From Alphaproteobacteria bacterium (GTDB lineage Bacteria > Pseudomonadota > Alphaproteobacteria > MPNO01), in assembly GCA_965117055.1 (NCBI GenBank), contig OZ220750.1:124902-188901 (forward strand): a stretch of DNA of 64,000 bases, read 5' to 3'. Below the pieces are notes generated by a model, which ran no database searches, was not told where the DNA came from, and saw only the letters and a program-made list of their open reading frames with translations. Position 1 is the first letter of the stretch. Each line of letters begins with the position of its first letter. This document shows positions 1 through 64,000 of this stretch, piece by piece. The translations under genes were made by a program, and so were the position numbers.

Positions 1-494
1 GATTTTGCCCAGTCGGCGAGGCGGTATTCGAACTTCACCATCATGTCGAACAGGGGGTGACCTTCGGGCGGGATGTCGGGCGGGTCGAACAGCACCAGCG
101 CGTCCCAGCGCCAGGCGATATCGACGGCGTCGCGCATGGCGGCGCGCCCCGACATCGAATGGAACGCCCCGACCGAAGGCTTGGCGCCGAAACGCCCGGA
201 CACCCCGGAATGGATCTCCCCCATGTCGCGCGCCATGCGGTCGTAGTCGTGATTGGGCGTGGCGGAGGCCGGATTCCGCCCGTGGTTCCGCATGTCGAAC
301 ACGACGACGTCGTAGCGCGGGCAGAGGAGCCGCCAGAACGACAGGTAGCCGTCGATCGCGAACCCGTTGCCGTTGCTCGCGAAGATTCGCACCCGGGCGT
401 CCGGGTTGCCGTGACGGCGCACCACGATTTGCGCCCCGTCGGCCATCGTCAGATCGACGATTTCGACGGGTTCGGGGACTTCGGGATTGCTCAG
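1..494 (-). CDS. alpha/beta hydrolase (partial, runs off the window start)
   Basis: Manual translation gives ...NGNGFAIDGY...VVVFDMRNHG...GAFHSMSG...LVLFDPP, typical a/b-hydrolase motifs. Start is CTG 494 (GGAG upstream) or ATG 446. Confidence 0.75.
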   Translation of the reverse strand, partial: MSNPEVPEPVEIVDLTMADGAQIVVRRHGNPDARVRIFASNGNGFAIDGYLSFWRLLCPRYDVVVFDMRNHGRNPASATPNHDYDRMARDMGEIHSGVSGRFGAKPSVGAFHSMSGRAAMRDAVDIAWRWDALVLFDPPDIPPEGHPLFDMMVKFEYRLADWAK

Positions 495-570
495 CGGACG
501 ATACTCCCTCTCCCGCCGGACCTGGCGGGGGCGCCCTCTATACCCAAACGGGACCCGGCGGCCAAACGGG

Positions 571-1497
571 TCAGGTCGTCACCGAGAGGAAGTTCTCGTT
601 GAGCTTCCGGTCGTAGTAGAAGATCGCCCGGCCGATGTCGTCTTCGGTCCAGGTCAGCGCCGGCCGGTCGGGATAGAAGATGTAGCCGCCCGAGAAGGTC
701 TCGTTGCGGTTGCCCGAGGGATCGAAGAAATAGATCGTCCCGCCGCGCGTGATCCCGTGCCTCGTCGGGCCGATGTCGAGCGGCACCCGGTGCTTGGCGA
801 TGATGTCGGCGCAGACCTGGATGTCGTGCCACGACTCGACGAAGAACGAGGCGTGGTGGAACCGGTCCTTCTCCGGCGAGCGGATGAAGGCAACGTCGTG
901 CGGCTTGGTCGCTGCGGTCAGGAACGCCCCGATCATGGTCTTCCGATCGGGCGTCACGACCTGCTCCGCGATCTTCAGCCCGAGCACCTCGGTGAACAGC
1001 CGCACCGTGCCGTCGAGATCGTCGCCGTAAAGCAGGCAGTGGTCGAAACGGGTGGGCTTCATGCCCTTGAGGTCGTCGGGCCAGACCTCCGGGTTGTCGA
1101 GCGACATGCCGTTGCCGACCTGCTCCATTTCGGCATAGAGCTCGATCGTGTGGCCGGTCGGCGCGACGAATTGCAGGCGCTCGCCGGTCGCCTCGTCCTG
1201 GCCTTCGGGGACGCGGGTCACGGTCACGCCGGAGTCCTCCAGCCGCCGCTCGAACCCGTCGAGCGCGTCGTTGTCCGAGACCTTGAACCCCATGTGGTCC
1301 ATCCCGGCGTTCTCGGCCTCGCGGAGGACGACGCTGTGATGGTCGTGCTCGTCCCACGCCTTGAGATAGACCCGGCCGTCGGCGCCTTCGGCGGTCTGCA
1401 ACAGCCCCAGCACGTCCCTGTAGTGGTGCAGCGCCGGCCCCATGTCGGTGACCCGGATTTGCACCGTTCCCGCGCGCATCACCCCGGTGATAGCCAT
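571..1497 (-). CDS. xylE: catechol 2,3-dioxygenase (VOC extradiol dioxygenase)
   Basis: 308 aa with VYLKAWDEHDHHS, RFDHCLLYG and GPTRHGITRGGTIYFFDPSGNRNETF motifs of XylE/C23O. Confidence 0.93.
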   Translation of the reverse strand: MAITGVMRAGTVQIRVTDMGPALHHYRDVLGLLQTAEGADGRVYLKAWDEHDHHSVVLREAENAGMDHMGFKVSDNDALDGFERRLEDSGVTVTRVPEGQDEATGERLQFVAPTGHTIELYAEMEQVGNGMSLDNPEVWPDDLKGMKPTRFDHCLLYGDDLDGTVRLFTEVLGLKIAEQVVTPDRKTMIGAFLTAATKPHDVAFIRSPEKDRFHHASFFVESWHDIQVCADIIAKHRVPLDIGPTRHGITRGGTIYFFDPSGNRNETFSGGYIFYPDRPALTWTEDDIGRAIFYYDRKLNENFLSVTT

Positions 1498-1664
1498 TCT
1501 TCCCTCCCCCTGGCGTGGCCGTGTCGGCGGTCTTTTCGAGCCTTCCGATACTTTCGGACCGTCGCGGGGCGACCGTCAAGGAGATCGGAGCGCGGGAATA
1601 CCATTTGCCAAAGCCGGCAACGCGGAACGATATTCCGGCCGGCCACCCGTCGGGAAGGGAGTCG

Positions 1665-2426
1665 ATGTCGAGACGCGTCCTCTTTGCGGCGATCTGCGCG
1701 GCCGCGATCTGCGCGACGGCGCCCCGCGCATGGGCGGCGCCGGACGTGCTGGTCTTCGCCGCCGCCAGCCTGAAGACCGCGCTCGACGACGTGGCCCGGG
1801 GCTGGCAGGCGAAAACGGGGGCGAAGCCGACCCTTTCCTACGCCGCGACATCGACGCTGGCCCGCCAGATCCTGCGCGGCGCGCCGGCCGATATCTTCGT
1901 TTCGGCCAACCGGGACTGGATGGACGCGCTGGAAAAGGACGGGCTGATCCGCCGCGAGACCCGCCGCGACCTGCTCGGCAACCGGCTGGTGCTGATCGGC
2001 CACGGACGAAAAAGGCCTTCGATGAAGATCGGCGATTTGCCCGGCCGCCTCGGCAACGGGCGGCTGGCGATGGCCCTGACCGATGCCGTGCCGGCGGGGA
2101 TCTACGGCCGGCAGGCTCTCAAGACCCTGGGCGTTTGGGAAAAGGTCGCGGGACGCGTGGTGCAGGCCGACAACGTGCGGGCCGCGCTCGCTTTCGTGGC
2201 GCGCGGCGAGGCGCCGTTCGGCATCGTCTACGCGACCGACGCCGCGGCGTCGGACAGGGTGAGCGCGGTCGCCGCCTTTCCGGCGACGAGCCACCGGCCG
2301 ATCGTCTATCCCGCCGCGCTGACCGCGGGCCGGGCGAACGGAAAGGCGGAATCGTTCTACGCGCATCTCTTCTCGGCAGCGGCCCGGCCGCTCTTCGAAC
2401 GCCAGGGATTCACGGTCGTCGAGTAG
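1665..2426 (+). CDS. modA: molybdate ABC transporter substrate-binding protein
   Basis: Signal peptide, VFAAASL, GAPADIFVSAN, VPAGIYG, GIVYATDA; directly upstream of modB/modC. Confidence 0.93.
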   Translation: MSRRVLFAAICAAAICATAPRAWAAPDVLVFAAASLKTALDDVARGWQAKTGAKPTLSYAATSTLARQILRGAPADIFVSANRDWMDALEKDGLIRRETRRDLLGNRLVLIGHGRKRPSMKIGDLPGRLGNGRLAMALTDAVPAGIYGRQALKTLGVWEKVAGRVVQADNVRAALAFVARGEAPFGIVYATDAAASDRVSAVAAFPATSHRPIVYPAALTAGRANGKAESFYAHLFSAAARPLFERQGFTVVE

Positions 2427-2436
2427 GGTTGCGACG

Positions 2437-3132
2437 ATGGATTGGCTTTCGGCGGAAGAATGGACGGCGGTGCGCCTCTCGATTCGCGTGGCCTTCTGGG
2501 CAACCCTGGCGAGCCTTCCCTTCGGCGTCGCGACGGCGCTCCTGCTCGCGCGCGGCCGGTTCTGGGGCCGCCAGATTCTCAACCTTCTCGTCCATCTGCC
2601 GCTGGTCATACCGCCGGTGGCGACGGGCTACCTCCTGCTGATCCTGTTCGGCCGGCAGGGCGCCCTCGGCGGGTTCCTCGCCGGGGAACTCGGCATCGTG
2701 TTCGCCTTCCGCTGGACCGGAGCCGCGCTTGCCGCGGCGATCATGGCGTTTCCGCTGATGGTGCGGGCGATCTGGCTGGCGATGGAAGCGGTCGATTCGA
2801 GGCTGGAGGAAGCCGCCGCGACGCTCGGCGCCAACCGGGTCTGGACCTTCGCCGTGGTGACGCTCCCGCTGATCCTGCCGGGGATCGTGGCCGGCGCCAT
2901 CCTCGCCTTCGCGAAGGCGATGGGCGAGTTCGGCGCCACCATCACCTTCGTCTCCAACATCCCGGGCGAGACCCAGACGCTCCCCTCGGCCATCTACGCC
3001 TTCCTCCAGGTGCCGGACGGCGAAACCTCGGCGGTGCGGCTCGTCGTGGTCTCCATCGTCGTCGCGATGGTCGCGCTGTTCGCCTCGGAGTTCGTGTCGC
3101 GCCGGATCGCCCGCTGGATCGCCGAACGATGA
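2437..3132 (+). CDS. modB: molybdate ABC transporter permease
   Basis: Hydrophobic; LPLVIPPVATG, EEAAATLGA loop, GEFGATITFVSNIPGETQT. Confidence 0.93.
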   Translation: MDWLSAEEWTAVRLSIRVAFWATLASLPFGVATALLLARGRFWGRQILNLLVHLPLVIPPVATGYLLLILFGRQGALGGFLAGELGIVFAFRWTGAALAAAIMAFPLMVRAIWLAMEAVDSRLEEAAATLGANRVWTFAVVTLPLILPGIVAGAILAFAKAMGEFGATITFVSNIPGETQTLPSAIYAFLQVPDGETSAVRLVVVSIVVAMVALFASEFVSRRIARWIAER

Positions 3133-4235
3133 GCCTCGACGTCATCCTCCGCCATCGTTTCGAGGGCTTCGCGCTGGATGCGGCGTTCTCCGCCCCCGAC
3201 GGTATCACGGCGCTGTTCGGACGTTCGGGCGCGGGGAAGACGACGGTCGTCGAGGCCATCGCCGGGCTGCTGCAACCGGACGAAGGCAGGGTTTCGGCGG
3301 CGGACACGATCCTCCTCGACACGAGTTTGGGACTTTCGCTGCCGGCGCATCGCCGCCGGGTGGGCTACGTATTCCAGGAGGGGCGCCTGTTCCCGCACCT
3401 CACCGTGCGGCAGAATCTCGCCTTCGGGCGCTGGTTCGCGCCGCGCGACGCCGAAGCCGAGGACCTGGACCACATCGTCGAGATCCTCGGGATCGGCCAT
3501 CTGCTCGACCGTCGGCCGGGGCGGCTTTCGGGCGGCGAAAAGCAGCGCGTCGCCATCGGCCGGGCCTTGCTGAGCGCGCCCCGGATCCTTCTGATGGACG
3601 AGCCCCTGGCCTCGCTGGACGATCCCCGGAAAGCGGAGATCCTGCCCTATCTCCAGCGGCTGAGGACGGAGACGCGAACCCCGATCCTCTATGTCAGCCA
3701 TTCGGTGGCGGAGATCGTCCATCTGGCGACCACGGTGGTGGCGATGAGCCGGGGACGCGTCGCGCGCGCCGGGGCGGCGGCCGAGGTGCTGTCCGATCCC
3801 GCGGCGGTGCCCTATATCGGCATCGCCGAGGCGGGGGCGGTTCTGTCGGCCACGATCCTCGGCCACGACCGGGCGGACGGGCTCAGCGTGCTCGCGGTGA
3901 GCGGCGGGCGGCTCCGGCTGCCGCATATCGAGGCTCCGGTGGGCACGACGCTCCGCCTTCGGATCCACGCGGAGGATGTGATCATCGCGACGGAGGAGCC
4001 CGCCGGTCTGAGCGCGCTCAACGTCCTGCCGGCAACCGTCAGCGCGATCCACGAGGGCGAGGGCCCGGGCGCGGCGGTGGGCCTCACATCGGGCGAGGAC
4101 CGGCTGCTCGCGCGCGTCACCAGGAGCTCGGTGCGCGCGCTCGGCCTCGCCCCGGGCAAGCCGTGCTACGCGATCATCAACTCGACCGCGGTGGCGCGGA
4201 GCGATATCGGGGGCTTGGAAGCGGGGGACGACTAG
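3129..4235 (+). CDS. modC: molybdate ABC transporter ATPase
   Basis: Walker A GRSGAGKT, LSGGEKQR, LLMDEP, C-terminal TOBE-like domain; ATGA overlap with modB. Confidence 0.93.
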   Translation: MSLDVILRHRFEGFALDAAFSAPDGITALFGRSGAGKTTVVEAIAGLLQPDEGRVSAADTILLDTSLGLSLPAHRRRVGYVFQEGRLFPHLTVRQNLAFGRWFAPRDAEAEDLDHIVEILGIGHLLDRRPGRLSGGEKQRVAIGRALLSAPRILLMDEPLASLDDPRKAEILPYLQRLRTETRTPILYVSHSVAEIVHLATTVVAMSRGRVARAGAAAEVLSDPAAVPYIGIAEAGAVLSATILGHDRADGLSVLAVSGGRLRLPHIEAPVGTTLRLRIHAEDVIIATEEPAGLSALNVLPATVSAIHEGEGPGAAVGLTSGEDRLLARVTRSSVRALGLAPGKPCYAIINSTAVARSDIGGLEAGDD

Positions 4236-4420
4236 AGCCTGTCCGTTTCAGATAGAAGCGTTCTTGCCCGGTCTCCTTACCGTCATGGTCGGCGAAGGCC
4301 GACCATCCACGAGTTTTTGCAGCGCTGGATCCGAAAAACAAAACGTGGATGGTCGGCCTTCGCCGACCATGACGGAAGAGAACGGAGGAAGCGGTTCCAA
4401 CAGGAACAGAGCCGCTCTAG
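4232..4420. mobile_element. 189-bp CTAG-flanked MITE (IS630-type ends) carrying a GTCATGGTCGGC palindrome pair, copy 1
   Basis: CTAGAGC...GCTCTAG ends; near-identical 189-bp copies at 13575-13763 and 22424-22612. Confidence 0.8.
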
Positions 4421-5757
4421 GTCATCTCCTCCCGCTCCCGCGTGCAGGTGTCGATCAGGGCGTGCAGGTAGACCCGGGTCAGGCGTTCGAGATCGCCAAT
4501 CCGGCAGGCGTCGAACATCGGCGGCCAGTCCGGCTCCGGCTCGGCCATGCCGGGCAGCCCGATCCTGGCGGTGGCGATGCCGGCGTTCCTCAGGATCGCG
4601 CCGTCGGTGGTGCCGCTGAGCCCGCTGACCACGATGGGCCTTCCTTCCACCGCCTCGATGGCGGCGGCGGCCGCGCGGACGATCCAGTTGTCGGGCTCGG
4701 TGCGCGATCCCGGCGCCGAGAGCAGCATCTCGGCGCGGATGTCGATGCCCTCGCGCGCGCCGCGGATGCCGTCGATCAGCGCCTCGAACTCGCGCCGGAT
4801 CTCCAGGGGGCGGGTCACGGAATTGGTGTGGATGTTGACGTAGAGGACGCAGATACCGGGGATGAATTCGGGCTTGAACGGCCACCCCGCCTCGATCCCG
4901 CCGACCGTGCCCTGCGGCGCGATCTGGCCCCTGGTGTGGCGCCTGGTGTAGTCGGCGATCCAGTCCTCGATCATGGGCACGACCGCGGCGGCGTCGACGA
5001 TGGGGTTGCGGTTGGGCTGGATGTGGCGGAGGCCGGAATAGCAGAGCTCGCCCATGATCGTGACCTTGAACCAGCACTCGCCGGGCTCCTCCCAGACGAT
5101 GCCGTAGCCGGGCTTGGTGCTGATGCAGTAATCGGCGGTCAGCCCGTGCTTCAGCATGTAGTCGCAACCCACCCCGAAGCCCTGGTAGCGGCCGCCGCGC
5201 CAGGAGCGCATCAAACCCTCGACAGGTCCCTTGTGGATCCCACCGGCGGCGATGCCGATGCCGGCCGCGCCCTTGAGCGGAACGCCGGCCCGCGCCGCCG
5301 CGTCCAGAGCGGCGATGGCGCAGACCACGCTGCCCTTGGGGTTCTGCACGCCGAGGCCGTAAAGGAGATCGCCGTCTCGTTGCAGGCGGGGCTCGAGGTC
5401 GGGCCGGGGACGCCCGCCGGTCATCTGGGCGTCCTCGCGCGGATCCGCGCTGAAGGTGGTGTCGAGATGGCCGTAGAACAGGAGGTCCGCGCCGCCGCCG
5501 CTGCCGGCGAGCCGCCCGATGCTGTTGCCCCGGCGCTCGTCGATGGGCTGGTAGAAGGCGTCGATCCCGCGCCCGTTCATGGTCCCGGCGAAGAACTCGC
5601 CCAGCGCGCGCTCCTCCCCGGTCCGGCTCGGGATCTCCACCGCGCGCTCCAGCGTCTCCAGGAGGAAATCGCGGTCGATGGCGTCGGTCGCCCGGGCGAT
5701 CCAGTCCTGTTGTTCCGGCGAGAGGGGCGCGGCGGGGTCGGGCGTCTCGCCCGTCAT
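4417..5757 (-). CDS. M20 family metallopeptidase/deacylase (ArgE/DapE-like)
   Basis: LLFYGHLDT, LYGLGVQNPKGS, SGTTDG motifs; ATGA-coupled to the upstream dioxygenase. Confidence 0.8.
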   Translation of the reverse strand: MTGETPDPAAPLSPEQQDWIARATDAIDRDFLLETLERAVEIPSRTGEERALGEFFAGTMNGRGIDAFYQPIDERRGNSIGRLAGSGGGADLLFYGHLDTTFSADPREDAQMTGGRPRPDLEPRLQRDGDLLYGLGVQNPKGSVVCAIAALDAAARAGVPLKGAAGIGIAAGGIHKGPVEGLMRSWRGGRYQGFGVGCDYMLKHGLTADYCISTKPGYGIVWEEPGECWFKVTIMGELCYSGLRHIQPNRNPIVDAAAVVPMIEDWIADYTRRHTRGQIAPQGTVGGIEAGWPFKPEFIPGICVLYVNIHTNSVTRPLEIRREFEALIDGIRGAREGIDIRAEMLLSAPGSRTEPDNWIVRAAAAAIEAVEGRPIVVSGLSGTTDGAILRNAGIATARIGLPGMAEPEPDWPPMFDACRIGDLERLTRVYLHALIDTCTREREEMT

Positions 5758-6812
5758 GGCCGCATGACCGCGAAGCACTTGTTGGAGTTTAGCACCCAGC
5801 TTTCCATGTAATCGACGATCTCGACGCCGGCGCCGAGCTCGGTCATGGCGCCGGCGAGGCAGATCCAGTTGCGGAACTCGTGCTGCCCGGCGTCCTCGAT
5901 CTCGTCATGGGTCAGGCCGCGCCATTCCGCGAACCGGCCCTCGCGCAGCTCTTCGAGCCGCTTCCGGTCGCCCCCGTGGTCGGGATAGAGCCAGTGGTTC
6001 TTGGCGGTCAGGAACGCGTGCGACCAGCTCGACGAGGCGATCAGCGCAACCCGCCAGGGCGAGTCCGCGAGCGCCCGGGCGATCCCGCGCCCGAGATCGA
6101 AGCAGGCGCGGGCCGACGGCGCGGGCGGGTCGCGGCGAGCGTCCTCCTCCCCCGGCGCCAGGTGGCCTCCCTGGGTTCGGACCAGTTCGCCGCCGTAGCA
6201 GTTCACGTGGAACGGAACCAGCGGGTGGGGAAAGCCGGTCCGCGCGTGGTCGATGAACAGCAGCGTGTTGATGAACGCATGCGCGAGCCCCTTTCCGTGC
6301 CGCAGCCGGTAGGCATAGGGAATGTCGATCCCCCGCTCGCTCAACGTCCCGACCAGCCAGGCGCCGCCCTCCGGGTGGCCCTTGTGGACGAATTCCTTGT
6401 CTTCCGCCTCGCCCCAGGCGTTGGGCGGATCGGGCCGGCCGGGGAGACCGAGATGGGGGGTCGAGACGAACTCGTCGGCGATATAGGCGCAGAACGGCGG
6501 CACGATGTCCTCGACGAAGTTCTCGTACTGGTCGTCGCCCCACATGACGACGAAATCGGGAGCGAACGCGGCCAGCTCCTCCTTCATGCGGGTGAAGGCG
6601 TCCCAGTGGCGCTTGCGATGGACGGCGGCCGCCGCCGCGCCCCGATCGTCCGCCCATTCCTCGCGCATCGGCTCCGGCCAGTTGGCGGGGTCCTTCATTT
6701 CGGCGGGAACGTCGCTCCCCTTGAGCGTCCGCCTGAGGAAGATGCTCATCTCCTCGTCGACGAAGCGGAGCCCGGTGTAGTGGGTCATGCCGAGGCCGAG
6801 GATTTCCGCCAT
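5754..6812 (-). CDS. LigB-like (class III) extradiol ring-cleavage dioxygenase
   Basis: LGLGMTHY, VVMWGDDQYENF, GLAHAF, IASSSWSHAF, GQHEFRNW. Confidence 0.82.
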   Translation of the reverse strand: MAEILGLGMTHYTGLRFVDEEMSIFLRRTLKGSDVPAEMKDPANWPEPMREEWADDRGAAAAAVHRKRHWDAFTRMKEELAAFAPDFVVMWGDDQYENFVEDIVPPFCAYIADEFVSTPHLGLPGRPDPPNAWGEAEDKEFVHKGHPEGGAWLVGTLSERGIDIPYAYRLRHGKGLAHAFINTLLFIDHARTGFPHPLVPFHVNCYGGELVRTQGGHLAPGEEDARRDPPAPSARACFDLGRGIARALADSPWRVALIASSSWSHAFLTAKNHWLYPDHGGDRKRLEELREGRFAEWRGLTHDEIEDAGQHEFRNWICLAGAMTELGAGVEIVDYMESWVLNSNKCFAVMRP

Positions 6813-6834
6813 GTCGCCCCCCTCTACGGCGTGG

Positions 6835-8016
6835 CTAGTCCGCCACCGGCGGCTCGCGCGGGTCCGGCATGCCGCGCGCGGTCAACAGCAACCGCCGCCA
6901 GCGCACCAGCTGGCCGTCGCTGGCCGACAGCATCTCGGGCGCGTCGTAGTCCTGCCCGGCCATCACCCGGTAATCCTGCGTCGAGAAGTTGATGTTGAGC
7001 GCCCAGTTGCGGAACAGGTGGTAATAGGCAGCGCGCATCGCACGGCCGAGCCGGGTCTTCCTGCGGGCGGCGTGGATATAGAAGACCCGCGTCGTCGCCG
7101 CGTCGATGGGAACGCAGTACCGGGTGAACATCTGGCCGCCGAAATCGAAGCGGAACATGCTCGGCAGGTGATGCCCGGCCGAGCGCACGTAAGCGCCGTC
7201 AACCCTGGTGTGCATGCCCCATTCCTCGTTGTCCTCGAGGAACGGGCGGGAGTTGCGGATACGCGCGTTGCGCCAGGCGAAGATCCAGAGCCACAGCCTG
7301 CGCCATTCGGTCCTCGGCCAGTAATCGTCCACGCCGGGATAGAATTCGCGCCCGGTCCTCGGCGGGTCCCTGAGATAGCCGATCGCCGCCCTGCCGTTGA
7401 CGATGCGCGGCGAATACCCGGTGCGTCCGAACTGCTGGTAGGGCTCCATGAGCTGCAATAGCGCGTTCCGGTGGACGTACATGACGTGCGAGTCGAGCGA
7501 GTTCTCCAGCGCGACCCGCCAGTTCACGTCCCACCGCCGGGCCGAGATGAAGAGCGCGGTCTCGCGCCCCTCGAAGAACTCGGGCGGGATCTCGTCCTCG
7601 ATGGGGACCGGCTTGCCCTCCCCCATCCAGACGAACACCAGCCCCTTGTACTCCGCGGTCGGATAGATCCGGAGCCTGACCTTGCCCGGCATCGCGCTTT
7701 CGGGACCTTCGGACAGCACCGCGACGCATTCGCCGCGCTCGTCGAACACCCAGCCATGATAGGGGCAGGCGACGGTTCCCTCGTAGTGGCAAACGCCGTC
7801 CATCAGCGAGCCGCCGCGATGCGGGCAGGTGTTGGACGCGGCGGCGACGCGGCCGTCCTTGGCCCGGAACAGCACCAGCTTCTCGCCCAGCATCCGGACG
7901 CCGAGGGGGCGCCGTTTCACCTTCTTCGCGAGGATCGCCGGATACCAGTATTCCGTCAGGCCGAGTTCCGGAATCAGGGCCTTGATCGCGGACGAACGGC
8001 TCTGGGTATCGCTCAT
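6835..8016 (-). CDS. Rieske non-heme iron oxygenase alpha subunit
   Basis: Rieske ligands CPHRG...CPYHGW; mononuclear Fe motif ENSLDSHVMYVH; EYWYP N-terminus. Confidence 0.9.
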   Translation of the reverse strand: MSDTQSRSSAIKALIPELGLTEYWYPAILAKKVKRRPLGVRMLGEKLVLFRAKDGRVAAASNTCPHRGGSLMDGVCHYEGTVACPYHGWVFDERGECVAVLSEGPESAMPGKVRLRIYPTAEYKGLVFVWMGEGKPVPIEDEIPPEFFEGRETALFISARRWDVNWRVALENSLDSHVMYVHRNALLQLMEPYQQFGRTGYSPRIVNGRAAIGYLRDPPRTGREFYPGVDDYWPRTEWRRLWLWIFAWRNARIRNSRPFLEDNEEWGMHTRVDGAYVRSAGHHLPSMFRFDFGGQMFTRYCVPIDAATTRVFYIHAARRKTRLGRAMRAAYYHLFRNWALNINFSTQDYRVMAGQDYDAPEMLSASDGQLVRWRRLLLTARGMPDPREPPVAD

Positions 8017-8191
8017 CGTCGGTCTCCAGCTCGCAGTTAAACAGCAAACGCGCGTCTTGGACAGGCTTGCGGAGAGGGGGTGCGCCCGCTGGACCGGGTT
8101 CCGGCCCTCACCTGAAGCGCATCCGTTTTACCCGGAACCGCCCCGCCGCGCCCCGGCGGCCCTCACTCTCCGTCATGCCCGGACTTGTTCC

Positions 8192-9537
8192 CATAAGCGC
8201 TAACTTGTGTGTGGGATGACGTACAGGTCCCGTTGCGGTCTTCGGCGTCGTGGCGGTTCGGCGAGGGCTTTGGCGATGTGGTTCCACCCGTCGATCGTCC
8301 GGGCGAGGCCGAAGCGCGGCTCGATGGCGCTCCGGACCTCGTTGAGGACGAAGCGGAACTCGCGCCACGGGCTATGCGGCCTGCGGCTGCGCCAGCGCGT
8401 ATCCCCAGGGGGAAACGGCGCGGGCGTGGTCGACCAGCTTGTCGACCAGCAGGGCGACGAGGAGCTTGCCGTAGAGCCAGGCGCGCGCGCTGTCGTCGTC
8501 GTGCTTGGGCAGATGGCCGAGCCGGGCGAGCGACTTGAGGCGCTTGAAGACGAGCTCGACCTGCCAGCGCAGGCGGTACCATTCGAGAACCTCGCCGGCG
8601 CTGAAGGTCTCCTCGCAGAAGGTGGTGAAGACGATGACGAAGTCGGCATAGGCGAGTGTCGCGGGTCGGACCTCGCTGCCCTGGCGCCTGGCCTCGCGGC
8701 GCGCCCTCCTGCGCGCCCGCCGCGCGGCCTCGGCCGACTTGCGCACCGCGCAGACGCGGCCGCATACCCCATCCACCCCGCCCGCCGCGACCGGCCACGA
8801 CCCGACCGCCCCGGCGCTGCTCAGCCCGGACACCGCAGCAAGAAGGTCGAAGGGCGACCCGGCCGGGGTCCAGAGCGGCAACGCCCCGGTGTTCACCCGC
8901 ACCGCGATGCGCCCGCCCGCCGCCGACACGTGGCTCAGACCCGCCGCCGTCGCGTAGCCCCGGTCGGCCAGGATGTGATCGCCTTCGCACACCGGAAACC
9001 GGGCGAGATATTCCGCGCTGCCCACCCCGCGCGTCGGCGTCACCTCGAAAAAGTCGCAGCACAGCGAAGACAGGCACAGGCTGTAATGCACCCGCCACAC
9101 CGAACCCGTCCGCCCCGGCTCGCGCACCGTCGTCGCGTCGACCGCGCGGACCCGCAGACCCGGCGCGACGGTGCGCGCCAGACCGCGCTCGCGAAACAGC
9201 GCCTCGCACAGCCCCCGCAGCCAGTCCGAAGACTTGCGAAGCCGCTTCAGAAGCGCAACGTCCGACAAATCCGCCAGACCCGCCTCGCGCGCCCGAACCG
9301 CGGTCTCGCGCAGCGAGTGCCCGCACCCCAGATGCAGCAGAAGAACCCGCAGCGCCGCCTCCGCCGACCGGTCCTTGCGAAGACCCTTCAGCGCCCCGCT
9401 GGAGCGCCCCAGCGCCTCCCAGCCGGCCGGCAGAAAACACCGCAGAACCTCCCAGTCCTCGTCCATCCCAAGCCCCCGAGCCCAAACACCCGGAAACCCT
9501 AGCCAAAAAGACCGCCACAAACAAGTTAGCGCTTATG
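8192..9537 (-). mobile_element. IS4-family, IS186-like insertion sequence (1346 bp)
   Basis: Perfect 17-bp terminal IRs CATAAGCGCTAACTTGT; 11-bp direct repeat GGACTTGTTCC at 8181-8191 and 9538-9548. Confidence 0.92.
8372..9466 (-). CDS. IS4-family DDE transposase
   Basis: AVDATT, ILADRGY and YRLRWQVELVFKRLKS (YREK signature). Confidence 0.92.
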   Translation of the reverse strand: MDEDWEVLRCFLPAGWEALGRSSGALKGLRKDRSAEAALRVLLLHLGCGHSLRETAVRAREAGLADLSDVALLKRLRKSSDWLRGLCEALFRERGLARTVAPGLRVRAVDATTVREPGRTGSVWRVHYSLCLSSLCCDFFEVTPTRGVGSAEYLARFPVCEGDHILADRGYATAAGLSHVSAAGGRIAVRVNTGALPLWTPAGSPFDLLAAVSGLSSAGAVGSWPVAAGGVDGVCGRVCAVRKSAEAARRARRRARREARRQGSEVRPATLAYADFVIVFTTFCEETFSAGEVLEWYRLRWQVELVFKRLKSLARLGHLPKHDDDSARAWLYGKLLVALLVDKLVDHARAVSPWGYALAQPQAA

Positions 9538-9706
9538 GGACTTGTTCCGGGCATCCACGTCTTGCGGCATCGCGGTGCGAGCTCGGAGCGGACGAGGCGG
9601 TGGAGGGACGTGGATGCCCGGAACAAGTCCGGGCATGACGGGAGGCGGTTCAATCCGAAACGGATAGGCTCTAGTGTCGCGGAACCTCGAACCCCGGAAG
9701 GCATTC

Positions 9707-11080
9707 ATGGCGGCGGACCGGCCTCGCTGGCTCCTGATCGCGTTCATCGCCCTGTCGCAGTTCGCGAGCGCGTTCATGCACGCCATCGTCGGCGTGCCGC
9801 TGCCGACGATGGCGCGCGAGTTCGGCGCGAGCGGGCTGGAGCTCAGCCTGCTGGACACGGTGTTTCTCGGCGCGGCCGCCGCGCTGTTGATGCCGATCGG
9901 CCGGTTCGCCGACGCGACCGACAAGAACTCGCTGTTCAAATGGGGGCTGGTGGCGCTCGGGCTGACCACCTTCGCGATCGGGCTCCAGCCCAGCATGCCG
10001 CTGGTCATCGTCATGCGCTTCATGCAGGCGGTGGCGGCATCCTTTCTGATCGCGACCTCGATGGCGATCGTCGCCGACATCGCGCCGAAGGACCAGCTCG
10101 GCCGGCTGGTCGGGCTGGCGATCGGAGCGACCTATATCGGTCTCGCCTCGGGACCCTATTTCGCCGGGCTGGTCACCACCCATCTCGGCTGGCGCTGGGT
10201 GTTCTACCTCGCCGCCATACCGCCCTTCGCCGCCTACGCGCTGTCCCGCTTCACCCTGCCCAGCCGCTGGCGGCGGCCGGACGCGCCGATAAACCTCGTC
10301 AGCAGCGCGCTCCTGGCGGTTGCGATCGCCACCCTGATCGCGGGCTCGGCGATGCTCGGGCGCGGGCTCCTGGGCTGGGTCCTGATCGCCGCGGCCGTCG
10401 CCGTGGGCGCCGTCTACTTCGCGGCGGAGAAACGCTCGGCCAACCCGCTCTTGAACCTCGGCGCGATCGGCGCGAACCGCCGCCTGTCGCTGGCGCTCCT
10501 GGTGCAGTTCCTGGTCTATTGCGGGACCGTCGGGACGACCTTCCTGCTTTCGATCTATCTCCAGGTGATCCAGGGCTATTCGCCGGAAGGGGCGGGCGAG
10601 ATCCTCATCGTGGGCCCGGTGGTGATGGCCCTGTTCGCACCCCTCGGCGGACGTCTGGCCGACCGTTTTCCGCCGCACCTGATCACCTTCATGGGCGGGG
10701 CCTTCATCCTCTGCCAGACGGTGCTGGCGGCGTTCCTGGACGCCGGGTCGGGGCTGGCTCACGTTCTCGCCGTGATGGTGTTCCAGGGACTCGGCTTCGC
10801 CTTCTTCTCGGCCCCCAACATCTCCAACATCATGACCAGCGTGGTCCCGGCCGAGCGCGGCATGGCCTCGGCGTTGTCGGCCGAGATGCGCTCGCTCGGC
10901 ATGATGGTGTCGATGGCGATCGTCACCGTCTTGATCTCGGTGCGGCTCGGCACGGCGTCGATCTCGTCCGTGCCGGACCGCTATCTCTCGGTGATGACGC
11001 TGGTCTTCGTCGCGTTCTCGGTGCTGACCGCGCTCGGTGTGGCCGTCTCGCTCAGGAAACCCCCACCCGCCCCCGCATGA
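9707..11080 (+). CDS. MFS transporter (DHA2-like, about 14 TM)
   Basis: GRFADATDK and GRLADRF loop motifs, LGWRWVFY, many hydrophobic segments. Confidence 0.88.
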   Translation: MAADRPRWLLIAFIALSQFASAFMHAIVGVPLPTMAREFGASGLELSLLDTVFLGAAAALLMPIGRFADATDKNSLFKWGLVALGLTTFAIGLQPSMPLVIVMRFMQAVAASFLIATSMAIVADIAPKDQLGRLVGLAIGATYIGLASGPYFAGLVTTHLGWRWVFYLAAIPPFAAYALSRFTLPSRWRRPDAPINLVSSALLAVAIATLIAGSAMLGRGLLGWVLIAAAVAVGAVYFAAEKRSANPLLNLGAIGANRRLSLALLVQFLVYCGTVGTTFLLSIYLQVIQGYSPEGAGEILIVGPVVMALFAPLGGRLADRFPPHLITFMGGAFILCQTVLAAFLDAGSGLAHVLAVMVFQGLGFAFFSAPNISNIMTSVVPAERGMASALSAEMRSLGMMVSMAIVTVLISVRLGTASISSVPDRYLSVMTLVFVAFSVLTALGVAVSLRKPPPAPA

Positions 11081-11852
11081 ACCGCGCGGCGTCTTCCAGC
11101 GCGTCCTCGACCGGACGGCCGCGCAGATCGGGCGGGAAAATCTCGAACTCGTAGAACCCGGAATAGCCGTCGGCCTCGAACCCGGCGATCAGCCCGGCAA
11201 GGTCGACCAGCCCGGCGGACAGGAACTCGCGCCGCGGCCGGGAGGGCTCGGGCTCGACCACGTTGCACAGCTGGAAGAGCGCGACCCGGTCCCGACGGTC
11301 GCGGCAGATACCGGGAAGCGCCGGGTCCCACCAGGAATGGTTGATGTCGAGGATCATGCCGACACCCTCGATCCCCTCGATCAGGGAGAGCGTATCGGCG
11401 ATGGAATTGACGCAGCCCTTGGTCATCAGGTCGACGGGATGGATCGGCTCGACGCCGAGCGTGACGCCCGCCGGGCGCGCGATCCCGGCAAGAGCCTCGA
11501 GCCCGTCGCGGACGCGGGTCCGCGCCGCTTCGATCGAACGCTCCGCGCCGCGTCCGCCCGATATCACGCAAACCGCGCCGGCATCGAGGACCGCCGCCGC
11601 CTCGACCATCCGGCGGTCGTGATCGTCGATCAGGGCACCGTCCTTGTTGGCGAAATACCCCGCGCTGTTGACCGAGGAAACCGCGAGGCCGCGGTCGTCG
11701 ACCATCGCCTTGAGCGCCCGCGCGCCCGCCTCGGCAACCGCCCGCGCGGTGAGGCCGACCGCGCCCGCGCCGACCGCGCCCGCCGCGTCGAGGAATTCGA
11801 CGACCGTCATCCCGGCGGGGCAGATGTAGTGGTTGATGGACAGCCTGTTCAT
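11052..11852 (-). CDS. sugar phosphate isomerase/epimerase (TIM barrel)
   Basis: LGVEPIHP, ILDINHSWWD, GFYEFEIF. Confidence 0.82.
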   Translation of the reverse strand: MNRLSINHYICPAGMTVVEFLDAAGAVGAGAVGLTARAVAEAGARALKAMVDDRGLAVSSVNSAGYFANKDGALIDDHDRRMVEAAAVLDAGAVCVISGGRGAERSIEAARTRVRDGLEALAGIARPAGVTLGVEPIHPVDLMTKGCVNSIADTLSLIEGIEGVGMILDINHSWWDPALPGICRDRRDRVALFQLCNVVEPEPSRPRREFLSAGLVDLAGLIAGFEADGYSGFYEFEIFPPDLRGRPVEDALEDAARFMRGRVGVS

Positions 11853-11918
11853 GGCACCCCCGTTCCGCCAAATTCGAGAATACATAGGGACGGAATGCAG
11901 CACTGGGAAGGAAACACT

Positions 11919-12776
11919 ATGGCGCCTTGGGCGACACGCGACGGTGTGGGTTTTGATGTGCTGGACCGGGTCCAAGACAGCCTAACTGTGGACATGATTA
12001 TGACCCATCGGCACAGACTGATGACCTGCCGACCAGAGGATAGAGTAGACGCGATCATGGCCCGGAACACGGACCGCTTCAGTTTTCTGCCAGTGGAGGA
12101 CGCGGACGGGCGGATCGACGGCCTCTACAAGGCAGACCACTGGTTCGATAAGCCGGCGCCGAGGCAACCGATCGGCGATGATTTCGAAACTCTGTCAGAA
12201 GACATGGTACTGGGCGCCGACGCGAGCATATTGGAGTTCGTGAAGACCGCCGACGAACGCCAAGCGCGCCTCGTCGTTCACGACGATGAGGTCATCGGTC
12301 TGATCACCTTATCGGACCTGCAGCAGCTACCGGTACGCGCCGCGCTTTTCACCTTGTTGACGAGCTTTGAAATGGTGATGGCCAAGCGGATTGAGGCAGA
12401 GTGGCCAAGTGAACCAGATGGTTGGCTGAAGCTGCTATGCCCCAAGCGTCGGAAATCGATACGCCGTAATATTCGCAAGGCGAAACAGAACGACGGATTC
12501 GTCAGCGAAATCGTCAGCACTCAGTTTTCAGACAAAGCCGCGATCATTGAAGGACGAGCGCTACTTTCGGGATGCAGGACGGCGCTAGAGTGCGATTTCA
12601 GTTCGATTCGAGATCTGCGCAACAATATAGCCCATGCAAATTATTACGCTGAGACGCCGAAAGCGGCACGCGGGGTCTGTGCAGTCGTGAGGACTATTCT
12701 TGAGATAGGGACGAATTTATCGGAGGGGGCCGAGAGCGGAAATTCATCCACGAATTGCGATGCCTCGGCGGAGTAG
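11919..12776 (+). CDS. CBS-pair + HEPN (Swt1-like) domain protein
   Basis: CBS motifs (VDMIMT...FSFLPVEDADGRIDGL; VIGLITLSDL), then a helical domain with FEMVM and LRNNIAH (Rx4H); AT-richer than its flanks. Confidence 0.72.
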   Translation: MAPWATRDGVGFDVLDRVQDSLTVDMIMTHRHRLMTCRPEDRVDAIMARNTDRFSFLPVEDADGRIDGLYKADHWFDKPAPRQPIGDDFETLSEDMVLGADASILEFVKTADERQARLVVHDDEVIGLITLSDLQQLPVRAALFTLLTSFEMVMAKRIEAEWPSEPDGWLKLLCPKRRKSIRRNIRKAKQNDGFVSEIVSTQFSDKAAIIEGRALLSGCRTALECDFSSIRDLRNNIAHANYYAETPKAARGVCAVVRTILEIGTNLSEGAESGNSSTNCDASAE

Positions 12777-12819
12777 ATACGGAAATTCGATTAGGAAGAA
12801 ATATCGAGAGGAGACGGTC

Positions 12820-13578
12820 ATGGGCAGGCTGGACGGCAAAGTTGCGGTGGTCACAGCGGCGGCGGGCGGCATCGCGGGCGCGGCGGCGCGGCGCTTCGCC
12901 GCGGAAGGCGCCTCGGTGTTGGTTTGCGATATCGACTCGGATGGCGCGGAGAAGACCGCGGCCGATATCGTCGGGGCGGGAGGAACGGCGCGGGCGCGGC
13001 ATTGCGACGTCGCGGACCCGGATTCGGCCGAGGCGGCGGCCGAAGCCGCCATTGACGCGTTCGGCGCGATCCACGTCCTGATGAACGGCGCCGCCGCGCG
13101 CGAGCCGGTGGCGAACGTCGTCGACCTACCGCTCGCCGACTGGGAGCACGCGATGCGGGTCAACCTCACCGGCATCTTCCTGATGTGCAAACACGCGATC
13201 CCGAGGATCGCCGACGCCGGCGGCGGCAGCGTGATCAACGTCGCCTCGCAGCTCGGCAGCGTCGTCGTCCCCAACCGGCCCGCCTATGTGACCAGCAAGG
13301 CGGCCGTGATCCAGCTCTCGAAGTCGATGGCGCTCGACTTCGCGAAGGACAACATCCGCGTCAATTCTCTCTCGCCCGGCGCGACCGAGACCGGCAGGCT
13401 GCTCGTGCATTACGACACGATGGAGGACGTGCGCCGGGCGCTGGTGCCGCTCCACCCGATCGGGCGGCTGGGCCAGCCGGAGGATCTGGCCGACGCGGCG
13501 CTCTTCCTCGCCAGCGACGAATCGGCCTTCGTCACCGGCCACGACCTGATCGTCGACGGCGGCTACACGGCGGTCTAG
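12820..13578 (+). CDS. SDR family oxidoreductase
   Basis: VAVVTAAAGGIA, YVTSK, IRVNSLSPG, VDGG. Confidence 0.9.
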   Translation: MGRLDGKVAVVTAAAGGIAGAAARRFAAEGASVLVCDIDSDGAEKTAADIVGAGGTARARHCDVADPDSAEAAAEAAIDAFGAIHVLMNGAAAREPVANVVDLPLADWEHAMRVNLTGIFLMCKHAIPRIADAGGGSVINVASQLGSVVVPNRPAYVTSKAAVIQLSKSMALDFAKDNIRVNSLSPGATETGRLLVHYDTMEDVRRALVPLHPIGRLGQPEDLADAALFLASDESAFVTGHDLIVDGGYTAV

Positions 13579-13763
13579 TGCGGATCTGTTTTAGTTGGAA
13601 CCGCTTCGTCCGTTCTCTTCCGTCATGGTCGGCGCAGGCCGACCATCCACGTTTTGTTTTTGTTTCCAGCGCCTTAAAAACTCGTGGATGGTCGGCCTTC
13701 GCCGACCATGACGGTGAGGAGACGGGGGTAAAGGCGCTTCTCTCTAAACCGGACAGGCTCTAG
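13575..13763. mobile_element. 189-bp CTAG-flanked MITE, copy 2 (inverted)
   Basis: Reverse-complement match to 4232-4420, same length. Confidence 0.8.
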
Positions 13764-13788
13764 GCCCGTGCGCACCTGACGGTTCTAA

Positions 13789-13993
13789 CCCGGATTTCTC
13801 ACGAGCGGCGGGCGCTTCTTGTGTCCAGCGCACGGGAATGATTACACGACAAGGGTTTGCCCGCTCGCCGGCGGTTTCGGCGAAGCACGCAGTCTGTCGT
13901 TCGCCCCGTTGTCACCCCGGCCTTGAGCCGGGGTCCAGGCTTGGGGTCGGCCGCGGTGCAGGCTCCTCTTCGGCCCTCGATGAGAAATGCCGG
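13789..13993. mobile_element. IS1380-derived MITE, copy 1 (205 bp)
   Basis: Ends CCCGGATTTCTCA...TGAGAAATGCCGG match the IS at 22613-24260; flanks CTAA/CTAG. Confidence 0.78.
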
Positions 13994-13999
13994 CTAGGG

Positions 14000-14107
14000 G
14001 CGTCCCTCGATACGGCCCTCCGGGGCCTACTCGGGATGAGGGTGTGTTGTGTGGATCGCCACACCTCTCCTCATCCTGAGTAGCCCCCGAAGGGCCGTAT
14101 CGAAGGG
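14000..14107. repeat. palindromic intergenic repeat family C (CCTTCGATACG...CTCATCC.GAGTAG...CGTATCGA.GG)
   Basis: Copies at 19562-19660 and 53540-53632. Confidence 0.8.
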
Positions 14108-14116
14108 CCGCGCCGC

Positions 14117-15586
14117 TCACCCCGACGCTTCGCCCTCCTCCAGCTCGTCGAGGATGCGCCAGATGCGTTGGACGTGGCGCTCCTTCTCGGTGCGTTCGTA
14201 GAGGAAGCCGGCGGCGCGGACGAGATCGCCCGCGAAGTAGCGCTCGTAAAGCTGCTGGCGGCCCGAGAAGCTCGACATCGCGGCGTCGTAGGCGAGCCGG
14301 AACAGCTTGATCCGGGCCCGCGAATCGGCGCCCGCGGCCTGGTAGTAGGCCTCCACGTCGGCGCCGACAGGCCCGTCGAGCTCGGCGAAGGAAGGCACCA
14401 TGACCAGCCCGCCGGCGCCCATCACCTGGACGATCTCGCAGCTTCGGCGGAACATCTGCGGGTAGAGGAAGCGTACCGCGTCGAGCGGCCCCATCGCCGG
14501 CAGCAGCGTCCCGTTGGGCCCCGGCTTCGGCTCGGCCTCGCTCGCCATCAGGCAGGAGCGCACGACCTCGGCGTAGTTGATCAGCTCGGCCAGCATCCCC
14601 TGGATGTGCTGGTGGACGTCGATCCTGGTGGTGCGCACCAGGGTGAAGCCGAGCGCCATCATGAACTCCGCCTTGGCGAGGTTCTTGGTGACGAACTGGT
14701 GCGCCATCCCCGCGCCTGCCCCGGTCCTCGGGTAGATGGTGTTGAACGCCTCCACGTCGCGGTAGAGGAAGACCCGCTCCCACGGCACCTCGACGTCGTC
14801 GAACACCACCATGCAGTCGGTCTCGTCGAGCCGGCTCGACAGCGGGAAGTCGAGCGCCGATCCGGCCTCGCGATGGACCACGGCGGGGCGGCAGATCAGC
14901 CGCATGCCGGGCGTCGCCACCGGCACCGCGAAGCCGATCGCGAAGGGCTTCGCCTGCTCGGTATCCGGCAGCGGGTAGGACGGCGCCGGCATCACCACCA
15001 GCTCGTCGGAAAAGGCGCCCAGCGTCGCCAGCATCCGCGCGCCCCGGATCACGATGCCGGAATCGGTCTCGCGCACGGCTTTGGCGGCGAGGTCCATCGG
15101 GCCCTTCTGCTCGGACACGTCCTTCGAGCGGTCGACCTGCGGGTTGGTGAGCGAATGGGTGGTGACGAGGTCGTTTTCCCGCACCGTCTCGTAGTAGCGC
15201 CGGACATTGTCGCCGTATTCGCCGAACGCCTCGGGACAGGCGCCGAACCCGGCCAGCATGGCGTTCATGAAGTCCGGCGCGCGCCCGTACATGCCGAAGG
15301 TATGGTCGTGCCAGTGCTTGACCATGACCCGGCGCCGGGCGAGGTCTTCGGGGGTCCGGGGCTGGATGAAGGAGAGCCCGACCCGTTCGCCCGTGCTCGG
15401 CGAGACATAGGTCATCTCATCGATCAGCCCGTCCTCATGCTGCATGTCGTAGAGCTCGGCCAGCGTCCGGAGTCCGCCGGCGAAGCGGGGATCCGCGGCC
15501 AGGTCGCCGACCCGCTCGCCGTCGATATAGAGCTCGCGCCCGTCGTCGAGCCCGGCGATCAGCTCCGCGCCCGTTCGAATGCCCAC
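14117..15586 (-). CDS. 4-hydroxyphenylacetate 3-monooxygenase family, oxygenase component (HpaB-like)
   Basis: GRELYIDGERV, MYGRAPDFMN, TNPQVDRS, GARMLATLG, SSRLDETD, GRQQLYERYFAGD. Confidence 0.88.
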   Translation of the reverse strand: MGIRTGAELIAGLDDGRELYIDGERVGDLAADPRFAGGLRTLAELYDMQHEDGLIDEMTYVSPSTGERVGLSFIQPRTPEDLARRRVMVKHWHDHTFGMYGRAPDFMNAMLAGFGACPEAFGEYGDNVRRYYETVRENDLVTTHSLTNPQVDRSKDVSEQKGPMDLAAKAVRETDSGIVIRGARMLATLGAFSDELVVMPAPSYPLPDTEQAKPFAIGFAVPVATPGMRLICRPAVVHREAGSALDFPLSSRLDETDCMVVFDDVEVPWERVFLYRDVEAFNTIYPRTGAGAGMAHQFVTKNLAKAEFMMALGFTLVRTTRIDVHQHIQGMLAELINYAEVVRSCLMASEAEPKPGPNGTLLPAMGPLDAVRFLYPQMFRRSCEIVQVMGAGGLVMVPSFAELDGPVGADVEAYYQAAGADSRARIKLFRLAYDAAMSSFSGRQQLYERYFAGDLVRAAGFLYERTEKERHVQRIWRILDELEEGEASG

Positions 15587-15689
15587 GCGGCCCTCCCTGT
15601 CGTGCCGGGAGCGATGATAGCCGGGCCGGGGCGCTTGTCACCCGCGGGCGCGGCGGACCATTATGGTCGCCCACCGGGGAAGGAAAGAC

Positions 15690-17042
15690 ATGGCGAAAAA
15701 GGCTTTTCGGGACTTCCTTCAGGACCTTGAGGCGGCGGGCGAGATCCAGCGCGTGGCCAGGCCGGTCGATCCGCGCGACCTGTCGGGTCTTGCCGCGCAG
15801 ACCGACAAGGCGGTGCTGTTCGACGAGATCGAGGGTTATCCGGGCTGGCGGGTGGCGACGGCGCTGCTCTCGTCGCGGCGCCGGCTCGCGACCGCCCTCG
15901 ACTGCGAGGAGGACCGCATCGCGCAGGAATTCGAGACCCGCTCCGCGCGCGCCATTGCGCCCGATCAGGTCGGCAACGCGCCCTGCCAGGACGTCGTGAT
16001 GGAGGGCGACGACGTCGACCTCACGGCGATCCCCTTCCCGCTGATGCACGTCTATGACGGCGGGCCCTATATCTCGGGCACGTTCGTGGTCTCGCGCGAT
16101 GCCGAGTACGGGCGCAACGCCGGTTCCTACCGGCTGATGTACCGCAACCGGCGGGAGACCGGGATCGACCTGGTCTCGCCGTCGGACATGCGGTTCTACT
16201 ACCAGCGCATGCTGGACCGGGGCGAGCCGCTGCCGATCGCGGTCGCGGTCGGGGTGCATCCGTTCGAGATGCTGGCCGCCTCCTACAAGGCGCCGATCGC
16301 CAACGACGAGCTGGAGCTCGCCGGCGGGCTGCACGGCGCGGCGGTGCCGATGGTCAAGTGCCGGACCTCCGACCTCGAAGTGCCGGCGGATTCCGAGCTC
16401 GTGCTGGAAGGCGAGATCCTCCCGATAGGCTGGACCGCCGACGAAGGGCCGTTCGGCGAGTTTTCGCAGATCTCGGGCGACGTGAAGTGGAACCCGGTAT
16501 TCCGGGTCAACTGCATCACCCACCGGCGCGATCCGATCTTCTACCTGTTGCAGATGCCGTGGGAGAACGACTGGCTGTCTGCGCCGGTGACGGAGGCCGC
16601 GGGGTTGCAGGCGCTGAGGGTGGCGAGCGTCGAGCCGGTGGCGATCCGCGCGCCGGTGGGGAGCTGCGGCTACTGGACACTGATCGCCTCGATCCGCAAG
16701 CGCCCGGGCGAGGGCAAGAACGCGCTCCTGGCCCTGCTCTCGGTCGCCGAGGTCAAGCTCGCCATCGTCACCGACGAAGATATCGACATCAACAATCCGG
16801 ACGACATCGACTGGGCGCTGACCTTCCGGGTGCAGGCCGATCAGGACCTGATCACGCTGGCGGGGGCGCGCGGCAAGCACGTCGATCCCAGCATCCGCGC
16901 CTGGGAGATGGGCCAGGGCGGGCTGCCGCTCACCGCCAAGCTCGGCATCGACGCGACGATCCCCGAAGGCATCCCGAAATGGCTCTACAAGCGGATCGAG
17001 GCCTACGGCAAGGACCGGGTCAGGCTGGAGGACTACCTGTGA
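15690..17042 (+). CDS. UbiD family (prFMN-dependent) decarboxylase
   Basis: DGGPYIS, VPADSELVLEG, EGPFGEF, VTDEDIDI, WALTFR, KLGIDAT. Confidence 0.9.
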   Translation: MAKKAFRDFLQDLEAAGEIQRVARPVDPRDLSGLAAQTDKAVLFDEIEGYPGWRVATALLSSRRRLATALDCEEDRIAQEFETRSARAIAPDQVGNAPCQDVVMEGDDVDLTAIPFPLMHVYDGGPYISGTFVVSRDAEYGRNAGSYRLMYRNRRETGIDLVSPSDMRFYYQRMLDRGEPLPIAVAVGVHPFEMLAASYKAPIANDELELAGGLHGAAVPMVKCRTSDLEVPADSELVLEGEILPIGWTADEGPFGEFSQISGDVKWNPVFRVNCITHRRDPIFYLLQMPWENDWLSAPVTEAAGLQALRVASVEPVAIRAPVGSCGYWTLIASIRKRPGEGKNALLALLSVAEVKLAIVTDEDIDINNPDDIDWALTFRVQADQDLITLAGARGKHVDPSIRAWEMGQGGLPLTAKLGIDATIPEGIPKWLYKRIEAYGKDRVRLEDYL

Positions 17043-17257
17043 GCGGGCTCGCGGCCGCCATCGAGGCGGCGCTGGTCGAGGAGCCCTTGCAATTCGCCGA
17101 GCTCGTCGACCGCCACCGCGCCGTCGCCTGGCGCGACTTCCTGCACGCCTGGGGCGCAGTGCGCGAGAAGGACATCCTCAAGCGCGACGACATCGGCCGC
17201 TACTACATCCCCGGCGGCCCGGCCGAGGCCATCGCGGCGGAGACCAAGGCGATTTAG
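17039..17257 (+). CDS. small hypothetical protein coupled to UbiD (72 aa)
   Basis: GTGA overlap with the UbiD stop; host-like codon usage (MSGLAAAIEAALVEEPLQFAELVDRH...RDDIGRYYI). Confidence 0.7.
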   Translation: MSGLAAAIEAALVEEPLQFAELVDRHRAVAWRDFLHAWGAVREKDILKRDDIGRYYIPGGPAEAIAAETKAI

Positions 17258-17302
17258 GCACCTGCGCGGCGAAACCGACCGTTGCGCGGTTTTTCGGACC
17301 CA

Positions 17303-17330
17303 TTTATCCTATCCCCCAGGTTAGGATAAA
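17303..17330. promoter_or_regulatory. putative RcnR/CsoR-family operator
   Basis: Inverted repeat TTTATCCTA-N10(C-tract)-TAGGATAAA immediately upstream of the repressor gene. Confidence 0.65.
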
Positions 17331-17344
17331 TGCAGATCGGAGCC

Positions 17345-17626
17345 ATGCCTGAACGAGCGAATTCGGTACACCAAAGCCACGGCGACGTGGTCAAGCGGCT
17401 GAAGCGGGCCGAGGGACATCTGCGCAAGGCGACCCGGATGATCGAGGAGGGGCGGCCCTGCGCCGACGTGGCGCAGCAGCTCCAGGCGATCGAGTCGGCT
17501 TTGCGCAGCGCCAAGCAGGTCTATATCCGCGACCACATCGACCACTGCATGGACGAGCACGTCAAGGACGGCGTCGCGGCGGCGGCTGTCCTCGCCGAGT
17601 TCAAGCAGATCAGCAAATATCTCTGA
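17345..17626 (+). CDS. CsoR/RcnR (NreA-like) metal-sensing repressor
   Basis: RLKRAEGHL, RPCADVAQQLQAIESAL, DHIDHC. Confidence 0.88.
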   Translation: MPERANSVHQSHGDVVKRLKRAEGHLRKATRMIEEGRPCADVAQQLQAIESALRSAKQVYIRDHIDHCMDEHVKDGVAAAAVLAEFKQISKYL

Positions 17627-17643
17627 GACCAGGTCACGGTCCT

Positions 17644-18408
17644 ATGGACCTCATTTCCCTAATTCAAGACGGTTCGACATCGTTCCTCTATCTCGCCGCC
17701 ATCGGTCTCGTGCTGGGATCGCTGCACGGCCTCGAGCCGGGGCACTCCAAGACGATGATGGCGGCGTTCATCGTCGCGGTCCGGGGAACCCCGTTGCAGG
17801 CGGTCCTGCTCGGCGTCTCGGCGGCGCTGTCGCACAGCATCGTGGTCTGGGTCATGGCGCTGCTGGCGCTGACCTGGGGCGACGAGACGATCGGCGGGAA
17901 GCTGGAGCCCTGGTTCGTCGCGGGCGCCGGCGCGATCGTCATGGGGGTGGGGGTGGTTATGTTGTGGCGGGCGCTGCGGCACGCCCGCGCGCGCCGCGAA
18001 CGCCATCACGGTCACCATGACGACGCGCATATCCGCGCGCACGCCCGCGACATCGAGACCCGGTTCGCGGGAGGCCGGGCAACCGCGCCGCAGACCATCG
18101 GTTTCGGGCTGGTCGGCGGGCTGATTCCCTGTCCGGCGGCGATCACCGTGCTGCTGCTCTGCCTCGGGATCGGGCAGTTCTGGCTGGGCGTAGGCATGGT
18201 CGCGTCGTTCTCGGTCGGCCTCGCGGTCACGCTGGTGGGCGTCGGAATGGCCGCGGTCCTCGGGCTCCGCTACGCATCGAAGCGGTTTTCGGGAGCCGAC
18301 CGGCTGTTCGCTTCGGCGCCCTATGTGTCGGGCGCGCTGATCCTGCTGGTCGGGATCTATATGGCCTATTCCGGCTGGTCCCACCTTGCGCCGCCGGCCG
18401 GCGCCTAG
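17644..18408 (+). CDS. rcnA: nickel/cobalt efflux transporter
   Basis: HGLEPGHSKTMMAAF, His-rich loop, GGLIPCPAAITVLL. Confidence 0.88.
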   Translation: MDLISLIQDGSTSFLYLAAIGLVLGSLHGLEPGHSKTMMAAFIVAVRGTPLQAVLLGVSAALSHSIVVWVMALLALTWGDETIGGKLEPWFVAGAGAIVMGVGVVMLWRALRHARARRERHHGHHDDAHIRAHARDIETRFAGGRATAPQTIGFGLVGGLIPCPAAITVLLLCLGIGQFWLGVGMVASFSVGLAVTLVGVGMAAVLGLRYASKRFSGADRLFASAPYVSGALILLVGIYMAYSGWSHLAPPAGA

Positions 18409-19529
18409 CCCGGACCGAGCACGTCCGCGACGAGCTGCCGGTACTCCTCCCGGCTGGGCACCACGCGGGCGGCGTGGTTGAAGTGGCTCGCGGCGGCGTC
18501 GGCGCTCATGTCGTCGAGGTCCGACTTGTCGTAGCCCGCCTCCCTGAGCGAGCCGGGCAGGCCGAGCCGCGCGTTCAGCTCCTCGATGCCGCGCGCGACA
18601 TCGGGCGCGCCGCCCTGCCCCATCGCGGCGGCAATTTCCGCCAGCAGGGGATCCAGACGGCCCTCGTAGAAGCGGACGACAGCGGGGGCGCTCACCGTGA
18701 CCAGCATGCCGTGGTGGAGGTCGGCGTCGCCGAAGGTGTTGGCGAGCGCGTGCACCGGCCCGAGCCCGCGATAGATCGCCATGCCGCCCTGCAGCGCCGC
18801 CATCTGCATGTGCCATCTCGCCTCGCGGTCGGAACCGTCCGCGCAGGCCCGTTCGACATGGCGCACCACCCGGCTTATGCCGTCGAGCGCGATCGCGGCG
18901 CCCGGCGGGTCGTCCTTCTTCGCCAGATAGGCTTCGAGACAGTGGCCGAACGCGTCCATGCCCGTCGCCGCGGTAAGGACGGGCGGCAGGGTCAGCGTGA
19001 GCTCCGGGTCGCAAATCGCGAGATCGGGCTTGATGTGCACCGAGCGCAGGCCGAGAGCCCGGGTCGCCGCATCGGGATGGATGCCGCCGCCCATGGTGAG
19101 CTCGGCCCCGGTTCCCGCCGTGGTCGGCACCGTGACCAGCGGCGCGACGGCCGCCGTCACCCGCGCCGGATCGCGCAGATAGTCGAGGATCGGTCCGTCA
19201 TGGGTGGCGGCGACGCGCACCGCCTTGCCCGAATCCATCACCGAGCCGCCGCCGAGGGCGAGCACGCCGTCGCAGCCCTGCTCGCGATAGGTCTCCGCCG
19301 CCGCCTCGACCCCGGCGACCGTCGGGTTGGGCGGGATGCCGTCGAACACCGTCGCCTCGACGTCGCCGGGGAGCGCGTCGAGCACCCGCCGCGCCACCCC
19401 GTGCTCGACCAGCCCCCGGTCGGTCAGCAGCAGCGGACGCCGGACGCCGAGCCCGGCAAGCTCGCCGCCGATGGCTTCCACGGCGCCGAATTCGAACAAC
19501 ACGCGCGGATAGGCGAGGAGCTCGGGCAT
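18405..19529 (-). CDS. iron-containing alcohol dehydrogenase
   Basis: ALGGGSVMDSGK, VPTTAGTGAE, GMDAFGHCLE, HHG. Confidence 0.9.
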   Translation of the reverse strand: MPELLAYPRVLFEFGAVEAIGGELAGLGVRRPLLLTDRGLVEHGVARRVLDALPGDVEATVFDGIPPNPTVAGVEAAAETYREQGCDGVLALGGGSVMDSGKAVRVAATHDGPILDYLRDPARVTAAVAPLVTVPTTAGTGAELTMGGGIHPDAATRALGLRSVHIKPDLAICDPELTLTLPPVLTAATGMDAFGHCLEAYLAKKDDPPGAAIALDGISRVVRHVERACADGSDREARWHMQMAALQGGMAIYRGLGPVHALANTFGDADLHHGMLVTVSAPAVVRFYEGRLDPLLAEIAAAMGQGGAPDVARGIEELNARLGLPGSLREAGYDKSDLDDMSADAAASHFNHAARVVPSREEYRQLVADVLGPG

Positions 19530-19561
19530 GGCGATCGGACTCCTTCAGACGATCGGTGACC

Positions 19562-19660
19562 GCCCTTCGATACGCCGCTTCGCGGCTACTCAGGGTGAGG
19601 GAGTCTGCAAGAAATAAACCCTCATCCCGAGTAGGCGCGAAGCGCCATATCGAGGGACGC
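19562..19660. repeat. palindromic repeat family C
   Basis: Matches 14000-14107 and 53540-53632. Confidence 0.8.
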
Positions 19661-19666
19661 CGCGTC

Positions 19667-20131
19667 TCAGACCCGCGTCACGTTCCAGACTTCCTCGATC
19701 TCGGTGCCGGCCTCGCGGATGACCTTGGAGACCGGGCAGAACTTCGGGAGCTCGGTCTTCACCTTTTCCATCTCGGCGTCGGAAGCGCCGGTGCGGACGT
19801 TGATGGTCAGCACGATCTTCGGGAACGGCACCCGGACCTCCTCCTCCAGCATGGCGCCGCGCCGGTCGAAGGTGGCCTCGGCCTCGATGGTCATGTCGTC
19901 GAATTCGATGCCATGCCTGTGGGCGATCTTGTGGCCGATCACGTTGGTGCAGCCGATCAGCGAGGCGACCAGCGTCTCGGTCGGGGTGAAGCCGAGATTG
20001 GTGCCGTCGCGCTCCTCGGGCTCGTCGATCGTCGATTCGAGATCGCGCACCTGGAGGTCGGTGCGCGAATGGGTGGGACAGGTCGCCGTGATGTGCTGCC
20101 GGACGGCGGTCCTGGGCCGGACTGTAACCAA
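19667..20131 (-). CDS. OsmC/Ohr family protein
   Basis: IDEPEERDGTNLGFTPTETLVASLIGC...FCPVS; TTG start with GGGAGA upstream. Confidence 0.85.
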   Translation of the reverse strand: MVTVRPRTAVRQHITATCPTHSRTDLQVRDLESTIDEPEERDGTNLGFTPTETLVASLIGCTNVIGHKIAHRHGIEFDDMTIEAEATFDRRGAMLEEEVRVPFPKIVLTINVRTGASDAEMEKVKTELPKFCPVSKVIREAGTEIEEVWNVTRV

Positions 20132-20214
20132 TTGCTGTCTCCCTTCGCAGGTCTGGCGGGGGAGGCTCCTTACAGCATCGCGGTGGCGAGGGAAACCCGG
20201 CGGCACCGCCCGTC

Positions 20215-21225
20215 CTAGCGGCCGAGCCCGAAGGCCCCGGCGAGGAGGGCGTAGCTCTTCCGCCTCACGTCCTCGTCGTGGGTCCAGGTGACGATCGCGA
20301 TTTCCTGCACGTCGAGCTCGGCCGCCAGCGCCCGGATCCGTTCGGCCACCCGGCCGGGCGTGCCGACGAAGGCCTGCTCGCGGAACCGGTCGAGAACGGC
20401 CCTCTCGGCCTCGGTGTAGGGGTGGGCGGCGGCGTCCTCGGGCGTTTCCAGCGCGGTATAGTGGCCCCGGCGGCGCAGCAGTTGCCAGCGCGCCCGAGGC
20501 GTGTAGTGGTGCTGCGCCTCTTCCTCGCTGTCCGCCGCGAGCGCCCAGACGCAGAGCCCGCTTATCTTCTCCGGGTGGCGTTCGCTCGGCCGGTAGCCCT
20601 CCCGGTACATGCGCAGCGCCTCCGCCGCCCCCTGCCCGTCGGTGAAGAACCAGGCGAAGCAATAGGGCAGGCCGAAATGGGCCGCGACCTGGGCGCCGTA
20701 ATTCGAGCTCCCGAGCATCCACACCTCCGGCACCGTATCGCCTGCCGGATAGGCGCGGATCTGGGCGAAGGTGTGCCCGTCGGCCAGCGGCTTGCCGGAA
20801 ATCCAGGCAAGGATGTCGCGCACGTCGGCCGGGAACTGCTGCGGCCGCTCGTTGGCCATCGGATGCAGCGCATAGGCCGTGAGCCCGTCCGAGCCCGGCG
20901 CGCGTCCCAGCCCGAGATCGATGCGTCCGGGCGCCAGCGCGTCCAGCACGCGGAACTGCTCGGAGACCTTGAGCGCCGAGTAATGCGGCAGCATCACGCC
21001 CGCGCTGCCGATGCGGATGCGTTCGGTCTTCATCGCCAGCGCGGCGATCAGGATTTCCGGCGCGGTGCCGAGGATGCTGGGATGGTTGTGGTGCTCCGAC
21101 ACCCAGAAACGGTGATAGCCCAGCGCCTCGCAATGCGCGGCGAGCGCGACGGTATCGCGGATCGCCTGGCCGTGCGGCCTTCCGGCGGCGGCGATCGACT
21201 GGTCCAGAACCGACAGGCGAAGCAC
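20215..21225 (-). CDS. luciferase-like (LLM) flavin monooxygenase
   Basis: RFWVSEHH, RIGSAGVMLPHYS, GRIDLGLGRAPG. Confidence 0.9.
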   Translation of the reverse strand: MLRLSVLDQSIAAAGRPHGQAIRDTVALAAHCEALGYHRFWVSEHHNHPSILGTAPEILIAALAMKTERIRIGSAGVMLPHYSALKVSEQFRVLDALAPGRIDLGLGRAPGSDGLTAYALHPMANERPQQFPADVRDILAWISGKPLADGHTFAQIRAYPAGDTVPEVWMLGSSNYGAQVAAHFGLPYCFAWFFTDGQGAAEALRMYREGYRPSERHPEKISGLCVWALAADSEEEAQHHYTPRARWQLLRRRGHYTALETPEDAAAHPYTEAERAVLDRFREQAFVGTPGRVAERIRALAAELDVQEIAIVTWTHDEDVRRKSYALLAGAFGLGR

Positions 21226-21317
21226 TCCGGTCCTCCGCGTTCCCCGTGTTCCTGCGGCGCGAGCGGCGCACTATAGTCCGATCCCGCCGCGCGGGAAGTT
21301 GGGACGGAGCAGAGGCG

Positions 21318-22427
21318 ATGACGGCAACCCCGCGCCCGTTCATGCACCCGCTCTGCGGGGCGGATATCGGAACGCTGGTCCGGGTGCTGTGCGCCAACGG
21401 GGGCGTGGCGCCGCGTGCGCTGCCGCAGGTCGCGGCCGCCTTGCTGGTCGCCGCTTCCCGCCTGCCGTCGACCCTCGCCGAGCGCGCCTGGATCGCGGGC
21501 CGGCTGCGCAAGGCCGGCCACATGCCGCCGCCGGTCTTCATCGTCGGGCACTGGCGGAGCGGCACGACGCATCTGTTCAACATCCTCTCGCGGCAGGGGT
21601 TTTCCTACGTCTCGCCGCTCGCCGCCGGGATGCCGTGGGACTTCGCCGGGCTCGCGGCGGCGCTGGGGCCGGTGCTCGAACGGATGCTGCCCACGGAGCG
21701 CTTCATCGACGGCATCCCCGTCGAGCCCGATTCGCCGCAGGAAGACGAGATCCCGCTCGCCAATATGAGCCCGCTCTCCTACTACCACGGCATCTATTTC
21801 CCCACGGCCTTCGAGGTCAATTTCGGCCGCGGGATATTTTTCGAGTCCTGCGCCGACCACGAGATCCGGCGCTGGACCGAGCGCTTCGTCCATTTCTCGC
21901 GCAAGGTCTGGCTCGCCGGGGGGCGCCGGACGCTGCTGGTCAAGAACCCGGTCCATACCGCCCGCATCCGGGCGATCCGCGGGATCTGGCCCGACGCGAA
22001 ATTCATCCACTGCGTCCGCAACCCCTACGAGGTGTTCTTCTCGATGCGGAACTTCTACGACAGGCTGCTGCCGGCCCTGGCGTTGCAGCCGCATGACGGG
22101 CTCGCCGTGGACCGCATCGTGCTCGACGGCTACCGCCGCCTCATGGACCGATTCATCGCCGACCGGCCGGCGATACCCGACGGGAACTTCCACGAACTCC
22201 GCTACGAACGGCTCTCGGCCGCGCCGATGGCGGAGATCGCGGCGCTCTACGACACCTTGGCGCTCGACGGCTTCGCCGAAGCGGAGCCCGCCTTCCGCCG
22301 CTATCTGGAGGGCGTCAGCGACTACCGGCGCAACCGCTACGAATACCCGGAAGAAGATTTGGCCAAGGTGGAGGACGCCTGGCGCCCCTACATCGAGCGC
22401 TGGGGCTACGCGCGGCCGGGGGGCTAG
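21318..22427 (+). CDS. PAPS-dependent sulfotransferase
   Basis: 5'-PSB motif FIVGHWRSGTTHL, PQEDE, LVKNPVH, FIHCVRNP, RYE. Confidence 0.87.
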   Translation: MTATPRPFMHPLCGADIGTLVRVLCANGGVAPRALPQVAAALLVAASRLPSTLAERAWIAGRLRKAGHMPPPVFIVGHWRSGTTHLFNILSRQGFSYVSPLAAGMPWDFAGLAAALGPVLERMLPTERFIDGIPVEPDSPQEDEIPLANMSPLSYYHGIYFPTAFEVNFGRGIFFESCADHEIRRWTERFVHFSRKVWLAGGRRTLLVKNPVHTARIRAIRGIWPDAKFIHCVRNPYEVFFSMRNFYDRLLPALALQPHDGLAVDRIVLDGYRRLMDRFIADRPAIPDGNFHELRYERLSAAPMAEIAALYDTLALDGFAEAEPAFRRYLEGVSDYRRNRYEYPEEDLAKVEDAWRPYIERWGYARPGG

Positions 22428-22612
22428 AGCCTGTCCGTTTTAGATAGAAGCGCCTTTACCCCTGTCTCCTCACCGTCATGGTCGGCGAAGGCCGACCATC
22501 CATGAGTTTTTAAGGCGCTGGAAACAAAAACAAATCGTGGATGGTCGGCCTTCGCCGACCATGACGGAAGAGAACGGACGAAGTGGTTCCAACTAAAACA
22601 GATCCGCTCTAG
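22424..22612. mobile_element. 189-bp CTAG-flanked MITE, copy 3
   Basis: Matches 4232-4420, same length. Confidence 0.8.
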
Positions 22613-24260
22613 CCCGGATTTCTCAAACCTTGGAACGGGACGGTGATTGTGGGCGGGGTTTTTGCGTTTGTGTGGGGGACGTCCGGAACGGCGGGTTGGA
22701 GGCGCGTTGCAGCGCCCGCGCTCTGGCGGGTGGTCTGTCCGGTGCTGTGCCTGTGTTGTTGCTGGGGGTGGGTTCGGTTGGGCCGCTTACGGCGCGGCGG
22801 CGGATAATCGGTCGTGGGCGGCCTGGAACTCTCTCTGGTAGGGACAGCCCGAGGCCATGGCGAGCTTGATCCGGCGCACGCTGATACGCACCAGGGCGGC
22901 GATCTTGAGCAGCTTGAGCCGGATCGAGCCGCAGCTTGCCTTGGCGAAACGGGTATGGGCCAGGCCGATCCGCCGCAAGGCGCAGAGCAGCACATAGGCC
23001 ATCGAGGCGAACCACAGCCGCAGCTGGTTGGCGCGCATGGAGCGGGCCGATGTGCGGTCGGCGAACAGGTCGAGCTGGCATTCCTTGATCCGGTTCTCCA
23101 TCTCGCCGCGGGCGCAGTAGAGCGTCTCGTAGAGCCGGCGGCAGCGCGCGTCCGCAGGCTTCAGCGAGGTCACCACGAAGCGGGGATTGGCCTTGCCGCC
23201 GGTCCACTCCGCCTTGCCGACGACGCGGCGCCGGCGCGACCAGCTGTCGCGGGTCGACCACAGGAAATCCTTGTAGCGCCGGGCCGGCCGACCCTTCGCC
23301 TCGGCCTCGGCCCGGGCCGCCGCCAGCGCCCCCTTAAGCTCCGCCGCCAGCCGGGGATTGCGCGCCAGGCCGAACAGGTAGTCGACCCGGTTGGCTTCGC
23401 ACCAAGCCATCAACGCCTCGCGCGCAAAGCCCGAATCCGCCCGCAGCAGGATGCGCAGATGCGGCCAGCGCCGGCGCAGCTGGCGAACGATCCGGGCCAC
23501 CTCGTCGACCGCGCCGGCCGAGGCATCGATGTTCGCGCGCCGCAGCTTCGCCGCCAGCAGATGGCGGCCGCAGAAGATGTACAGCGGCAGGTAGCACCAG
23601 CCGTCGTAGTAGCCGTGGAAGAAGCGCCCCTCCTGATGCCCATGCAACGGATCGTCGGTGGCATCCAGGTCCAGCACGATCTGCGCCGGCGGCGTGCGAT
23701 GCGCCGCCACGAACTGCTGCACGAACACAGCCTCGACCGCCGCCGGGCGATGGCCGATCTTGTGATACAGCCCCGGTCGCGGGCCGCCCAGCTCCAGCCG
23801 GTTCAGCGTCGACTTGCCGGCCAGCGGCGCGCAGCCCCGCCGCTTCGCCCGCAACTTGCCGGCCAGCACCGCCATCGCCGGATCGTGGCGCAGCGTATCG
23901 TGATCGATCAGATCCTCGTAGCCCAGCGCAATGCCGAGCACCCGCTGGCCTACCAGGGTGCGCAGCTCATGCTCGATCAGCCTGCCATCGCGACGATCCA
24001 CGAAGCAGGCGGCGAAGCGATCGATCAGCCCGACCGCCCGGTCGGCGGCGCCGAGCAGCAGCGCGCCGGCGTCCGAGGTCATCGCCCCGCCATCGAACGC
24101 GGCGACCACCGAACGGTCCCCGACGGGTGCAAAACCGAACAGATCCGGGTTACAGTGTGTGCGCATCGGGGACTTCCTCCGGTCCGGGATAAGCCTTTGT
24201 CGCAAAAAGCATTATCCCAAAACCGGAGCCCCGATGCAGCAAGCGCTTGAGAAATCCGGG
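22613..24260 (-). mobile_element. IS1380-family insertion sequence (1648 bp)
   Basis: Terminal IRs CCCGGATTTCTCAA / TTGAGAAATCCGGG; CTAG on both sides. Confidence 0.92.
22787..24166 (-). CDS. IS1380-family transposase
   Basis: TSDAG, LDLDATDDPLHGHQEG, LRADSGF, YCARGEMENRIKE. Confidence 0.93.
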   Translation of the reverse strand: MRTHCNPDLFGFAPVGDRSVVAAFDGGAMTSDAGALLLGAADRAVGLIDRFAACFVDRRDGRLIEHELRTLVGQRVLGIALGYEDLIDHDTLRHDPAMAVLAGKLRAKRRGCAPLAGKSTLNRLELGGPRPGLYHKIGHRPAAVEAVFVQQFVAAHRTPPAQIVLDLDATDDPLHGHQEGRFFHGYYDGWCYLPLYIFCGRHLLAAKLRRANIDASAGAVDEVARIVRQLRRRWPHLRILLRADSGFAREALMAWCEANRVDYLFGLARNPRLAAELKGALAAARAEAEAKGRPARRYKDFLWSTRDSWSRRRRVVGKAEWTGGKANPRFVVTSLKPADARCRRLYETLYCARGEMENRIKECQLDLFADRTSARSMRANQLRLWFASMAYVLLCALRRIGLAHTRFAKASCGSIRLKLLKIAALVRISVRRIKLAMASGCPYQREFQAAHDRLSAAAP

Positions 24261-24313
24261 CTAGAGAAATATCCGACCGGACGAGGTCGCATCCGGCATC
24301 CCCCTCGCCCTAA

Positions 24314-24601
24314 CCCGGATTTCTCACGAGCGGCGGGCACTTCTTGTGTCCAGCGCACGGGAACGATTACACGACAAGGGTTTGCCCGCTCGCCGGCGGT
24401 TTCGGTGAAACACGCAGTCTGTCGTTCGCCCCGTTGTCACCCCGGCCTTGAGCCGGGGTCCAGAGCCACAGGCACTGCTCTCGTCCTGCTTCCCCGGATC
24501 GGTGTCCGGGGCAGGCCTGGACCCCGGCTCAAGGCCGGGGTGACAAGCTTGGGGTCGGCCGCGGTGCAGGCTCCTCTTCGGCCCTCGGTGAGAAATCCAG
24601 G
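24314..24601. mobile_element. IS1380-derived MITE, copy 2 (288 bp)
   Basis: IS1380-type ends, perfect CTAA duplication (24310-24313 and 24602-24605), body nearly identical to 13789-13993. Confidence 0.82.
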
Positions 24602-24864
24602 CTAACCCTCTCCCCGGCGGGGAGAGGGGATTCGCTTGGCGACTCCTCCGTACCTTCTCCCCTCCCGCTGGCGGGAGGTGCCGGGAGAGAACGGATGAAG
24701 CGGGACACGATTCCGGATAGTTTTGCCATGCTGGCCAAGTTGAGGGCGCCGAGGGGTTCGGCGCCCTTCTCGCTTGAACCGGCCGGGGTCGGCGCCATGC
24801 ATTCGGGGGGTGGCGGTACCATGCGGCGGCGTCGAGCGCGATCCCTCTCTTTGGCGGTCGACCC

Positions 24865-25881
24865 GTGACCGACCTCGTGACCGGCGGGGCGGGGTTCATC
24901 GGCGGGCGGGTGGTGGAGCGCCTGCGGCGGGACGGCGCGGCGGTGCGGGTGCTCGATCTCGACGGCGAGGCGACGTTGCCGGAGGGCGTCGAACGGATCG
25001 TCGGCTCGGCGTCCGATCCGGCGACGCTGCGGAAGGCGATGGCGGGGGCCGGGCGGGTCTTCCACGTCGCCGGCGATCCCCGGCTGTGGGCCCGGAGAGA
25101 AGCCGACTTCACCGCCGCCAATGTCGAACCCACCAGGACGGTGCTCGACGCGGCGGCGCGGGCCGGCGTGGAGCGGATCGTCGTGACCTCGACGGCGGCG
25201 ATCCATTTCGCGCCCCGGCGCAAGGGACGCCCGCTCGCGCTCGGCGACATGCCGGGCGCCTATGCACGGTCGAAATTCCTTGCCGAGCGGGCGGCGCTCG
25301 ACGCGGCCGCCGGCGGTCTCCCGGTCATGATCCTCAACCCGTGCCTGCCGCTGGGGGCGGGCGACCGCAAGCTGACGCCGCCGACGCGGATGCTGCTCGA
25401 TTTCGTGAACGGCGCGGTCCCGGCCTTTCTCGATTTCGAGCTCCGGGCGATCGACGCGGGCGATCTCGCCGAGGCCTATGTCGCGGCGGCGGAGCGCGGC
25501 GCGGTGGGCGGGCGCTATTTCCTCGGCGGACCGCCCGTCCGGCTGTCGCAACTGCTGGCGGCGGTCGAGCGGATCACCGGGCTCGAAATGCCCCGCCGCC
25601 GGGTTCCCTGGGCGCTGGCCTTCGCCGCCGCCTCGGTCTCGGAGCTCGCCTCGCGCGTCACCTTGCGGCCGCCCCGGGCGCCGCTCGAGGGAGTCCGGAT
25701 GGCGCGGCGGCCGGCGGCGCCGGGCGGGCTGGCGACCGCCGCCGATCTCGGGCTCGAGCTGCGCCCGCTGGAGGAGACGCTTGCCGAGGCACTCGCCTGG
25801 CTCGACGAGCGGGGCCTCGCGACCCGGCGCTTCAGGACCGGCGCATCGGCCAGGCCAGCATCAGGCCCGGCAGCACGGTAA
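24865..25881 (+). CDS. NAD-dependent epimerase/dehydratase (HpnA-like)
   Basis: LVTGGAGFIGG, YARSK, NPCLPLGAGDRKLTPP. Confidence 0.85.
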   Translation: MTDLVTGGAGFIGGRVVERLRRDGAAVRVLDLDGEATLPEGVERIVGSASDPATLRKAMAGAGRVFHVAGDPRLWARREADFTAANVEPTRTVLDAAARAGVERIVVTSTAAIHFAPRRKGRPLALGDMPGAYARSKFLAERAALDAAAGGLPVMILNPCLPLGAGDRKLTPPTRMLLDFVNGAVPAFLDFELRAIDAGDLAEAYVAAAERGAVGGRYFLGGPPVRLSQLLAAVERITGLEMPRRRVPWALAFAAASVSELASRVTLRPPRAPLEGVRMARRPAAPGGLATAADLGLELRPLEETLAEALAWLDERGLATRRFRTGASARPASGPAAR

Positions 25882-28549
25882 GGCTGCACGCGAGCAGGCT
25901 GACCAGCGCGATGGTCAGCAGCACGCCCATGCTCGCCGTGCCCGGGTGATGCGAGATTCCGAGACTCGCGAAGGATGCGGCGGTGGTGAGCGCGCTGAAC
26001 AGCACCGCGCGCGGCGTGCTGGACCGGATCGCCGGCGCCGCCGCGCCCTCGCGCCGCTCGCGCGCGAGCAGGTGAATCCCGTTGGCGACCCCGAGGCCGA
26101 ACAGGAGCGGCAGCACGATGACGTTGGCGTGGTTGAAGGAGAGCCCGGCCGCGACCATCGCCGCGATGGCGATCGACGCCGCCAGCACCAGCGGCAGGAA
26201 GCCGATGGCGACCGACCGGAGCGAGCGCAGCGACACCGCGAGCAGGAGCGCGATGGCGAGAATGGCGGTCGCGGTCGCCTGGAGGAACGACGCGATCACC
26301 GTGTTGCCCGCCTCCAGCACGGTGATCGGCGGCCCCACCGCCCGCGGCGCCGCGCCCCGCACCGCTTCGACGAAGCGGCGCAGCGCGTCCCGGTCCTCGT
26401 GGATCGGCGCCCGGGCGCGGATCTCGACCTTGGCGCGCCCGTCGCTTGCCACCCAGCGCTCGCGCAGCGCGGCGGGGACCGCGCCGGCATCGACCGGCCC
26501 GGCGGACAGCGCCTCCCGCAGGCGGCCCACCGCCGCGGGAAGGTTCCGCAGAAGCCGGTCCGAGAGATCGGCGAGCCGGCCGGGCGGGGGATCGGAGTCG
26601 ATCAGCCCGGCGAGCGCGGCGGCGAGGCGCTTCGCGGACTGTGCCTCCCCGCCTTCGCCCGTGGCGGCGAGCGCGTCCAGCTCCCGCTCGAGGCCGCGCA
26701 GCGCGTCCACGGTCTCGGTTTGGCTGGGCGGCGGCGCGCGGTCGGCGGCGAAGGCCGGGCCCACCAGCTCCGCCACCTCGTCCAGGATGTCGAGCTTTTC
26801 CTCCTGCCCGTCCGGCACGAAGCTCGACAGGGTCCGGGCGCTTTCGACCTCGGGAAGCCGCCCGAGCCGGGCGGCGGCCGCGTCGGCTTCCGCGACCGAG
26901 CCGGCGAGCTGGACCAGCGCGTAGCTGTCGCCGTCGCCGCTCTCGACCAGCTCCATCACGGTCCGGACCGACTCGCTCTCCGGGTCCTTGAGGCGGAGCG
27001 GGTCGAAATCGAAGCGCACCAGCGGAGAGAGCGCGACCGTCGCGACGAGGACGACGCCGGCGGCGGCGACGATGCCGCGCGCGCGGCCTTCGACGAGGCG
27101 GGCGACGGCCTCCGAAAACCCGCTTGCGCCGCCGCCCGCGCCGCCGGGCGGGACGTTGAGCACGGCGATGAAGGCGGGCAGCAGGGTCATGGTCGCGAGA
27201 AAGCCGATCGCCATCCCGGCCCCGGCGATCAGGCCGAGCTCGGCGAGTCCCGAGTACGGGGTCGGCAGGAAGGCGAGGAAGCCGATCCCCGCCGCGAGCC
27301 CCGCGAGCGCGAGCCCGGGCCCGACGCTGGCGGCGGCGAACGCGTTCGCCGCGCCGCCTTCGAGGCCGCGCCCGGCCGCCTCCCGCCAGCGCAGCCCGTA
27401 ATGGATGCCGAAATCGACGCAGAGCCCGATGAAGAGCACCGCGAAGGCGACCGAGATCAGGTTGAGGACCCCGACCGCGGCGGCGGCGAAGGCCGCCGTC
27501 CACACCAGCCCGACGACCAGCGTGAGCAGCGCGGCGATCGAAATGCGAAACGAACGGAAGCAGAGCAAGAGGAGCAGGCTCACCAGTCCGAACGAGAGAG
27601 CGCCCGCGATCTCCATTCCGCCGCGCACGGACTGAAGCTCGTCGTGCCGGAGCGCGGGCCGGCCGGTGAGGCGGACCTCCACCCCCTGCTTGAGCGCCGC
27701 GGGCATGGAATCGGCGATCTCGCGGATCGCGCCGATCGCCTGCCTGCCCGGCCGGAACCGGTCGAAGGCGAGCGCGATCTCGACCAGCAGGATTTGCCGC
27801 CTGCCGGAACGGCGCTCGCCGTCCCCGCCGAACATCAGGCTCGTCCAGGACAGCTCGCCCGGCTCCTTCCGCGCCTCGGCCGAGACGACCGCGGCGATGC
27901 GGTCCAGCGCGGCCCCGAGGCCCCTGAGCCCGCTCTCGCCGCCCTCCTCGACGCGCTTTTCGACGGCGAGCGAGAGCATCTCCGCGAGTCCCCGGATGCT
28001 GCGGTCCTGCCAGACGGTGCCGATGAAGGGCTGCGCGGCGAGGATCCGGTCCGCCGTCTCCTCCAGCTCCCCGAGGGGTAAGAGCAGCAGCCCGTTGCGC
28101 CGGAAATACGGATCGCCCTGGGGGTGGAACACCGAACGGAACAAGTCCGGCCGGCGGGCGACTTCCGCGCGTATCCGGGCGGCGGCGCGTTCGGCCTGCT
28201 CCGGCGTCGCGCCGTCGACCACCACGACGAGGTCGCGCGCCTGTTTCGGGAAGGTCTTGCGGAGCTCGATATTGAGCTGCCGGAAATCGAGCTCGGCCGA
28301 CAGCATGTCGGCGGTGTCGGAGTTGATCTTTATCGTGCGCGCGGCATAGACCCCGGCGCCGACCGCGCTCGCGACGGCGAGGACGGCGATCGGCCAGGCG
28401 AAGCGGTGGGCGGTCCTGCCCCAGAGGGCGAAGAACCGTCCCGCCTTGCCGGTTTCCTGATGGGGCGGTGCGGTCAAGGAAGCCCTGGCGTTCAGCGAGA
28501 AATGGGGCGCCGGCGCGTGGTTATGGGCGCTCCGGCGCCCGCCGGTCAA
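25832..28549 (-). CDS. MMPL/RND transporter (HpnN-like)
   Basis: Two TM bundles, LNLISVAFAVLFIGLCVDFGIH, FDFDPLRLKDP; exact start uncertain. Confidence 0.85.
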   Translation of the reverse strand: MTGGRRSAHNHAPAPHFSLNARASLTAPPHQETGKAGRFFALWGRTAHRFAWPIAVLAVASAVGAGVYAARTIKINSDTADMLSAELDFRQLNIELRKTFPKQARDLVVVVDGATPEQAERAAARIRAEVARRPDLFRSVFHPQGDPYFRRNGLLLLPLGELEETADRILAAQPFIGTVWQDRSIRGLAEMLSLAVEKRVEEGGESGLRGLGAALDRIAAVVSAEARKEPGELSWTSLMFGGDGERRSGRRQILLVEIALAFDRFRPGRQAIGAIREIADSMPAALKQGVEVRLTGRPALRHDELQSVRGGMEIAGALSFGLVSLLLLLCFRSFRISIAALLTLVVGLVWTAAFAAAAVGVLNLISVAFAVLFIGLCVDFGIHYGLRWREAAGRGLEGGAANAFAAASVGPGLALAGLAAGIGFLAFLPTPYSGLAELGLIAGAGMAIGFLATMTLLPAFIAVLNVPPGGAGGGASGFSEAVARLVEGRARGIVAAAGVVLVATVALSPLVRFDFDPLRLKDPESESVRTVMELVESGDGDSYALVQLAGSVAEADAAAARLGRLPEVESARTLSSFVPDGQEEKLDILDEVAELVGPAFAADRAPPPSQTETVDALRGLERELDALAATGEGGEAQSAKRLAAALAGLIDSDPPPGRLADLSDRLLRNLPAAVGRLREALSAGPVDAGAVPAALRERWVASDGRAKVEIRARAPIHEDRDALRRFVEAVRGAAPRAVGPPITVLEAGNTVIASFLQATATAILAIALLLAVSLRSLRSVAIGFLPLVLAASIAIAAMVAAGLSFNHANVIVLPLLFGLGVANGIHLLARERREGAAAPAIRSSTPRAVLFSALTTAASFASLGISHHPGTASMGVLLTIALVSLLACSLTVLPGLMLAWPMRRS

Positions 28550-28623
28550 GCGCCGGCGGCTCTTGTGTCCTCCCCGCCCCGCCCTATGCTTCGCGCGCGC
28601 CGATGTCCCCGAGGGAGTACGAA

Positions 28624-29172
28624 ATGACCCGATACCGGCCGGTCAGGCCCGAAACCATGAGCGACGCCCAGAGGGCGGTCTACGAGTCGATCGCGTCGGG
28701 GCCGCGCGGCTCCGTGTTCGGGCCCTTTCCCGTCCTGCTGAACAGCCCCGGCCTCGCCGACCAGGTGCAGAAGCTCGGCGCCTTTCTCCGCTTCGGATCG
28801 TCCCTGCCGGGAAACCTGCGCGAGATCGCTGTCCTCGCGACCTCGCGGTTCTGGGCGGCCGAGTTCGAATGGTACGCGCACGCGCCCATCGCCCGCGAGG
28901 AAGGGGTCGCCGACGCGATCGTCGAGGCGATACGGACCGGGGCCGAGCCGGCCTTCGAGGACGAGGCGGAGGAGGCGGTCTGGCGCTTCGCCGTCGAGCT
29001 GCACGAGACCCGCGACGTGGACGACGCGCTCTATGCCCGCGTCCAGGCGCTGCTCGGGCAGGAGGCGCTCACCGACTTGATCGCGGTTTGCGGCTACTAC
29101 ACGATGCTCGCGATGACGCTCAACCTCTATCGCGTGCCGACGCCCGACGGATCGTCCGCCTTCGGCGGCTGA
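28624..29172 (+). CDS. carboxymuconolactone decarboxylase (AhpD-like) family protein
   Basis: GPFPVLLNSP, LREIAVL, EFEWYAH, CGYY. Confidence 0.82.
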   Translation: MTRYRPVRPETMSDAQRAVYESIASGPRGSVFGPFPVLLNSPGLADQVQKLGAFLRFGSSLPGNLREIAVLATSRFWAAEFEWYAHAPIAREEGVADAIVEAIRTGAEPAFEDEAEEAVWRFAVELHETRDVDDALYARVQALLGQEALTDLIAVCGYYTMLAMTLNLYRVPTPDGSSAFGG

Positions 29173-29191
29173 CGCGGGGGAGGAGCAAGGC

Positions 29192-29953
29192 ATGGAAAAA
29201 GGCGCGGCCGTACTGGTCACCGGAGGCTCGTCCGGCATCGGCGCGGCCACCGCCTTGCAGCTCGCCGAGAAGGGCTGGCACGTCGCGGTCAACTACCGCG
29301 CCAACGAAGCCGGGGCGGAGGACACCGTGGCGGCCTGCGAAGCCGCCGGAGCCGAGGCGTTCGCGCTCCAGGGCGACGTTTCCGACGACGACGCCTGCCG
29401 CCGCATGGCCGGGGCGGTCGAGGCGCGCTGGGGCCGCATCGACGCGCTGGTCAACAACGCCGGCGCCACGCGGTTCCACGATCCCTTCGACCTGGAAGGG
29501 CTGACGGCGGACGACTTCGCCTCGTCCTACGCGGTCAACGTCACCGGCGCGTTCCAGATGGCGCGCGCGGTCGCGCCGGCGATGAAGCGGGCGGGCGGCG
29601 GCGCGATCGTCAACGTGTCGTCGTTCGCCGCCGCGCTCGGCGCCGGGAGCTCGATCGCCTATACCGCGTCCAAGGGGGCGGTGAACACGCTGACGCTCTG
29701 CCTCGCCCGGGTGCTGGCGCCCGAGATCCGGGTGAACTGCGTCGCGCCCACGCTGACCGACACGCGCTGGAACCGCTCCGGGCTCGGCGACGAGCGCTAC
29801 GAGAAGGTGCTGTCCGGCTTCGTCGCCGCGGCCCCGCTCAAGCGGAAGATCGTCGCCGAGGACGTGGCCGACGCCATCGTCTGGCTGGTCACCGGCGCCG
29901 AGCTGGTGACCGGCGAGATCGTCCCGATCAGCGCCGGCACCCATCTGGGTTAG
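29192..29953 (+). CDS. SDR family oxidoreductase
   Basis: TGGSSGIG, LVNNAG, YTASK. Confidence 0.9.
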   Translation: MEKGAAVLVTGGSSGIGAATALQLAEKGWHVAVNYRANEAGAEDTVAACEAAGAEAFALQGDVSDDDACRRMAGAVEARWGRIDALVNNAGATRFHDPFDLEGLTADDFASSYAVNVTGAFQMARAVAPAMKRAGGGAIVNVSSFAAALGAGSSIAYTASKGAVNTLTLCLARVLAPEIRVNCVAPTLTDTRWNRSGLGDERYEKVLSGFVAAAPLKRKIVAEDVADAIVWLVTGAELVTGEIVPISAGTHLG

Positions 29954-30117
29954 GGCATTTTCCGACCTGACGCGGTCCCCCTCACCCCGGCCCTCTCCCC
30001 GCTGGGGAGAGGGAGAGTTGCGGCGCCGCCGCCGCCTCTTCTCCCCTCCCGCTCGCGGGAGGGGCCGAGGGAGGGTGGGCCGGCCGTCCCGACCCGATTG
30101 AGTCGGAAAATGCTCTA
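29951..30117. mobile_element. TA-flanked MITE shell (GCATTTTCCGAC...GTCGGAAAATGC) carrying family D palindromes
   Basis: Terminal inverted repeats; starts at the SDR TAG stop. Confidence 0.65.
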
Positions 30118-30147
30118 CGCGAAATCCGGGCGGCGGAAAATGCCGGG

Positions 30148-30771
30148 CTACCCCTGACCGAAATCGAGGCCGCGCTGTACGCCGGGCCTTGCCTCCATCT
30201 CGCCGCACCAGCGGTCGAGATTGGCGTAGCCCTGCATCAGATGGGGCGTCACCTGCTTGCAGCGGACCAGCGTGCCGAACATCGCGAAGTCGGCGATGCT
30301 GACCGCCTCGCCGCCGCAATTGGCGCGCGTCGACAGCGCTTCGTCCCAGACCCGGAGGAAGTCGCCGAAGCGGTCCTCGAACATCTTCTGGGTCGGCGCG
30401 TGCGGGTCTTCCGAACGCACGATGGCGAAGATCGTCGACAGCGTCGGGCCCATGTCGGAGAGGATGTTGACGTAGCGCTCGCGGAACAGGGGTTGGTTTT
30501 CCGCGCCGGCGATCCCGAACCGGCCCGTCTTGTCGGCGAGATAGGCGAGCATCGCGCCCGACTGCGCCATGGTGAGCGGCGTCCCGTCCGGCCCGTCATG
30601 GTCGACCATCGCAGGCGTCAGCCCTTGCGGGTTGATCGCGAGGAAGTCGGGCTCGCGATGCGCGCCGGCGAAGATGTCGACAAGTTTGAGCGAATAGGCG
30701 AGGCCGCACTCCTCCAGCATGATCTTGACGCGGATCCCGTTCGAGGTGGCCGCGGCGTAGAGGTCGATCAA
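30148..30771 (-). CDS. glutathione S-transferase (YfcG-like)
   Basis: TSNG, MLEECGL, INPQGLTP, QSGAMLAYLADKTG, SIAD. Confidence 0.87.
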   Translation of the reverse strand: MIDLYAAATSNGIRVKIMLEECGLAYSLKLVDIFAGAHREPDFLAINPQGLTPAMVDHDGPDGTPLTMAQSGAMLAYLADKTGRFGIAGAENQPLFRERYVNILSDMGPTLSTIFAIVRSEDPHAPTQKMFEDRFGDFLRVWDEALSTRANCGGEAVSIADFAMFGTLVRCKQVTPHLMQGYANLDRWCGEMEARPGVQRGLDFGQG

Positions 30772-30799
30772 TGGTTCCTCCTTCGGTGGGGCGTGGGGT

Positions 30800-31684
30800 T
30801 CAGCGGGTCACGCAGCTTTCGGTGAAGGCGCGGACCGCCGCGTTGAAGGCTTCCGGGTGCTCGCGATAGCAGAAATGCCCGGATTCGTTGAAGATGTGGA
30901 GATAGGTCCGGCGCTCCTTGGCGGTGAGGAACTCCATCAGCGCCATGCCCTGCCAGAGCGGCGCGGTCGGGTCGTTGTAGCCCCACAGCATCAGCGTCGG
31001 GCGCTGCAAACCCCGGTCGAGCAGCCAGCGGTGGGTCTCCTCGAGGTCGCGCTGGAGGTCGGGCAGGAACTTCGTCGCCAGCAGCCCCTCGTCCGACATC
31101 TTGCGCACCGCCTCGTCGTATTTCGGCGTGTTCGCCGCCTCGACCGCGACGTCGAGCCAGCCCTCGGTGACGCAGGCCGTGTTGTAGGAGTAGCGCTCCA
31201 GCACCCAGCGGTGGCATTCGCGCGAGCGCAGCGGCAGCGGCGGGTCGGCGTGGACGATCTCGTTGCGCCCGGCGCCGGGCGACAGCGTGCCGGAATCGAC
31301 GATGATGCAGGACCGGCACTGCTCGGGATGCTGGAGCGCGAGCCGGGTCACAAGATAGCCGCCGCGCGAATGCCCGCAGAGATGCGCCGGTCCGATGCCG
31401 AGCGTCTCCATGAAGCGCGAGACGTGGTCGGTCTGGGCCTGGATGGTGTAGCCGTCGTCGGTCTTCGGGTTGTCGGTGAACCCCATGCCGAGCTTGTCCA
31501 TCGCATAGACCCGGTAGTGCTGCGACAGCGCGTCGAAGTTGGTGTCCCAGTCGTCGGCGAGGTCGGCCGCGATGGCGCCCATGTGACCGCCATGGACCAG
31601 CACCAGCGGCTCGCCCTCGCCCTTCTCGAAATAGCGTGTCCGAATGCCGTCGACATCGACATATCCGGGATCCGAAAGCGGCAT
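30800..31684 (-). CDS. alpha/beta hydrolase (meta-cleavage-product hydrolase-like)
   Basis: LVLVHGG, CGHSRGG nucleophile elbow, WGYND, SGH. Confidence 0.83.
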   Translation of the reverse strand: MPLSDPGYVDVDGIRTRYFEKGEGEPLVLVHGGHMGAIAADLADDWDTNFDALSQHYRVYAMDKLGMGFTDNPKTDDGYTIQAQTDHVSRFMETLGIGPAHLCGHSRGGYLVTRLALQHPEQCRSCIIVDSGTLSPGAGRNEIVHADPPLPLRSRECHRWVLERYSYNTACVTEGWLDVAVEAANTPKYDEAVRKMSDEGLLATKFLPDLQRDLEETHRWLLDRGLQRPTLMLWGYNDPTAPLWQGMALMEFLTAKERRTYLHIFNESGHFCYREHPEAFNAAVRAFTESCVTR

Positions 31685-31769
31685 TGTTTCCCCCTCGCGT
31701 TGGTGCGGTTCGCTATGATCGGGCAATCATAGCGCGGCGCGGCGGGGCACCGCCATCGGGGGAGAACGG

Positions 31770-32603
31770 ATGCTCGAACTCTACGATTTCAACAACTCGG
31801 TCTGCGCGCAGAAGGTCCGCATGACGCTCGCCGAGAAGGGGCTCGACTGGACCGAGCGCGAGGTCGACCTGTTCCGGCTCGAGCAGTACGACCCCAAATA
31901 CCTCGCCTTCAACCCGAAGGGCGTGGTGCCGACGCTGGTCCATGACGGGACGCCGGTGATCGAGTCGACGCTGATCTGCGAGTATCTCGACGACGTGTTC
32001 CCCGACCCGCCGCTTCGCCCCTCCGCCCCGGCCGAGCTGTCGGCGATGCGGGTCTGGTCCAAGACGGTGGACGAGGGGCTGCACGCCGGGATCACCGCGA
32101 TCAGCTTTTCCGCCATGTTCCGCGAGCGCATGCGGGGGATGACCGACGAGCAGCGCGCCAGGCGCTGGCGCAATATCGGCGACCCGGCGCGCAGCGACCG
32201 CGACCGCTCGGTCTACGAGCACGGCGTGGAATCGCCCTATGTCTACAACGCCATCGCGGCCTACGAATCCGCGTTCGGGAAGCTGGAAAAGACCCTTGCC
32301 CACGGGCGGGACTGGGTCATGGGCGATGCCTTCACCCTCGCCGACATCGTGCTCGCGCCCTACATGGCGCGGCTCGACTACCTCACCTTGCTCGACGTCT
32401 GGACCGGAGACCGGCCCGGCGTCGCGGCCTGGTGGGAAAGGCTCAAGCAGCGGGCGTCCCTGCGCGCCCAGCTCAGCGGCAGGCTGACGCCGGAAATGAT
32501 CGGGCCGATGAACCGGTTCGGCGCGGCGATCCGCGGCCGCATGGCCGAACGGCGGGACGACCACCTGGCGGAGCTCGCCGCCGCCCGCGCGGACGCGGCC
32601 TGA
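31770..32603 (+). CDS. glutathione S-transferase family protein
   Basis: SVCAQKVR, NPKGVVPTL, ESTLICEYLD, FTLAD. Confidence 0.88.
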   Translation: MLELYDFNNSVCAQKVRMTLAEKGLDWTEREVDLFRLEQYDPKYLAFNPKGVVPTLVHDGTPVIESTLICEYLDDVFPDPPLRPSAPAELSAMRVWSKTVDEGLHAGITAISFSAMFRERMRGMTDEQRARRWRNIGDPARSDRDRSVYEHGVESPYVYNAIAAYESAFGKLEKTLAHGRDWVMGDAFTLADIVLAPYMARLDYLTLLDVWTGDRPGVAAWWERLKQRASLRAQLSGRLTPEMIGPMNRFGAAIRGRMAERRDDHLAELAAARADAA

Positions 32604-32604
32604 G

Positions 32605-33579
32605 GTGAAGGCCTGGCGGTCGGGTGGCGCCCCCGGCATCGAAGGCCTCGCGCTCGCCGAGATCGCGCCGCCGGTGCCCGGGCCGGGCGAATTGCTGGTC
32701 CGCGTCGAGGCGGCGGCGGTCAACTTCTCCGACCTCCTGATGATCGGCGACCGCTACCAGGTCCGGCCCGAGCGTCCCTTCACCCCCGGCCAGGAGGTCG
32801 CCGGCGTGGTCGAAGAGGCGGGGCCGGGCGCGGAGACCCCGCCGGGCGCGCGGATCGCCGCCAAGACCATCTGGGGCGGCTTCGCGGAGAAGGCGATCGT
32901 CCGCGACGACATGGCGATCCGCCTGCCGGACGGAATGCCGTTCGCGACCGGGGCGGCGCTGCCCGTGGTCTACACCACGGCGGTGGTCGCGCTGACCGAG
33001 ACCGCTTGCGTCGGCGAAGGCGACAGCGTGCTGGTGTTCGCCGCGACGGGCGGCATGGGCATCGCGGCGATGCAGGTCGCGAAGGCGCTCGGCGCGCGGG
33101 CGATCGCCGTCGCCTCGGGCGCGGCGAAGGAGGCGGTCGCCCGGGAGGAAGGCGCCGATGCCGTCATCCCCTCGGACGCGGAGGATTTCATCGAACGCGC
33201 GATGGCGGCCACCGGCGGAAAGGGCGCCGATATCGTCGTCGATACGGTCGGCGGCGAGGCCACGGCGCGCGCGCTGGAATGCCTCGCCTGGCGCGGCGAG
33301 CTGCTGGTCGTCGGATTCCTGAGCGGCGAGGTGCCGCGGATCCCGGCGCACCGGCTTCTGCTCAAGGGGGCGTCGGCGAAAGGCGTCTACTGGGACCACG
33401 ACCGCGACCGGGCGCTGGTCGGGCGCGCGGTCCGCCGGGTGCTGGAGATGGCCGAAAGCGGCGCGATCCGGCCGCGCGTCGATACCCGCCACCGCCTCGC
33501 CGAGCTGCCGCGCGCGCTCGACGCGCTCGCGCGGCGCGAGACGGTCGGCAAGCTGGTGCTCGCGGCCCGGTCCCGGTAG
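32605..33579 (+). CDS. NADPH:quinone oxidoreductase (MDR family)
   Basis: VNFSDLL, PFTPGQEVAG, AATGGMG, GKLVL. Confidence 0.88.
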   Translation: MKAWRSGGAPGIEGLALAEIAPPVPGPGELLVRVEAAAVNFSDLLMIGDRYQVRPERPFTPGQEVAGVVEEAGPGAETPPGARIAAKTIWGGFAEKAIVRDDMAIRLPDGMPFATGAALPVVYTTAVVALTETACVGEGDSVLVFAATGGMGIAAMQVAKALGARAIAVASGAAKEAVAREEGADAVIPSDAEDFIERAMAATGGKGADIVVDTVGGEATARALECLAWRGELLVVGFLSGEVPRIPAHRLLLKGASAKGVYWDHDRDRALVGRAVRRVLEMAESGAIRPRVDTRHRLAELPRALDALARRETVGKLVLAARSR

Positions 33580-33662
33580 AGCGGATCGACGCGAAGGCCC
33601 GCCGCCCGCTTTGCCCCAAGGGCACGGCGGACGCTACCGGGCGCTGCCGGATCGATCGAGAG

Positions 33663-33842
33663 TCAGTCGGAAAGAGAATTGTCTCCGCTGCGCCAGCGGG
33701 TCTGTGATTTGCATTTCTTGCAAATTCTTTCGCCCGCCCACGCACTTTGAAACATCTCACTGCACATCAGGCAAGAACGCTCCCTTGCACTGTACCTGTG
33801 CTCTAACCCCTGCTCTTCAACTTCGTAGTCGAGTTCTTCCAC
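33663..33842 (-). CDS. small CxxC-x16-CxxC zinc-ribbon-like protein (59 aa; absent from ORF track)
   Basis: Manual translation [59 protein letters not shown]. Confidence 0.7.
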
Positions 33843-34031
33843 ATATCCACTCTATCCACAGATGGACCGAAATGCAATGCCAAAATTGATTTGGCGACCG
33901 CGTTGATGGAGTTTTTTGTTATAGGAGCGTGCACGCAAAAGAGGTATCCGCAACGGGGTCGCGGTTCGCGCCCGTTTCGGCCTATGATGCGCGCCCCGCA
34001 ACCGAACGGAGGCAATATCGGAGGCCATGTC

Positions 34032-34247
34032 TTGAAGGAAGACCTGCTGGAGACGACCGGCACCGTGACCGAGAAGCTCCCCAACGCCATGTTCCGGGTC
34101 AAGCTCGAGAACGACCACGAGATCATCGCCCAGCCCAAGGGGAAGATGAGAAAGTTCCGCATCCGCGTGATGGTCGGCGACCGGGTCGACGTGGAGATGT
34201 CGCCCTACGACCTGAGCCGCGGGCGGATCACGTTCCGCCACAAATAG
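34032..34247 (+). CDS. infA: translation initiation factor IF-1
   Basis: KED...[16 protein letters not shown]...[10 protein letters not shown]...[21 protein letters not shown]; GGAGG upstream of TTG. Confidence 0.95.
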
Positions 34248-34308
34248 ACGCGCGCGCCGCGTCGCCGCCGAATCCGGCCGCGAACGGCGCAGCGGGAGAT
34301 CCGAAGCC

Positions 34309-35985
34309 GTGACCGAAACCGGGCGCGCAGCCAACGTCGCGGGCATAAGAAGCCCGCGCGGTTCCGGGCTGACCGCGAAGAGCTGGGCCACCGAGGCGCC
34401 GCTCCGCATGCTGATGAACAACCTCGACGCCGAGGTCGCCGAGCATCCCGAGGAGCTCGTCGTCTATGGCGGGATCGGCCGGGCGGCGCGCAACTGGGAC
34501 TGCTACCGCGCGATCGTGGATTCTCTCACCCGTCTCGAGGAGGACGAGACCCTCTGCGTCCAGAGCGGCAAGCCGGTCGGCATCTTCCGCACCCACCCGG
34601 ACGCGCCCCGCGTGCTGATCGCCAATTCCAACCTGGTCGGCGGCTGGGCCAACTGGGAGCATTTCGGCGAGCTCGACCGCGCCGGGCTGATGATGTACGG
34701 CCAGATGACGGCGGGCTCGTGGATCTATATCGGCAGCCAGGGCATCGTCCAGGGCACCTACGAGACCTTCTCCGAGGTCGGCCGCCAGCATTTCGGCGGC
34801 GACCTCTCGGGCAAGTGGATCCTGACCGGCGGGCTCGGCGGCATGGGGGGCGCGCAGCCGCTCGCCGCCACCATGGCGGGGGCGAGCCTGATCGCCGTGG
34901 AGTGCCAGCCGAGCCGGATCGAGTTCCGCCTGAAGACCGGCTATCTCGACACCGAGGCCGCGTCGATCGACCAGGCGCTGGCGATCGTCGACCGCGCGCG
35001 GGCGGACGGAAAGCCGGTCTCGGTGGGGTTGCTGGGCAACGCGGCGGAAGTCTATCCGGAGATCCTCGAACGCGGCATCCGGCCCGACGCGGTGACCGAC
35101 CAGACCTCGGCGCACGATCCGTCGAACGGCTACCTGCCGGCCGGCTGGACGCTGGAGGAATGGGCCGACCGGCGCGAGCGCGACCCGGCCGGCGTCGCCG
35201 AGGCGGCCAAGCGGTCGATGGCGCGCCAGGTGGGCGCGATGCTCGCCTTCCACCGCGAAGGCATCCCGGTGGTCGACTACGGCAACAACATCCGCCAGAT
35301 GGCGTCCGAGGCCGGGCTGAAGGACGCCTTCGACTTCCCGGGCTTCGTCCAGGCCTATGTCAGGCCGCTGTTCTGCCGCGGCAAGGGGCCGTTCCGCTGG
35401 GCCGCGCTGTCGGGCGATCCCGAGGACATCTACCGCACCGACGAGACGGTGAAGGAGCTGCTGCCCGACGACCGGGCGCTGCACAACTGGCTCGACATGG
35501 CGCGCCAGCGGATCCATTTCCAGGGGCTGCCGTCGCGGATCTGCTGGCTCGGGCTCGGCGACCGCGACCGGGTGGGTCTCGCCTTCAACGAACTCGTGCG
35601 GACTGGCGAGATCGCGGGGCCCATCGTGATCGGCCGCGACCACATGGATTCGGGCTCGGTCGCGAGCCCCAACCGCGAGACCGAAGGGATGCTCGACGGC
35701 ACCGACGCGGTCGCCGACTGGGCGTTCCTCAACGCGATGCTGAATACCGCCTCCGGCGCGACCTGGGTCAGCATCCACCACGGCGGCGGGGTCGGCATGG
35801 GCTATTCGCAGCACGCCGGCATGGTGGTGCTCGCCGACGGCACCGACGACGCCGCGCGCAAGCTCGCCCGCGTGCTGTGGAACGACCCCGGCTCCGGCGT
35901 GATGCGCCACGCCGACGCGGGCTACGACATCGCGATCGAGACCGCGAAGCGGCACGGCCTCGACCTGCCGATGCTGGAGGGGTAG
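34309..35985 (+). CDS. hutU: urocanate hydratase
   Basis: [49 protein letters not shown]. Confidence 0.96.
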
Positions 35986-35999
35986 GGGCGCCGTCGCCC

Positions 36000-36102
36000 C
36001 CCCCTCACCCTGACCCTCTCCCCCGCGGGGGAGAGGGAACCCGCTCGCCGACCTCTCGTTACCTTCTCCCCTCCCGCTTGCGGGAGGGGCCGGGGGAGGG
36101 TG
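36000..36102. repeat. palindromic repeat family D (CCCCTCACCC..CCCTCTCCCC...GGGAGAGGG / CTCCCCTCCCGC..GCGGGAGGGG)
   Basis: Related copies at about 24300-24690, 29977-30080 and 37150-37252. Confidence 0.75.
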
Positions 36103-36151
36103 GAGCCGGGCGGCCGACGGAAAAGGGGCATCGAAATCTCCGACGTGCCCC

Positions 36152-36952
36152 CTACAGCGTCATCAAGTCCTCGCCGATGACGAGCGCGCCGGCGTAGTCG
36201 CGGCGGATGATCTCGCTGAGCTCGCGGGGTTGGGAGTCCGGCATCATGTGGGTGGTGACCAGGAGGCCGACATCGGCGTCCTTCGCCACCAGCGAGAGCC
36301 GTTCGGGCGAGGTGTGGGCGTGCGGGGTGTGGCTCTTGTCGATCTGCGGCGCCCGCCACTTGTCGTACTGCACGCATTCGTGGATCAGCACGTCCGCGCG
36401 ATGCGCGTGGCGGATCAGGTTCTCCGAGGGGCAGGTATCGCCCGACAGCACGATCTTCCGGTCCTTCGATTCGAACAAATAGCCGAAGGGCTGGTCGAGC
36501 GGGAAGTGATCGACGTCGAAGGCGGTGATTCTGACCCCGTCGATGTCGGCGGCGAGGCCCTGGTCGATCTCGTGCACCACGATGTCGGGCATCGCGCGCG
36601 GCACGGTGCGGATCTTCATGCGCATTTCGAGGTCCGGGCGGTGCATCTCCAGCAACTGCTCGACCATGAGCCGGATGCCCGGCGGCCCGTAAATATGCCA
36701 GGGCGCGTCGGCGCCGTAGATCCACCGGCAGATCATGAAATGCCCGAGGTCGATGTAGTGGTCGGAATGGAGGTGGGTGATGAACAGGCGGTCCACCGCG
36801 TCCGGCCGCACTCCCGCCTCGACCATGCGCGAGACGATGCCCGAGCCGCAATCGACGACGAAGTTGGTGGCGCCCGCGCGGACGACGTAGCCCGGGCCGC
36901 GCCGCTTCGGGTTGGGAAACGGCAGCCCGGTTCCCAGCAGGGTGACTTGCAT
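36152..36952 (-). CDS. MBL-fold hydrolase (RNase Z/arylsulfatase-like)
   Basis: TLLGTG, VVDCG, FITHLHSDH, LSGDT, LIHE, HT. Confidence 0.87.
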   Translation of the reverse strand: MQVTLLGTGLPFPNPKRRGPGYVVRAGATNFVVDCGSGIVSRMVEAGVRPDAVDRLFITHLHSDHYIDLGHFMICRWIYGADAPWHIYGPPGIRLMVEQLLEMHRPDLEMRMKIRTVPRAMPDIVVHEIDQGLAADIDGVRITAFDVDHFPLDQPFGYLFESKDRKIVLSGDTCPSENLIRHAHRADVLIHECVQYDKWRAPQIDKSHTPHAHTSPERLSLVAKDADVGLLVTTHMMPDSQPRELSEIIRRDYAGALVIGEDLMTL

Positions 36953-37018
36953 GCGCTCTCTCCCGGTCGACGGTACGGAGAAGCGAACCGTACCACCGGC
37001 GGGAATGCGCCCCTACCT

Positions 37019-37131
37019 CGTCATGGCCGGACTTGTTCCGGGCATCCACGTCTTGCGGCATCGCGGTGCGAGCGGGAAGAGGACGAGGCGGCGGAAGGAT
37101 GTGGATGCCCGGAACAAGTCCGGCCATGACG
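37019..37131. repeat. palindromic repeat family B (GTCATG.CCGGACTTGTTCCGGGCATCCACG pair)
   Basis: Copies at 40377-40488 and the IS-interrupted copy at 8171-9640. Confidence 0.85.
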
Positions 37132-37149
37132 GAGGGGGACAGTGCCGCC

Positions 37150-37252
37150 ACCCTCCCCCGGCCCCTCCCGCAAGCGGGAGGGGAGAAGATAGGGAAAAGA
37201 CGCCGCCGTGAATCCCCCTCTCCCCCGCGGGGGAGAGGGCCGGGGTGAGGGG
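37150..37252. repeat. palindromic repeat family D (inverted)
   Basis: Reverse-complement match to 36000-36102. Confidence 0.72.
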
Positions 37253-37308
37253 GCCTCTCGGGCGGACATCCGGCCCCGTTCGTGCCGGTTACCGCCCCCT
37301 TGAGCCCG

Positions 37309-38319
37309 TTACTGCTTCCAGACCCCGGCTTCCTTGTAGTACTTCGCCGCGCCCGGGTGGAACTCCATGTTGCCCTTCTGGGTGGCGAAGTCGATCGACA
37401 CCGCGTTCATGTAGGGCGCGCTGGTGCGGATGCCCTCGAGGTTCGACCAGAACAGCTTGGTCATCGCGTAGACGGTGTCGTTGTCGAGCCCCTCGCGCGC
37501 GGTGACGCCGAGGATCGCGCCGTTGCTGTAGACGTCGGCCTCGTTCGCCTGGGCCGCGCCGTAGGCGCCCTTCTTGACCACGCCGTTGATCCGCCCGAGC
37601 GGCGCGAAGAACTTCTTCAGCGCCTCCGTCTTGCGGAGATCGGCCGGGTTCGGCAGGCCGAGGAAGCGGATCTTCGAGGTCGCCGCCAGCTGCTGGAGCT
37701 GCGCGCAGGGATCGAGGCAGGCGATGGTGTAGACGTCGATCTGGCGGTCCTGGAACGCCTGCAGCGCCGAGGCGAAGTTGAGGTTCACGCTCTTGAAGTC
37801 GCCCTTCCTGGAATCGAGCCCGGTCACCGCCTTGATGAAGGCGAGCCCGGTCACCAGCTGGCCGCCCGACGGCGGACCGATGAAGCCGCGCTTGCCCTTG
37901 AGGTCCGCCAGCGTCCTGATCCCGGAGTTCTCGTAGACCGTGTAGTGGTAGGCGCCGGCCGGGAACCAGAACACGATCCTGAGCTTCTTGGCCAGCTCCT
38001 TGACGCCCTTGAGCTTCTTGTAGACCTTGGTTCCCGCCTTCATCCACGCGATCGCGATGGGCGCGGTCATCGACATGTCGATCGAGCCGCGCGCCACGTC
38101 GACCATGTGCTTGGTCGCGGTGCCGGTGGCGTCGACCGTGATCTCGAAATCCTTCTGCCCCTGGTTCACCAGGTTGGCGAAGGTGGTCATCACCAGATAC
38201 ATCGACGAGCCCGGCGCGATGGTCGACATCTTGACCTGGCGCTTCTGCGCCTCGGCGGGCAGCGCCACCGCGGCCGCCAGCAGCCCGGCGACGGCCAGCA
38301 CGCTCCAACGTTTCATCAT
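37309..38319 (-). CDS. TAXI-family TRAP solute receptor
   Basis: Signal peptide, SGIRTLADLKGKR, FHPGAAKYYKEAG. Confidence 0.88.
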   Translation of the reverse strand: MMKRWSVLAVAGLLAAAVALPAEAQKRQVKMSTIAPGSSMYLVMTTFANLVNQGQKDFEITVDATGTATKHMVDVARGSIDMSMTAPIAIAWMKAGTKVYKKLKGVKELAKKLRIVFWFPAGAYHYTVYENSGIRTLADLKGKRGFIGPPSGGQLVTGLAFIKAVTGLDSRKGDFKSVNLNFASALQAFQDRQIDVYTIACLDPCAQLQQLAATSKIRFLGLPNPADLRKTEALKKFFAPLGRINGVVKKGAYGAAQANEADVYSNGAILGVTAREGLDNDTVYAMTKLFWSNLEGIRTSAPYMNAVSIDFATQKGNMEFHPGAAKYYKEAGVWKQ

Positions 38320-38335
38320 GTTCGTTCTCCCCTTG

Positions 38336-40243
38336 TCAGTTGGCGATCTTCCGTTCCACGGGCGAAGCGGACATCCGGCTCTCGACCAGGAACGACGCCG
38401 CCACGACGGCGGTGCAGATTCCCGCGACCAGCAGATCGGGCACCAGCACCAGGACGCCGGCCGCGACCCGCACCAGCCGTTGTAGCGGCCCGATGGGCCC
38501 GATGGAATAGGCGCCGAGCCCCGTCGCGAGCGCGACCGTCGAGACCGCGAAGACCCCTACCCCCCATGCCAGCCCCGCATAGGTGAAGCCCGGGTCCACC
38601 AGCACGATGCTCGAATGGTAGACGAAGATGAACGGGATCAGGAACCCCGCGATCGCCAGCCTGACCGCGACGACGCCGGTCTCGATCGGTTTCGAGCCGG
38701 CGATCGGCGCGGCGGCGAAGGCGGCGATGGCGACCGGCGGGGTGATCGCCGACAGCACCGCGTAATAGATGACGAAGAGATGGGTGAGCAGCAGCGACAG
38801 CCCGAGCTTGCCGAGCGCCGGCCCGATGATCAGCACGATGATCAGATAGGCCGCGCCCACCGGCACCCCCATGCCGAGCAGCAGGCAGCCGATCGCCATG
38901 ACGACCAGCGACAGGAACAGGCTGTCCCCGGCGATCGACAGGATGGTCGCCGCGAACTTGATGCCGAGGCCGGACATGTTGACCATGCCGACGACGAAGC
39001 CGATCGCGGCGACGACGATCATGATGGTCGCGCAGGTGCGCCCGCCGCGCATCAGCGCGGCGAGGATCCTCCGCGGCGAGCGGAACTCCGGGTAGAGGAC
39101 GAGGGACAGCACGAAGGCCGAGATCAGGCCGTAGAACCCCGCGTTCTGCGCCGTCCGCCCGGTCATCAGCACGTAGACGATCACGCCGAGCGGCACGAAG
39201 AACGAGATCGAGCGGATCCAGTCGGTGGTGTCCAGCCGGACGCGGTCTTCCCTGGGCGTCGGCCTGAGCCCCTGCCGCCGCGCCTCCAGCCAGACCACGG
39301 AGAACAGGCTGAGATAGTACATCAGCGCCGGGATCGCGGCCGCGGCGATGATGGTGAGATAGGGAATCCCCGTGATGTCGGCCATCAGGAACGCGACCGC
39401 GCCCATCACCGGCGGCATGATCTGCCCGCCGGTCGACGCCGCCGCCTCCACCGCGCCGGCGAATTTGGGCCGGAAGCCGGTGCGCTTGATCATCGGGATG
39501 GTGAAGACGCCGGTGGTCACCACGTTGGCCACGGCGGCGCCGTTCATGGTGCCGAAGCTGGCGCTGCCGATGATGGCGGCGTGCGCCGGGCCGCCGCGCA
39601 GCGGGCCGGTCACCGCGAAGGCGAATTTCAAGAGCGTCGCGCCGGCGCCCGAGGCCTCCAGGATCGCGCCGAACAGGATGAACACCAGCACGATCTGACC
39701 GACCACGGCGACCGGCCGGCCGAACACCCCGTCGGTGCTGTACCAGAGCTTCTCCGAGATCAGGAACCACTTGACCTCCGGGATGTTGAGCGTGCCCGGA
39801 ATCAGGTTGCCGAAGAGCAGGATCGCCAGCGAGAGCAGGCAGACGAGGAACAGCGGCAGGCCGAAATGCCGGTAGGTGAGGTAGAACAGCAGCGCGATCC
39901 CGGCGAAGCCCACCAGATAGTCGAACACCGAGAACTCGACGAAGAAGTGGAGCTGCTCCGTCATCAGCACGATCCACAGATAGTAGATCGGCACCAGCGC
40001 GATCAGCATCCCGGCGTTGAGCGCGATCGGGCCCCAGGCGACGTCCTCGCGCCGCACGTCCATGTTCTCGGTGGAGAAGACCAGCAGCGAGATCAGGATC
40101 GGCAGCCCGGTGGTGCCGGCGCGGACCCAGACCTCGTCGAACACGCCGAACCCGGCGACGTAGATCGCGAACGCCGCGAGCGCGAGCGAAAGCACGTCGG
40201 CCAACCGCCGGCTCCACGCGACAATGCGGTCCCTGGGCAACAT
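38336..40243 (-). CDS. TRAP transporter fused 4TM/12TM permease
   Basis: RGGPAHAA, ANVVTTGVFTIPMIK, EAAASTGGQIMPPVMG, ITPPVA. Confidence 0.9.
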   Translation of the reverse strand: MLPRDRIVAWSRRLADVLSLALAAFAIYVAGFGVFDEVWVRAGTTGLPILISLLVFSTENMDVRREDVAWGPIALNAGMLIALVPIYYLWIVLMTEQLHFFVEFSVFDYLVGFAGIALLFYLTYRHFGLPLFLVCLLSLAILLFGNLIPGTLNIPEVKWFLISEKLWYSTDGVFGRPVAVVGQIVLVFILFGAILEASGAGATLLKFAFAVTGPLRGGPAHAAIIGSASFGTMNGAAVANVVTTGVFTIPMIKRTGFRPKFAGAVEAAASTGGQIMPPVMGAVAFLMADITGIPYLTIIAAAAIPALMYYLSLFSVVWLEARRQGLRPTPREDRVRLDTTDWIRSISFFVPLGVIVYVLMTGRTAQNAGFYGLISAFVLSLVLYPEFRSPRRILAALMRGGRTCATIMIVVAAIGFVVGMVNMSGLGIKFAATILSIAGDSLFLSLVVMAIGCLLLGMGVPVGAAYLIIVLIIGPALGKLGLSLLLTHLFVIYYAVLSAITPPVAIAAFAAAPIAGSKPIETGVVAVRLAIAGFLIPFIFVYHSSIVLVDPGFTYAGLAWGVGVFAVSTVALATGLGAYSIGPIGPLQRLVRVAAGVLVLVPDLLVAGICTAVVAASFLVESRMSASPVERKIAN

Positions 40244-40376
40244 CTCGTGCGGGCTCCCCCCGATGGGCGCGGCGGGATTATAGCAAGGGCGGCGATTGGT
40301 GACGCGACCGATGGAGGCGCCGCGGGAGGGGACAGGGTCGGGCGGTGCAGGCGGCCTCCGGCACCGCCGCTTTCGC

Positions 40377-40488
40377 CGTCATGCCCGGACTTGTTCCGGG
40401 CATCCACGTCCCTCCGCCGCCTCGCCCGCGCCCGCTTATCGCGCGATGCCGCAAGACGTGGATGCCCGGAACAAGTCCGGGCATGACG
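40377..40488. repeat. palindromic repeat family B
   Basis: Inverted match to 37019-37131. Confidence 0.85.
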
Positions 40489-40685
40489 TGTGGGGGAATC
40501 CGAGGCGGCACCGACAACGGCCATCGGCGATGCCGGCGCGCCGAAATCCGGGTCCCGGACCGCACGCCCCGTCGGAAACCCGCCCGTATTCGGGCCTCAC
40601 ACCCGGGCCACAACAGTTGAACCGCACAGCGGTGGACTCGTTCGGACGTTTCGGGAAGGCGTCCGGACGGACAGGACGCGTCGAT

Positions 40686-41168
40686 CTACTGCGGAAGCTC
40701 CGCCTGCACCCGGACGACGATGCGTCTCGACATCTTGCCGAGCAGGGGAGCGCCGCGGGCGTAGAAGGACCGCATCATGCTGCCCGTCTTCGTTATAGCG
40801 CGGGCGCCGAGCTCGGTGTCCAGGAACCGGTTGAGCGCCCGGATCTCCTCGAGGGCGAAAGTCGCGAGTACGGCATCCGTCATCAGCGTCTCGAACTGAG
40901 GGCGTACGCGACTCAGCTCCTCGTGAACGATCCGGGTCAGGGTCTCGACCTGGTCGCCCCGCAAGGTTTTGCCGTGCGCCTTCAACTGGGCGACGATGGC
41001 GGCGCGCATCGTGTCGGCGGACCAGGTGTCGTCGAGCATCCGCTGAACCGCCGGATGGCGGACATAGGCCGCGGCCGCCGCCTTCAGCGCCGCATCGTCC
41101 CTGGCGAGGGAGGGGGCCGCGGTCAGCAGCATGGCGGTCGCGGCAAGCGCGGCGACAATGCGGGTCAT
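40686..41168 (-). CDS. secreted DUF2059-like protein
   Basis: Signal peptide; FALEEIRALNRFLDTELG resembles the DUF2059 F.xeEl..l..F..t..G motif. Confidence 0.7.
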   Translation of the reverse strand: MTRIVAALAATAMLLTAAPSLARDDAALKAAAAAYVRHPAVQRMLDDTWSADTMRAAIVAQLKAHGKTLRGDQVETLTRIVHEELSRVRPQFETLMTDAVLATFALEEIRALNRFLDTELGARAITKTGSMMRSFYARGAPLLGKMSRRIVVRVQAELPQ

Positions 41169-41425
41169 GGGGAGGCTCCTGGATTGGGGATCGGGCTCGG
41201 CGGGCCTTCATAGGCAAATCTCGGAACGCCAGGATTCGGATACAGCCTTTCTTCACTGGTCTAGAATGGTCCGCAGGCGTGGCTCCGTACGCCGCCCACG
41301 GGCCGGGCTTCTGAGTCGAGGTGCTTGGTCAGAAGTCGGCGGACCCGGTCCATGCGGTGCCGAACAAGCGCGTGTCCGGGCATCGGTCAAGCCGGCCCCT
41401 GCGCCGATCATGCGGGAGAAACCGG

Positions 41426-43165
41426 ATGCTTACCAGACTCATCATCCGCAATTTCAAACGCTTCGGAGAGGTCGAGGTCGAGCTGGGCAATCCGGTCGTG
41501 TTCATCGGCCCCAACAATTCGGGGAAGACTTCGGCCATGCAGGCGCTTGCGCTGTGGGATATCGGCGTCAAGCGGTGGAACGAGAAGCGGGCCGGGAAGA
41601 GCGCACCGGAGAAGCGTCCCGGAGTGACGGTCAACCGCAGGGACCTGTTCGCCATCCCTCATCCGAGCGCCGCGCATTTGTGGCGCGACCTCCATGTGCG
41701 CGATGTCCAGCGCGTGGAAGGGAGCACGCGCACCGACAACGTGCGCATCGACCTGATCGTGGAAGGGGTCGACGAGGGCAAAGTCTGGACTTGCGGTCTC
41801 GAATTCGACTACGCCAACGAGGAATCGTTCTATTGCCGGCCGCTGCGGCTCGACGATGACAGGCCGCCGAAGCGGATGCCGATCCCCGCCGAAGCCGGAT
41901 CGCTGCGCATCGCGTTTCTGCCTCCCATGTCCGGTCTGGCGGCGACCGAGACGCGGCTCGATCAGGGCGCGGTGAACGTGAGGGTCGGCGAGGGTCGAAC
42001 GGCCGAAGTCCTCCGCAATCTGTGTTTCCGCATACTGACGGAGAACCCGGACAGGTGGGCCTCGCTGGTGACGCGTATCGAAGGCCTGTTCGGAGTGGAG
42101 CTCGAAGAGCCCCGCTATGTCGAAGAGCGGGGCGAGATCACCATGGGGTATCGGGAGCGCGGTTCGGCCCTAGACCTCTCATCGAGCGGGCGGGGATTGC
42201 AACAGACACTTCTGATCCTCGCCTACATGCACGCCAATCCGGGAGCGGTCATCCTGCTGGACGAACCGGACGCGCATCTCGAAATCCTCCGCCAGCGCCA
42301 GATCTACAGCCTCATCGTGGAGGTTGCGTCGGAAAGCGGCAACCAGATCGTCGCCGCGAGCCATTCCGAGGTGCTGCTCAACGAAGCCGCCGAAAAGGAC
42401 CTCGTGATCGCATTCGTCGGCGCGCCGCACCGGATCGGCGACGGGCAAAGCCAGGTGCGCAAGGCGCTCGCGGAGATCGGCTTCGATCAGTACTACCAGG
42501 CCGAGCAGACCGGCTGGGTACTGTATCTGGAAGGCTCGACCGATCTGGCGATATTGCAGGCTTTCGCGAAGAGGCTCGGCAAGGACAAGGCTGTCCGCGC
42601 GCTGGAACGACCCTTCGTCCGCTATGTCGGGAACAGCCCGCCGACGGCCGCCCACCATTTCCACGGGCTCCGGGAAGCGATCCCCGGCCTCAAGGGGGTG
42701 GCCCTTTTCGACCGTCTCGAACTGGGCGCGCCGGACGATCCTTTCCTCCGGCATCTGGTCTGGACCCGGCGGGAGATCGAGAACTATCTCTGTACCCCGG
42801 CGACACTGGAGGCCTATGCCCAGGCCTCCGCGATGGCGGCGGAGCCAAGGCCCCTGTTCGCCCGCCTCGAAGTCGACGACCGGCTGACGGCAATGAGCGA
42901 GGCGATCTCGGAGGTGAACCGGGCGCTCGAAACTCTCGACAAGGGTTCGCCTTGGGGCGACGACCTGAAGGTGAGCGACGAGTTCCTGACCCCGCTTTTC
43001 AAGGCCTATTTCGAGCGGATCGGCATCCCCAACCTGATGAGCAAGAAAAACTTCTACGAGCTCGCCGACTGCGTGCCGCATGAAGAAATCGATCCGGAGA
43101 TCGGCGAGAAGCTGGATGCGATCGCCGCGGTCGCGGAGAGCGCGAGGCCGGTGGGGGGGGAGTAG
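41426..43165 (+). CDS. ABC-type ATPase + TOPRIM-like domain (OLD-like ATP-dependent nuclease)
   Basis: IRNFKRF, Walker A GPNNSGKT, SSGRG, ILLDEPDAHL, ASHS; TOPRIM-like YLEGSTD...LFDR...REIENYL. Confidence 0.8.
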   Translation: MLTRLIIRNFKRFGEVEVELGNPVVFIGPNNSGKTSAMQALALWDIGVKRWNEKRAGKSAPEKRPGVTVNRRDLFAIPHPSAAHLWRDLHVRDVQRVEGSTRTDNVRIDLIVEGVDEGKVWTCGLEFDYANEESFYCRPLRLDDDRPPKRMPIPAEAGSLRIAFLPPMSGLAATETRLDQGAVNVRVGEGRTAEVLRNLCFRILTENPDRWASLVTRIEGLFGVELEEPRYVEERGEITMGYRERGSALDLSSSGRGLQQTLLILAYMHANPGAVILLDEPDAHLEILRQRQIYSLIVEVASESGNQIVAASHSEVLLNEAAEKDLVIAFVGAPHRIGDGQSQVRKALAEIGFDQYYQAEQTGWVLYLEGSTDLAILQAFAKRLGKDKAVRALERPFVRYVGNSPPTAAHHFHGLREAIPGLKGVALFDRLELGAPDDPFLRHLVWTRREIENYLCTPATLEAYAQASAMAAEPRPLFARLEVDDRLTAMSEAISEVNRALETLDKGSPWGDDLKVSDEFLTPLFKAYFERIGIPNLMSKKNFYELADCVPHEEIDPEIGEKLDAIAAVAESARPVGGE

Positions 43166-43422
43166 CGGTGGGACGCCACCATCGATCCTGCGGCGATTTC
43201 GCCGGGACCCACCTGAAACGATGGGGACGTGGTCGAGGACCGGTGTTTCCCGCGGTTCACGACACGTGCGCCGGGAGAGCCTTACGCGACCGCCTTAGCT
43301 TCACCAGGAACAGGTGTGGTCGCCTTGCTACCGATCCAAAGGGGCGATAATTTTGTAGCTTGGTGATATGGAGCCGTTTGCAAGGATGCCGAGAATCCTC
43401 GACGTATTTGACCACGAACCAA

Positions 43423-44880
43423 ATGGTTGAACAAGAACTCACGCAACAATTCTCGAAGGCGGAATCCGTTACGGAAATTTGGTCCGCCGCACGCCAAATA
43501 ATGGCGAAACGCTTGCTGCCTGCGCTCGTAGATGATCCACTTTTTTTAAGTGGTTTCGACCGGCTCGAAGAATTTGCGTCTGTCGATTCCGACATCGATA
43601 GGCTTCTCGCCATCGATCTATTGGTCAGACTGCCTGCCGCGTCGAAGAAACTGGCGAATAGAGCCGAAGCCCATCTTTCTTCAGCCCTTACGAGAGTATT
43701 GCCACCACTTTATGAATTACACGATGCGAGTCGGCTTCCCGATCAAGCGAAACCAGCCGACATTAGGGAAAACATTGCAATTGGTTTGAAGCTCGCGAGT
43801 GGAAAATGGGTGGAGGACTATTTATCGGATTCTATTGTCTACGAACAGCAATCTCAGCGTACACGTGAGGCGCTGATTACCGAACTGGTTCAACGAACGG
43901 AGAGTTTCAATGACTTGATTCGGAAGCTACAGGCCTCTTTTGAACGCAACACGCAGCTTGAAAATGACGAGAATCGGAAATATGCGGATTTGCATTCGAT
44001 CTGTCAGGCGCTAATTGTTATTCTGTCTCGAGACAGGCAAGCTATTAGTGTCGACATGCACTCTCCGTGTAATCTGGATCTTTTTGCCGCCTCTCTAGTG
44101 AAGCAATCGAGATGGAATATAATTCCGCCAAGGCTTGAAGAAGCTGCTACGGTCCTAGTCCGTTTGCTTGATGAGTTGCTGACGTTGAACGTGCAGCTAT
44201 TTGTAGAGTCCGATTCGTACCTCGTGGTAGAACGCATAAGTCGCTGGTGGAACCATCGCTCGTATCCTGAAGCGCTACGAACAGCCATGCGACCGATTAT
44301 GTCTAAACTAATCGGTGCCATTACGGTACGGGCGAGAATGGGCCAGAAATCTCAAGAGTTGGTAACTTGTCTCAGATGCATCGTTCAGGATGCTGATCGC
44401 GTAACAAAGATAAGAGAGAAGATCGCGGAGTCTACAAATATTTCACCAGAAGTGGACGATTGGTTGCGTGGAAAACAACGCACGACTGGGAGGCGCACAA
44501 ATTCCCTACGGCGTGCGTTGCGAAGCGGAAGACAAGAGAGTACAGATCAATTGATAGGTAGGCTTTTGATTTCTACCGAGTACTTAGACAGAACTTTGGA
44601 TGAAGGCGATGCACATGCAGCAAGAGCCGCGGTCGCTACCGTAGTAAACCGAGTGAAGAGTGCCGCGCTACGGCGGCAGCTCAAGATGGAAGGGATCGTT
44701 GGTGAGATTGTCGAATACGTCGCGGCTGCGCATGAAACAGTAGATCAGAGTACGCCGCTGGGCCACAAGGTAAGGGTTGAAAGCCCCATGGTAGTAAGAA
44801 TCCGCGAGGACGGCTCGCGCGATGTTGTGGTCAAGGCGGAAGTTGTAGAGCTAGAGCCAATCGAGAAGAACTACAGGTGA
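43423..44880 (+). CDS. large helical protein with C-terminal GrpE-like beta domain
   Basis: Long ORF in an AT-richer segment. C-terminus GIVGEIVEYVAAAHETV...KVRVESPMV...VVVKAEVV resembles the GrpE head domain. Confidence 0.65.
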   Translation: MVEQELTQQFSKAESVTEIWSAARQIMAKRLLPALVDDPLFLSGFDRLEEFASVDSDIDRLLAIDLLVRLPAASKKLANRAEAHLSSALTRVLPPLYELHDASRLPDQAKPADIRENIAIGLKLASGKWVEDYLSDSIVYEQQSQRTREALITELVQRTESFNDLIRKLQASFERNTQLENDENRKYADLHSICQALIVILSRDRQAISVDMHSPCNLDLFAASLVKQSRWNIIPPRLEEAATVLVRLLDELLTLNVQLFVESDSYLVVERISRWWNHRSYPEALRTAMRPIMSKLIGAITVRARMGQKSQELVTCLRCIVQDADRVTKIREKIAESTNISPEVDDWLRGKQRTTGRRTNSLRRALRSGRQESTDQLIGRLLISTEYLDRTLDEGDAHAARAAVATVVNRVKSAALRRQLKMEGIVGEIVEYVAAAHETVDQSTPLGHKVRVESPMVVRIREDGSRDVVVKAEVVELEPIEKNYR

Positions 44881-44884
44881 AACA

Positions 44885-46759
44885 ATGAATATGAATGTAC
44901 AGCTTGCGTGCGTGATCGTGTCAAGTTTATTAGCTCGTTTTCGTCGTGACGGTGAGGCGTTTGTTCTGCCTGAGGGCCGTATCAGTTCAATCGAAATGGA
45001 GGCCATTCGTCATTTGCTGACGGATGGCAAACCCGTTGTCCCAACAACCGAACATCCGGCGGACACGATAGAAAAAGGAGACCGTGCAAGAGGCCCAACA
45101 GAAGGCAATGAGGAAATAACAACCCAAAACAAAAAGGAGTATGCATCGCCTCCGGAAACCAATCTGCCGAATTTGCAAGCGGCCACGGCAATCGGGCCGG
45201 AGGAGTCGGACATGAGGCTTTGTATTGATTTTGGGACCGCAATGTCCAAGGCTTGGGCTGCCCTCGATTCGATAGAGAAAACCTTACCTCTAAACTTGGG
45301 AAAAGCTGCTGGCGGCAAGGACAGGTTTACGCTTCCATCCGCTATTTTTATTTCGGCTGGCGAAAGAGTATTTTTTGGCGATGAGGCTGAAGCTCAGCAC
45401 CGACAAGAGTTAGATGATGGAAGAAGAATTTTTGACAATATTAAACGTATATTGAGCGAAACCGAGGTTGGTCTCGACTTGAACGAGGTCCCCGTAGACA
45501 AGACAATCGATCCAACGGACGCCGGAATTACAAAGGGGGACTTGTTAGTATTATATCTCGGCTGGCTAACGGACAGTGCCCTTGCTGCGCTCAAACGGTC
45601 GATTGAAGAAGAGCACGGCAAGATTGACGAAGCGGAAGATACAATGCTGCGCTCCATCAGGCGCCGTTTCGCAATACCTTGTTTTGAGAATGCTGTCGAT
45701 GAGTTGAATAATGGTGAAACCAGATCGAAGTGGGCGAAGAAAGTCTTGTCCGAATCGATGATAAAGGCTCAGGTTGCGGCCGACAGCTTTCGTAGCGGGT
45801 GGGACCGAATTCGACTTCCTGACGTGTTGCCGACGCTTCGGGCGATTCGGGAAATCGATACCGAACGATTTGAGCATTTGTTGGCCGAGTGTCCGACAGT
45901 GAGGGAGCCCGTTGCAGCGGGTGCGTCTCGCTTTGGCGACGAAATGGAACAAGAAATAGGGCAATCTCGACGAATTTTGTTTGTTGTGGACGCAGGTGCT
46001 GGAACGACAGATTTTGCGGTGTTTCAAGCGTTTGTTGATTCTGAAATGGAGGACGGAGTAAGATATGCGTTAATAACACCGACCGTAAAAATGTGTCGAA
46101 TTGCTGGCAACGAAATCGATGCGATATTACGGCCTATATTTTTGACCACCGCAGGCATCAATCCTAATAATGGTGCGCCACGCAGCGAAGGCGATTTTTC
46201 GTTAATTAGTAGAGATTTGAGTTCCCAGATCAGAATGCTAAAGGAAATACTTTTTTTCGAAGGCACTGTGGAATACGCTCTACGACCGGGTATTCGAGCA
46301 AAATTGGACATTGAAACCGTGCTAAACGATGGTACCTATAAACAGCGTGGAGAAGAACTATTAACTATAAGGCAAAATATTATGCGGGGTGTATTTTCTG
46401 ACGATTATCTATCCAAGATAAAGGCGGCAAATTTACGTACAGGTAAACCCATGCCCGTACATGTATTACTGACCGGAGGCAGTGCTTCGGTACCAATAAT
46501 CGAACGATTGGCCAGCGGTTCTTTGGAATTGAATGACGCAAAATTTGAATTCCGAAGGGTCAGAGCGTTGCCAGAGTGGATCGAAAATTTGGAAAGGGAA
46601 TTGTTGGATCAAATTAGCGATCCCAACCCACAATGCGCGGTGGCCATTGGCGGCTCAGCGCCAGCGTTGCCATCGGAACTGTCAGACCTAAAGGAGGTCA
46701 TTACTCCGGGACCAGGCGGTCGTTGGGAAGTCCAGCGTTTTCAATCGCAAGGCATTTAG
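44885..46759 (+). CDS. Hsp70/actin-like ATPase lacking a substrate-binding domain
   Basis: CIDFGTAMSK, LPSAIF, VREPVAAG, VVDAGAGTTDF, AGNEID, VLLTGGSASVP, PQCAVAIGG in Hsp70 NBD order. Confidence 0.85.
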   Translation: MNMNVQLACVIVSSLLARFRRDGEAFVLPEGRISSIEMEAIRHLLTDGKPVVPTTEHPADTIEKGDRARGPTEGNEEITTQNKKEYASPPETNLPNLQAATAIGPEESDMRLCIDFGTAMSKAWAALDSIEKTLPLNLGKAAGGKDRFTLPSAIFISAGERVFFGDEAEAQHRQELDDGRRIFDNIKRILSETEVGLDLNEVPVDKTIDPTDAGITKGDLLVLYLGWLTDSALAALKRSIEEEHGKIDEAEDTMLRSIRRRFAIPCFENAVDELNNGETRSKWAKKVLSESMIKAQVAADSFRSGWDRIRLPDVLPTLRAIREIDTERFEHLLAECPTVREPVAAGASRFGDEMEQEIGQSRRILFVVDAGAGTTDFAVFQAFVDSEMEDGVRYALITPTVKMCRIAGNEIDAILRPIFLTTAGINPNNGAPRSEGDFSLISRDLSSQIRMLKEILFFEGTVEYALRPGIRAKLDIETVLNDGTYKQRGEELLTIRQNIMRGVFSDDYLSKIKAANLRTGKPMPVHVLLTGGSASVPIIERLASGSLELNDAKFEFRRVRALPEWIENLERELLDQISDPNPQCAVAIGGSAPALPSELSDLKEVITPGPGGRWEVQRFQSQGI

Positions 46760-46901
46760 GGAAACGCCTGGGAGATTATATGGACTATCATGTACTCAGT
46801 GTTCCCATAATTTCCGGTCGCGCGCCAGCGCGGCCTGAACTGTCAGGTGATTGCCGTCTCACTACAGACCAGCCGTAGACGGCGAGTGAATATATTGGCT
46901 C

Positions 46902-47228
46902 TCACGACGCGATACCCAAGAACAACGCCAGCGCCCGATTGACCCGGCTCATGTCGGCTCGGCCGAGCCGGCCGAACATGGCGCCGAGTTTTTCTGTGCG
47001 GGTGGACATGGTCTTGTCGACCATCACGAAGGACCGCTCGCGCAAGCCGTTATCCGGAGAAGGATCGACCGGCAGGCGGAAGAGCGGCGCATCGGCCGCG
47101 GTCGAGGTTACCGGCAGGACGGTGACCGTCGCGTGGCCGGAAAACAGATCGGACTGGACGACGAGGGCCGGGCGGGGTTTGCCGAAATCGCCGGGCAGAG
47201 CGACGGTGACGAGGTCGCCGCGCCTCAC
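46902..47228 (-). CDS. PemK/MazF family toxin
   Basis: RRGDLVTVALPGDFGKPRPALVVQSD...VLPVTS. Confidence 0.92.
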   Translation of the reverse strand: MRRGDLVTVALPGDFGKPRPALVVQSDLFSGHATVTVLPVTSTAADAPLFRLPVDPSPDNGLRERSFVMVDKTMSTRTEKLGAMFGRLGRADMSRVNRALALFLGIAS

Positions 47229-47446
47229 TCCCAGTTCCCGAGGTCTTCTAGCGCGGCGTCGACGAAACCGGTCAGCTCTGGATCGGCGCGGTCGGATGCC
47301 GCCGCGAGGGCGGTCTGGCGCCTGCACTCCTCGGCGAAGCCCGGGGCCCTCGTATTGGGAACCCAGATCTGCACCGGGCGAAGCCCCCTGGCCCGCAGCG
47401 AGTCGCGGTGCTTCCTCACACGGCGGGCGGCCGAACGATCGGACAT
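47225..47446 (-). CDS. MazE-like antitoxin (DUF3018)
   Basis: RVRKHRDSLRARGLRPVQIWVPNTRAPGFAEECRRQ; GTGA-coupled to the toxin. Confidence 0.88.
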   Translation of the reverse strand: MSDRSAARRVRKHRDSLRARGLRPVQIWVPNTRAPGFAEECRRQTALAAASDRADPELTGFVDAALEDLGNWE

Positions 47447-47470
47447 GGCAAATCTCCCATGAACCGCTCT

Positions 47471-47482
47471 GTTACATGTAAC
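47471..47482. promoter_or_regulatory. putative TA autoregulatory operator
   Basis: Perfect palindrome GTTACATGTAAC about 25 bp upstream of the antitoxin start. Confidence 0.6.
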
Positions 47483-47515
47483 GTGTTCGACGGTCGGCGT
47501 CAAGTCCACCGCGCC

Positions 47516-48238
<723 letters not shown>

Positions 48239-48254
48239 GTTCCGTCCTCCCCGC

Positions 48255-49430
48255 TCAGCCGCGTTCGACGCACATCGCGATGCCCATGCCGCCGCCGATG
48301 CAGAGCGTGGCGAGCCCCCGCGCGGCGTCGCGTCGCTTCATCTCGTGCAGCAGGGTGACCAGGATCCGCGCGCCGGACGCGCCGATCGGGTGGCCGAGCG
48401 CGATCGCGCCGCCGTTGACGTTCACCCTCTCCATGTCGAAGCCTAGGTCGCGCGCCACCGCGCAGGACTGCGCCGCGAAGGCCTCGTTCGATTCGACGAG
48501 GTCGATGTCGGCGATGCTCCACCCTGCCTTCTCCAGCGCCTTGCGGCTCGCCGGGATCGGACCCGAGCCCATCAGCGCCGGATCGACCCCGGCCGTCGCC
48601 CAGGAGACGACGCGCGCCATGGGCTCGATGCCGCGCCTGGCCGCCTCGTCCGCGGTCATCAGCACCAGCGCGGCCGCGCCGTCGTTGATGCCGGACGCGT
48701 TCCCCGCTGTCACCGTGCCGTCCCTGGCGAAGGCCGGGCGCAGCTTCGACAGCGTCTCCGCCGTGGTGCCGTGGCGCGGGTACTCGTCGGCCTCGACCGT
48801 GACGTCGCCCTTGCGGTGGGGGACGACGACCGGCGCGATCTCGTCCGCGAACCGGCCCGCCTTCTGCGCGTCCTCCGCCTTGCCCTGGCTGGCGGCGGCG
48901 AATTCGTCCTGCTCGGCGCGGGCGATCTGCCAGCGCTCGGCCACGTTCTCCGCCGTCGTGCCCATGTGGTAGCCGTGGAAGGCGTCCCACAGCCCGTCCT
49001 TGATCATCGTGTCGGTGAAGGCGAGGTCGCCCATCTTCTGCCCGGCGCGCATATGGGCCGCGTGCGGCGAGAGGCTCATGCTCTCCTGCCCCCCGGCGAC
49101 CGCGATGGCGGCGTCGCCGGCGCGGATCGCCCGGTCCGCCATCGCCACCGCGCGGAGCCCGGAGCCGCACACCTGGTTGACGGTGAGCGCGGTCTTGTCC
49201 TCGGGGATGCCGGCCGCCATCGCGGCCTGGCGCGCGGGGTTCATGCCGCAGCCGGCGGTCAGCACCTGGCCCATCACCGCTTCGTCGACATCGGCGCCGT
49301 CGACGCCCGCGCGCTGCATCGCCGCCCCGATCGCGACCTTGCCGAGGTCGGCGGCGGGGACGCCCGCGAACGCGCCGTTGAACGCGCCGATCGGGGTCCG
49401 CGCGGCGCCCGCGATGACGATGTCGGTCAT
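48255..49430 (-). CDS. phaA: acetyl-CoA acetyltransferase (beta-ketothiolase)
   Basis: [39 protein letters not shown]. Confidence 0.93.
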
Positions 49431-49513
49431 GGAACTGTCCTCCCGGAAATGCTTTCGATCCATCTAGTCCCCGGCGGCGCGGGAGGCAACAGGACAGAAT
49501 GGCGCATCGCAAA

Positions 49514-49566
49514 TGTTTCACGTGAAACATAGGTCAATAGTGTTGACCTATGTTTCACGTGAAACA
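49514..49566. promoter_or_regulatory. two parS centromere sites
   Basis: TGTTTCACGTGAAACA at 49514-49529 and 49551-49566, both exact matches to the conserved bacterial parS. Confidence 0.9.
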
Positions 49567-49644
49567 AAGGACAGGCTTGCTGACCTATCCATCGCTTTAA
49601 GAACGCACCGTAAGTGGCAAAAACCCGATCCGCGCGAAACATCG

Positions 49645-50187
49645 TTACCCGACGGCGCCGGTTTCGCGTCCCCCGGGGACAGAGGAAGCCGATCGGCCCG
49701 GCTCCAACACGAACCTCGCCCGTTCTCGCCGCAGCATTTCGTAGGGGGTGACGCAGCGCAGGCCGAGTGCAATGCAGGCATTCGGGATCTTGATCTTGCG
49801 GAGGGTGTCCGCCGGGACTTCGTGCGTGACGACGACGCAATCGTGGGCCAGCGCGTGGGCGACCAGCCAGTAATCCGCAACCTGCAAGAAAGTCGCGGCC
49901 GCCGCAGGTTCGTAGCCGGCGCCGACTGCCCAGTCGCTCACGGTCGGAAGTGCAGCCGCCACCGCGGCGTCCGGCCTCAAGAAGAAATTGTCGCCCCGTT
50001 CTTCCACCCACGCCGCCAGATCGTCGCCGCCCGCGCGCAGCTCGTCGGCGACCTTTTCGATGCTCGCCACCGACCCCGCTCCGTTCCGCTCGACCAGCCA
50101 ATCCCAGAACCCGGGGCAGATGTCGAAACCGTAGTGGAGGTTCTTGGCCTGGATGAAGACGTTGGCGTCGAGCAGGTAGCCGGTCAT
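49645..50187 (-). CDS. PIN-like DUF4411 family protein
   Basis: YLLDANVFIQAKN, FWDWL, ADYWLVAHA, VVTHE, KIPNAC. Confidence 0.85.
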   Translation of the reverse strand: MTGYLLDANVFIQAKNLHYGFDICPGFWDWLVERNGAGSVASIEKVADELRAGGDDLAAWVEERGDNFFLRPDAAVAAALPTVSDWAVGAGYEPAAAATFLQVADYWLVAHALAHDCVVVTHEVPADTLRKIKIPNACIALGLRCVTPYEMLRRERARFVLEPGRSASSVPGGRETGAVG

Positions 50188-51338
50188 CCCATCAGACCGG
50201 CTTCGCGGCCGAGATTGTTGAAGGTCTCGGTCTTCGACACGCCGAGCATCCGGAAGGCGTCCCGATAGAGGGTCTGCCCTTCGAGCGTGCTGCCGACGAC
50301 GGCGCGGGCGAACCTGGGGCTCACACGGGAGAGCGTCGTCCGGTAGAAATTGCCCCCTCCACGGCCGCGTTGCGCGAGGGCGTGCAGGCGCGTGGTCTCC
50401 TGCTCCCACGCAGTATCGAAACGCTCCCGGTCGAGCCAGGCCGCGTCCAGCAAGCGCCGAAGCACGACGAGGGTGCTGACTTTGAACGACCGGGCCAACC
50501 GGGAGAGCGCGTCCGGGAGCGCTTCGTCCGCTTGCAGTGCGGCCCGGAACTTGTCGAGAGGCACCAGAAACTCCGCCGCCACGGCATTGCACCAGACCTC
50601 TTCCCGCCGGAAACCCGGCCCGGCCGCGGCCTCACTGTTCGACAGGGCGGACGCGCCCAGCCACAGATGCGCGAGCTCGTGGGCCAGCGTAAACATCTGC
50701 GCCGCCCTCGTGTCTGCCCCGTTGACGAAGACCAACGGCGCCAGGGGGTCGGAGAGCGCGAAGCCGCGAAACTCGGCCGGGTCGAGCCGGCGGCGGGTGT
50801 TGCTCATCACCACCCCGCTGACCATGACGAGCACGCCCGCGTCGTCAGCGCGGTCGATGAACAGCCGCAGGGCGTCGCTCCAGGTCGGGCAGTCCCGGCG
50901 GGCGGCGGGATCGAAGCCCAACGTGTCCTGCATGTGCGCGGCGGCGGTTTCCGGCGGTGTCCCGACGGTGATGCTGCCCACGAACCCCAGTTCCGGCCGC
51001 CGTTCGCCCCGGAGAAAATCTCGATACCAGGCCTGCCGTTCCTGGCAGGCGTAGATCGTGTCGAGAAGATTGGGGCTCGGGCGCGCCACGGGCTGCCCGG
51101 CGACGGTGCGATAGTCCGGGATGGGGACACCTTCCTCCGGCGGTTCCGCGAGGAACAGGTATCCCACGGGGAGATGAACGGCGCGGGCGAACGCCTCTGC
51201 CTGCTTCAGGGTCGGTCGGCCCTCGCCCGCCTCCCATTGCGGCAGCTTCTTGAACTTCGCTGCGAGTTCGGCCTGCCCGCGTCCCGCACGTTCGCGCGCC
51301 CAGCGTAGAAGTCCTGGATCGATGGAGACGCGTGTCAT
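50184..51338 (-). CDS. HTH + ImmA/IrrE metallopeptidase
   Basis: LLRWARERAG...WEAG...PTLKQ (HTH), FRGFAL, FTLAHELAHLW (HExxH), EVWCNAVAAEFL. Confidence 0.88.
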   Translation of the reverse strand: MTRVSIDPGLLRWARERAGRGQAELAAKFKKLPQWEAGEGRPTLKQAEAFARAVHLPVGYLFLAEPPEEGVPIPDYRTVAGQPVARPSPNLLDTIYACQERQAWYRDFLRGERRPELGFVGSITVGTPPETAAAHMQDTLGFDPAARRDCPTWSDALRLFIDRADDAGVLVMVSGVVMSNTRRRLDPAEFRGFALSDPLAPLVFVNGADTRAAQMFTLAHELAHLWLGASALSNSEAAAGPGFRREEVWCNAVAAEFLVPLDKFRAALQADEALPDALSRLARSFKVSTLVVLRRLLDAAWLDRERFDTAWEQETTRLHALAQRGRGGGNFYRTTLSRVSPRFARAVVGSTLEGQTLYRDAFRMLGVSKTETFNNLGREAGLMG

Positions 51339-51462
51339 GCGGGTTTCTTTGCACTTTCGTCCGCTTGCCGCAAGCGGAAGCCGCCTCCCCCGGCGACGGC
51401 GATGGACTCCGCCCCCGCCCCCGTCCTACGCTTCCTTCCGGTGCCGCGAAGGGGAGAGAGCC

Positions 51463-52731
51463 ATGAAGATCGTGGCGTTCGCGCAGAACCAGTACCGCAA
51501 ATTTCCCGACGACTTCCAGGACCGCCACGAGGGCACGGTGACGGCGCCATGGTCGCTCGCCGAGCCGGGCGAAGTTCGGGCCGCCTTCCGGGACTATCTC
51601 GATTACATCATGCAGGCCGCCCGGTCCGGCTTCGACGGGGTCGCCTTCACCGAGCACGCCCAGACCTCATACGACATGATCGCCAACCCGAGCCTGATCG
51701 GCGCGGCGATCGGCTACGCCACCGAGACCGAGGGGCTCGACGTCGCGGTCTATCCGGTCGGCCGGTCGCTCGGCAAGGCGCGCGAGCCGGTCCGCGTCGC
51801 CGAGGAATACGCGATGATCGACTGCATCTCGGGCGGCAGGCTGATGGCCGGTTTCCCGGTCGGGCTGATGTTCGACGCCTCGATCAACAACGGCGTGCCG
51901 CCGATCGAGGTGCGCCACCGCTACGACGAGAACCTGCGCCTCGTCCTGCGCGCGTGGCGGGAGACCGAGCCCTTCGCCTGGAACGGCCGTTTCACCCAGC
52001 TCCCCTCGGTCAATATCTGGCCCCGGCCGCTGCAGCAGCCGCTCCCGGTGTGGATCACCGGGGTCGGCAACCCGGCCACCATGCGGCTCGTGCTGGAGAA
52101 CAATTTCGGCTTCAACTATTTCGGCTGGTTCGGCAGCGAGCTGACCGCCAGGCGGGTGTTCGACCGCTACTGGGAGATCGCCGACGAGCTCGGCGTGCCG
52201 CGCAACCCCAACCGCATGGCGTTCATGGCCTCGGTCTGCGTCGGCGAGACCGACGAGGAAGCCGAGCGCGTCTACGGCCCCCATCTCGAATATTTCTTCA
52301 ACAAGGGGCCGGGCGCGACCCAGATCGGCAAGCTCGCCATCCCGGGCGGGATCTCGCTCCCCGGCATCCGCTTCCTGCTGGAGGACCAGGCCGGCGATTT
52401 CGGCTTCGCGCACGAAATGCGCCACGCGAGCGCCCAGCGCATCCTGGAGGTCGGCGCGGCGGTCGTCGGTTCGCCGGACACCGTGGCCGACCGGCTGATC
52501 GGCATCGCGCGCGGCTACGGCGTGGGCAACCTGGTGCCGATGCTCAAGATGGGCTCGATGCCGCGCGACCTGGTGGCGGGCAACGTCGCGCGGTTCGCCG
52601 AGAGCGTGCTGCCGAAGCTGCGCGCGGCGGGGGTCGGCGACGACTGGCCGCACCACTGGTGGCCGGAGCGCCTGGGCGGCAGCCCCGAGCCCGCCGGCGC
52701 GAAGCTCGACGCGCTCCCGGGAGCCGCGTGA
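51463..52731 (+). CDS. luciferase-like (LLM) flavin monooxygenase
   Basis: GFDGVAFTEH, RVAEEYAMIDCISGGRL, IWPRPLQQP. Confidence 0.88.
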   Translation: MKIVAFAQNQYRKFPDDFQDRHEGTVTAPWSLAEPGEVRAAFRDYLDYIMQAARSGFDGVAFTEHAQTSYDMIANPSLIGAAIGYATETEGLDVAVYPVGRSLGKAREPVRVAEEYAMIDCISGGRLMAGFPVGLMFDASINNGVPPIEVRHRYDENLRLVLRAWRETEPFAWNGRFTQLPSVNIWPRPLQQPLPVWITGVGNPATMRLVLENNFGFNYFGWFGSELTARRVFDRYWEIADELGVPRNPNRMAFMASVCVGETDEEAERVYGPHLEYFFNKGPGATQIGKLAIPGGISLPGIRFLLEDQAGDFGFAHEMRHASAQRILEVGAAVVGSPDTVADRLIGIARGYGVGNLVPMLKMGSMPRDLVAGNVARFAESVLPKLRAAGVGDDWPHHWWPERLGGSPEPAGAKLDALPGAA

Positions 52732-53537
52732 TGGCCGGGATCGCGCTTCGCGCGCGCGAAGTCGGGGTGTGGGGCGGCCGGCTCGCGATGCGCTTCAAGA
52801 CGGCGGGGTCGGGTCCGCCGCTGGTCTACCTCCATCCGGCCGCGGGGCTCCATTTCGACCCGTTCCTGGAAGCGTTGAGCGCGGACTGGACGATCGTCGC
52901 GCCCGAGCATCCGGGGACCGGCGAGGGCGACGCCGAGGCGATCCACGCCGTCGACGATCTGTGGGACCTCGTCCTGATCTACGAGGAGGCGATCCGCGCG
53001 CTCGATCTCGAAGGCCCGGTGGTGGCGGTCGGCCAGTCCTTCGGCGGCATGATGGCGGCGGAGCTCGCCGCGCTCCGCCCCGACCTGTTCGCGCGCCTCG
53101 TCCTGCTCGCCCCGATCGGCCTGTGGCGCGAGGACGCGCCGATCGCCAACTGGATCATGACGCCGCCCGACGAGCTTCCGGCGCTGCTCTTCAAGGACCC
53201 CGGCTGTCCGGCGGCGCGGGCGATGTTCACGCCGCCCGACGACCCCGCCGAGGCGATGGCGGCGACCGCCGGGCTGATCTGGGCGCTCGGCTGCACCGGA
53301 AAGTTCGTCTGGCCGATCCCCGAGAAGGGGCTCGCCAAGCGCCTCCACCGAATCGCCGCGCCGACGCTGATCGTCTGGGGCGCGGACGACGCGCTGATCC
53401 CGTCCACCTACGCCGCCGAGTTCGGCAGCCGGATCGCCGGCAGCCGGGTCGAGGTGCTGCCGGAATGCGGCCACATCCCGCAGCTCGAACGGGGCGCGGA
53501 GACGCTGGAGATAGTGCGGGGGTTTTTGGCGGGGTGA
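52731..53537 (+). CDS. alpha/beta hydrolase
   Basis: GPPLVYLH, VGQSFGG, IVWGADD, CGH. Confidence 0.87.
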   Translation: MAGIALRAREVGVWGGRLAMRFKTAGSGPPLVYLHPAAGLHFDPFLEALSADWTIVAPEHPGTGEGDAEAIHAVDDLWDLVLIYEEAIRALDLEGPVVAVGQSFGGMMAAELAALRPDLFARLVLLAPIGLWREDAPIANWIMTPPDELPALLFKDPGCPAARAMFTPPDDPAEAMAATAGLIWALGCTGKFVWPIPEKGLAKRLHRIAAPTLIVWGADDALIPSTYAAEFGSRIAGSRVEVLPECGHIPQLERGAETLEIVRGFLAG

Positions 53538-53539
53538 GG

Positions 53540-53632
53540 GTCCTTCGATACGCGGCTTGGCCGCTACTCAGGATGAAGGCTACCTTTTTCCCTCATCCCG
53601 AGTAGGCGCGTCAGCGCCGTATCGAGGGACGC
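53540..53632. repeat. palindromic repeat family C
   Basis: Matches 19562-19660. Confidence 0.8.
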
Positions 53633-53635
53633 GCC

Positions 53636-54391
53636 CTACCCCGCCTGGAGCGACTCCAGGATCTCGCGGCTCGAGGGCGCGAGTTCGCACCCGATCGCGT
53701 CGAACGCGGCGAGCGGCGGGAAGACGAGGCCGGTGCCTTCCATGTGGCCGCGCATCTCGGTCAGGTAGCGGTTGACGATCGCCTCGGTGGTGTTCCGCTT
53801 GAGCCCGTGCTCGAGGCAGAAATCGTTGTCCGCCCCGGTCAGCCGGCCGAAGGCGCGCTTGACGCAGTTGGGCAGCACCCGGTTGAAGATCGCCTGGAAC
53901 TCGGCGAGCTGGGCCGGGTCCTTCGCGACCTCCTTCAAATTCTCGACGCCGTTGTCGTAGTGGTCCTCCTCGTCGGCCAGCACCTCCTCCTGGCTGTCCG
54001 CCCAGGGGGTGTAGGACGACTGGCGGTATTCCATGATCTGGTGGCTGCCGGCGCGGTCGACGGTGAAGTTGAACACCGCGATGTGGAGCCAGTTGTCGAG
54101 GTCGAGTTGCCAGAAATCGGCGGCGTCGGGGCGGCCGGCGATGATCTCCTCGGGGTCCTCGCCGAGGTCGAGCAGAAGGTCGTAGAGCCCCTGGCTGTGG
54201 CGCGCCTCCTCGGCCGCGAACTCGGCCGCCAGCGCCTTCTCCTTCCAGTTCGGCGCGACCGAGATCGCCTTCCCGAACACCTCGGCGGTCGCCGTCTCGG
54301 CATAGATCTGGCGCGTCATCAGGCGGACCAGAAGGTCCTTGTACGCGCCGCCCACCTGGTCGGGGCGCGCGAATTCGGGTGCCGGGGCCAT
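53636..54391 (-). CDS. ferritin-like di-iron protein, PaaA/PaaC-like
   Basis: APNWKEK, EEARH, VDRAG, SSYTPW, DEEDH (paired ExxH-type ligands). Confidence 0.72.
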   Translation of the reverse strand: MAPAPEFARPDQVGGAYKDLLVRLMTRQIYAETATAEVFGKAISVAPNWKEKALAAEFAAEEARHSQGLYDLLLDLGEDPEEIIAGRPDAADFWQLDLDNWLHIAVFNFTVDRAGSHQIMEYRQSSYTPWADSQEEVLADEEDHYDNGVENLKEVAKDPAQLAEFQAIFNRVLPNCVKRAFGRLTGADNDFCLEHGLKRNTTEAIVNRYLTEMRGHMEGTGLVFPPLAAFDAIGCELAPSSREILESLQAG

Positions 54392-54677
54392 GGGCGGGAT
54401 CCTCTCTCGGTGTAATCGGGTACGGGGGGAATCTAGGCGGCGGGCCGGCGGTGTCAATGCGGACGCGATGGCAAGACGGGTGGGTGGGACAGCAGGGGAC
54501 GATCGACCCTTATGGAGGCCATGCGCGACGACGACAACTTCCTTTTACGATTGCAAGGGGCGGATCCCTCATCTACCGTGGATTTCAGTGCGATGGCAGG
54601 GAAACCGTTCGGGTACGGGAACCGGAACCGATCATGCACATGGGCAGAACCGTCGACTGTAAGGCGCAATACGCACT

Positions 54678-54968
54678 ATGACGAATGTAGTGCTTGGTCA
54701 CCATCCCGGGTATTTGGCTCTCGCGAACAGGCTGGATTCCGTTGTAACGTTCAATGTGCCGGCTGCGATCTGGAACGGAATGAGTTCCGCCCATCGGTGG
54801 CGGTTAAACCGCAGCTTTCTGCAAAGCGCGATCGACAGAAACGACAAGTTCGTATTTTCCCATCATCCTTTGTTCGCCCGTAGGGCCAGCTCGTACTTCA
54901 GGGAGATCAGATTCTTGCGAAGCCAGGGCGTCCGCGTCCTGCCGTCCCAAGTAGCGTTCGTTCCGTAA
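54678..54968 (+). CDS. hypothetical protein resembling a polymorphic-toxin C-terminal domain
   Basis: VLGHHPGY...F.VP..IW...W..N..FL..AIDR.D.F.....S.Y.REI.FL...G pattern, recalled from RHS-type tips. Confidence 0.55.
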   Translation: MTNVVLGHHPGYLALANRLDSVVTFNVPAAIWNGMSSAHRWRLNRSFLQSAIDRNDKFVFSHHPLFARRASSYFREIRFLRSQGVRVLPSQVAFVP

Positions 54969-54983
54969 TCCCGAGACTTTGTC

Positions 54984-55526
54984 ATGAGCAATGAATTCGC
55001 GAGGGAGGTGTTGGAACAGCTCTCAGGCGTAGGGGAGGGCAAGCCCGGGCTGGTCCACGAAACTTACGACGACGAAAACTTCGGCAACGCAACGGCGACG
55101 ATCGAAATCGACGGTGTTTTTTTGCATTTCGTCGATGACCGCGGCGTTCGGACTATCGAATTCGAACTCGATCTGCCAATTCCCGATTCTCCGCGAGACC
55201 GTCCATGGCCCGAACCGTATCCGCCGTATTTCGAGCGATGGCCGTTGCGTGACGGTCGGGGGAAACCGGTATGCACGCTGGAGGCGCTGGCGGTCGCGCT
55301 GGGCTGGATAGGCATGGAAAGACTTGTCGAGCACTATGTGCTTGACGGCGACAATTACGACTTCGACGCTTCCCCTCGGCCGTTCTATGAATTCGACAAG
55401 GCCATGAGGCTGCTTCGAGATCGCTGGCCGCAATTCGTTCAGGCACGCAAGAACTCGGGGACGCAGTTGAAGGCGATGGAGGTCGAACTCAAGCTGCAGG
55501 CAAAATTTCTCGAACAGCTAACGTGA
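54984..55526 (+). CDS. hypothetical protein, putative immunity protein
   Basis: Acidic; YDDENFGN...LHFVDDRG pattern; 15 bp downstream of the previous ORF. Confidence 0.55.
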   Translation: MSNEFAREVLEQLSGVGEGKPGLVHETYDDENFGNATATIEIDGVFLHFVDDRGVRTIEFELDLPIPDSPRDRPWPEPYPPYFERWPLRDGRGKPVCTLEALAVALGWIGMERLVEHYVLDGDNYDFDASPRPFYEFDKAMRLLRDRWPQFVQARKNSGTQLKAMEVELKLQAKFLEQLT

Positions 55527-55608
55527 AACCCTTCGCCACGGCCACGGTACGACTGCCGGGCAGCGTCCCGATAGATTGGGGATGCCTGCGAATAGGCCGG
55601 CGGCGCCT

Positions 55609-55959
55609 TCAGGCGGCCCGGAGACGCGTCATCTCCGCTTCGAATTCCGCCTCCAGCCGCGCCGCCTCGTCGTCGGGCAGCCAGCATGTCAGGTTGGGGA
55701 ACGCCATCCTGACGAACGATGCCCGCCCGTATTCCCAGTGCCGGGCCGATATCTCGCCGCGCAGTTCCTTGAGGATGCTCTCGATGCGGCGGCGCACCCG
55801 CTCCGGATCGGGCCGGTAGGCCTCCGCCGGCGCGGCGCCGAACAGGTCGCCCTGCCCGTGCTCGTTCAGCGTGTCGTGTCGACGCGTTGCCACCCAGGAC
55901 CCCATATTTGGTAGCAAGAGCCGGCGCTCAGCATACATATCGATGCCGATTCGCGCCAA
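55609..55959 (-). CDS. hypothetical protein
   Basis: Plausible coding part QGDLFG...PDPERVRRRI...FPNLTCWLPDDEA...FEAEMTRL; true start probably near 55869. Confidence 0.55.
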   Translation of the reverse strand: MARIGIDMYAERRLLLPNMGSWVATRRHDTLNEHGQGDLFGAAPAEAYRPDPERVRRRIESILKELRGEISARHWEYGRASFVRMAFPNLTCWLPDDEAARLEAEFEAEMTRLRAA

Positions 55960-55980
55960 GCACCGACTTCACCGCCCGCC

Positions 55981-56817
55981 TCACCGGGACCGGCGGTTGA
56001 TCGAATAATCGCCTTGGCCGCCCCTGAAGGGCTGGATGAGCAGGTTGTGGAGGTGGAGCTCGGCGGGGTCGCGGAACGTGTCGAGGCCGATCGTCATCGC
56101 CTCGTGGCCCAGCGCCGGCTGGGCGCGGTAGGTGCCGAAGAGGCGGTCCCACCAGGGGAAGCTGAAGCCGAAATTGCTGTTGGTCTCGGCGGCGATGTCG
56201 GAATGGTGGACGCGGTGCATGTCGGGCGTCACGACGATCAGGCGCAGCACCCGGTCGAGCCCCGAAGGCAGGCGCAGATTGCCGTGGTTGAACATCGAGG
56301 TCCCGTTCAGCAGCACCTCGAAGATCACCACGGCGAGCGCCGCCGGGCCGATGACGATCACCGCCGCGAATTTCGGCAGCACCGACAGCAGGATCTCGAA
56401 CGGGTGGAAGCGGGTGCCGGTGGTGACGTCGAAGTCGAGATCCGCGTGATGCATGCGATGCAGCCGCCACAGCACCGGCACCGCGTGGAACATGACGTGC
56501 TGGAGATAGATCACGAGATCGAGGACGACGACCGCGATCGCGACCTCGAGCCAGAACGGCAGCGCGACCATGTTCAAGACGCCCCAGCCGCGTTCCTCCG
56601 CGACGACCGCCAGCGCGACCGGGACCATCGGCACGAGCAGCCGCAGCGCCACGGTGTTCAACGCGACGACGCCGATATTGGCGTACCAGCGCAGCCAGCG
56701 CGGCTGGCTCGGCGCCCGCCGCGGCGCGGCCAGCTCCCCGAGCGCCACCGCGGCGAAGATGCCGAGGAAGAAGCCGAGCCTGATCGCGGGCTCGCTCTCG
56801 GCGATGAACTCCGGCAT
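55981..56817 (-). CDS. sterol desaturase / fatty acid hydroxylase family protein
   Basis: His boxes YLQHVMFH, LHRMHH, FNHGN, MHRVHHS, WDRLFGTY. Confidence 0.9.
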   Translation of the reverse strand: MPEFIAESEPAIRLGFFLGIFAAVALGELAAPRRAPSQPRWLRWYANIGVVALNTVALRLLVPMVPVALAVVAEERGWGVLNMVALPFWLEVAIAVVVLDLVIYLQHVMFHAVPVLWRLHRMHHADLDFDVTTGTRFHPFEILLSVLPKFAAVIVIGPAALAVVIFEVLLNGTSMFNHGNLRLPSGLDRVLRLIVVTPDMHRVHHSDIAAETNSNFGFSFPWWDRLFGTYRAQPALGHEAMTIGLDTFRDPAELHLHNLLIQPFRGGQGDYSINRRSR

Positions 56818-56820
56818 CCG

Positions 56821-57168
56821 TCACCCCGGAACGATGTCGTCCAGCGCCACGCCGAGCGCACCGGCGAGCTTGCGAAGGGTTCTCACCGAGCCCGCGTTGC
56901 GGCCGGCCTCGATCTCGACGATCTGCACCCGGTTGACGCCGGAGACCCGTGCAAGCCTCGACTGGGAAAGGCCGTGGTATTCGCGCCAGACCCTGAGCGG
57001 CGACGCCCCGTCGATGAGGCGGTCGGCGATTTCCGACGGGACAAGCTCTTCCTCTCCCGCGGCGACCCGCGCCTCGATGTCCAGCGCCGCCCGGAAGTCC
57101 TCGAAGTCTTCCTCCATGGCGCGCAGGCGGTCGTACTCGGCTCTCGGGATCGTTACGGTCTCGGTCAT
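56821..57168 (-). CDS. XRE-family HTH protein (HigA-like antitoxin)
   Basis: VTIPRAEYDRL...PLRVWREYHGLSQSRLA...IEAG...LAGALGV. Confidence 0.8.
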   Translation of the reverse strand: MTETVTIPRAEYDRLRAMEEDFEDFRAALDIEARVAAGEEELVPSEIADRLIDGASPLRVWREYHGLSQSRLARVSGVNRVQIVEIEAGRNAGSVRTLRKLAGALGVALDDIVPG

Positions 57169-57355
57169 CGCGGTTGCTCCGAAGGAACGAACAAACTATA
57201 GGTCCGCAGTCGGGTGGCGGATATACGGTTTCGCCCGACGCCTATTTAGGAGCGCCCGCGGGCGCTCCATTGCGTTCGAGACATTCGGGCGCGGCGTGCC
57301 ATCGGGACCCGGATTCTGTCTCGCTTCCCGGGTTCGCCTCAGTGGACTCTCAATT

Positions 57356-57449
57356 CGTCATGGTCGGCGGAGGCCGACCATCCACGAGTTTTTCTGACGC
57401 GGTGGAACAAAAGAAAATCATGGATAGTCGGCCTCCGCCGACCATGACG
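57356..57449. repeat. family A palindrome pair without MITE shell
   Basis: GTCATGGTCGGCGGAGGCCGACCATCCACG...CCGACCATGACG, same core as inside the 189-bp MITEs. Confidence 0.8.
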
Positions 57450-57535
57450 GGAGGGAATCGCGGGGTCTTCTGTACCGCCCGCCCCGCCGCCGTGCTAAGT
57501 TGCCCGCCCTCCGAGCATCCTGGCGGTTTCCCCTC

Positions 57536-58168
57536 ATGCATCCGGTCGCGGAAGACATTCTGACATTCTGGTTCGAGACCACCGACCTCTCCGCCGAGTT
57601 CGAGCGGAAGCAGGTGTGGTTCCGATCGACGCCGGAGTTCGACCGGGAAATCGCCGGGCGCTTCGGGGAAATCCACGAACGCGCCGCCGGCGGGGCGTTC
57701 GACCGTTTCGTCGAGTCCCGGGCCGAGTGCCTCGCGCTGATCCTTGCGCTCGACCAGTTCCCGCGCAACATCTTCCGCGGCACGCCGCGCGCCTTCGCAT
57801 CCGACGCCAAGGCGCGCGAGATCGCCCGCGCCGCGCTGGAGCGGGGCCATGACGAGGGCCTCTGTTCGTCGTTCAAGGTGTTCTTCTACCTCCCCTTCGA
57901 GCACAGCGAACACCTCGCCGACCAGGAGCGCGCGGTGGTGCTCTACAGGGGGCTCGGCGAGGAGCGCGCGCTACAGGCCGCGATCGGCCACCACGACGCG
58001 ATCCGCCGCTTCGGCCGCTTCCCGCACCGCAACGAGGTGCTGGGGCGCGAGAACACGCCGGAGGAGACGGAATACCTCAAGGCGCCGCCGAGCTGGGGGC
58101 TGACGGCGGAGGAATTCGCCGCGTGGGAGCGCGAGAAGGAAGCGCGCGAGCAGGCGGCGGCCGGCTGA
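57536..58168 (+). CDS. DUF924 family protein
   Basis: [39 protein letters not shown]. Confidence 0.9.
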
Positions 58169-58188
58169 CGCGGCGCGGGGAGAGGCCT

Positions 58189-58671
58189 ATGGAGGAGAGA
58201 TACACCAAGGGCTTCCCGGTCTCCTGGGAGCAGCTCCACCGGGATGCCCGGGCGCTCGCCTGGCGGCTCGCCTCGATGGGGCCGTGGAACGGGGTAATCG
58301 CGGTCACCCGCGGCGGGCTGGTGCCGACCGCGATCGTCGCCCGCGAGCTCGAGCTCCGCATTATCGACACCATCTGCGTCACCTCCTACGACTGGAAGGA
58401 CCAGGGCGGGATCGAGATCCTCAAGGGGATCGAGGGCGACGGCGAGGGGCTCTTGATCGTCGACGACCTGGTCGATACCGGACAGACCGCCTCGCTGGTG
58501 CGCGACATGCTGCCCAAGGCGCATTTCGCCACCGTCTACGCCAAGCCCGCCGGCCGGCCCATGGTCGACACCTTCATCACCGAGGTCAGCCAGGACACCT
58601 GGATCTACTTCCCCTGGGACATGGAGCTCCAGTTCGTCCAGCCCATCGTCCAGGCCGCCCCGCCGGGGTAG
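58189..58671 (+). CDS. gpt: xanthine phosphoribosyltransferase
   Basis: [39 protein letters not shown]. Confidence 0.93.
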
Positions 58672-58738
58672 GGCGAAGCGCCGTATGGAGGCACGGAAAC
58701 GCGCTCCGGATCGGGACACTCGTAACGAAACGCGCCGA

Positions 58739-59026
58739 TCACGCCGCCGCGAAGCGTTCCACCGCGATTTCATCGGCCCGGTGGCGGGCCTGCCACAGGT
58801 CGTAAGCCATCTGCATTCCCAGCCAGGTCTCGGGCGTCGAGCCGAAGGCCTTGGAAAGCCGTATCGCCATCTCCACCGAAACGCCGGTGCGCTCGTTCAC
58901 CAGTTCCGAGAGCGCCTGCCGCGTGACGCCCAGCCCCTCCGCGGCCCGGGTCACGGTGAGCCCCAAGGGTTCGAGGCATTGCCGCTTCACGATGCCGCCC
59001 GGATGGGGCGGGTTATGCATGCCCAT
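58739..59026 (-). CDS. higA: HigA antitoxin
   Basis: MHNPPHPG...LGVTRQALSELVN...MAIRLSKAFG...WLGMQ. Confidence 0.9.
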   Translation of the reverse strand: MGMHNPPHPGGIVKRQCLEPLGLTVTRAAEGLGVTRQALSELVNERTGVSVEMAIRLSKAFGSTPETWLGMQMAYDLWQARHRADEIAVERFAAA

Positions 59027-59037
59027 GTCCGGTCTCC

Positions 59038-59316
59038 TCAGTGATAGTCAACATAGTCCACGTCGACCGCCGCGCCGTCCTCGAACCGAAAGGTGACGCG
59101 CCAGTTGCCGGATACCGAAACCGCCCAACTGCCCTTCAGCGGTCCCTTCAATTCGTGCAGGCGGAAACCCGGCAAGTTCATGTCTTGCGGCCTGCTGCCG
59201 AGATCGAGCGCCGCCAGGATGTCGCGCAGCTTCTCGACATGCGCCGGCGCCACGCGCCGTGCCGTCCTGCCGTCGTAGAGCGCTTTCAGACCCCGATGAC
59301 GAAACGACGCGATCAT
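59038..59316 (-). CDS. higB: HigB (RelE-like, plasmid killer type) toxin
   Basis: MIASFRHRGLK...PGFRLHELKG...VSGNWRVTFRF...VDYVDYH. Confidence 0.92.
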   Translation of the reverse strand: MIASFRHRGLKALYDGRTARRVAPAHVEKLRDILAALDLGSRPQDMNLPGFRLHELKGPLKGSWAVSVSGNWRVTFRFEDGAAVDVDYVDYH

Positions 59317-59345
59317 TGCACCACCTTATTATGTCGCCTGACAAC

Positions 59346-59357
59346 TGACAATTGTCA
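59346..59357. promoter_or_regulatory. putative higBA operator
   Basis: Palindrome TGACAATTGTCA, with an extra TGACAA half-site, upstream of higB. Confidence 0.5.
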
Positions 59358-59476
59358 CATTTGGCGCCGCCGTGTAGACCCGTTCGAGACGCGTGGGGCG
59401 TACCGCGCACCTTCCGCACCTTCCGCGCCGCTCCTATAATCGCCGGCTTTCGAGGCTAACGGAGGCCGGGCGAAGC

Positions 59477-60889
59477 GTGGCCGGGCGATCGATCCGAATC
59501 CTGCTTAACGGCGAGCCCTGCGAGATCCGGGACGTGCCGCCGGCGACGACGGTGCTCGACTGGCTGAGGACGGAGAAGCGCCTCACCGGCACCAAGGAGG
59601 GCTGCGCCGAGGGCGATTGCGGCGCCTGCACGGTGGTGCTCGGCATCCCGGACGGTGGCGGGCTGCGCCACGAGGCGGTCAACAGCTGCCTGATGGCGGT
59701 GCCGCAGCTCGCCGGCAGGGCGCTCCTGACCGTCGAGGGGCTGGCGGCGAACGGCGGTCTCCACCCGCTCCAGCAAGCCATGGTCGAGGCCGATGCGAGC
59801 CAGTGCGGGTTCTGCACGCCGGGGATCGCGATGGCGCTCTTCGCCTTCCTCGAAGGCGGCGAGGAGCCGGAGGTCGAGACCATCCACGACGCGCTTGCCG
59901 GCAATCTCTGCCGCTGCACCGGGTACCGGCCGATCGTCGATGCCGCCCGCAAGGCGGAGCGCGCGCCCGCCGGGGCGTCCGCCGCGCCGGTTCCGGAGGC
60001 CGGGCCGGACTACGGGGCCGGGGTGCAGATCTTCTTCGCGCCCCGGACGCTCGACGAGCTGATCGCGCTGCGCACCGAGCACACGGACGCCCCGATCCTC
60101 GCCGGCGGCACCGATCTCGGGCTGCTGTTCTCCAAGGAGCGCCGCGCCTTCGACGCCATAATCTCCGTCGCACGGGTCGAAGAGTTGAACCGGCTGGAAG
60201 TCCGCGAGGACGAGATCGAGATCGGCGCGGCGGTCACCTATACGCGGGCGCTTCCCGTGCTGGACGCCGAATACCCGGGGATGGGCGAGCTGATCCGCCG
60301 CATCGGCTCGCGCCAGATCCGCAATCTCGGCACGATCGGCGGCAATATCGGCAACGCCTCGCCCATCGGCGACACGCCGCCCTGCCTGATCGCGCTCGAC
60401 GCCACGCTGGTCCTGCGGGGGGTGGATGGCCCGCGCGAGATGGCGATCGAGGATTTCTTCCTCGACTACCGCAAGACCGATTTGCGCCCGGGCGAGGTGA
60501 TCGAGGCGGTACGGGTCCCGCGCCTCGCCGCCGACGAATTCTTCCGCACCTACAAGGTCTCCAAGCGCTACGACCAGGACATTTCCGCGGTGATCGGGGC
60601 CTATCGCCTCACCCTGGCGGACGGCCGCGTGACCGACGCCAGGATCGCCTATGGCGGCATGGCGGCGACGCCCAAGCGCGCGCGGCACGCCGAACGGGCG
60701 CTGACCGGCAGGTCATGGGACGAGGCGGCCGTCGAAGACGCGAAGCGGGCGATGGCGGACGACTTCGAGCCCATCGACGATTTCCGTGCCGGCGCCCGTT
60801 ACCGCGCCACCGTCGCCGCCAACCTGCTGGAACGCCTCCTTCTCCAGACCGCGGGCGGGGACGCGCCGACCGGGGTGTTCGCGCTGTGA
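59477..60889 (+). CDS. xdhA: xanthine dehydrogenase small subunit (2Fe-2S + FAD)
   Basis: GTKEGCAEGDCGACT, QCGFCTPG, GNLCRCTGY, AGGTDL, YKVSKRYDQDIS. Confidence 0.93.
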   Translation: MAGRSIRILLNGEPCEIRDVPPATTVLDWLRTEKRLTGTKEGCAEGDCGACTVVLGIPDGGGLRHEAVNSCLMAVPQLAGRALLTVEGLAANGGLHPLQQAMVEADASQCGFCTPGIAMALFAFLEGGEEPEVETIHDALAGNLCRCTGYRPIVDAARKAERAPAGASAAPVPEAGPDYGAGVQIFFAPRTLDELIALRTEHTDAPILAGGTDLGLLFSKERRAFDAIISVARVEELNRLEVREDEIEIGAAVTYTRALPVLDAEYPGMGELIRRIGSRQIRNLGTIGGNIGNASPIGDTPPCLIALDATLVLRGVDGPREMAIEDFFLDYRKTDLRPGEVIEAVRVPRLAADEFFRTYKVSKRYDQDISAVIGAYRLTLADGRVTDARIAYGGMAATPKRARHAERALTGRSWDEAAVEDAKRAMADDFEPIDDFRAGARYRATVAANLLERLLLQTAGGDAPTGVFAL

Positions 60890-63192
60890 CCGCATCGGCG
60901 TTCAAGGGCGGGGTTCACCGCGCGTGGCGCCACGACAGCGCCGAGAAGCACGTCACCGGGCGCGCGGTCTATATCGACGACATGCCCGCCCTTCCCGGAA
61001 CGCAGGAAGTCTGGCTCGCCACCAGCCCGCACCCGCATGCGCGCATCCGCTCCATCGACTGCGCGGAGGCACGCGCGGTCCCCGGGGTGAGCGCCGTCGT
61101 CACCGCCGCCGACATACCGGGCGTCAACGACGTGGCGCCGATCTTCTCGGGCGAGCCGATCCTGGCCGACGGCGTCGTCGAATACGTGGGCCACCCGATC
61201 GCCGCCGTCGCCGCCGCCGACCGCGACACCGCGAGGCGGGCGGCGGCGCTGGTCGCGGTCGAGTACGAGCTGCTGGAGCCCGTGCTCTCCATCGAGCAGG
61301 CGCTGGAGCGCGAGAGCTACGTCGCCACGCCGCAGGTCATGAAGCGGGGCGACGCGGCGGCCGCGATCGCCGCCGCGCCGCACCGGGTCTCCGGCGAGGC
61401 GGGTTGCGGCGGGCAGGATCATTTCTACCTCGAAGGCCAGGTCGCGCTCGCCGTGCCGCGGGAAGACGCCGACATGCTGGTCTATTCCTCGACCCAGCAC
61501 CCGACCGAGGTCCAGCACGGCGTCGCGCATACGCTCGGCCTGCCGGCCAACGCGGTCACCGTCGAGGTCAGGCGGATGGGCGGCGCGTTCGGCGGCAAGG
61601 AGAGCCAGGCGACCATTGTCGCCGCCATCGCCGCCGTGCTTGCGCGGGCATCCGGCTTGCCGGTGAAGCTCCGGCTCGCGCGCGACGACGACATGATCGT
61701 CACCGGAAAGCGGCACGACTTTCTGTTCCGCTACGAGGCCGGTTTCGACGGGACGGGGCGGATCGCCGGGCTCGACTTCCTGTTCGCGTCGCGGGCGGGG
61801 AACGTCGCCGACCTCTCGACCTCGGTGATGGGGCGCGCGCTGTGCCACGCCGACAACTGCTACGACATCCCGAACGCCCATTTCCGGGGCTATTGCTGCA
61901 AGACCAACACGGTGTCGAACACCGCCTTCCGCGGTTTCGGCGGGCCGCAGGGAATGGTGGCGATCGAGATCGCGATCGAGCACATCGCGCGCACCCTCGG
62001 CATGGACGTGGAGGCGGTGCGCCGCGCCAACTACTACGGCGATGCGCCGAAGAACGTCACGCCATACGGCCAGGTCGTCGACGACAACGTCATCGAGGAG
62101 GTGGTCGAGGGCGTTTGCGAGCGCGCCGACTACGCGGCCCGCCGGCGCGAGGTCGCGGCGTTCAACGAAGCCAGCCCGGTGATCAAGAAGGGCATCGCGA
62201 TGGTGCCGATCAAGTTCGGCATCTCGTTCAACGTGAAGAGCCTCAACCAGGCCGGCGCCCTGGTCCATGTCTATACCGACGGAAGCGTCCACCTGAACCA
62301 CGGCGGCACCGAGATGGGGCAGGGTCTCTACGTCAAGATCGCCCAAATCGTGTCGGAGGCGTTCCAGATCGACCTCGACCGGATCAGGGTCTCGCCCGCC
62401 TCCACCGACAAGGTGCCCAACACTTCGGCGACCGCGGCGTCTTCGGGCTCCGACCTCAACGGCATGGCAGCGCTGGACGCGGCCAACCGGATCAAGGAGC
62501 GGATGGCCGGCGTCGCTGCGGAGCATTTCGGGGTCGGGCCCGGCGAGATCCGCTTCGCCGACAACCGCGTCTATGCGGGGAATCAGAGCCTCGCCTTCGA
62601 CGAGCTCGCGAAGATGAGCTGGGCGGAGCGCGTCTCGCTCTCGGCCACCGGCTTCTACCGCACCCCCGACATCCACTGGGACGGCGAGACGATGCAGGGC
62701 CGCCCGTTCTTCTACTACGCCTACGGCGCCTGCATCGCCGAGGTGGCCATCGACACGCTGACCGGGGAGAACCGGGTATTGCGCGCCGATATCCTGGAGG
62801 ATTGCGGGGCCTCGCTGAACCCGGCGATCGACCTCGGCCAGATCGAGGGCGGGTTCGTGCAGGGCATGGGCTGGGTGACGATGGAGGAGCTGTGGTGGGA
62901 CGGGGACGGGCGCCTCGGGACGCACGGCCCCTCGACCTACAAGATCCCCGGCAGCCGCGACGTGCCGCCCGTCTTCAACGTCCACATCCTGGAGGATTCC
63001 CCCAACCCCCACCCCACGATCTTCCGCTCCAAGGCGGTGGGCGAGCCTCCGCTGATGCTGGCGCTCTCGGTCTGGCTCGCGATCCGGGACGCGGTGGCCT
63101 CGCTCGCGGATCGCCGCCGCTTCGTCCGCCTCGACCCGCCGGCGACGCCAGAGCGGGTGCTGGCGGCGGTCGAGGAGGTCCGGGCGCCGTGA
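60886..63192 (+). CDS. xdhB: xanthine dehydrogenase molybdopterin subunit
   Basis: GGQDHFYLE, RRMGGAFGGKESQ, AFRGFGGPQG, GGTEMGQG, SKAVGEPP. Confidence 0.94.
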   Translation: MTASAFKGGVHRAWRHDSAEKHVTGRAVYIDDMPALPGTQEVWLATSPHPHARIRSIDCAEARAVPGVSAVVTAADIPGVNDVAPIFSGEPILADGVVEYVGHPIAAVAAADRDTARRAAALVAVEYELLEPVLSIEQALERESYVATPQVMKRGDAAAAIAAAPHRVSGEAGCGGQDHFYLEGQVALAVPREDADMLVYSSTQHPTEVQHGVAHTLGLPANAVTVEVRRMGGAFGGKESQATIVAAIAAVLARASGLPVKLRLARDDDMIVTGKRHDFLFRYEAGFDGTGRIAGLDFLFASRAGNVADLSTSVMGRALCHADNCYDIPNAHFRGYCCKTNTVSNTAFRGFGGPQGMVAIEIAIEHIARTLGMDVEAVRRANYYGDAPKNVTPYGQVVDDNVIEEVVEGVCERADYAARRREVAAFNEASPVIKKGIAMVPIKFGISFNVKSLNQAGALVHVYTDGSVHLNHGGTEMGQGLYVKIAQIVSEAFQIDLDRIRVSPASTDKVPNTSATAASSGSDLNGMAALDAANRIKERMAGVAAEHFGVGPGEIRFADNRVYAGNQSLAFDELAKMSWAERVSLSATGFYRTPDIHWDGETMQGRPFFYYAYGACIAEVAIDTLTGENRVLRADILEDCGASLNPAIDLGQIEGGFVQGMGWVTMEELWWDGDGRLGTHGPSTYKIPGSRDVPPVFNVHILEDSPNPHPTIFRSKAVGEPPLMLALSVWLAIRDAVASLADRRRFVRLDPPATPERVLAAVEEVRAP

Positions 63193-63695
63193 AGCTCGCC
63201 GAACTCAACGACGCGACGCGCGAGGAGTTCGCCGCCGCGCTCGGCCCGGTCTTCGAGCATTCGCCGTGGATCGCGGGAGAGGCCTGGGCGGCGCGGCCCT
63301 TCGCCTCGGTCGAGGACGTCTTCGAGGCGATGTCGGCGGCGATCGCCGCGGCCGACGAGGACATGAAGCTCGCCCTGATCCGCGCCCATCCCGACCTTGC
63401 CGGCAAGGCGGCGCGGGCCGGCGCGCTCACCGAACACTCGACGCGCGAGCAGCAGGGCGCCGGACTCGACCGGCTGAGCGACGGGGAGTTCGAGCGGTTC
63501 CACCGGCTCAACGGGGCCTATCGCGACCGCTTCGGTTTTCCCTTTATCGTTGCGGTCCGATTGCATACGAAGGACAGTATTCTCGAAGCGTTCGAGCGGC
63601 GCCTCGCCAACGACGAAGCGGAGGAGATGGAAGAGGCGCTGCGCAATATCGGTTCGATCGGCCGGTTCCGGCTGTTCGACCTGTTGCAGGACTGA
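63189..63695 (+). CDS. uraD: OHCU decarboxylase
   Basis: VFEHSPW, IRAHPDLAG, EQQGAGL, YRDRFGFPFIVAV. Confidence 0.9.
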   Translation: MKLAELNDATREEFAAALGPVFEHSPWIAGEAWAARPFASVEDVFEAMSAAIAAADEDMKLALIRAHPDLAGKAARAGALTEHSTREQQGAGLDRLSDGEFERFHRLNGAYRDRFGFPFIVAVRLHTKDSILEAFERRLANDEAEEMEEALRNIGSIGRFRLFDLLQD

Positions 63696-63704
63696 GACGC
63701 CGCG

Positions 63705-64000
63705 ATGGAATCGATCCTCAGCGAGTGGGTCAATCTGGTCCTCAGATGGGCCCACATCATCACCGGCATCGCCTGGATCGGCTCGTCCTTCCTGTTCATG
63801 TGGCTCGACAGCCACCTGGAGAAGCCCGACCCGCCGCGCAGGAACGTGGAGGGCGAGCTCTGGATGACCCATAGCGGCGGGTTCTACGTCGTCGAGAAGA
63901 TGGACCTCGCGCCCGAGGAGGTGCCGCGCACCCTGCACTGGTTCAAATGGGAGGCGGCGTGGACCTGGATCACCGGCTTCCTGCTGCTCTGCCTGATGTA
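63705..64000 (+). CDS. puuD: urate hydroxylase PuuD (DUF989 membrane domain), partial
   Basis: RWAHIITGIAWIGSSFLFMWLD...GELWMTHSGGFY...LHWFKWEAAWTWITGF; runs off the window end. Confidence 0.85.
   Translation, partial: MESILSEWVNLVLRWAHIITGIAWIGSSFLFMWLDSHLEKPDPPRRNVEGELWMTHSGGFYVVEKMDLAPEEVPRTLHWFKWEAAWTWITGFLLLCLM

Follow-up and report, generated by a model that had tools for sequence, protein, structure and literature searches.

Textbooks present Hsp70 and GrpE as housekeeping proteins, and the locus described here would carry such parts, in stripped-down form, on a short piece of foreign DNA. Within the window (the whole stretch of 64,000 nucleotides that was analysed), an earlier note had singled out two adjacent genes as a candidate new system, the first (ORF1) ending in a GrpE-like domain and the second (ORF2) encoding an Hsp70-type ATPase devoid of a substrate-binding domain (SBD). 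Our analysis favours, with a probability of roughly 0.55, a horizontally acquired operon of the PDC-M61 family, directed against phages or mobile elements, in which ORF1 would exert a GrpE-like control over the SBD-less Hsp70 ORF2. The features of the locus are collected in Table 1.

Table 1. Features of the two-gene cassette and its flanks, in window coordinates.
Feature	Coordinates	Strand	Evidence
ABC-type ATPase AAA_15/AAA_21, OLD/Gabija/PARIS class, outside the unit	41426..43165	+	Pfam, PADLOC
Low-GC inserted block carrying both genes	43179..46905	.	GC; comparison with genomes G005 and G006
ORF1, PDC-M61A family	43423..44880	+	PADLOC PDC-M61A, E 5.6e-27; no Pfam/NCBIfam family
ORF1 C-terminal domain, possible GrpE-like beta-domain (residues 424-485, ~62 aa)	44692..44877	+	Weak hhalign
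ORF2, SBD-less Hsp70-type ATPase, PDC-M61B family	44885..46759	+	PADLOC, PDB profile search, hhalign
ORF2 N-terminal extension (residues 1-110)	44885..45214	+	Column conservation; without DnaK counterpart
ORF2 nucleotide-binding domain (residues 111-595)	45215..46669	+	Invariant catalytic motifs, DnaK alignment
ORF2 C-terminal tail (~29 aa), aligned to the Hsp70 interdomain linker	46670..46756	+	hhalign
MazF/PemK toxin and MazE-like antitoxin, outside the unit	46902..47509	-	Pfam PemK_toxin 3.1e-21, MazE-like 6.3e-27

ORF calling places the two genes in the same orientation and, as first reported, 4 nt apart (44881-44884, between the stop codon of ORF1 and the ATG of ORF2). The open frame of ORF1 begins with a TTG at 43360 (506 aa), and the ATG at 43423, which agrees with the N-termini of homologues, gives a product of 485 aa; ORF2 encodes 624 aa. 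Neither ORF arises by chance, since a search with ORF2 gives 204 relatives (E<=1e-3) and the ORF1 profile matches 481 cluster representatives; both are real genes. According to the ORF list of the window, the low-GC block holds no third ORF and no J-domain protein, and its flanks encode an ABC ATPase and a MazEF pair, in agreement with the J-protein having been reported as missing.

Motifs and alignments identify ORF2 as a divergent Hsp70-type nucleotide-binding domain (NBD) with intact catalytic motifs and neither SBD nor lid, and the earlier description of its motif order, missing peptide-binding and lid domains and extra N-terminal part of about 110 aa is borne out throughout. The translation contains, in order, CIDFGT (113-118), LPS (150-152), EPVAAG (341-346), DAGAGTTD (369-376), AGNEID (407-412), LTGGS (529-533) and AVAIGG (585-590), and residues D115, G117, T118, K187, E341, D369, G371-G373, T374, D376, G408, D412 and T530-G532 are invariant in 42 family members. 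When the family was compared with 29 DnaK sequences by hhalign, residues 111-617 aligned with DnaK 4-400 (P 0.002) with all motifs in register, the invariant residues pairing with the phosphate-1, catalytic Lys, catalytic Glu, phosphate-2 and adenosine motifs; we take the matched Lys and Glu of DnaK to be K70 and E171. A profile search, proposed beforehand with the expectation of an Hsp70 NBD, met that expectation, as the best 50 PDB matches of the ORF2 family profile are all Hsp70 NBDs (E from 3.6e-5) and Hsp70s account for 51 of the 59 chains listed (BiP 3.6e-5, DnaK 2.4e-4). The family is nevertheless a remote Hsp70 relative, given that the window ORF2 itself has no Pfam match, PF00012 included, and that PF00012 (HSP70) is matched by one of 42 relatives (1.6e-5). 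Additionally, ORF2 gives a weak local match to the NCBIfam YegD-type model PRK11678 (E 9.8e-5, residues 341-415).

The last motif of ORF2 is followed by 33-34 aa up to the C-terminus. In hhalign, this tail pairs ..DLKEVITP.. with ..DVLLLDVTP.. of DnaK, after which the protein ends, so that the alignment stops at DnaK residue 400, inside the linker and first strand. Judged by this length and by the alignment with DnaK, the substrate-binding beta-sandwich and the helical lid are absent from ORF2, and a search for longer fused relatives found none, which is weak evidence by the tool's own rating. At the other end, the extension of about 110 aa is real, because the ATPase motifs start no earlier than residue 113; residues 1-110 have no counterpart in DnaK according to hhalign and comprise about 45 conserved N-terminal aa, in which M3, R18, P29, S34, E37 and A40 are nearly invariant, followed by a variable, charged and proline-rich linker whose columns are unconserved.

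The cassette is foreign and horizontally acquired, as had been claimed from its AT-richness; the GC contrast, the absence from a genome of the same genus and the patchy distribution within that genus all support this origin. The block of about 3.7 kb has about 50% GC against about 68% in the host (0.49-0.53 vs about 0.68), the four 1-kb segments of 43001-47000 giving 0.534, 0.500, 0.507 and 0.486 and the other 60 ranging from 0.588 to 0.761. In the same-genus genome G005, the block is missing at the same site, where 164 bp replace window positions 43179-47511, and genome G006 has only the MazEF part of the region in common (46906-47449). ORF2 is present in two of 41 related genomes and in none of the 11 other genomes of the genus. 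No integrase, tRNA or flanking repeats were found around the block.

The two genes are all that the block carries here, and no larger defence system surrounds the pair in the window. Of the upstream flank, taken before for an OLD-like nuclease, the assignment to the ABC-type ATPases of the OLD/Gabija/PARIS class stands (Pfam AAA_21 1.8e-17, AAA_15 5.6e-17; PADLOC NsnB 3.1e-22, AriA 7.3e-20), whereas neither a nuclease family of Pfam nor a TOPRIM family matches its last 230 aa. This gene has host-like GC and is found without the pair in three genomes (G005, G009, G001), and ORFs weakly similar to it (E 5.5e-8 to 9e-4) occur in just 3 of 80 related loci. The downstream flank is a MazEF-type toxin-antitoxin system, as previously identified, likewise of host-like GC and found without the pair in G006, G002 and G007.

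The adjoining toxin-antitoxin genes bear on the idea that the pair serves a mobile element in some role other than defence, such as that of an actin-like segregation device, an addiction module or a specialised folding helper. ASKHA-fold ATPases include ParM-type segregation proteins, and weak MreB_Mbl matches occur in 2 of 42 ORF2 relatives, both in line with such a function. We consider it highly improbable, however, since tblastn against 72,556 plasmid and 50,697 phage records gave no match, the best profile matches of ORF2 are Hsp70s and neither ParM nor MreB, the MazEF genes are host-like in GC and present without the cassette in relatives, and the housekeeping dnaK and grpE sit elsewhere in the genome.

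The statement that the pair is not a named system did not hold. ORF1 matches the PADLOC model PDC-M61A (PDLC04727, E 5.6e-27) from residues 4-472 to model positions 12-484 of 487, with three more PDC-M61A models matching as well, and ORF2 matches PDC-M61B (PDLC04731, E 1.3e-86) over residues 3-598, so that both genes are covered full length. On these profile matches the cassette is a member of the PADLOC candidate system PDC-M61, with nothing different at the family level. PDC-M61 is one of 145 "phage defence candidate" systems of PADLOC-DB v2 that were predicted by guilt-by-embedding (Payne et al., bioRxiv 10.1101/2024.01.29.577857). The terms "Hsp70", "chaperone", "actin" and "PDC-M" are absent from the main text of that article, and its supplementary tables may hold domain notes. 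One other paper that we found names PDC-M61, in a statistical association with prophage number. The cassette is thus an interesting lead and not a new system, because its family is already catalogued as a candidate anti-phage family; a match to a described system, which would have counted against novelty, exists as far as the catalogue entry goes, but PDC-M61 is a candidate only.

Within this family, ORF1 is the obligate genomic partner of ORF2, and the anticipated conservation of the pair as a two-gene unit was confirmed. Relatives of both genes adjoin in 75 of 80 loci, 71 of them in the order A-then-B on one strand, 3 convergent and 1 a remnant, and in 64 of 70 loci the first possible start of B lies no more than 60 nt to either side of the stop of A, the median distance being 18 nt. 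The spread of the pair is mostly proteobacterial.

The neighbourhoods of the related loci agree with the expected defence context, in that Hma, BREX, type I R-M or other defence genes enclose or adjoin the pair. With 5-kb flanks, annotated defence genes lie at most 3 ORFs from the pair in at least 23 of 50 loci; for this annotation, cluster representatives were scanned and the remaining members were assigned via BLAST clustering. In these 50 loci, HmaB is found upstream of the pair in 9, HmaC stands beside it in 6, immediately downstream in 5 of them, and HmaA occurs in 3; 4 loci contain the full set of three type I R-M subunits, and one more has just the methyltransferase. BrxC occurs together with PglX in 3 loci, HKD-Snf2 in 2, TIR in 5, NYN in 5 and GmrSD in 2. 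Embedding of this kind in defence systems is what the PDC candidates were derived from (Payne et al., bioRxiv 10.1101/2024.01.29.577857).

In many loci, the pair separates HmaB from HmaC or BrxC from PglX, or closely follows HsdS, positions that would also suit an accessory or assembly module, that is, a dedicated chaperone-like helper of Hma, BREX or type I R-M rather than a source of autonomous immunity. This role seems unlikely to us, as the systems that house the pair are of at least four unrelated kinds and it also occurs alongside self-contained candidates (GmrSD, NYN, TIR), as neither the window nor 27 of the 50 loci have such a cluster-annotated system within three ORFs, and as the low-GC block consists here of the two genes only. 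An anti-phage or anti-mobile-element module is most likely.

How ORF1 would take part depends on its C-terminal domain. GrpE consists of a long dimerising N-terminal helix, a four-helix bundle and a C-terminal beta-domain, in which the G..FDP..H..A signature precedes strands of the pattern G(Y)...R.lRpA.V. ORF1 is apparently helical, judged from sequence alone, and has no Pfam or NCBIfam family (no Pfam match at E<=0.1). As quoted earlier, it ends in the pattern G.VGE.V.Y....HE...V.V..P.V...VVKA.V. Against 50-56 GrpE sequences, this domain gives hhalign scores of 19.0-21.0, a weak match (P 0.015, 0.019 and 0.0088) with a probability of 2-5%, far under database-search acceptance. The weak alignment sets G..VEYsP..HE of the ORF1 family onto G..FDPnlHqA of GrpE, and three profile variants recover the same signature in the same order (helix, G..FDP..H, beta strands); none of 400 column permutations (sets of 100, 100 and 200) scored as high as the real alignment, which also reaches into one bundle helix at low confidence. 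Six divergent GrpE paralogues taken alone gave no match to the ORF1 family (P 0.15). In the Atlas language-model look-alike search with ORF1 residues 400-485, the first named family was GrpE at 0.80, below the tool's lead threshold, and 9 of the 10 named matches fall into the family or clan of the best one; we treat this match as a lead only.

The sequence-to-profile tests speak against GrpE. The 25 Pfam families listed for 103 ORF1 family members (E<=1) do not include it, no GrpE appears among the PDB chains listed for the full-length and C-terminal ORF1 profiles, and a genome-wide scan with PF01025 matched solely the housekeeping grpE. A GrpE HMM run on 175 ORF1 family members reached a maximum of 2.8 bits, vs 5.9 for reversed sequences, and its best stretches fell in the expected register in 10 of 124. 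GrpE homology of the ORF1 C-terminal domain is consequently plausible and unproven, considering an hhalign alignment that is in register but weak, together with Pfam and PDB profile searches without GrpE. The earlier claim of a GrpE-like C-terminus, for which a profile check was expected to return GrpE, remains a weak one: the alignment and the Atlas lead speak for it, the Pfam, PDB profile and HMM searches against it.

The negative outcome of every sequence-to-profile test, a profile-profile P of about 0.01-0.02 and an Atlas score under the lead threshold would fit a protein of the same family and defence role whose C-terminal domain is an unrelated small beta-domain without exchange activity. 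ORF1 would then be an adaptor or regulator, and ORF2, as an Hsp70/actin-fold ATPase, may oligomerise or clamp a target. We hold this to be possible, although the weak match always falls on the GrpE signature in the same order across the three profile variants, no permutation equalled the real score, and the partner ORF2 belongs to the single superfamily on which GrpE acts.

In the favoured GrpE-like reading, ORF1 and ORF2 would form a complex in which the long N-terminal region of ORF1 supplies in trans the target recognition of the missing SBD, the target being a phage or host protein, while its C-terminal domain of about 60 aa would dock on the ORF2 ATPase in the manner of the GrpE beta-domain and control ADP/ATP exchange. 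Target binding by ORF1 would alter the ATPase state of ORF2, giving an ATP-driven switch with ORF1 as sensor and cofactor. For the output step we purely infer, because no enzymatic effector domain is visible in the sequence of either protein, that a phage-needed protein might be sequestered or remodelled, or another host factor signalled to, with no cleavage of nucleic acids. A bolder proposal, which we regard as tentative, is that PDC-M61 constitutes a minimal self-contained immune module, an SBD-less Hsp70 whose nucleotide state would be gated by a true GrpE-derived exchange domain, itself joined to a rapidly evolving helical sensor. The recognition of a phage would thereby be translated into an ATP/ADP switch of the chaperone type. 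Many phages depend on the host DnaK/DnaJ/GrpE machinery, and such a module might guard it or compete with it.

Compared with the DnaK/GrpE chaperone, ORF2 covers the NBD and linker of DnaK in full and keeps the catalytic motifs, and the tail of ORF1 shows a weak alignment with the beta-domain signature of GrpE. Unlike canonical DnaK/HscA-type Hsp70s, the cassette has no SBD, lid or J-domain co-chaperone; unlike GrpE, ORF1 has 485 aa with an unrelated N-terminal part of 420 aa and no Pfam GrpE match; and unlike a housekeeping chaperone operon, the cassette is patchy and foreign, with the real dnaK and grpE located elsewhere. ORF2 resembles YegD-type proteins (PRK11678) in being an NBD-only Hsp70 relative, but it scores 21 bits against a cut-off of 331 and differs in having lobe I insertions, a further 110 aa at its N-terminus and a partner gene that is obligate.

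Chaperone parts have been linked to conflict systems before. Hsp70, GrpE and an SBD-less Hsp70 copy are described as recruited into predicted GAP1-N2 conflict systems, which are presented as multi-gene, GTPase-centred, equipped with FNIII/DnaJ or TPR proteins and known chiefly from actinobacteria and firmicutes (Kaur et al., 2020, eLife, PMC7159879). The present pair differs from the systems as presented there in its two genes, its lack of a GTPase and its mostly proteobacterial spread, and no TRAFAC GTPase core, FNIII/DnaJ or TPR component was found in the cassette, its flanks or the annotated neighbour clusters. Similarly, Hsp70-like ATPase domains of CoCoNuT CnuD and McrB fusions are reported in predicted restriction or defence systems, CnuD being portrayed as an NBD plus SBD joined to HEAT repeats, working with McrBC-type GTPases and having degenerate Walker-like motifs (Bell et al., 2024, eLife, PMC11090510). 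By comparison with CnuD as portrayed, the motifs of ORF2 are invariant in its family and the SBD is lacking; no McrBC-type neighbour occurs in the window or in the annotated clusters of related loci. As for PDC-M61 itself, the related loci show the pair nested in BREX, type I R-M and Hma, the sort of setting by which the PDC candidates were defined.

Together, our findings contribute a domain-level hypothesis for the already catalogued PDC-M61, confirm independently that its genes are linked and lie in defence contexts, and provide a clean natural insertion that is present or absent within one genus. An Hsp70/GrpE hypothesis at the domain level was not found for PDC-M61 in the literature searched. 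If the GrpE reading fails, the pair would remain a well-supported candidate defence pair. If it is true, the ATPase cycle of a chaperone would have been reused as an immune switch, spread horizontally and nested in BREX, Hma and restriction systems, with a mechanism that involves no nuclease, NADase or membrane effector; and, should the self-contained module prove true, PDC-M61 would be the first stand-alone anti-phage system with a core made of an Hsp70 and its exchange factor.

The two proteins encoded by the low-GC cassette match a catalogued pair of PADLOC profiles, ORF1 corresponding to PDC-M61A over nearly its full length (5.6e-27) and ORF2 to PDC-M61B (1.3e-86), with no Pfam family found for either protein. 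By these profile matches, the pair is a new member of the candidate family PDC-M61, and the claim of the earlier note that it represents an unnamed system does not hold. The PDC set originates from Payne et al. (bioRxiv 10.1101/2024.01.29.577857) and entered PADLOC as untested candidates; the main text of that work contains none of the words Hsp70, chaperone, actin or PDC-M. [quoted passage not shown]

The cassette is a foreign, discrete unit, and as a finding it is real and well delimited. ORF calling and windowed GC content bear out the two adjacent AT-rich reading frames recognised at first sight, since the GC fraction is 0.49-0.53 in the four 1-kb segments between 43001 and 47000 and 0.59-0.76 in the other 60 segments. 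Relatives of ORF2 occur in two of 41 related genomes, namely the window's own and G100 (two copies), and are absent from the other same-genus genomes (0/11). G005, a genome of the same genus, has 164 bp between the upstream ATPase gene (matching window 41843-43178 at 89.5% identity) and the downstream genes (from window 47512 on, 92%), and therefore lacks window 43179-47511. In G006, G002 and G007, the MazEF part is present (from about 46906) but ORF1 and ORF2 are not, and the two observations together place a two-gene insertion at approximately 43179-46905. A repeat search found no direct repeats flanking the cassette, no tRNA lies within the window, no integrase was found at the cassette, and promoter and terminator predictions for it did not outperform those for shuffled sequence. 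A reading in which the pair serves plasmid segregation is unlikely, because tblastn recovered no relatives at all in 72,556 plasmid records and 50,697 phage records.

The site itself (window 43179-47511) varies in the genus: the ATPase gene is separated from the short-chain dehydrogenase and thiolase genes by 164 bp in G005 and by about 600 bp in G009, MazEF stands alone in several genomes, and the content is different in G001 and G006. The system is present twice in G100, as diverged copies (L132 and L133) whose ORF2 relatives show 44% and 34% identity; G100 is probably the same genome as that of loci L002 and L031.

Features of the cassette and its surroundings in the window
Feature	Coordinates	Strand	Description
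ABC-type ATPase (AAA_15/AAA_21)	41426-43165	+	NsnB, AriA and GajA matches
ORF1	43360-44880	+	ATG at 43423 gives 485 aa; this start agrees with the N-termini of homologues
ORF2	44885-46759	+	624 aa; same orientation as ORF1, 4 bases between them
Second candidate conflict pair	49645-51338	-	About 3 kb downstream of the cassette; HTH + Peptidase_M78 protein (ImmA/IrrE-type; PADLOC capP and RmrA, ~2.5e-14) and, from an overlapping gene, a DUF4411 (PIN-like) protein (5.6e-53)
Second, milder GC dip	54500-55950		GC 0.62-0.63; three short ORFs of 123, 180 and 112 aa, none with a Pfam family

The genes of ORF1 and ORF2 constitute one unit, in which ORF1 is the obligate partner gene of ORF2. The earlier reading stood or fell with the co-occurrence of the two genes elsewhere, and among 80 loci encoding an ORF2 relative, mostly from Alpha-, Beta- and Gammaproteobacteria as judged by record title, an ORF1 relative does lie beside it in 73 with a first profile and in 75 with a broader one. 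The A gene precedes the B gene on one strand in 71 of those 75 loci, three being convergent and one a truncated remnant, and the earliest potential start of B lies within +/-60 nt of the A stop in 64 of 70 loci, the median distance being 18. Among the five loci without such a neighbour, L021 is truncated by a contig end and L068 has an unscored 441-aa ORF at the expected place, the remaining ones being L071, L076 and L077.

Decayed copies are also found: L056 (7371-8582) retains a single 403-aa ORF that matches the beginning of A and a portion of B, and in L064, L066, L003 and L030 one or other gene is broken into two or three ORFs. In two Pseudoxanthomonas loci (L041:5839-8004 and L078:5521-7683), the ORF1 relative and an upstream DUF4391 domain (2.4e-54) lie in a single open frame, placed after an HKD-Snf2 helicase, which represents either a fusion or adjoining genes without an in-frame stop between them.

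Our results show that ORF2 is an ATPase of the Hsp70 fold that keeps its catalytic residues intact and has no substrate-binding domain (SBD), as had been read from its sequence at the outset. All seven motifs listed in the earlier note are present in the translation in the right order, and the protein stops 33-34 residues past the last of them. Single sequences of ORF1 and ORF2 gave chance matches only in a PDB search. A profile of 42 ORF2 relatives retrieved 59 PDB chains at E<=10. Hsp70s account for 51 of these and for all of the 50 best (BiP at 3.6e-5, DnaK at 2.4e-4), with FtsA, actin and Arp8 only at the foot of the list. In line with this, hhalign against 29 DnaK sequences pairs ORF2 residues 111-617 with DnaK 4-400 (P 0.002), bringing CIDFGT onto the phosphate-1 motif, the invariant K187 onto the catalytic lysine, EPVAAG onto NEPTAAA, DAGAGTTD onto DLGGGTFD, LTGGS onto the adenosine motif and the last 30 residues onto the interdomain linker. 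The residues aligned with the DnaK catalytic motifs are invariant across all 42 relatives, and ORF2 is therefore likely an active ATPase. A YegD-type NCBIfam model matches ORF2 weakly, and Pfam reports HSP70 in one and MreB_Mbl in two of the 42 relatives. The N-terminal 110 residues, a conserved stretch of about 45 aa followed by a variable linker, have no DnaK counterpart, and a search for longer or fused ORF2 relatives, weak evidence as it is, found none.

Concerning ORF1, it has 12 close relatives, a profile search recovers 481 cluster representatives, and neither Pfam nor NCBIfam returned a family match for the protein. Its last ~60 residues are conserved (G..GE.VEYsP..HE...V.V.rP.V.R...DG...V.KA.V) and contain the pattern that had been likened to the GrpE beta-domain. 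On the comparisons that follow, a tail related to GrpE is a plausible but unproven reading, with odds close to even. The GrpE family of Pfam is missing from the 25 families that a scan of 103 ORF1-family members listed (E<=1), PF01025 finds only the housekeeping grpE across the genome, and PDB searches with whole-protein and tail profiles of ORF1 list no GrpE. A GrpE HMM of 50 sequences reached at most 2.8 bits on 175 ORF1-family members versus 5.9 for reversed sequences. While these searches speak against the proposal, the register of the HMM matches speaks weakly for it, being tail-to-tail in 10 of 124 best stretches versus 1 of 126 in the reversed set, and so do the in-register hhalign matches (P 0.0088-0.019). 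The ORF1 tail profile scored 19.0 against 50 GrpE sequences (P 0.015), another one built on 72 loci scored 19.2 (P 0.019), and the addition of six divergent GrpE paralogues to the GrpE set raised the score up to 21.0 (P 0.0088), these six alone giving no match (P 0.15). Every run placed G..VEYsP..HE of ORF1 on G..FDPnlHqA of GrpE, with the preceding helix aligned too, and none of the column permutations (100, 100 and 200) equalled the real score, their maxima being 19.0, 18.3 and 18.8, the first of which sits just under the unrounded real score of 19.04. An Atlas search restricted to named clusters with ORF1 residues 400-485 had GrpE, at 0.80, as its first family with a name, a lead only by the tool's own rules, with 9 of 10 named matches sharing family or clan with the best; the whole protein returned only its own unnamed family. 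A helical match of the full-length ORF1 profile to 20 GrpE sequences was judged spurious.

The six divergent paralogues are second copies of GrpE (Pfam E ~1e-17) in genomes of the phylum (G022:C84, G046:C32, G050:C89, G054:C200, G058:C133 and G066:C83; L170-L175). In the first five, the gene adjoins an Hsp70 paralogue that the Pfam model matches only over its positions ~100-589 (or 1-505); no such paralogue is listed beside that of G066. This is a separate, paralogous Hsp70/GrpE pair.

With respect to known systems, the pair resembles DnaK-GrpE in its ATPase and perhaps in its exchange domain, but differs from a canonical chaperone pair in that it lacks an SBD, a J-protein and any match to Pfam GrpE. 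A housekeeping chaperone function is rejected: the housekeeping dnaK and grpE are encoded elsewhere in the genome, and ORF2 is found in only 2/41 genomes. There are precedents for Hsp70-like components in conflict systems: HSP70, GrpE and SBD-less HSP70 occur in the GAP1-N2 GTPase systems of actinobacteria and firmicutes (Kaur et al., 2020), and CnuD is the Hsp70-like part of the CoCoNuT systems; partners and architecture are in both cases unlike those of the cassette.

The pair has spread horizontally in defence loci. Both genes (first profile) with at least 5 kb per side were available in 54 of the 80 loci, four of which were left out as near-duplicates (L019, L058) or broken copies (L056, L066). 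In the remaining 50, up to three ORFs per side gave 295 ORFs (those below 90 aa ignored), which were clustered; cluster representatives were scanned and other members assigned by BLAST clustering. At least one annotated defence cluster lies near the pair in 23 of these loci, which, together with the linkage in 75/80, supports a conserved pair that occurs in defence settings. HmaB is directly upstream of the pair in nine loci, HmaC beside it in six (immediately downstream in five), and HmaA occurs in three. Type I restriction-modification is represented by all three subunits in four loci and by the methyltransferase alone in a fifth; BrxC with PglX occurs in three loci, HKD-Snf2 in two, an NsnB-like ABC ATPase in three, TIR and NYN in five each and GmrSD in two. 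A typical order is that of L006: NYN, HmaB, GmrSD, A, B, HmaC. In addition, a PADLOC batch run on 80 larger neighbours taken from the remaining 27 loci matched many defence-type helicase families (TmtA, ZorD, DrmD, NERD+UvrD and others), which are not countable per locus and were left out of the 23/50 figure. These neighbour counts arrive independently at the guilt-by-embedding argument on which the PDC list rests.

The genes flanking the cassette in the window do not belong to the unit. The upstream protein had been described as an OLD-like nuclease; it is an ABC-type ATPase, and its C-terminal 230 aa have no Pfam family and therefore no nuclease is evident. Weak matches to it (E 5.5e-8 to 9e-4) appear in only 3/80 loci and MazEF matches in none, and relatives carry each of them without the cassette, the ATPase gene at 81-89% DNA identity in same-genus genomes; membership of either is rejected.

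Taken as a whole, these features allow a mechanism to be proposed in which the two proteins would bind each other, the fast-diverging N-terminal region of ORF1 (distant members share 18-25% identity in ORF1, and distant loci 25-34% at the protein level in ORF2) may stand in for the SBD as recognition surface, and the ORF1 tail may modulate nucleotide exchange on ORF2. Complex prediction of full-length ORF1 with ORF2 105-615, using custom alignments, gave ipSAE values of 0.01 and 0.01, which speak neither for nor against binding. Neither protein has a recognisable effector domain; as its output, the pair could sequester or remodel a protein of the phage or the host, or it could interfere with DnaK/DnaJ/GrpE, a system on which many phages rely. 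It is the GrpE claim that carries most of the mechanistic interest of the pair.
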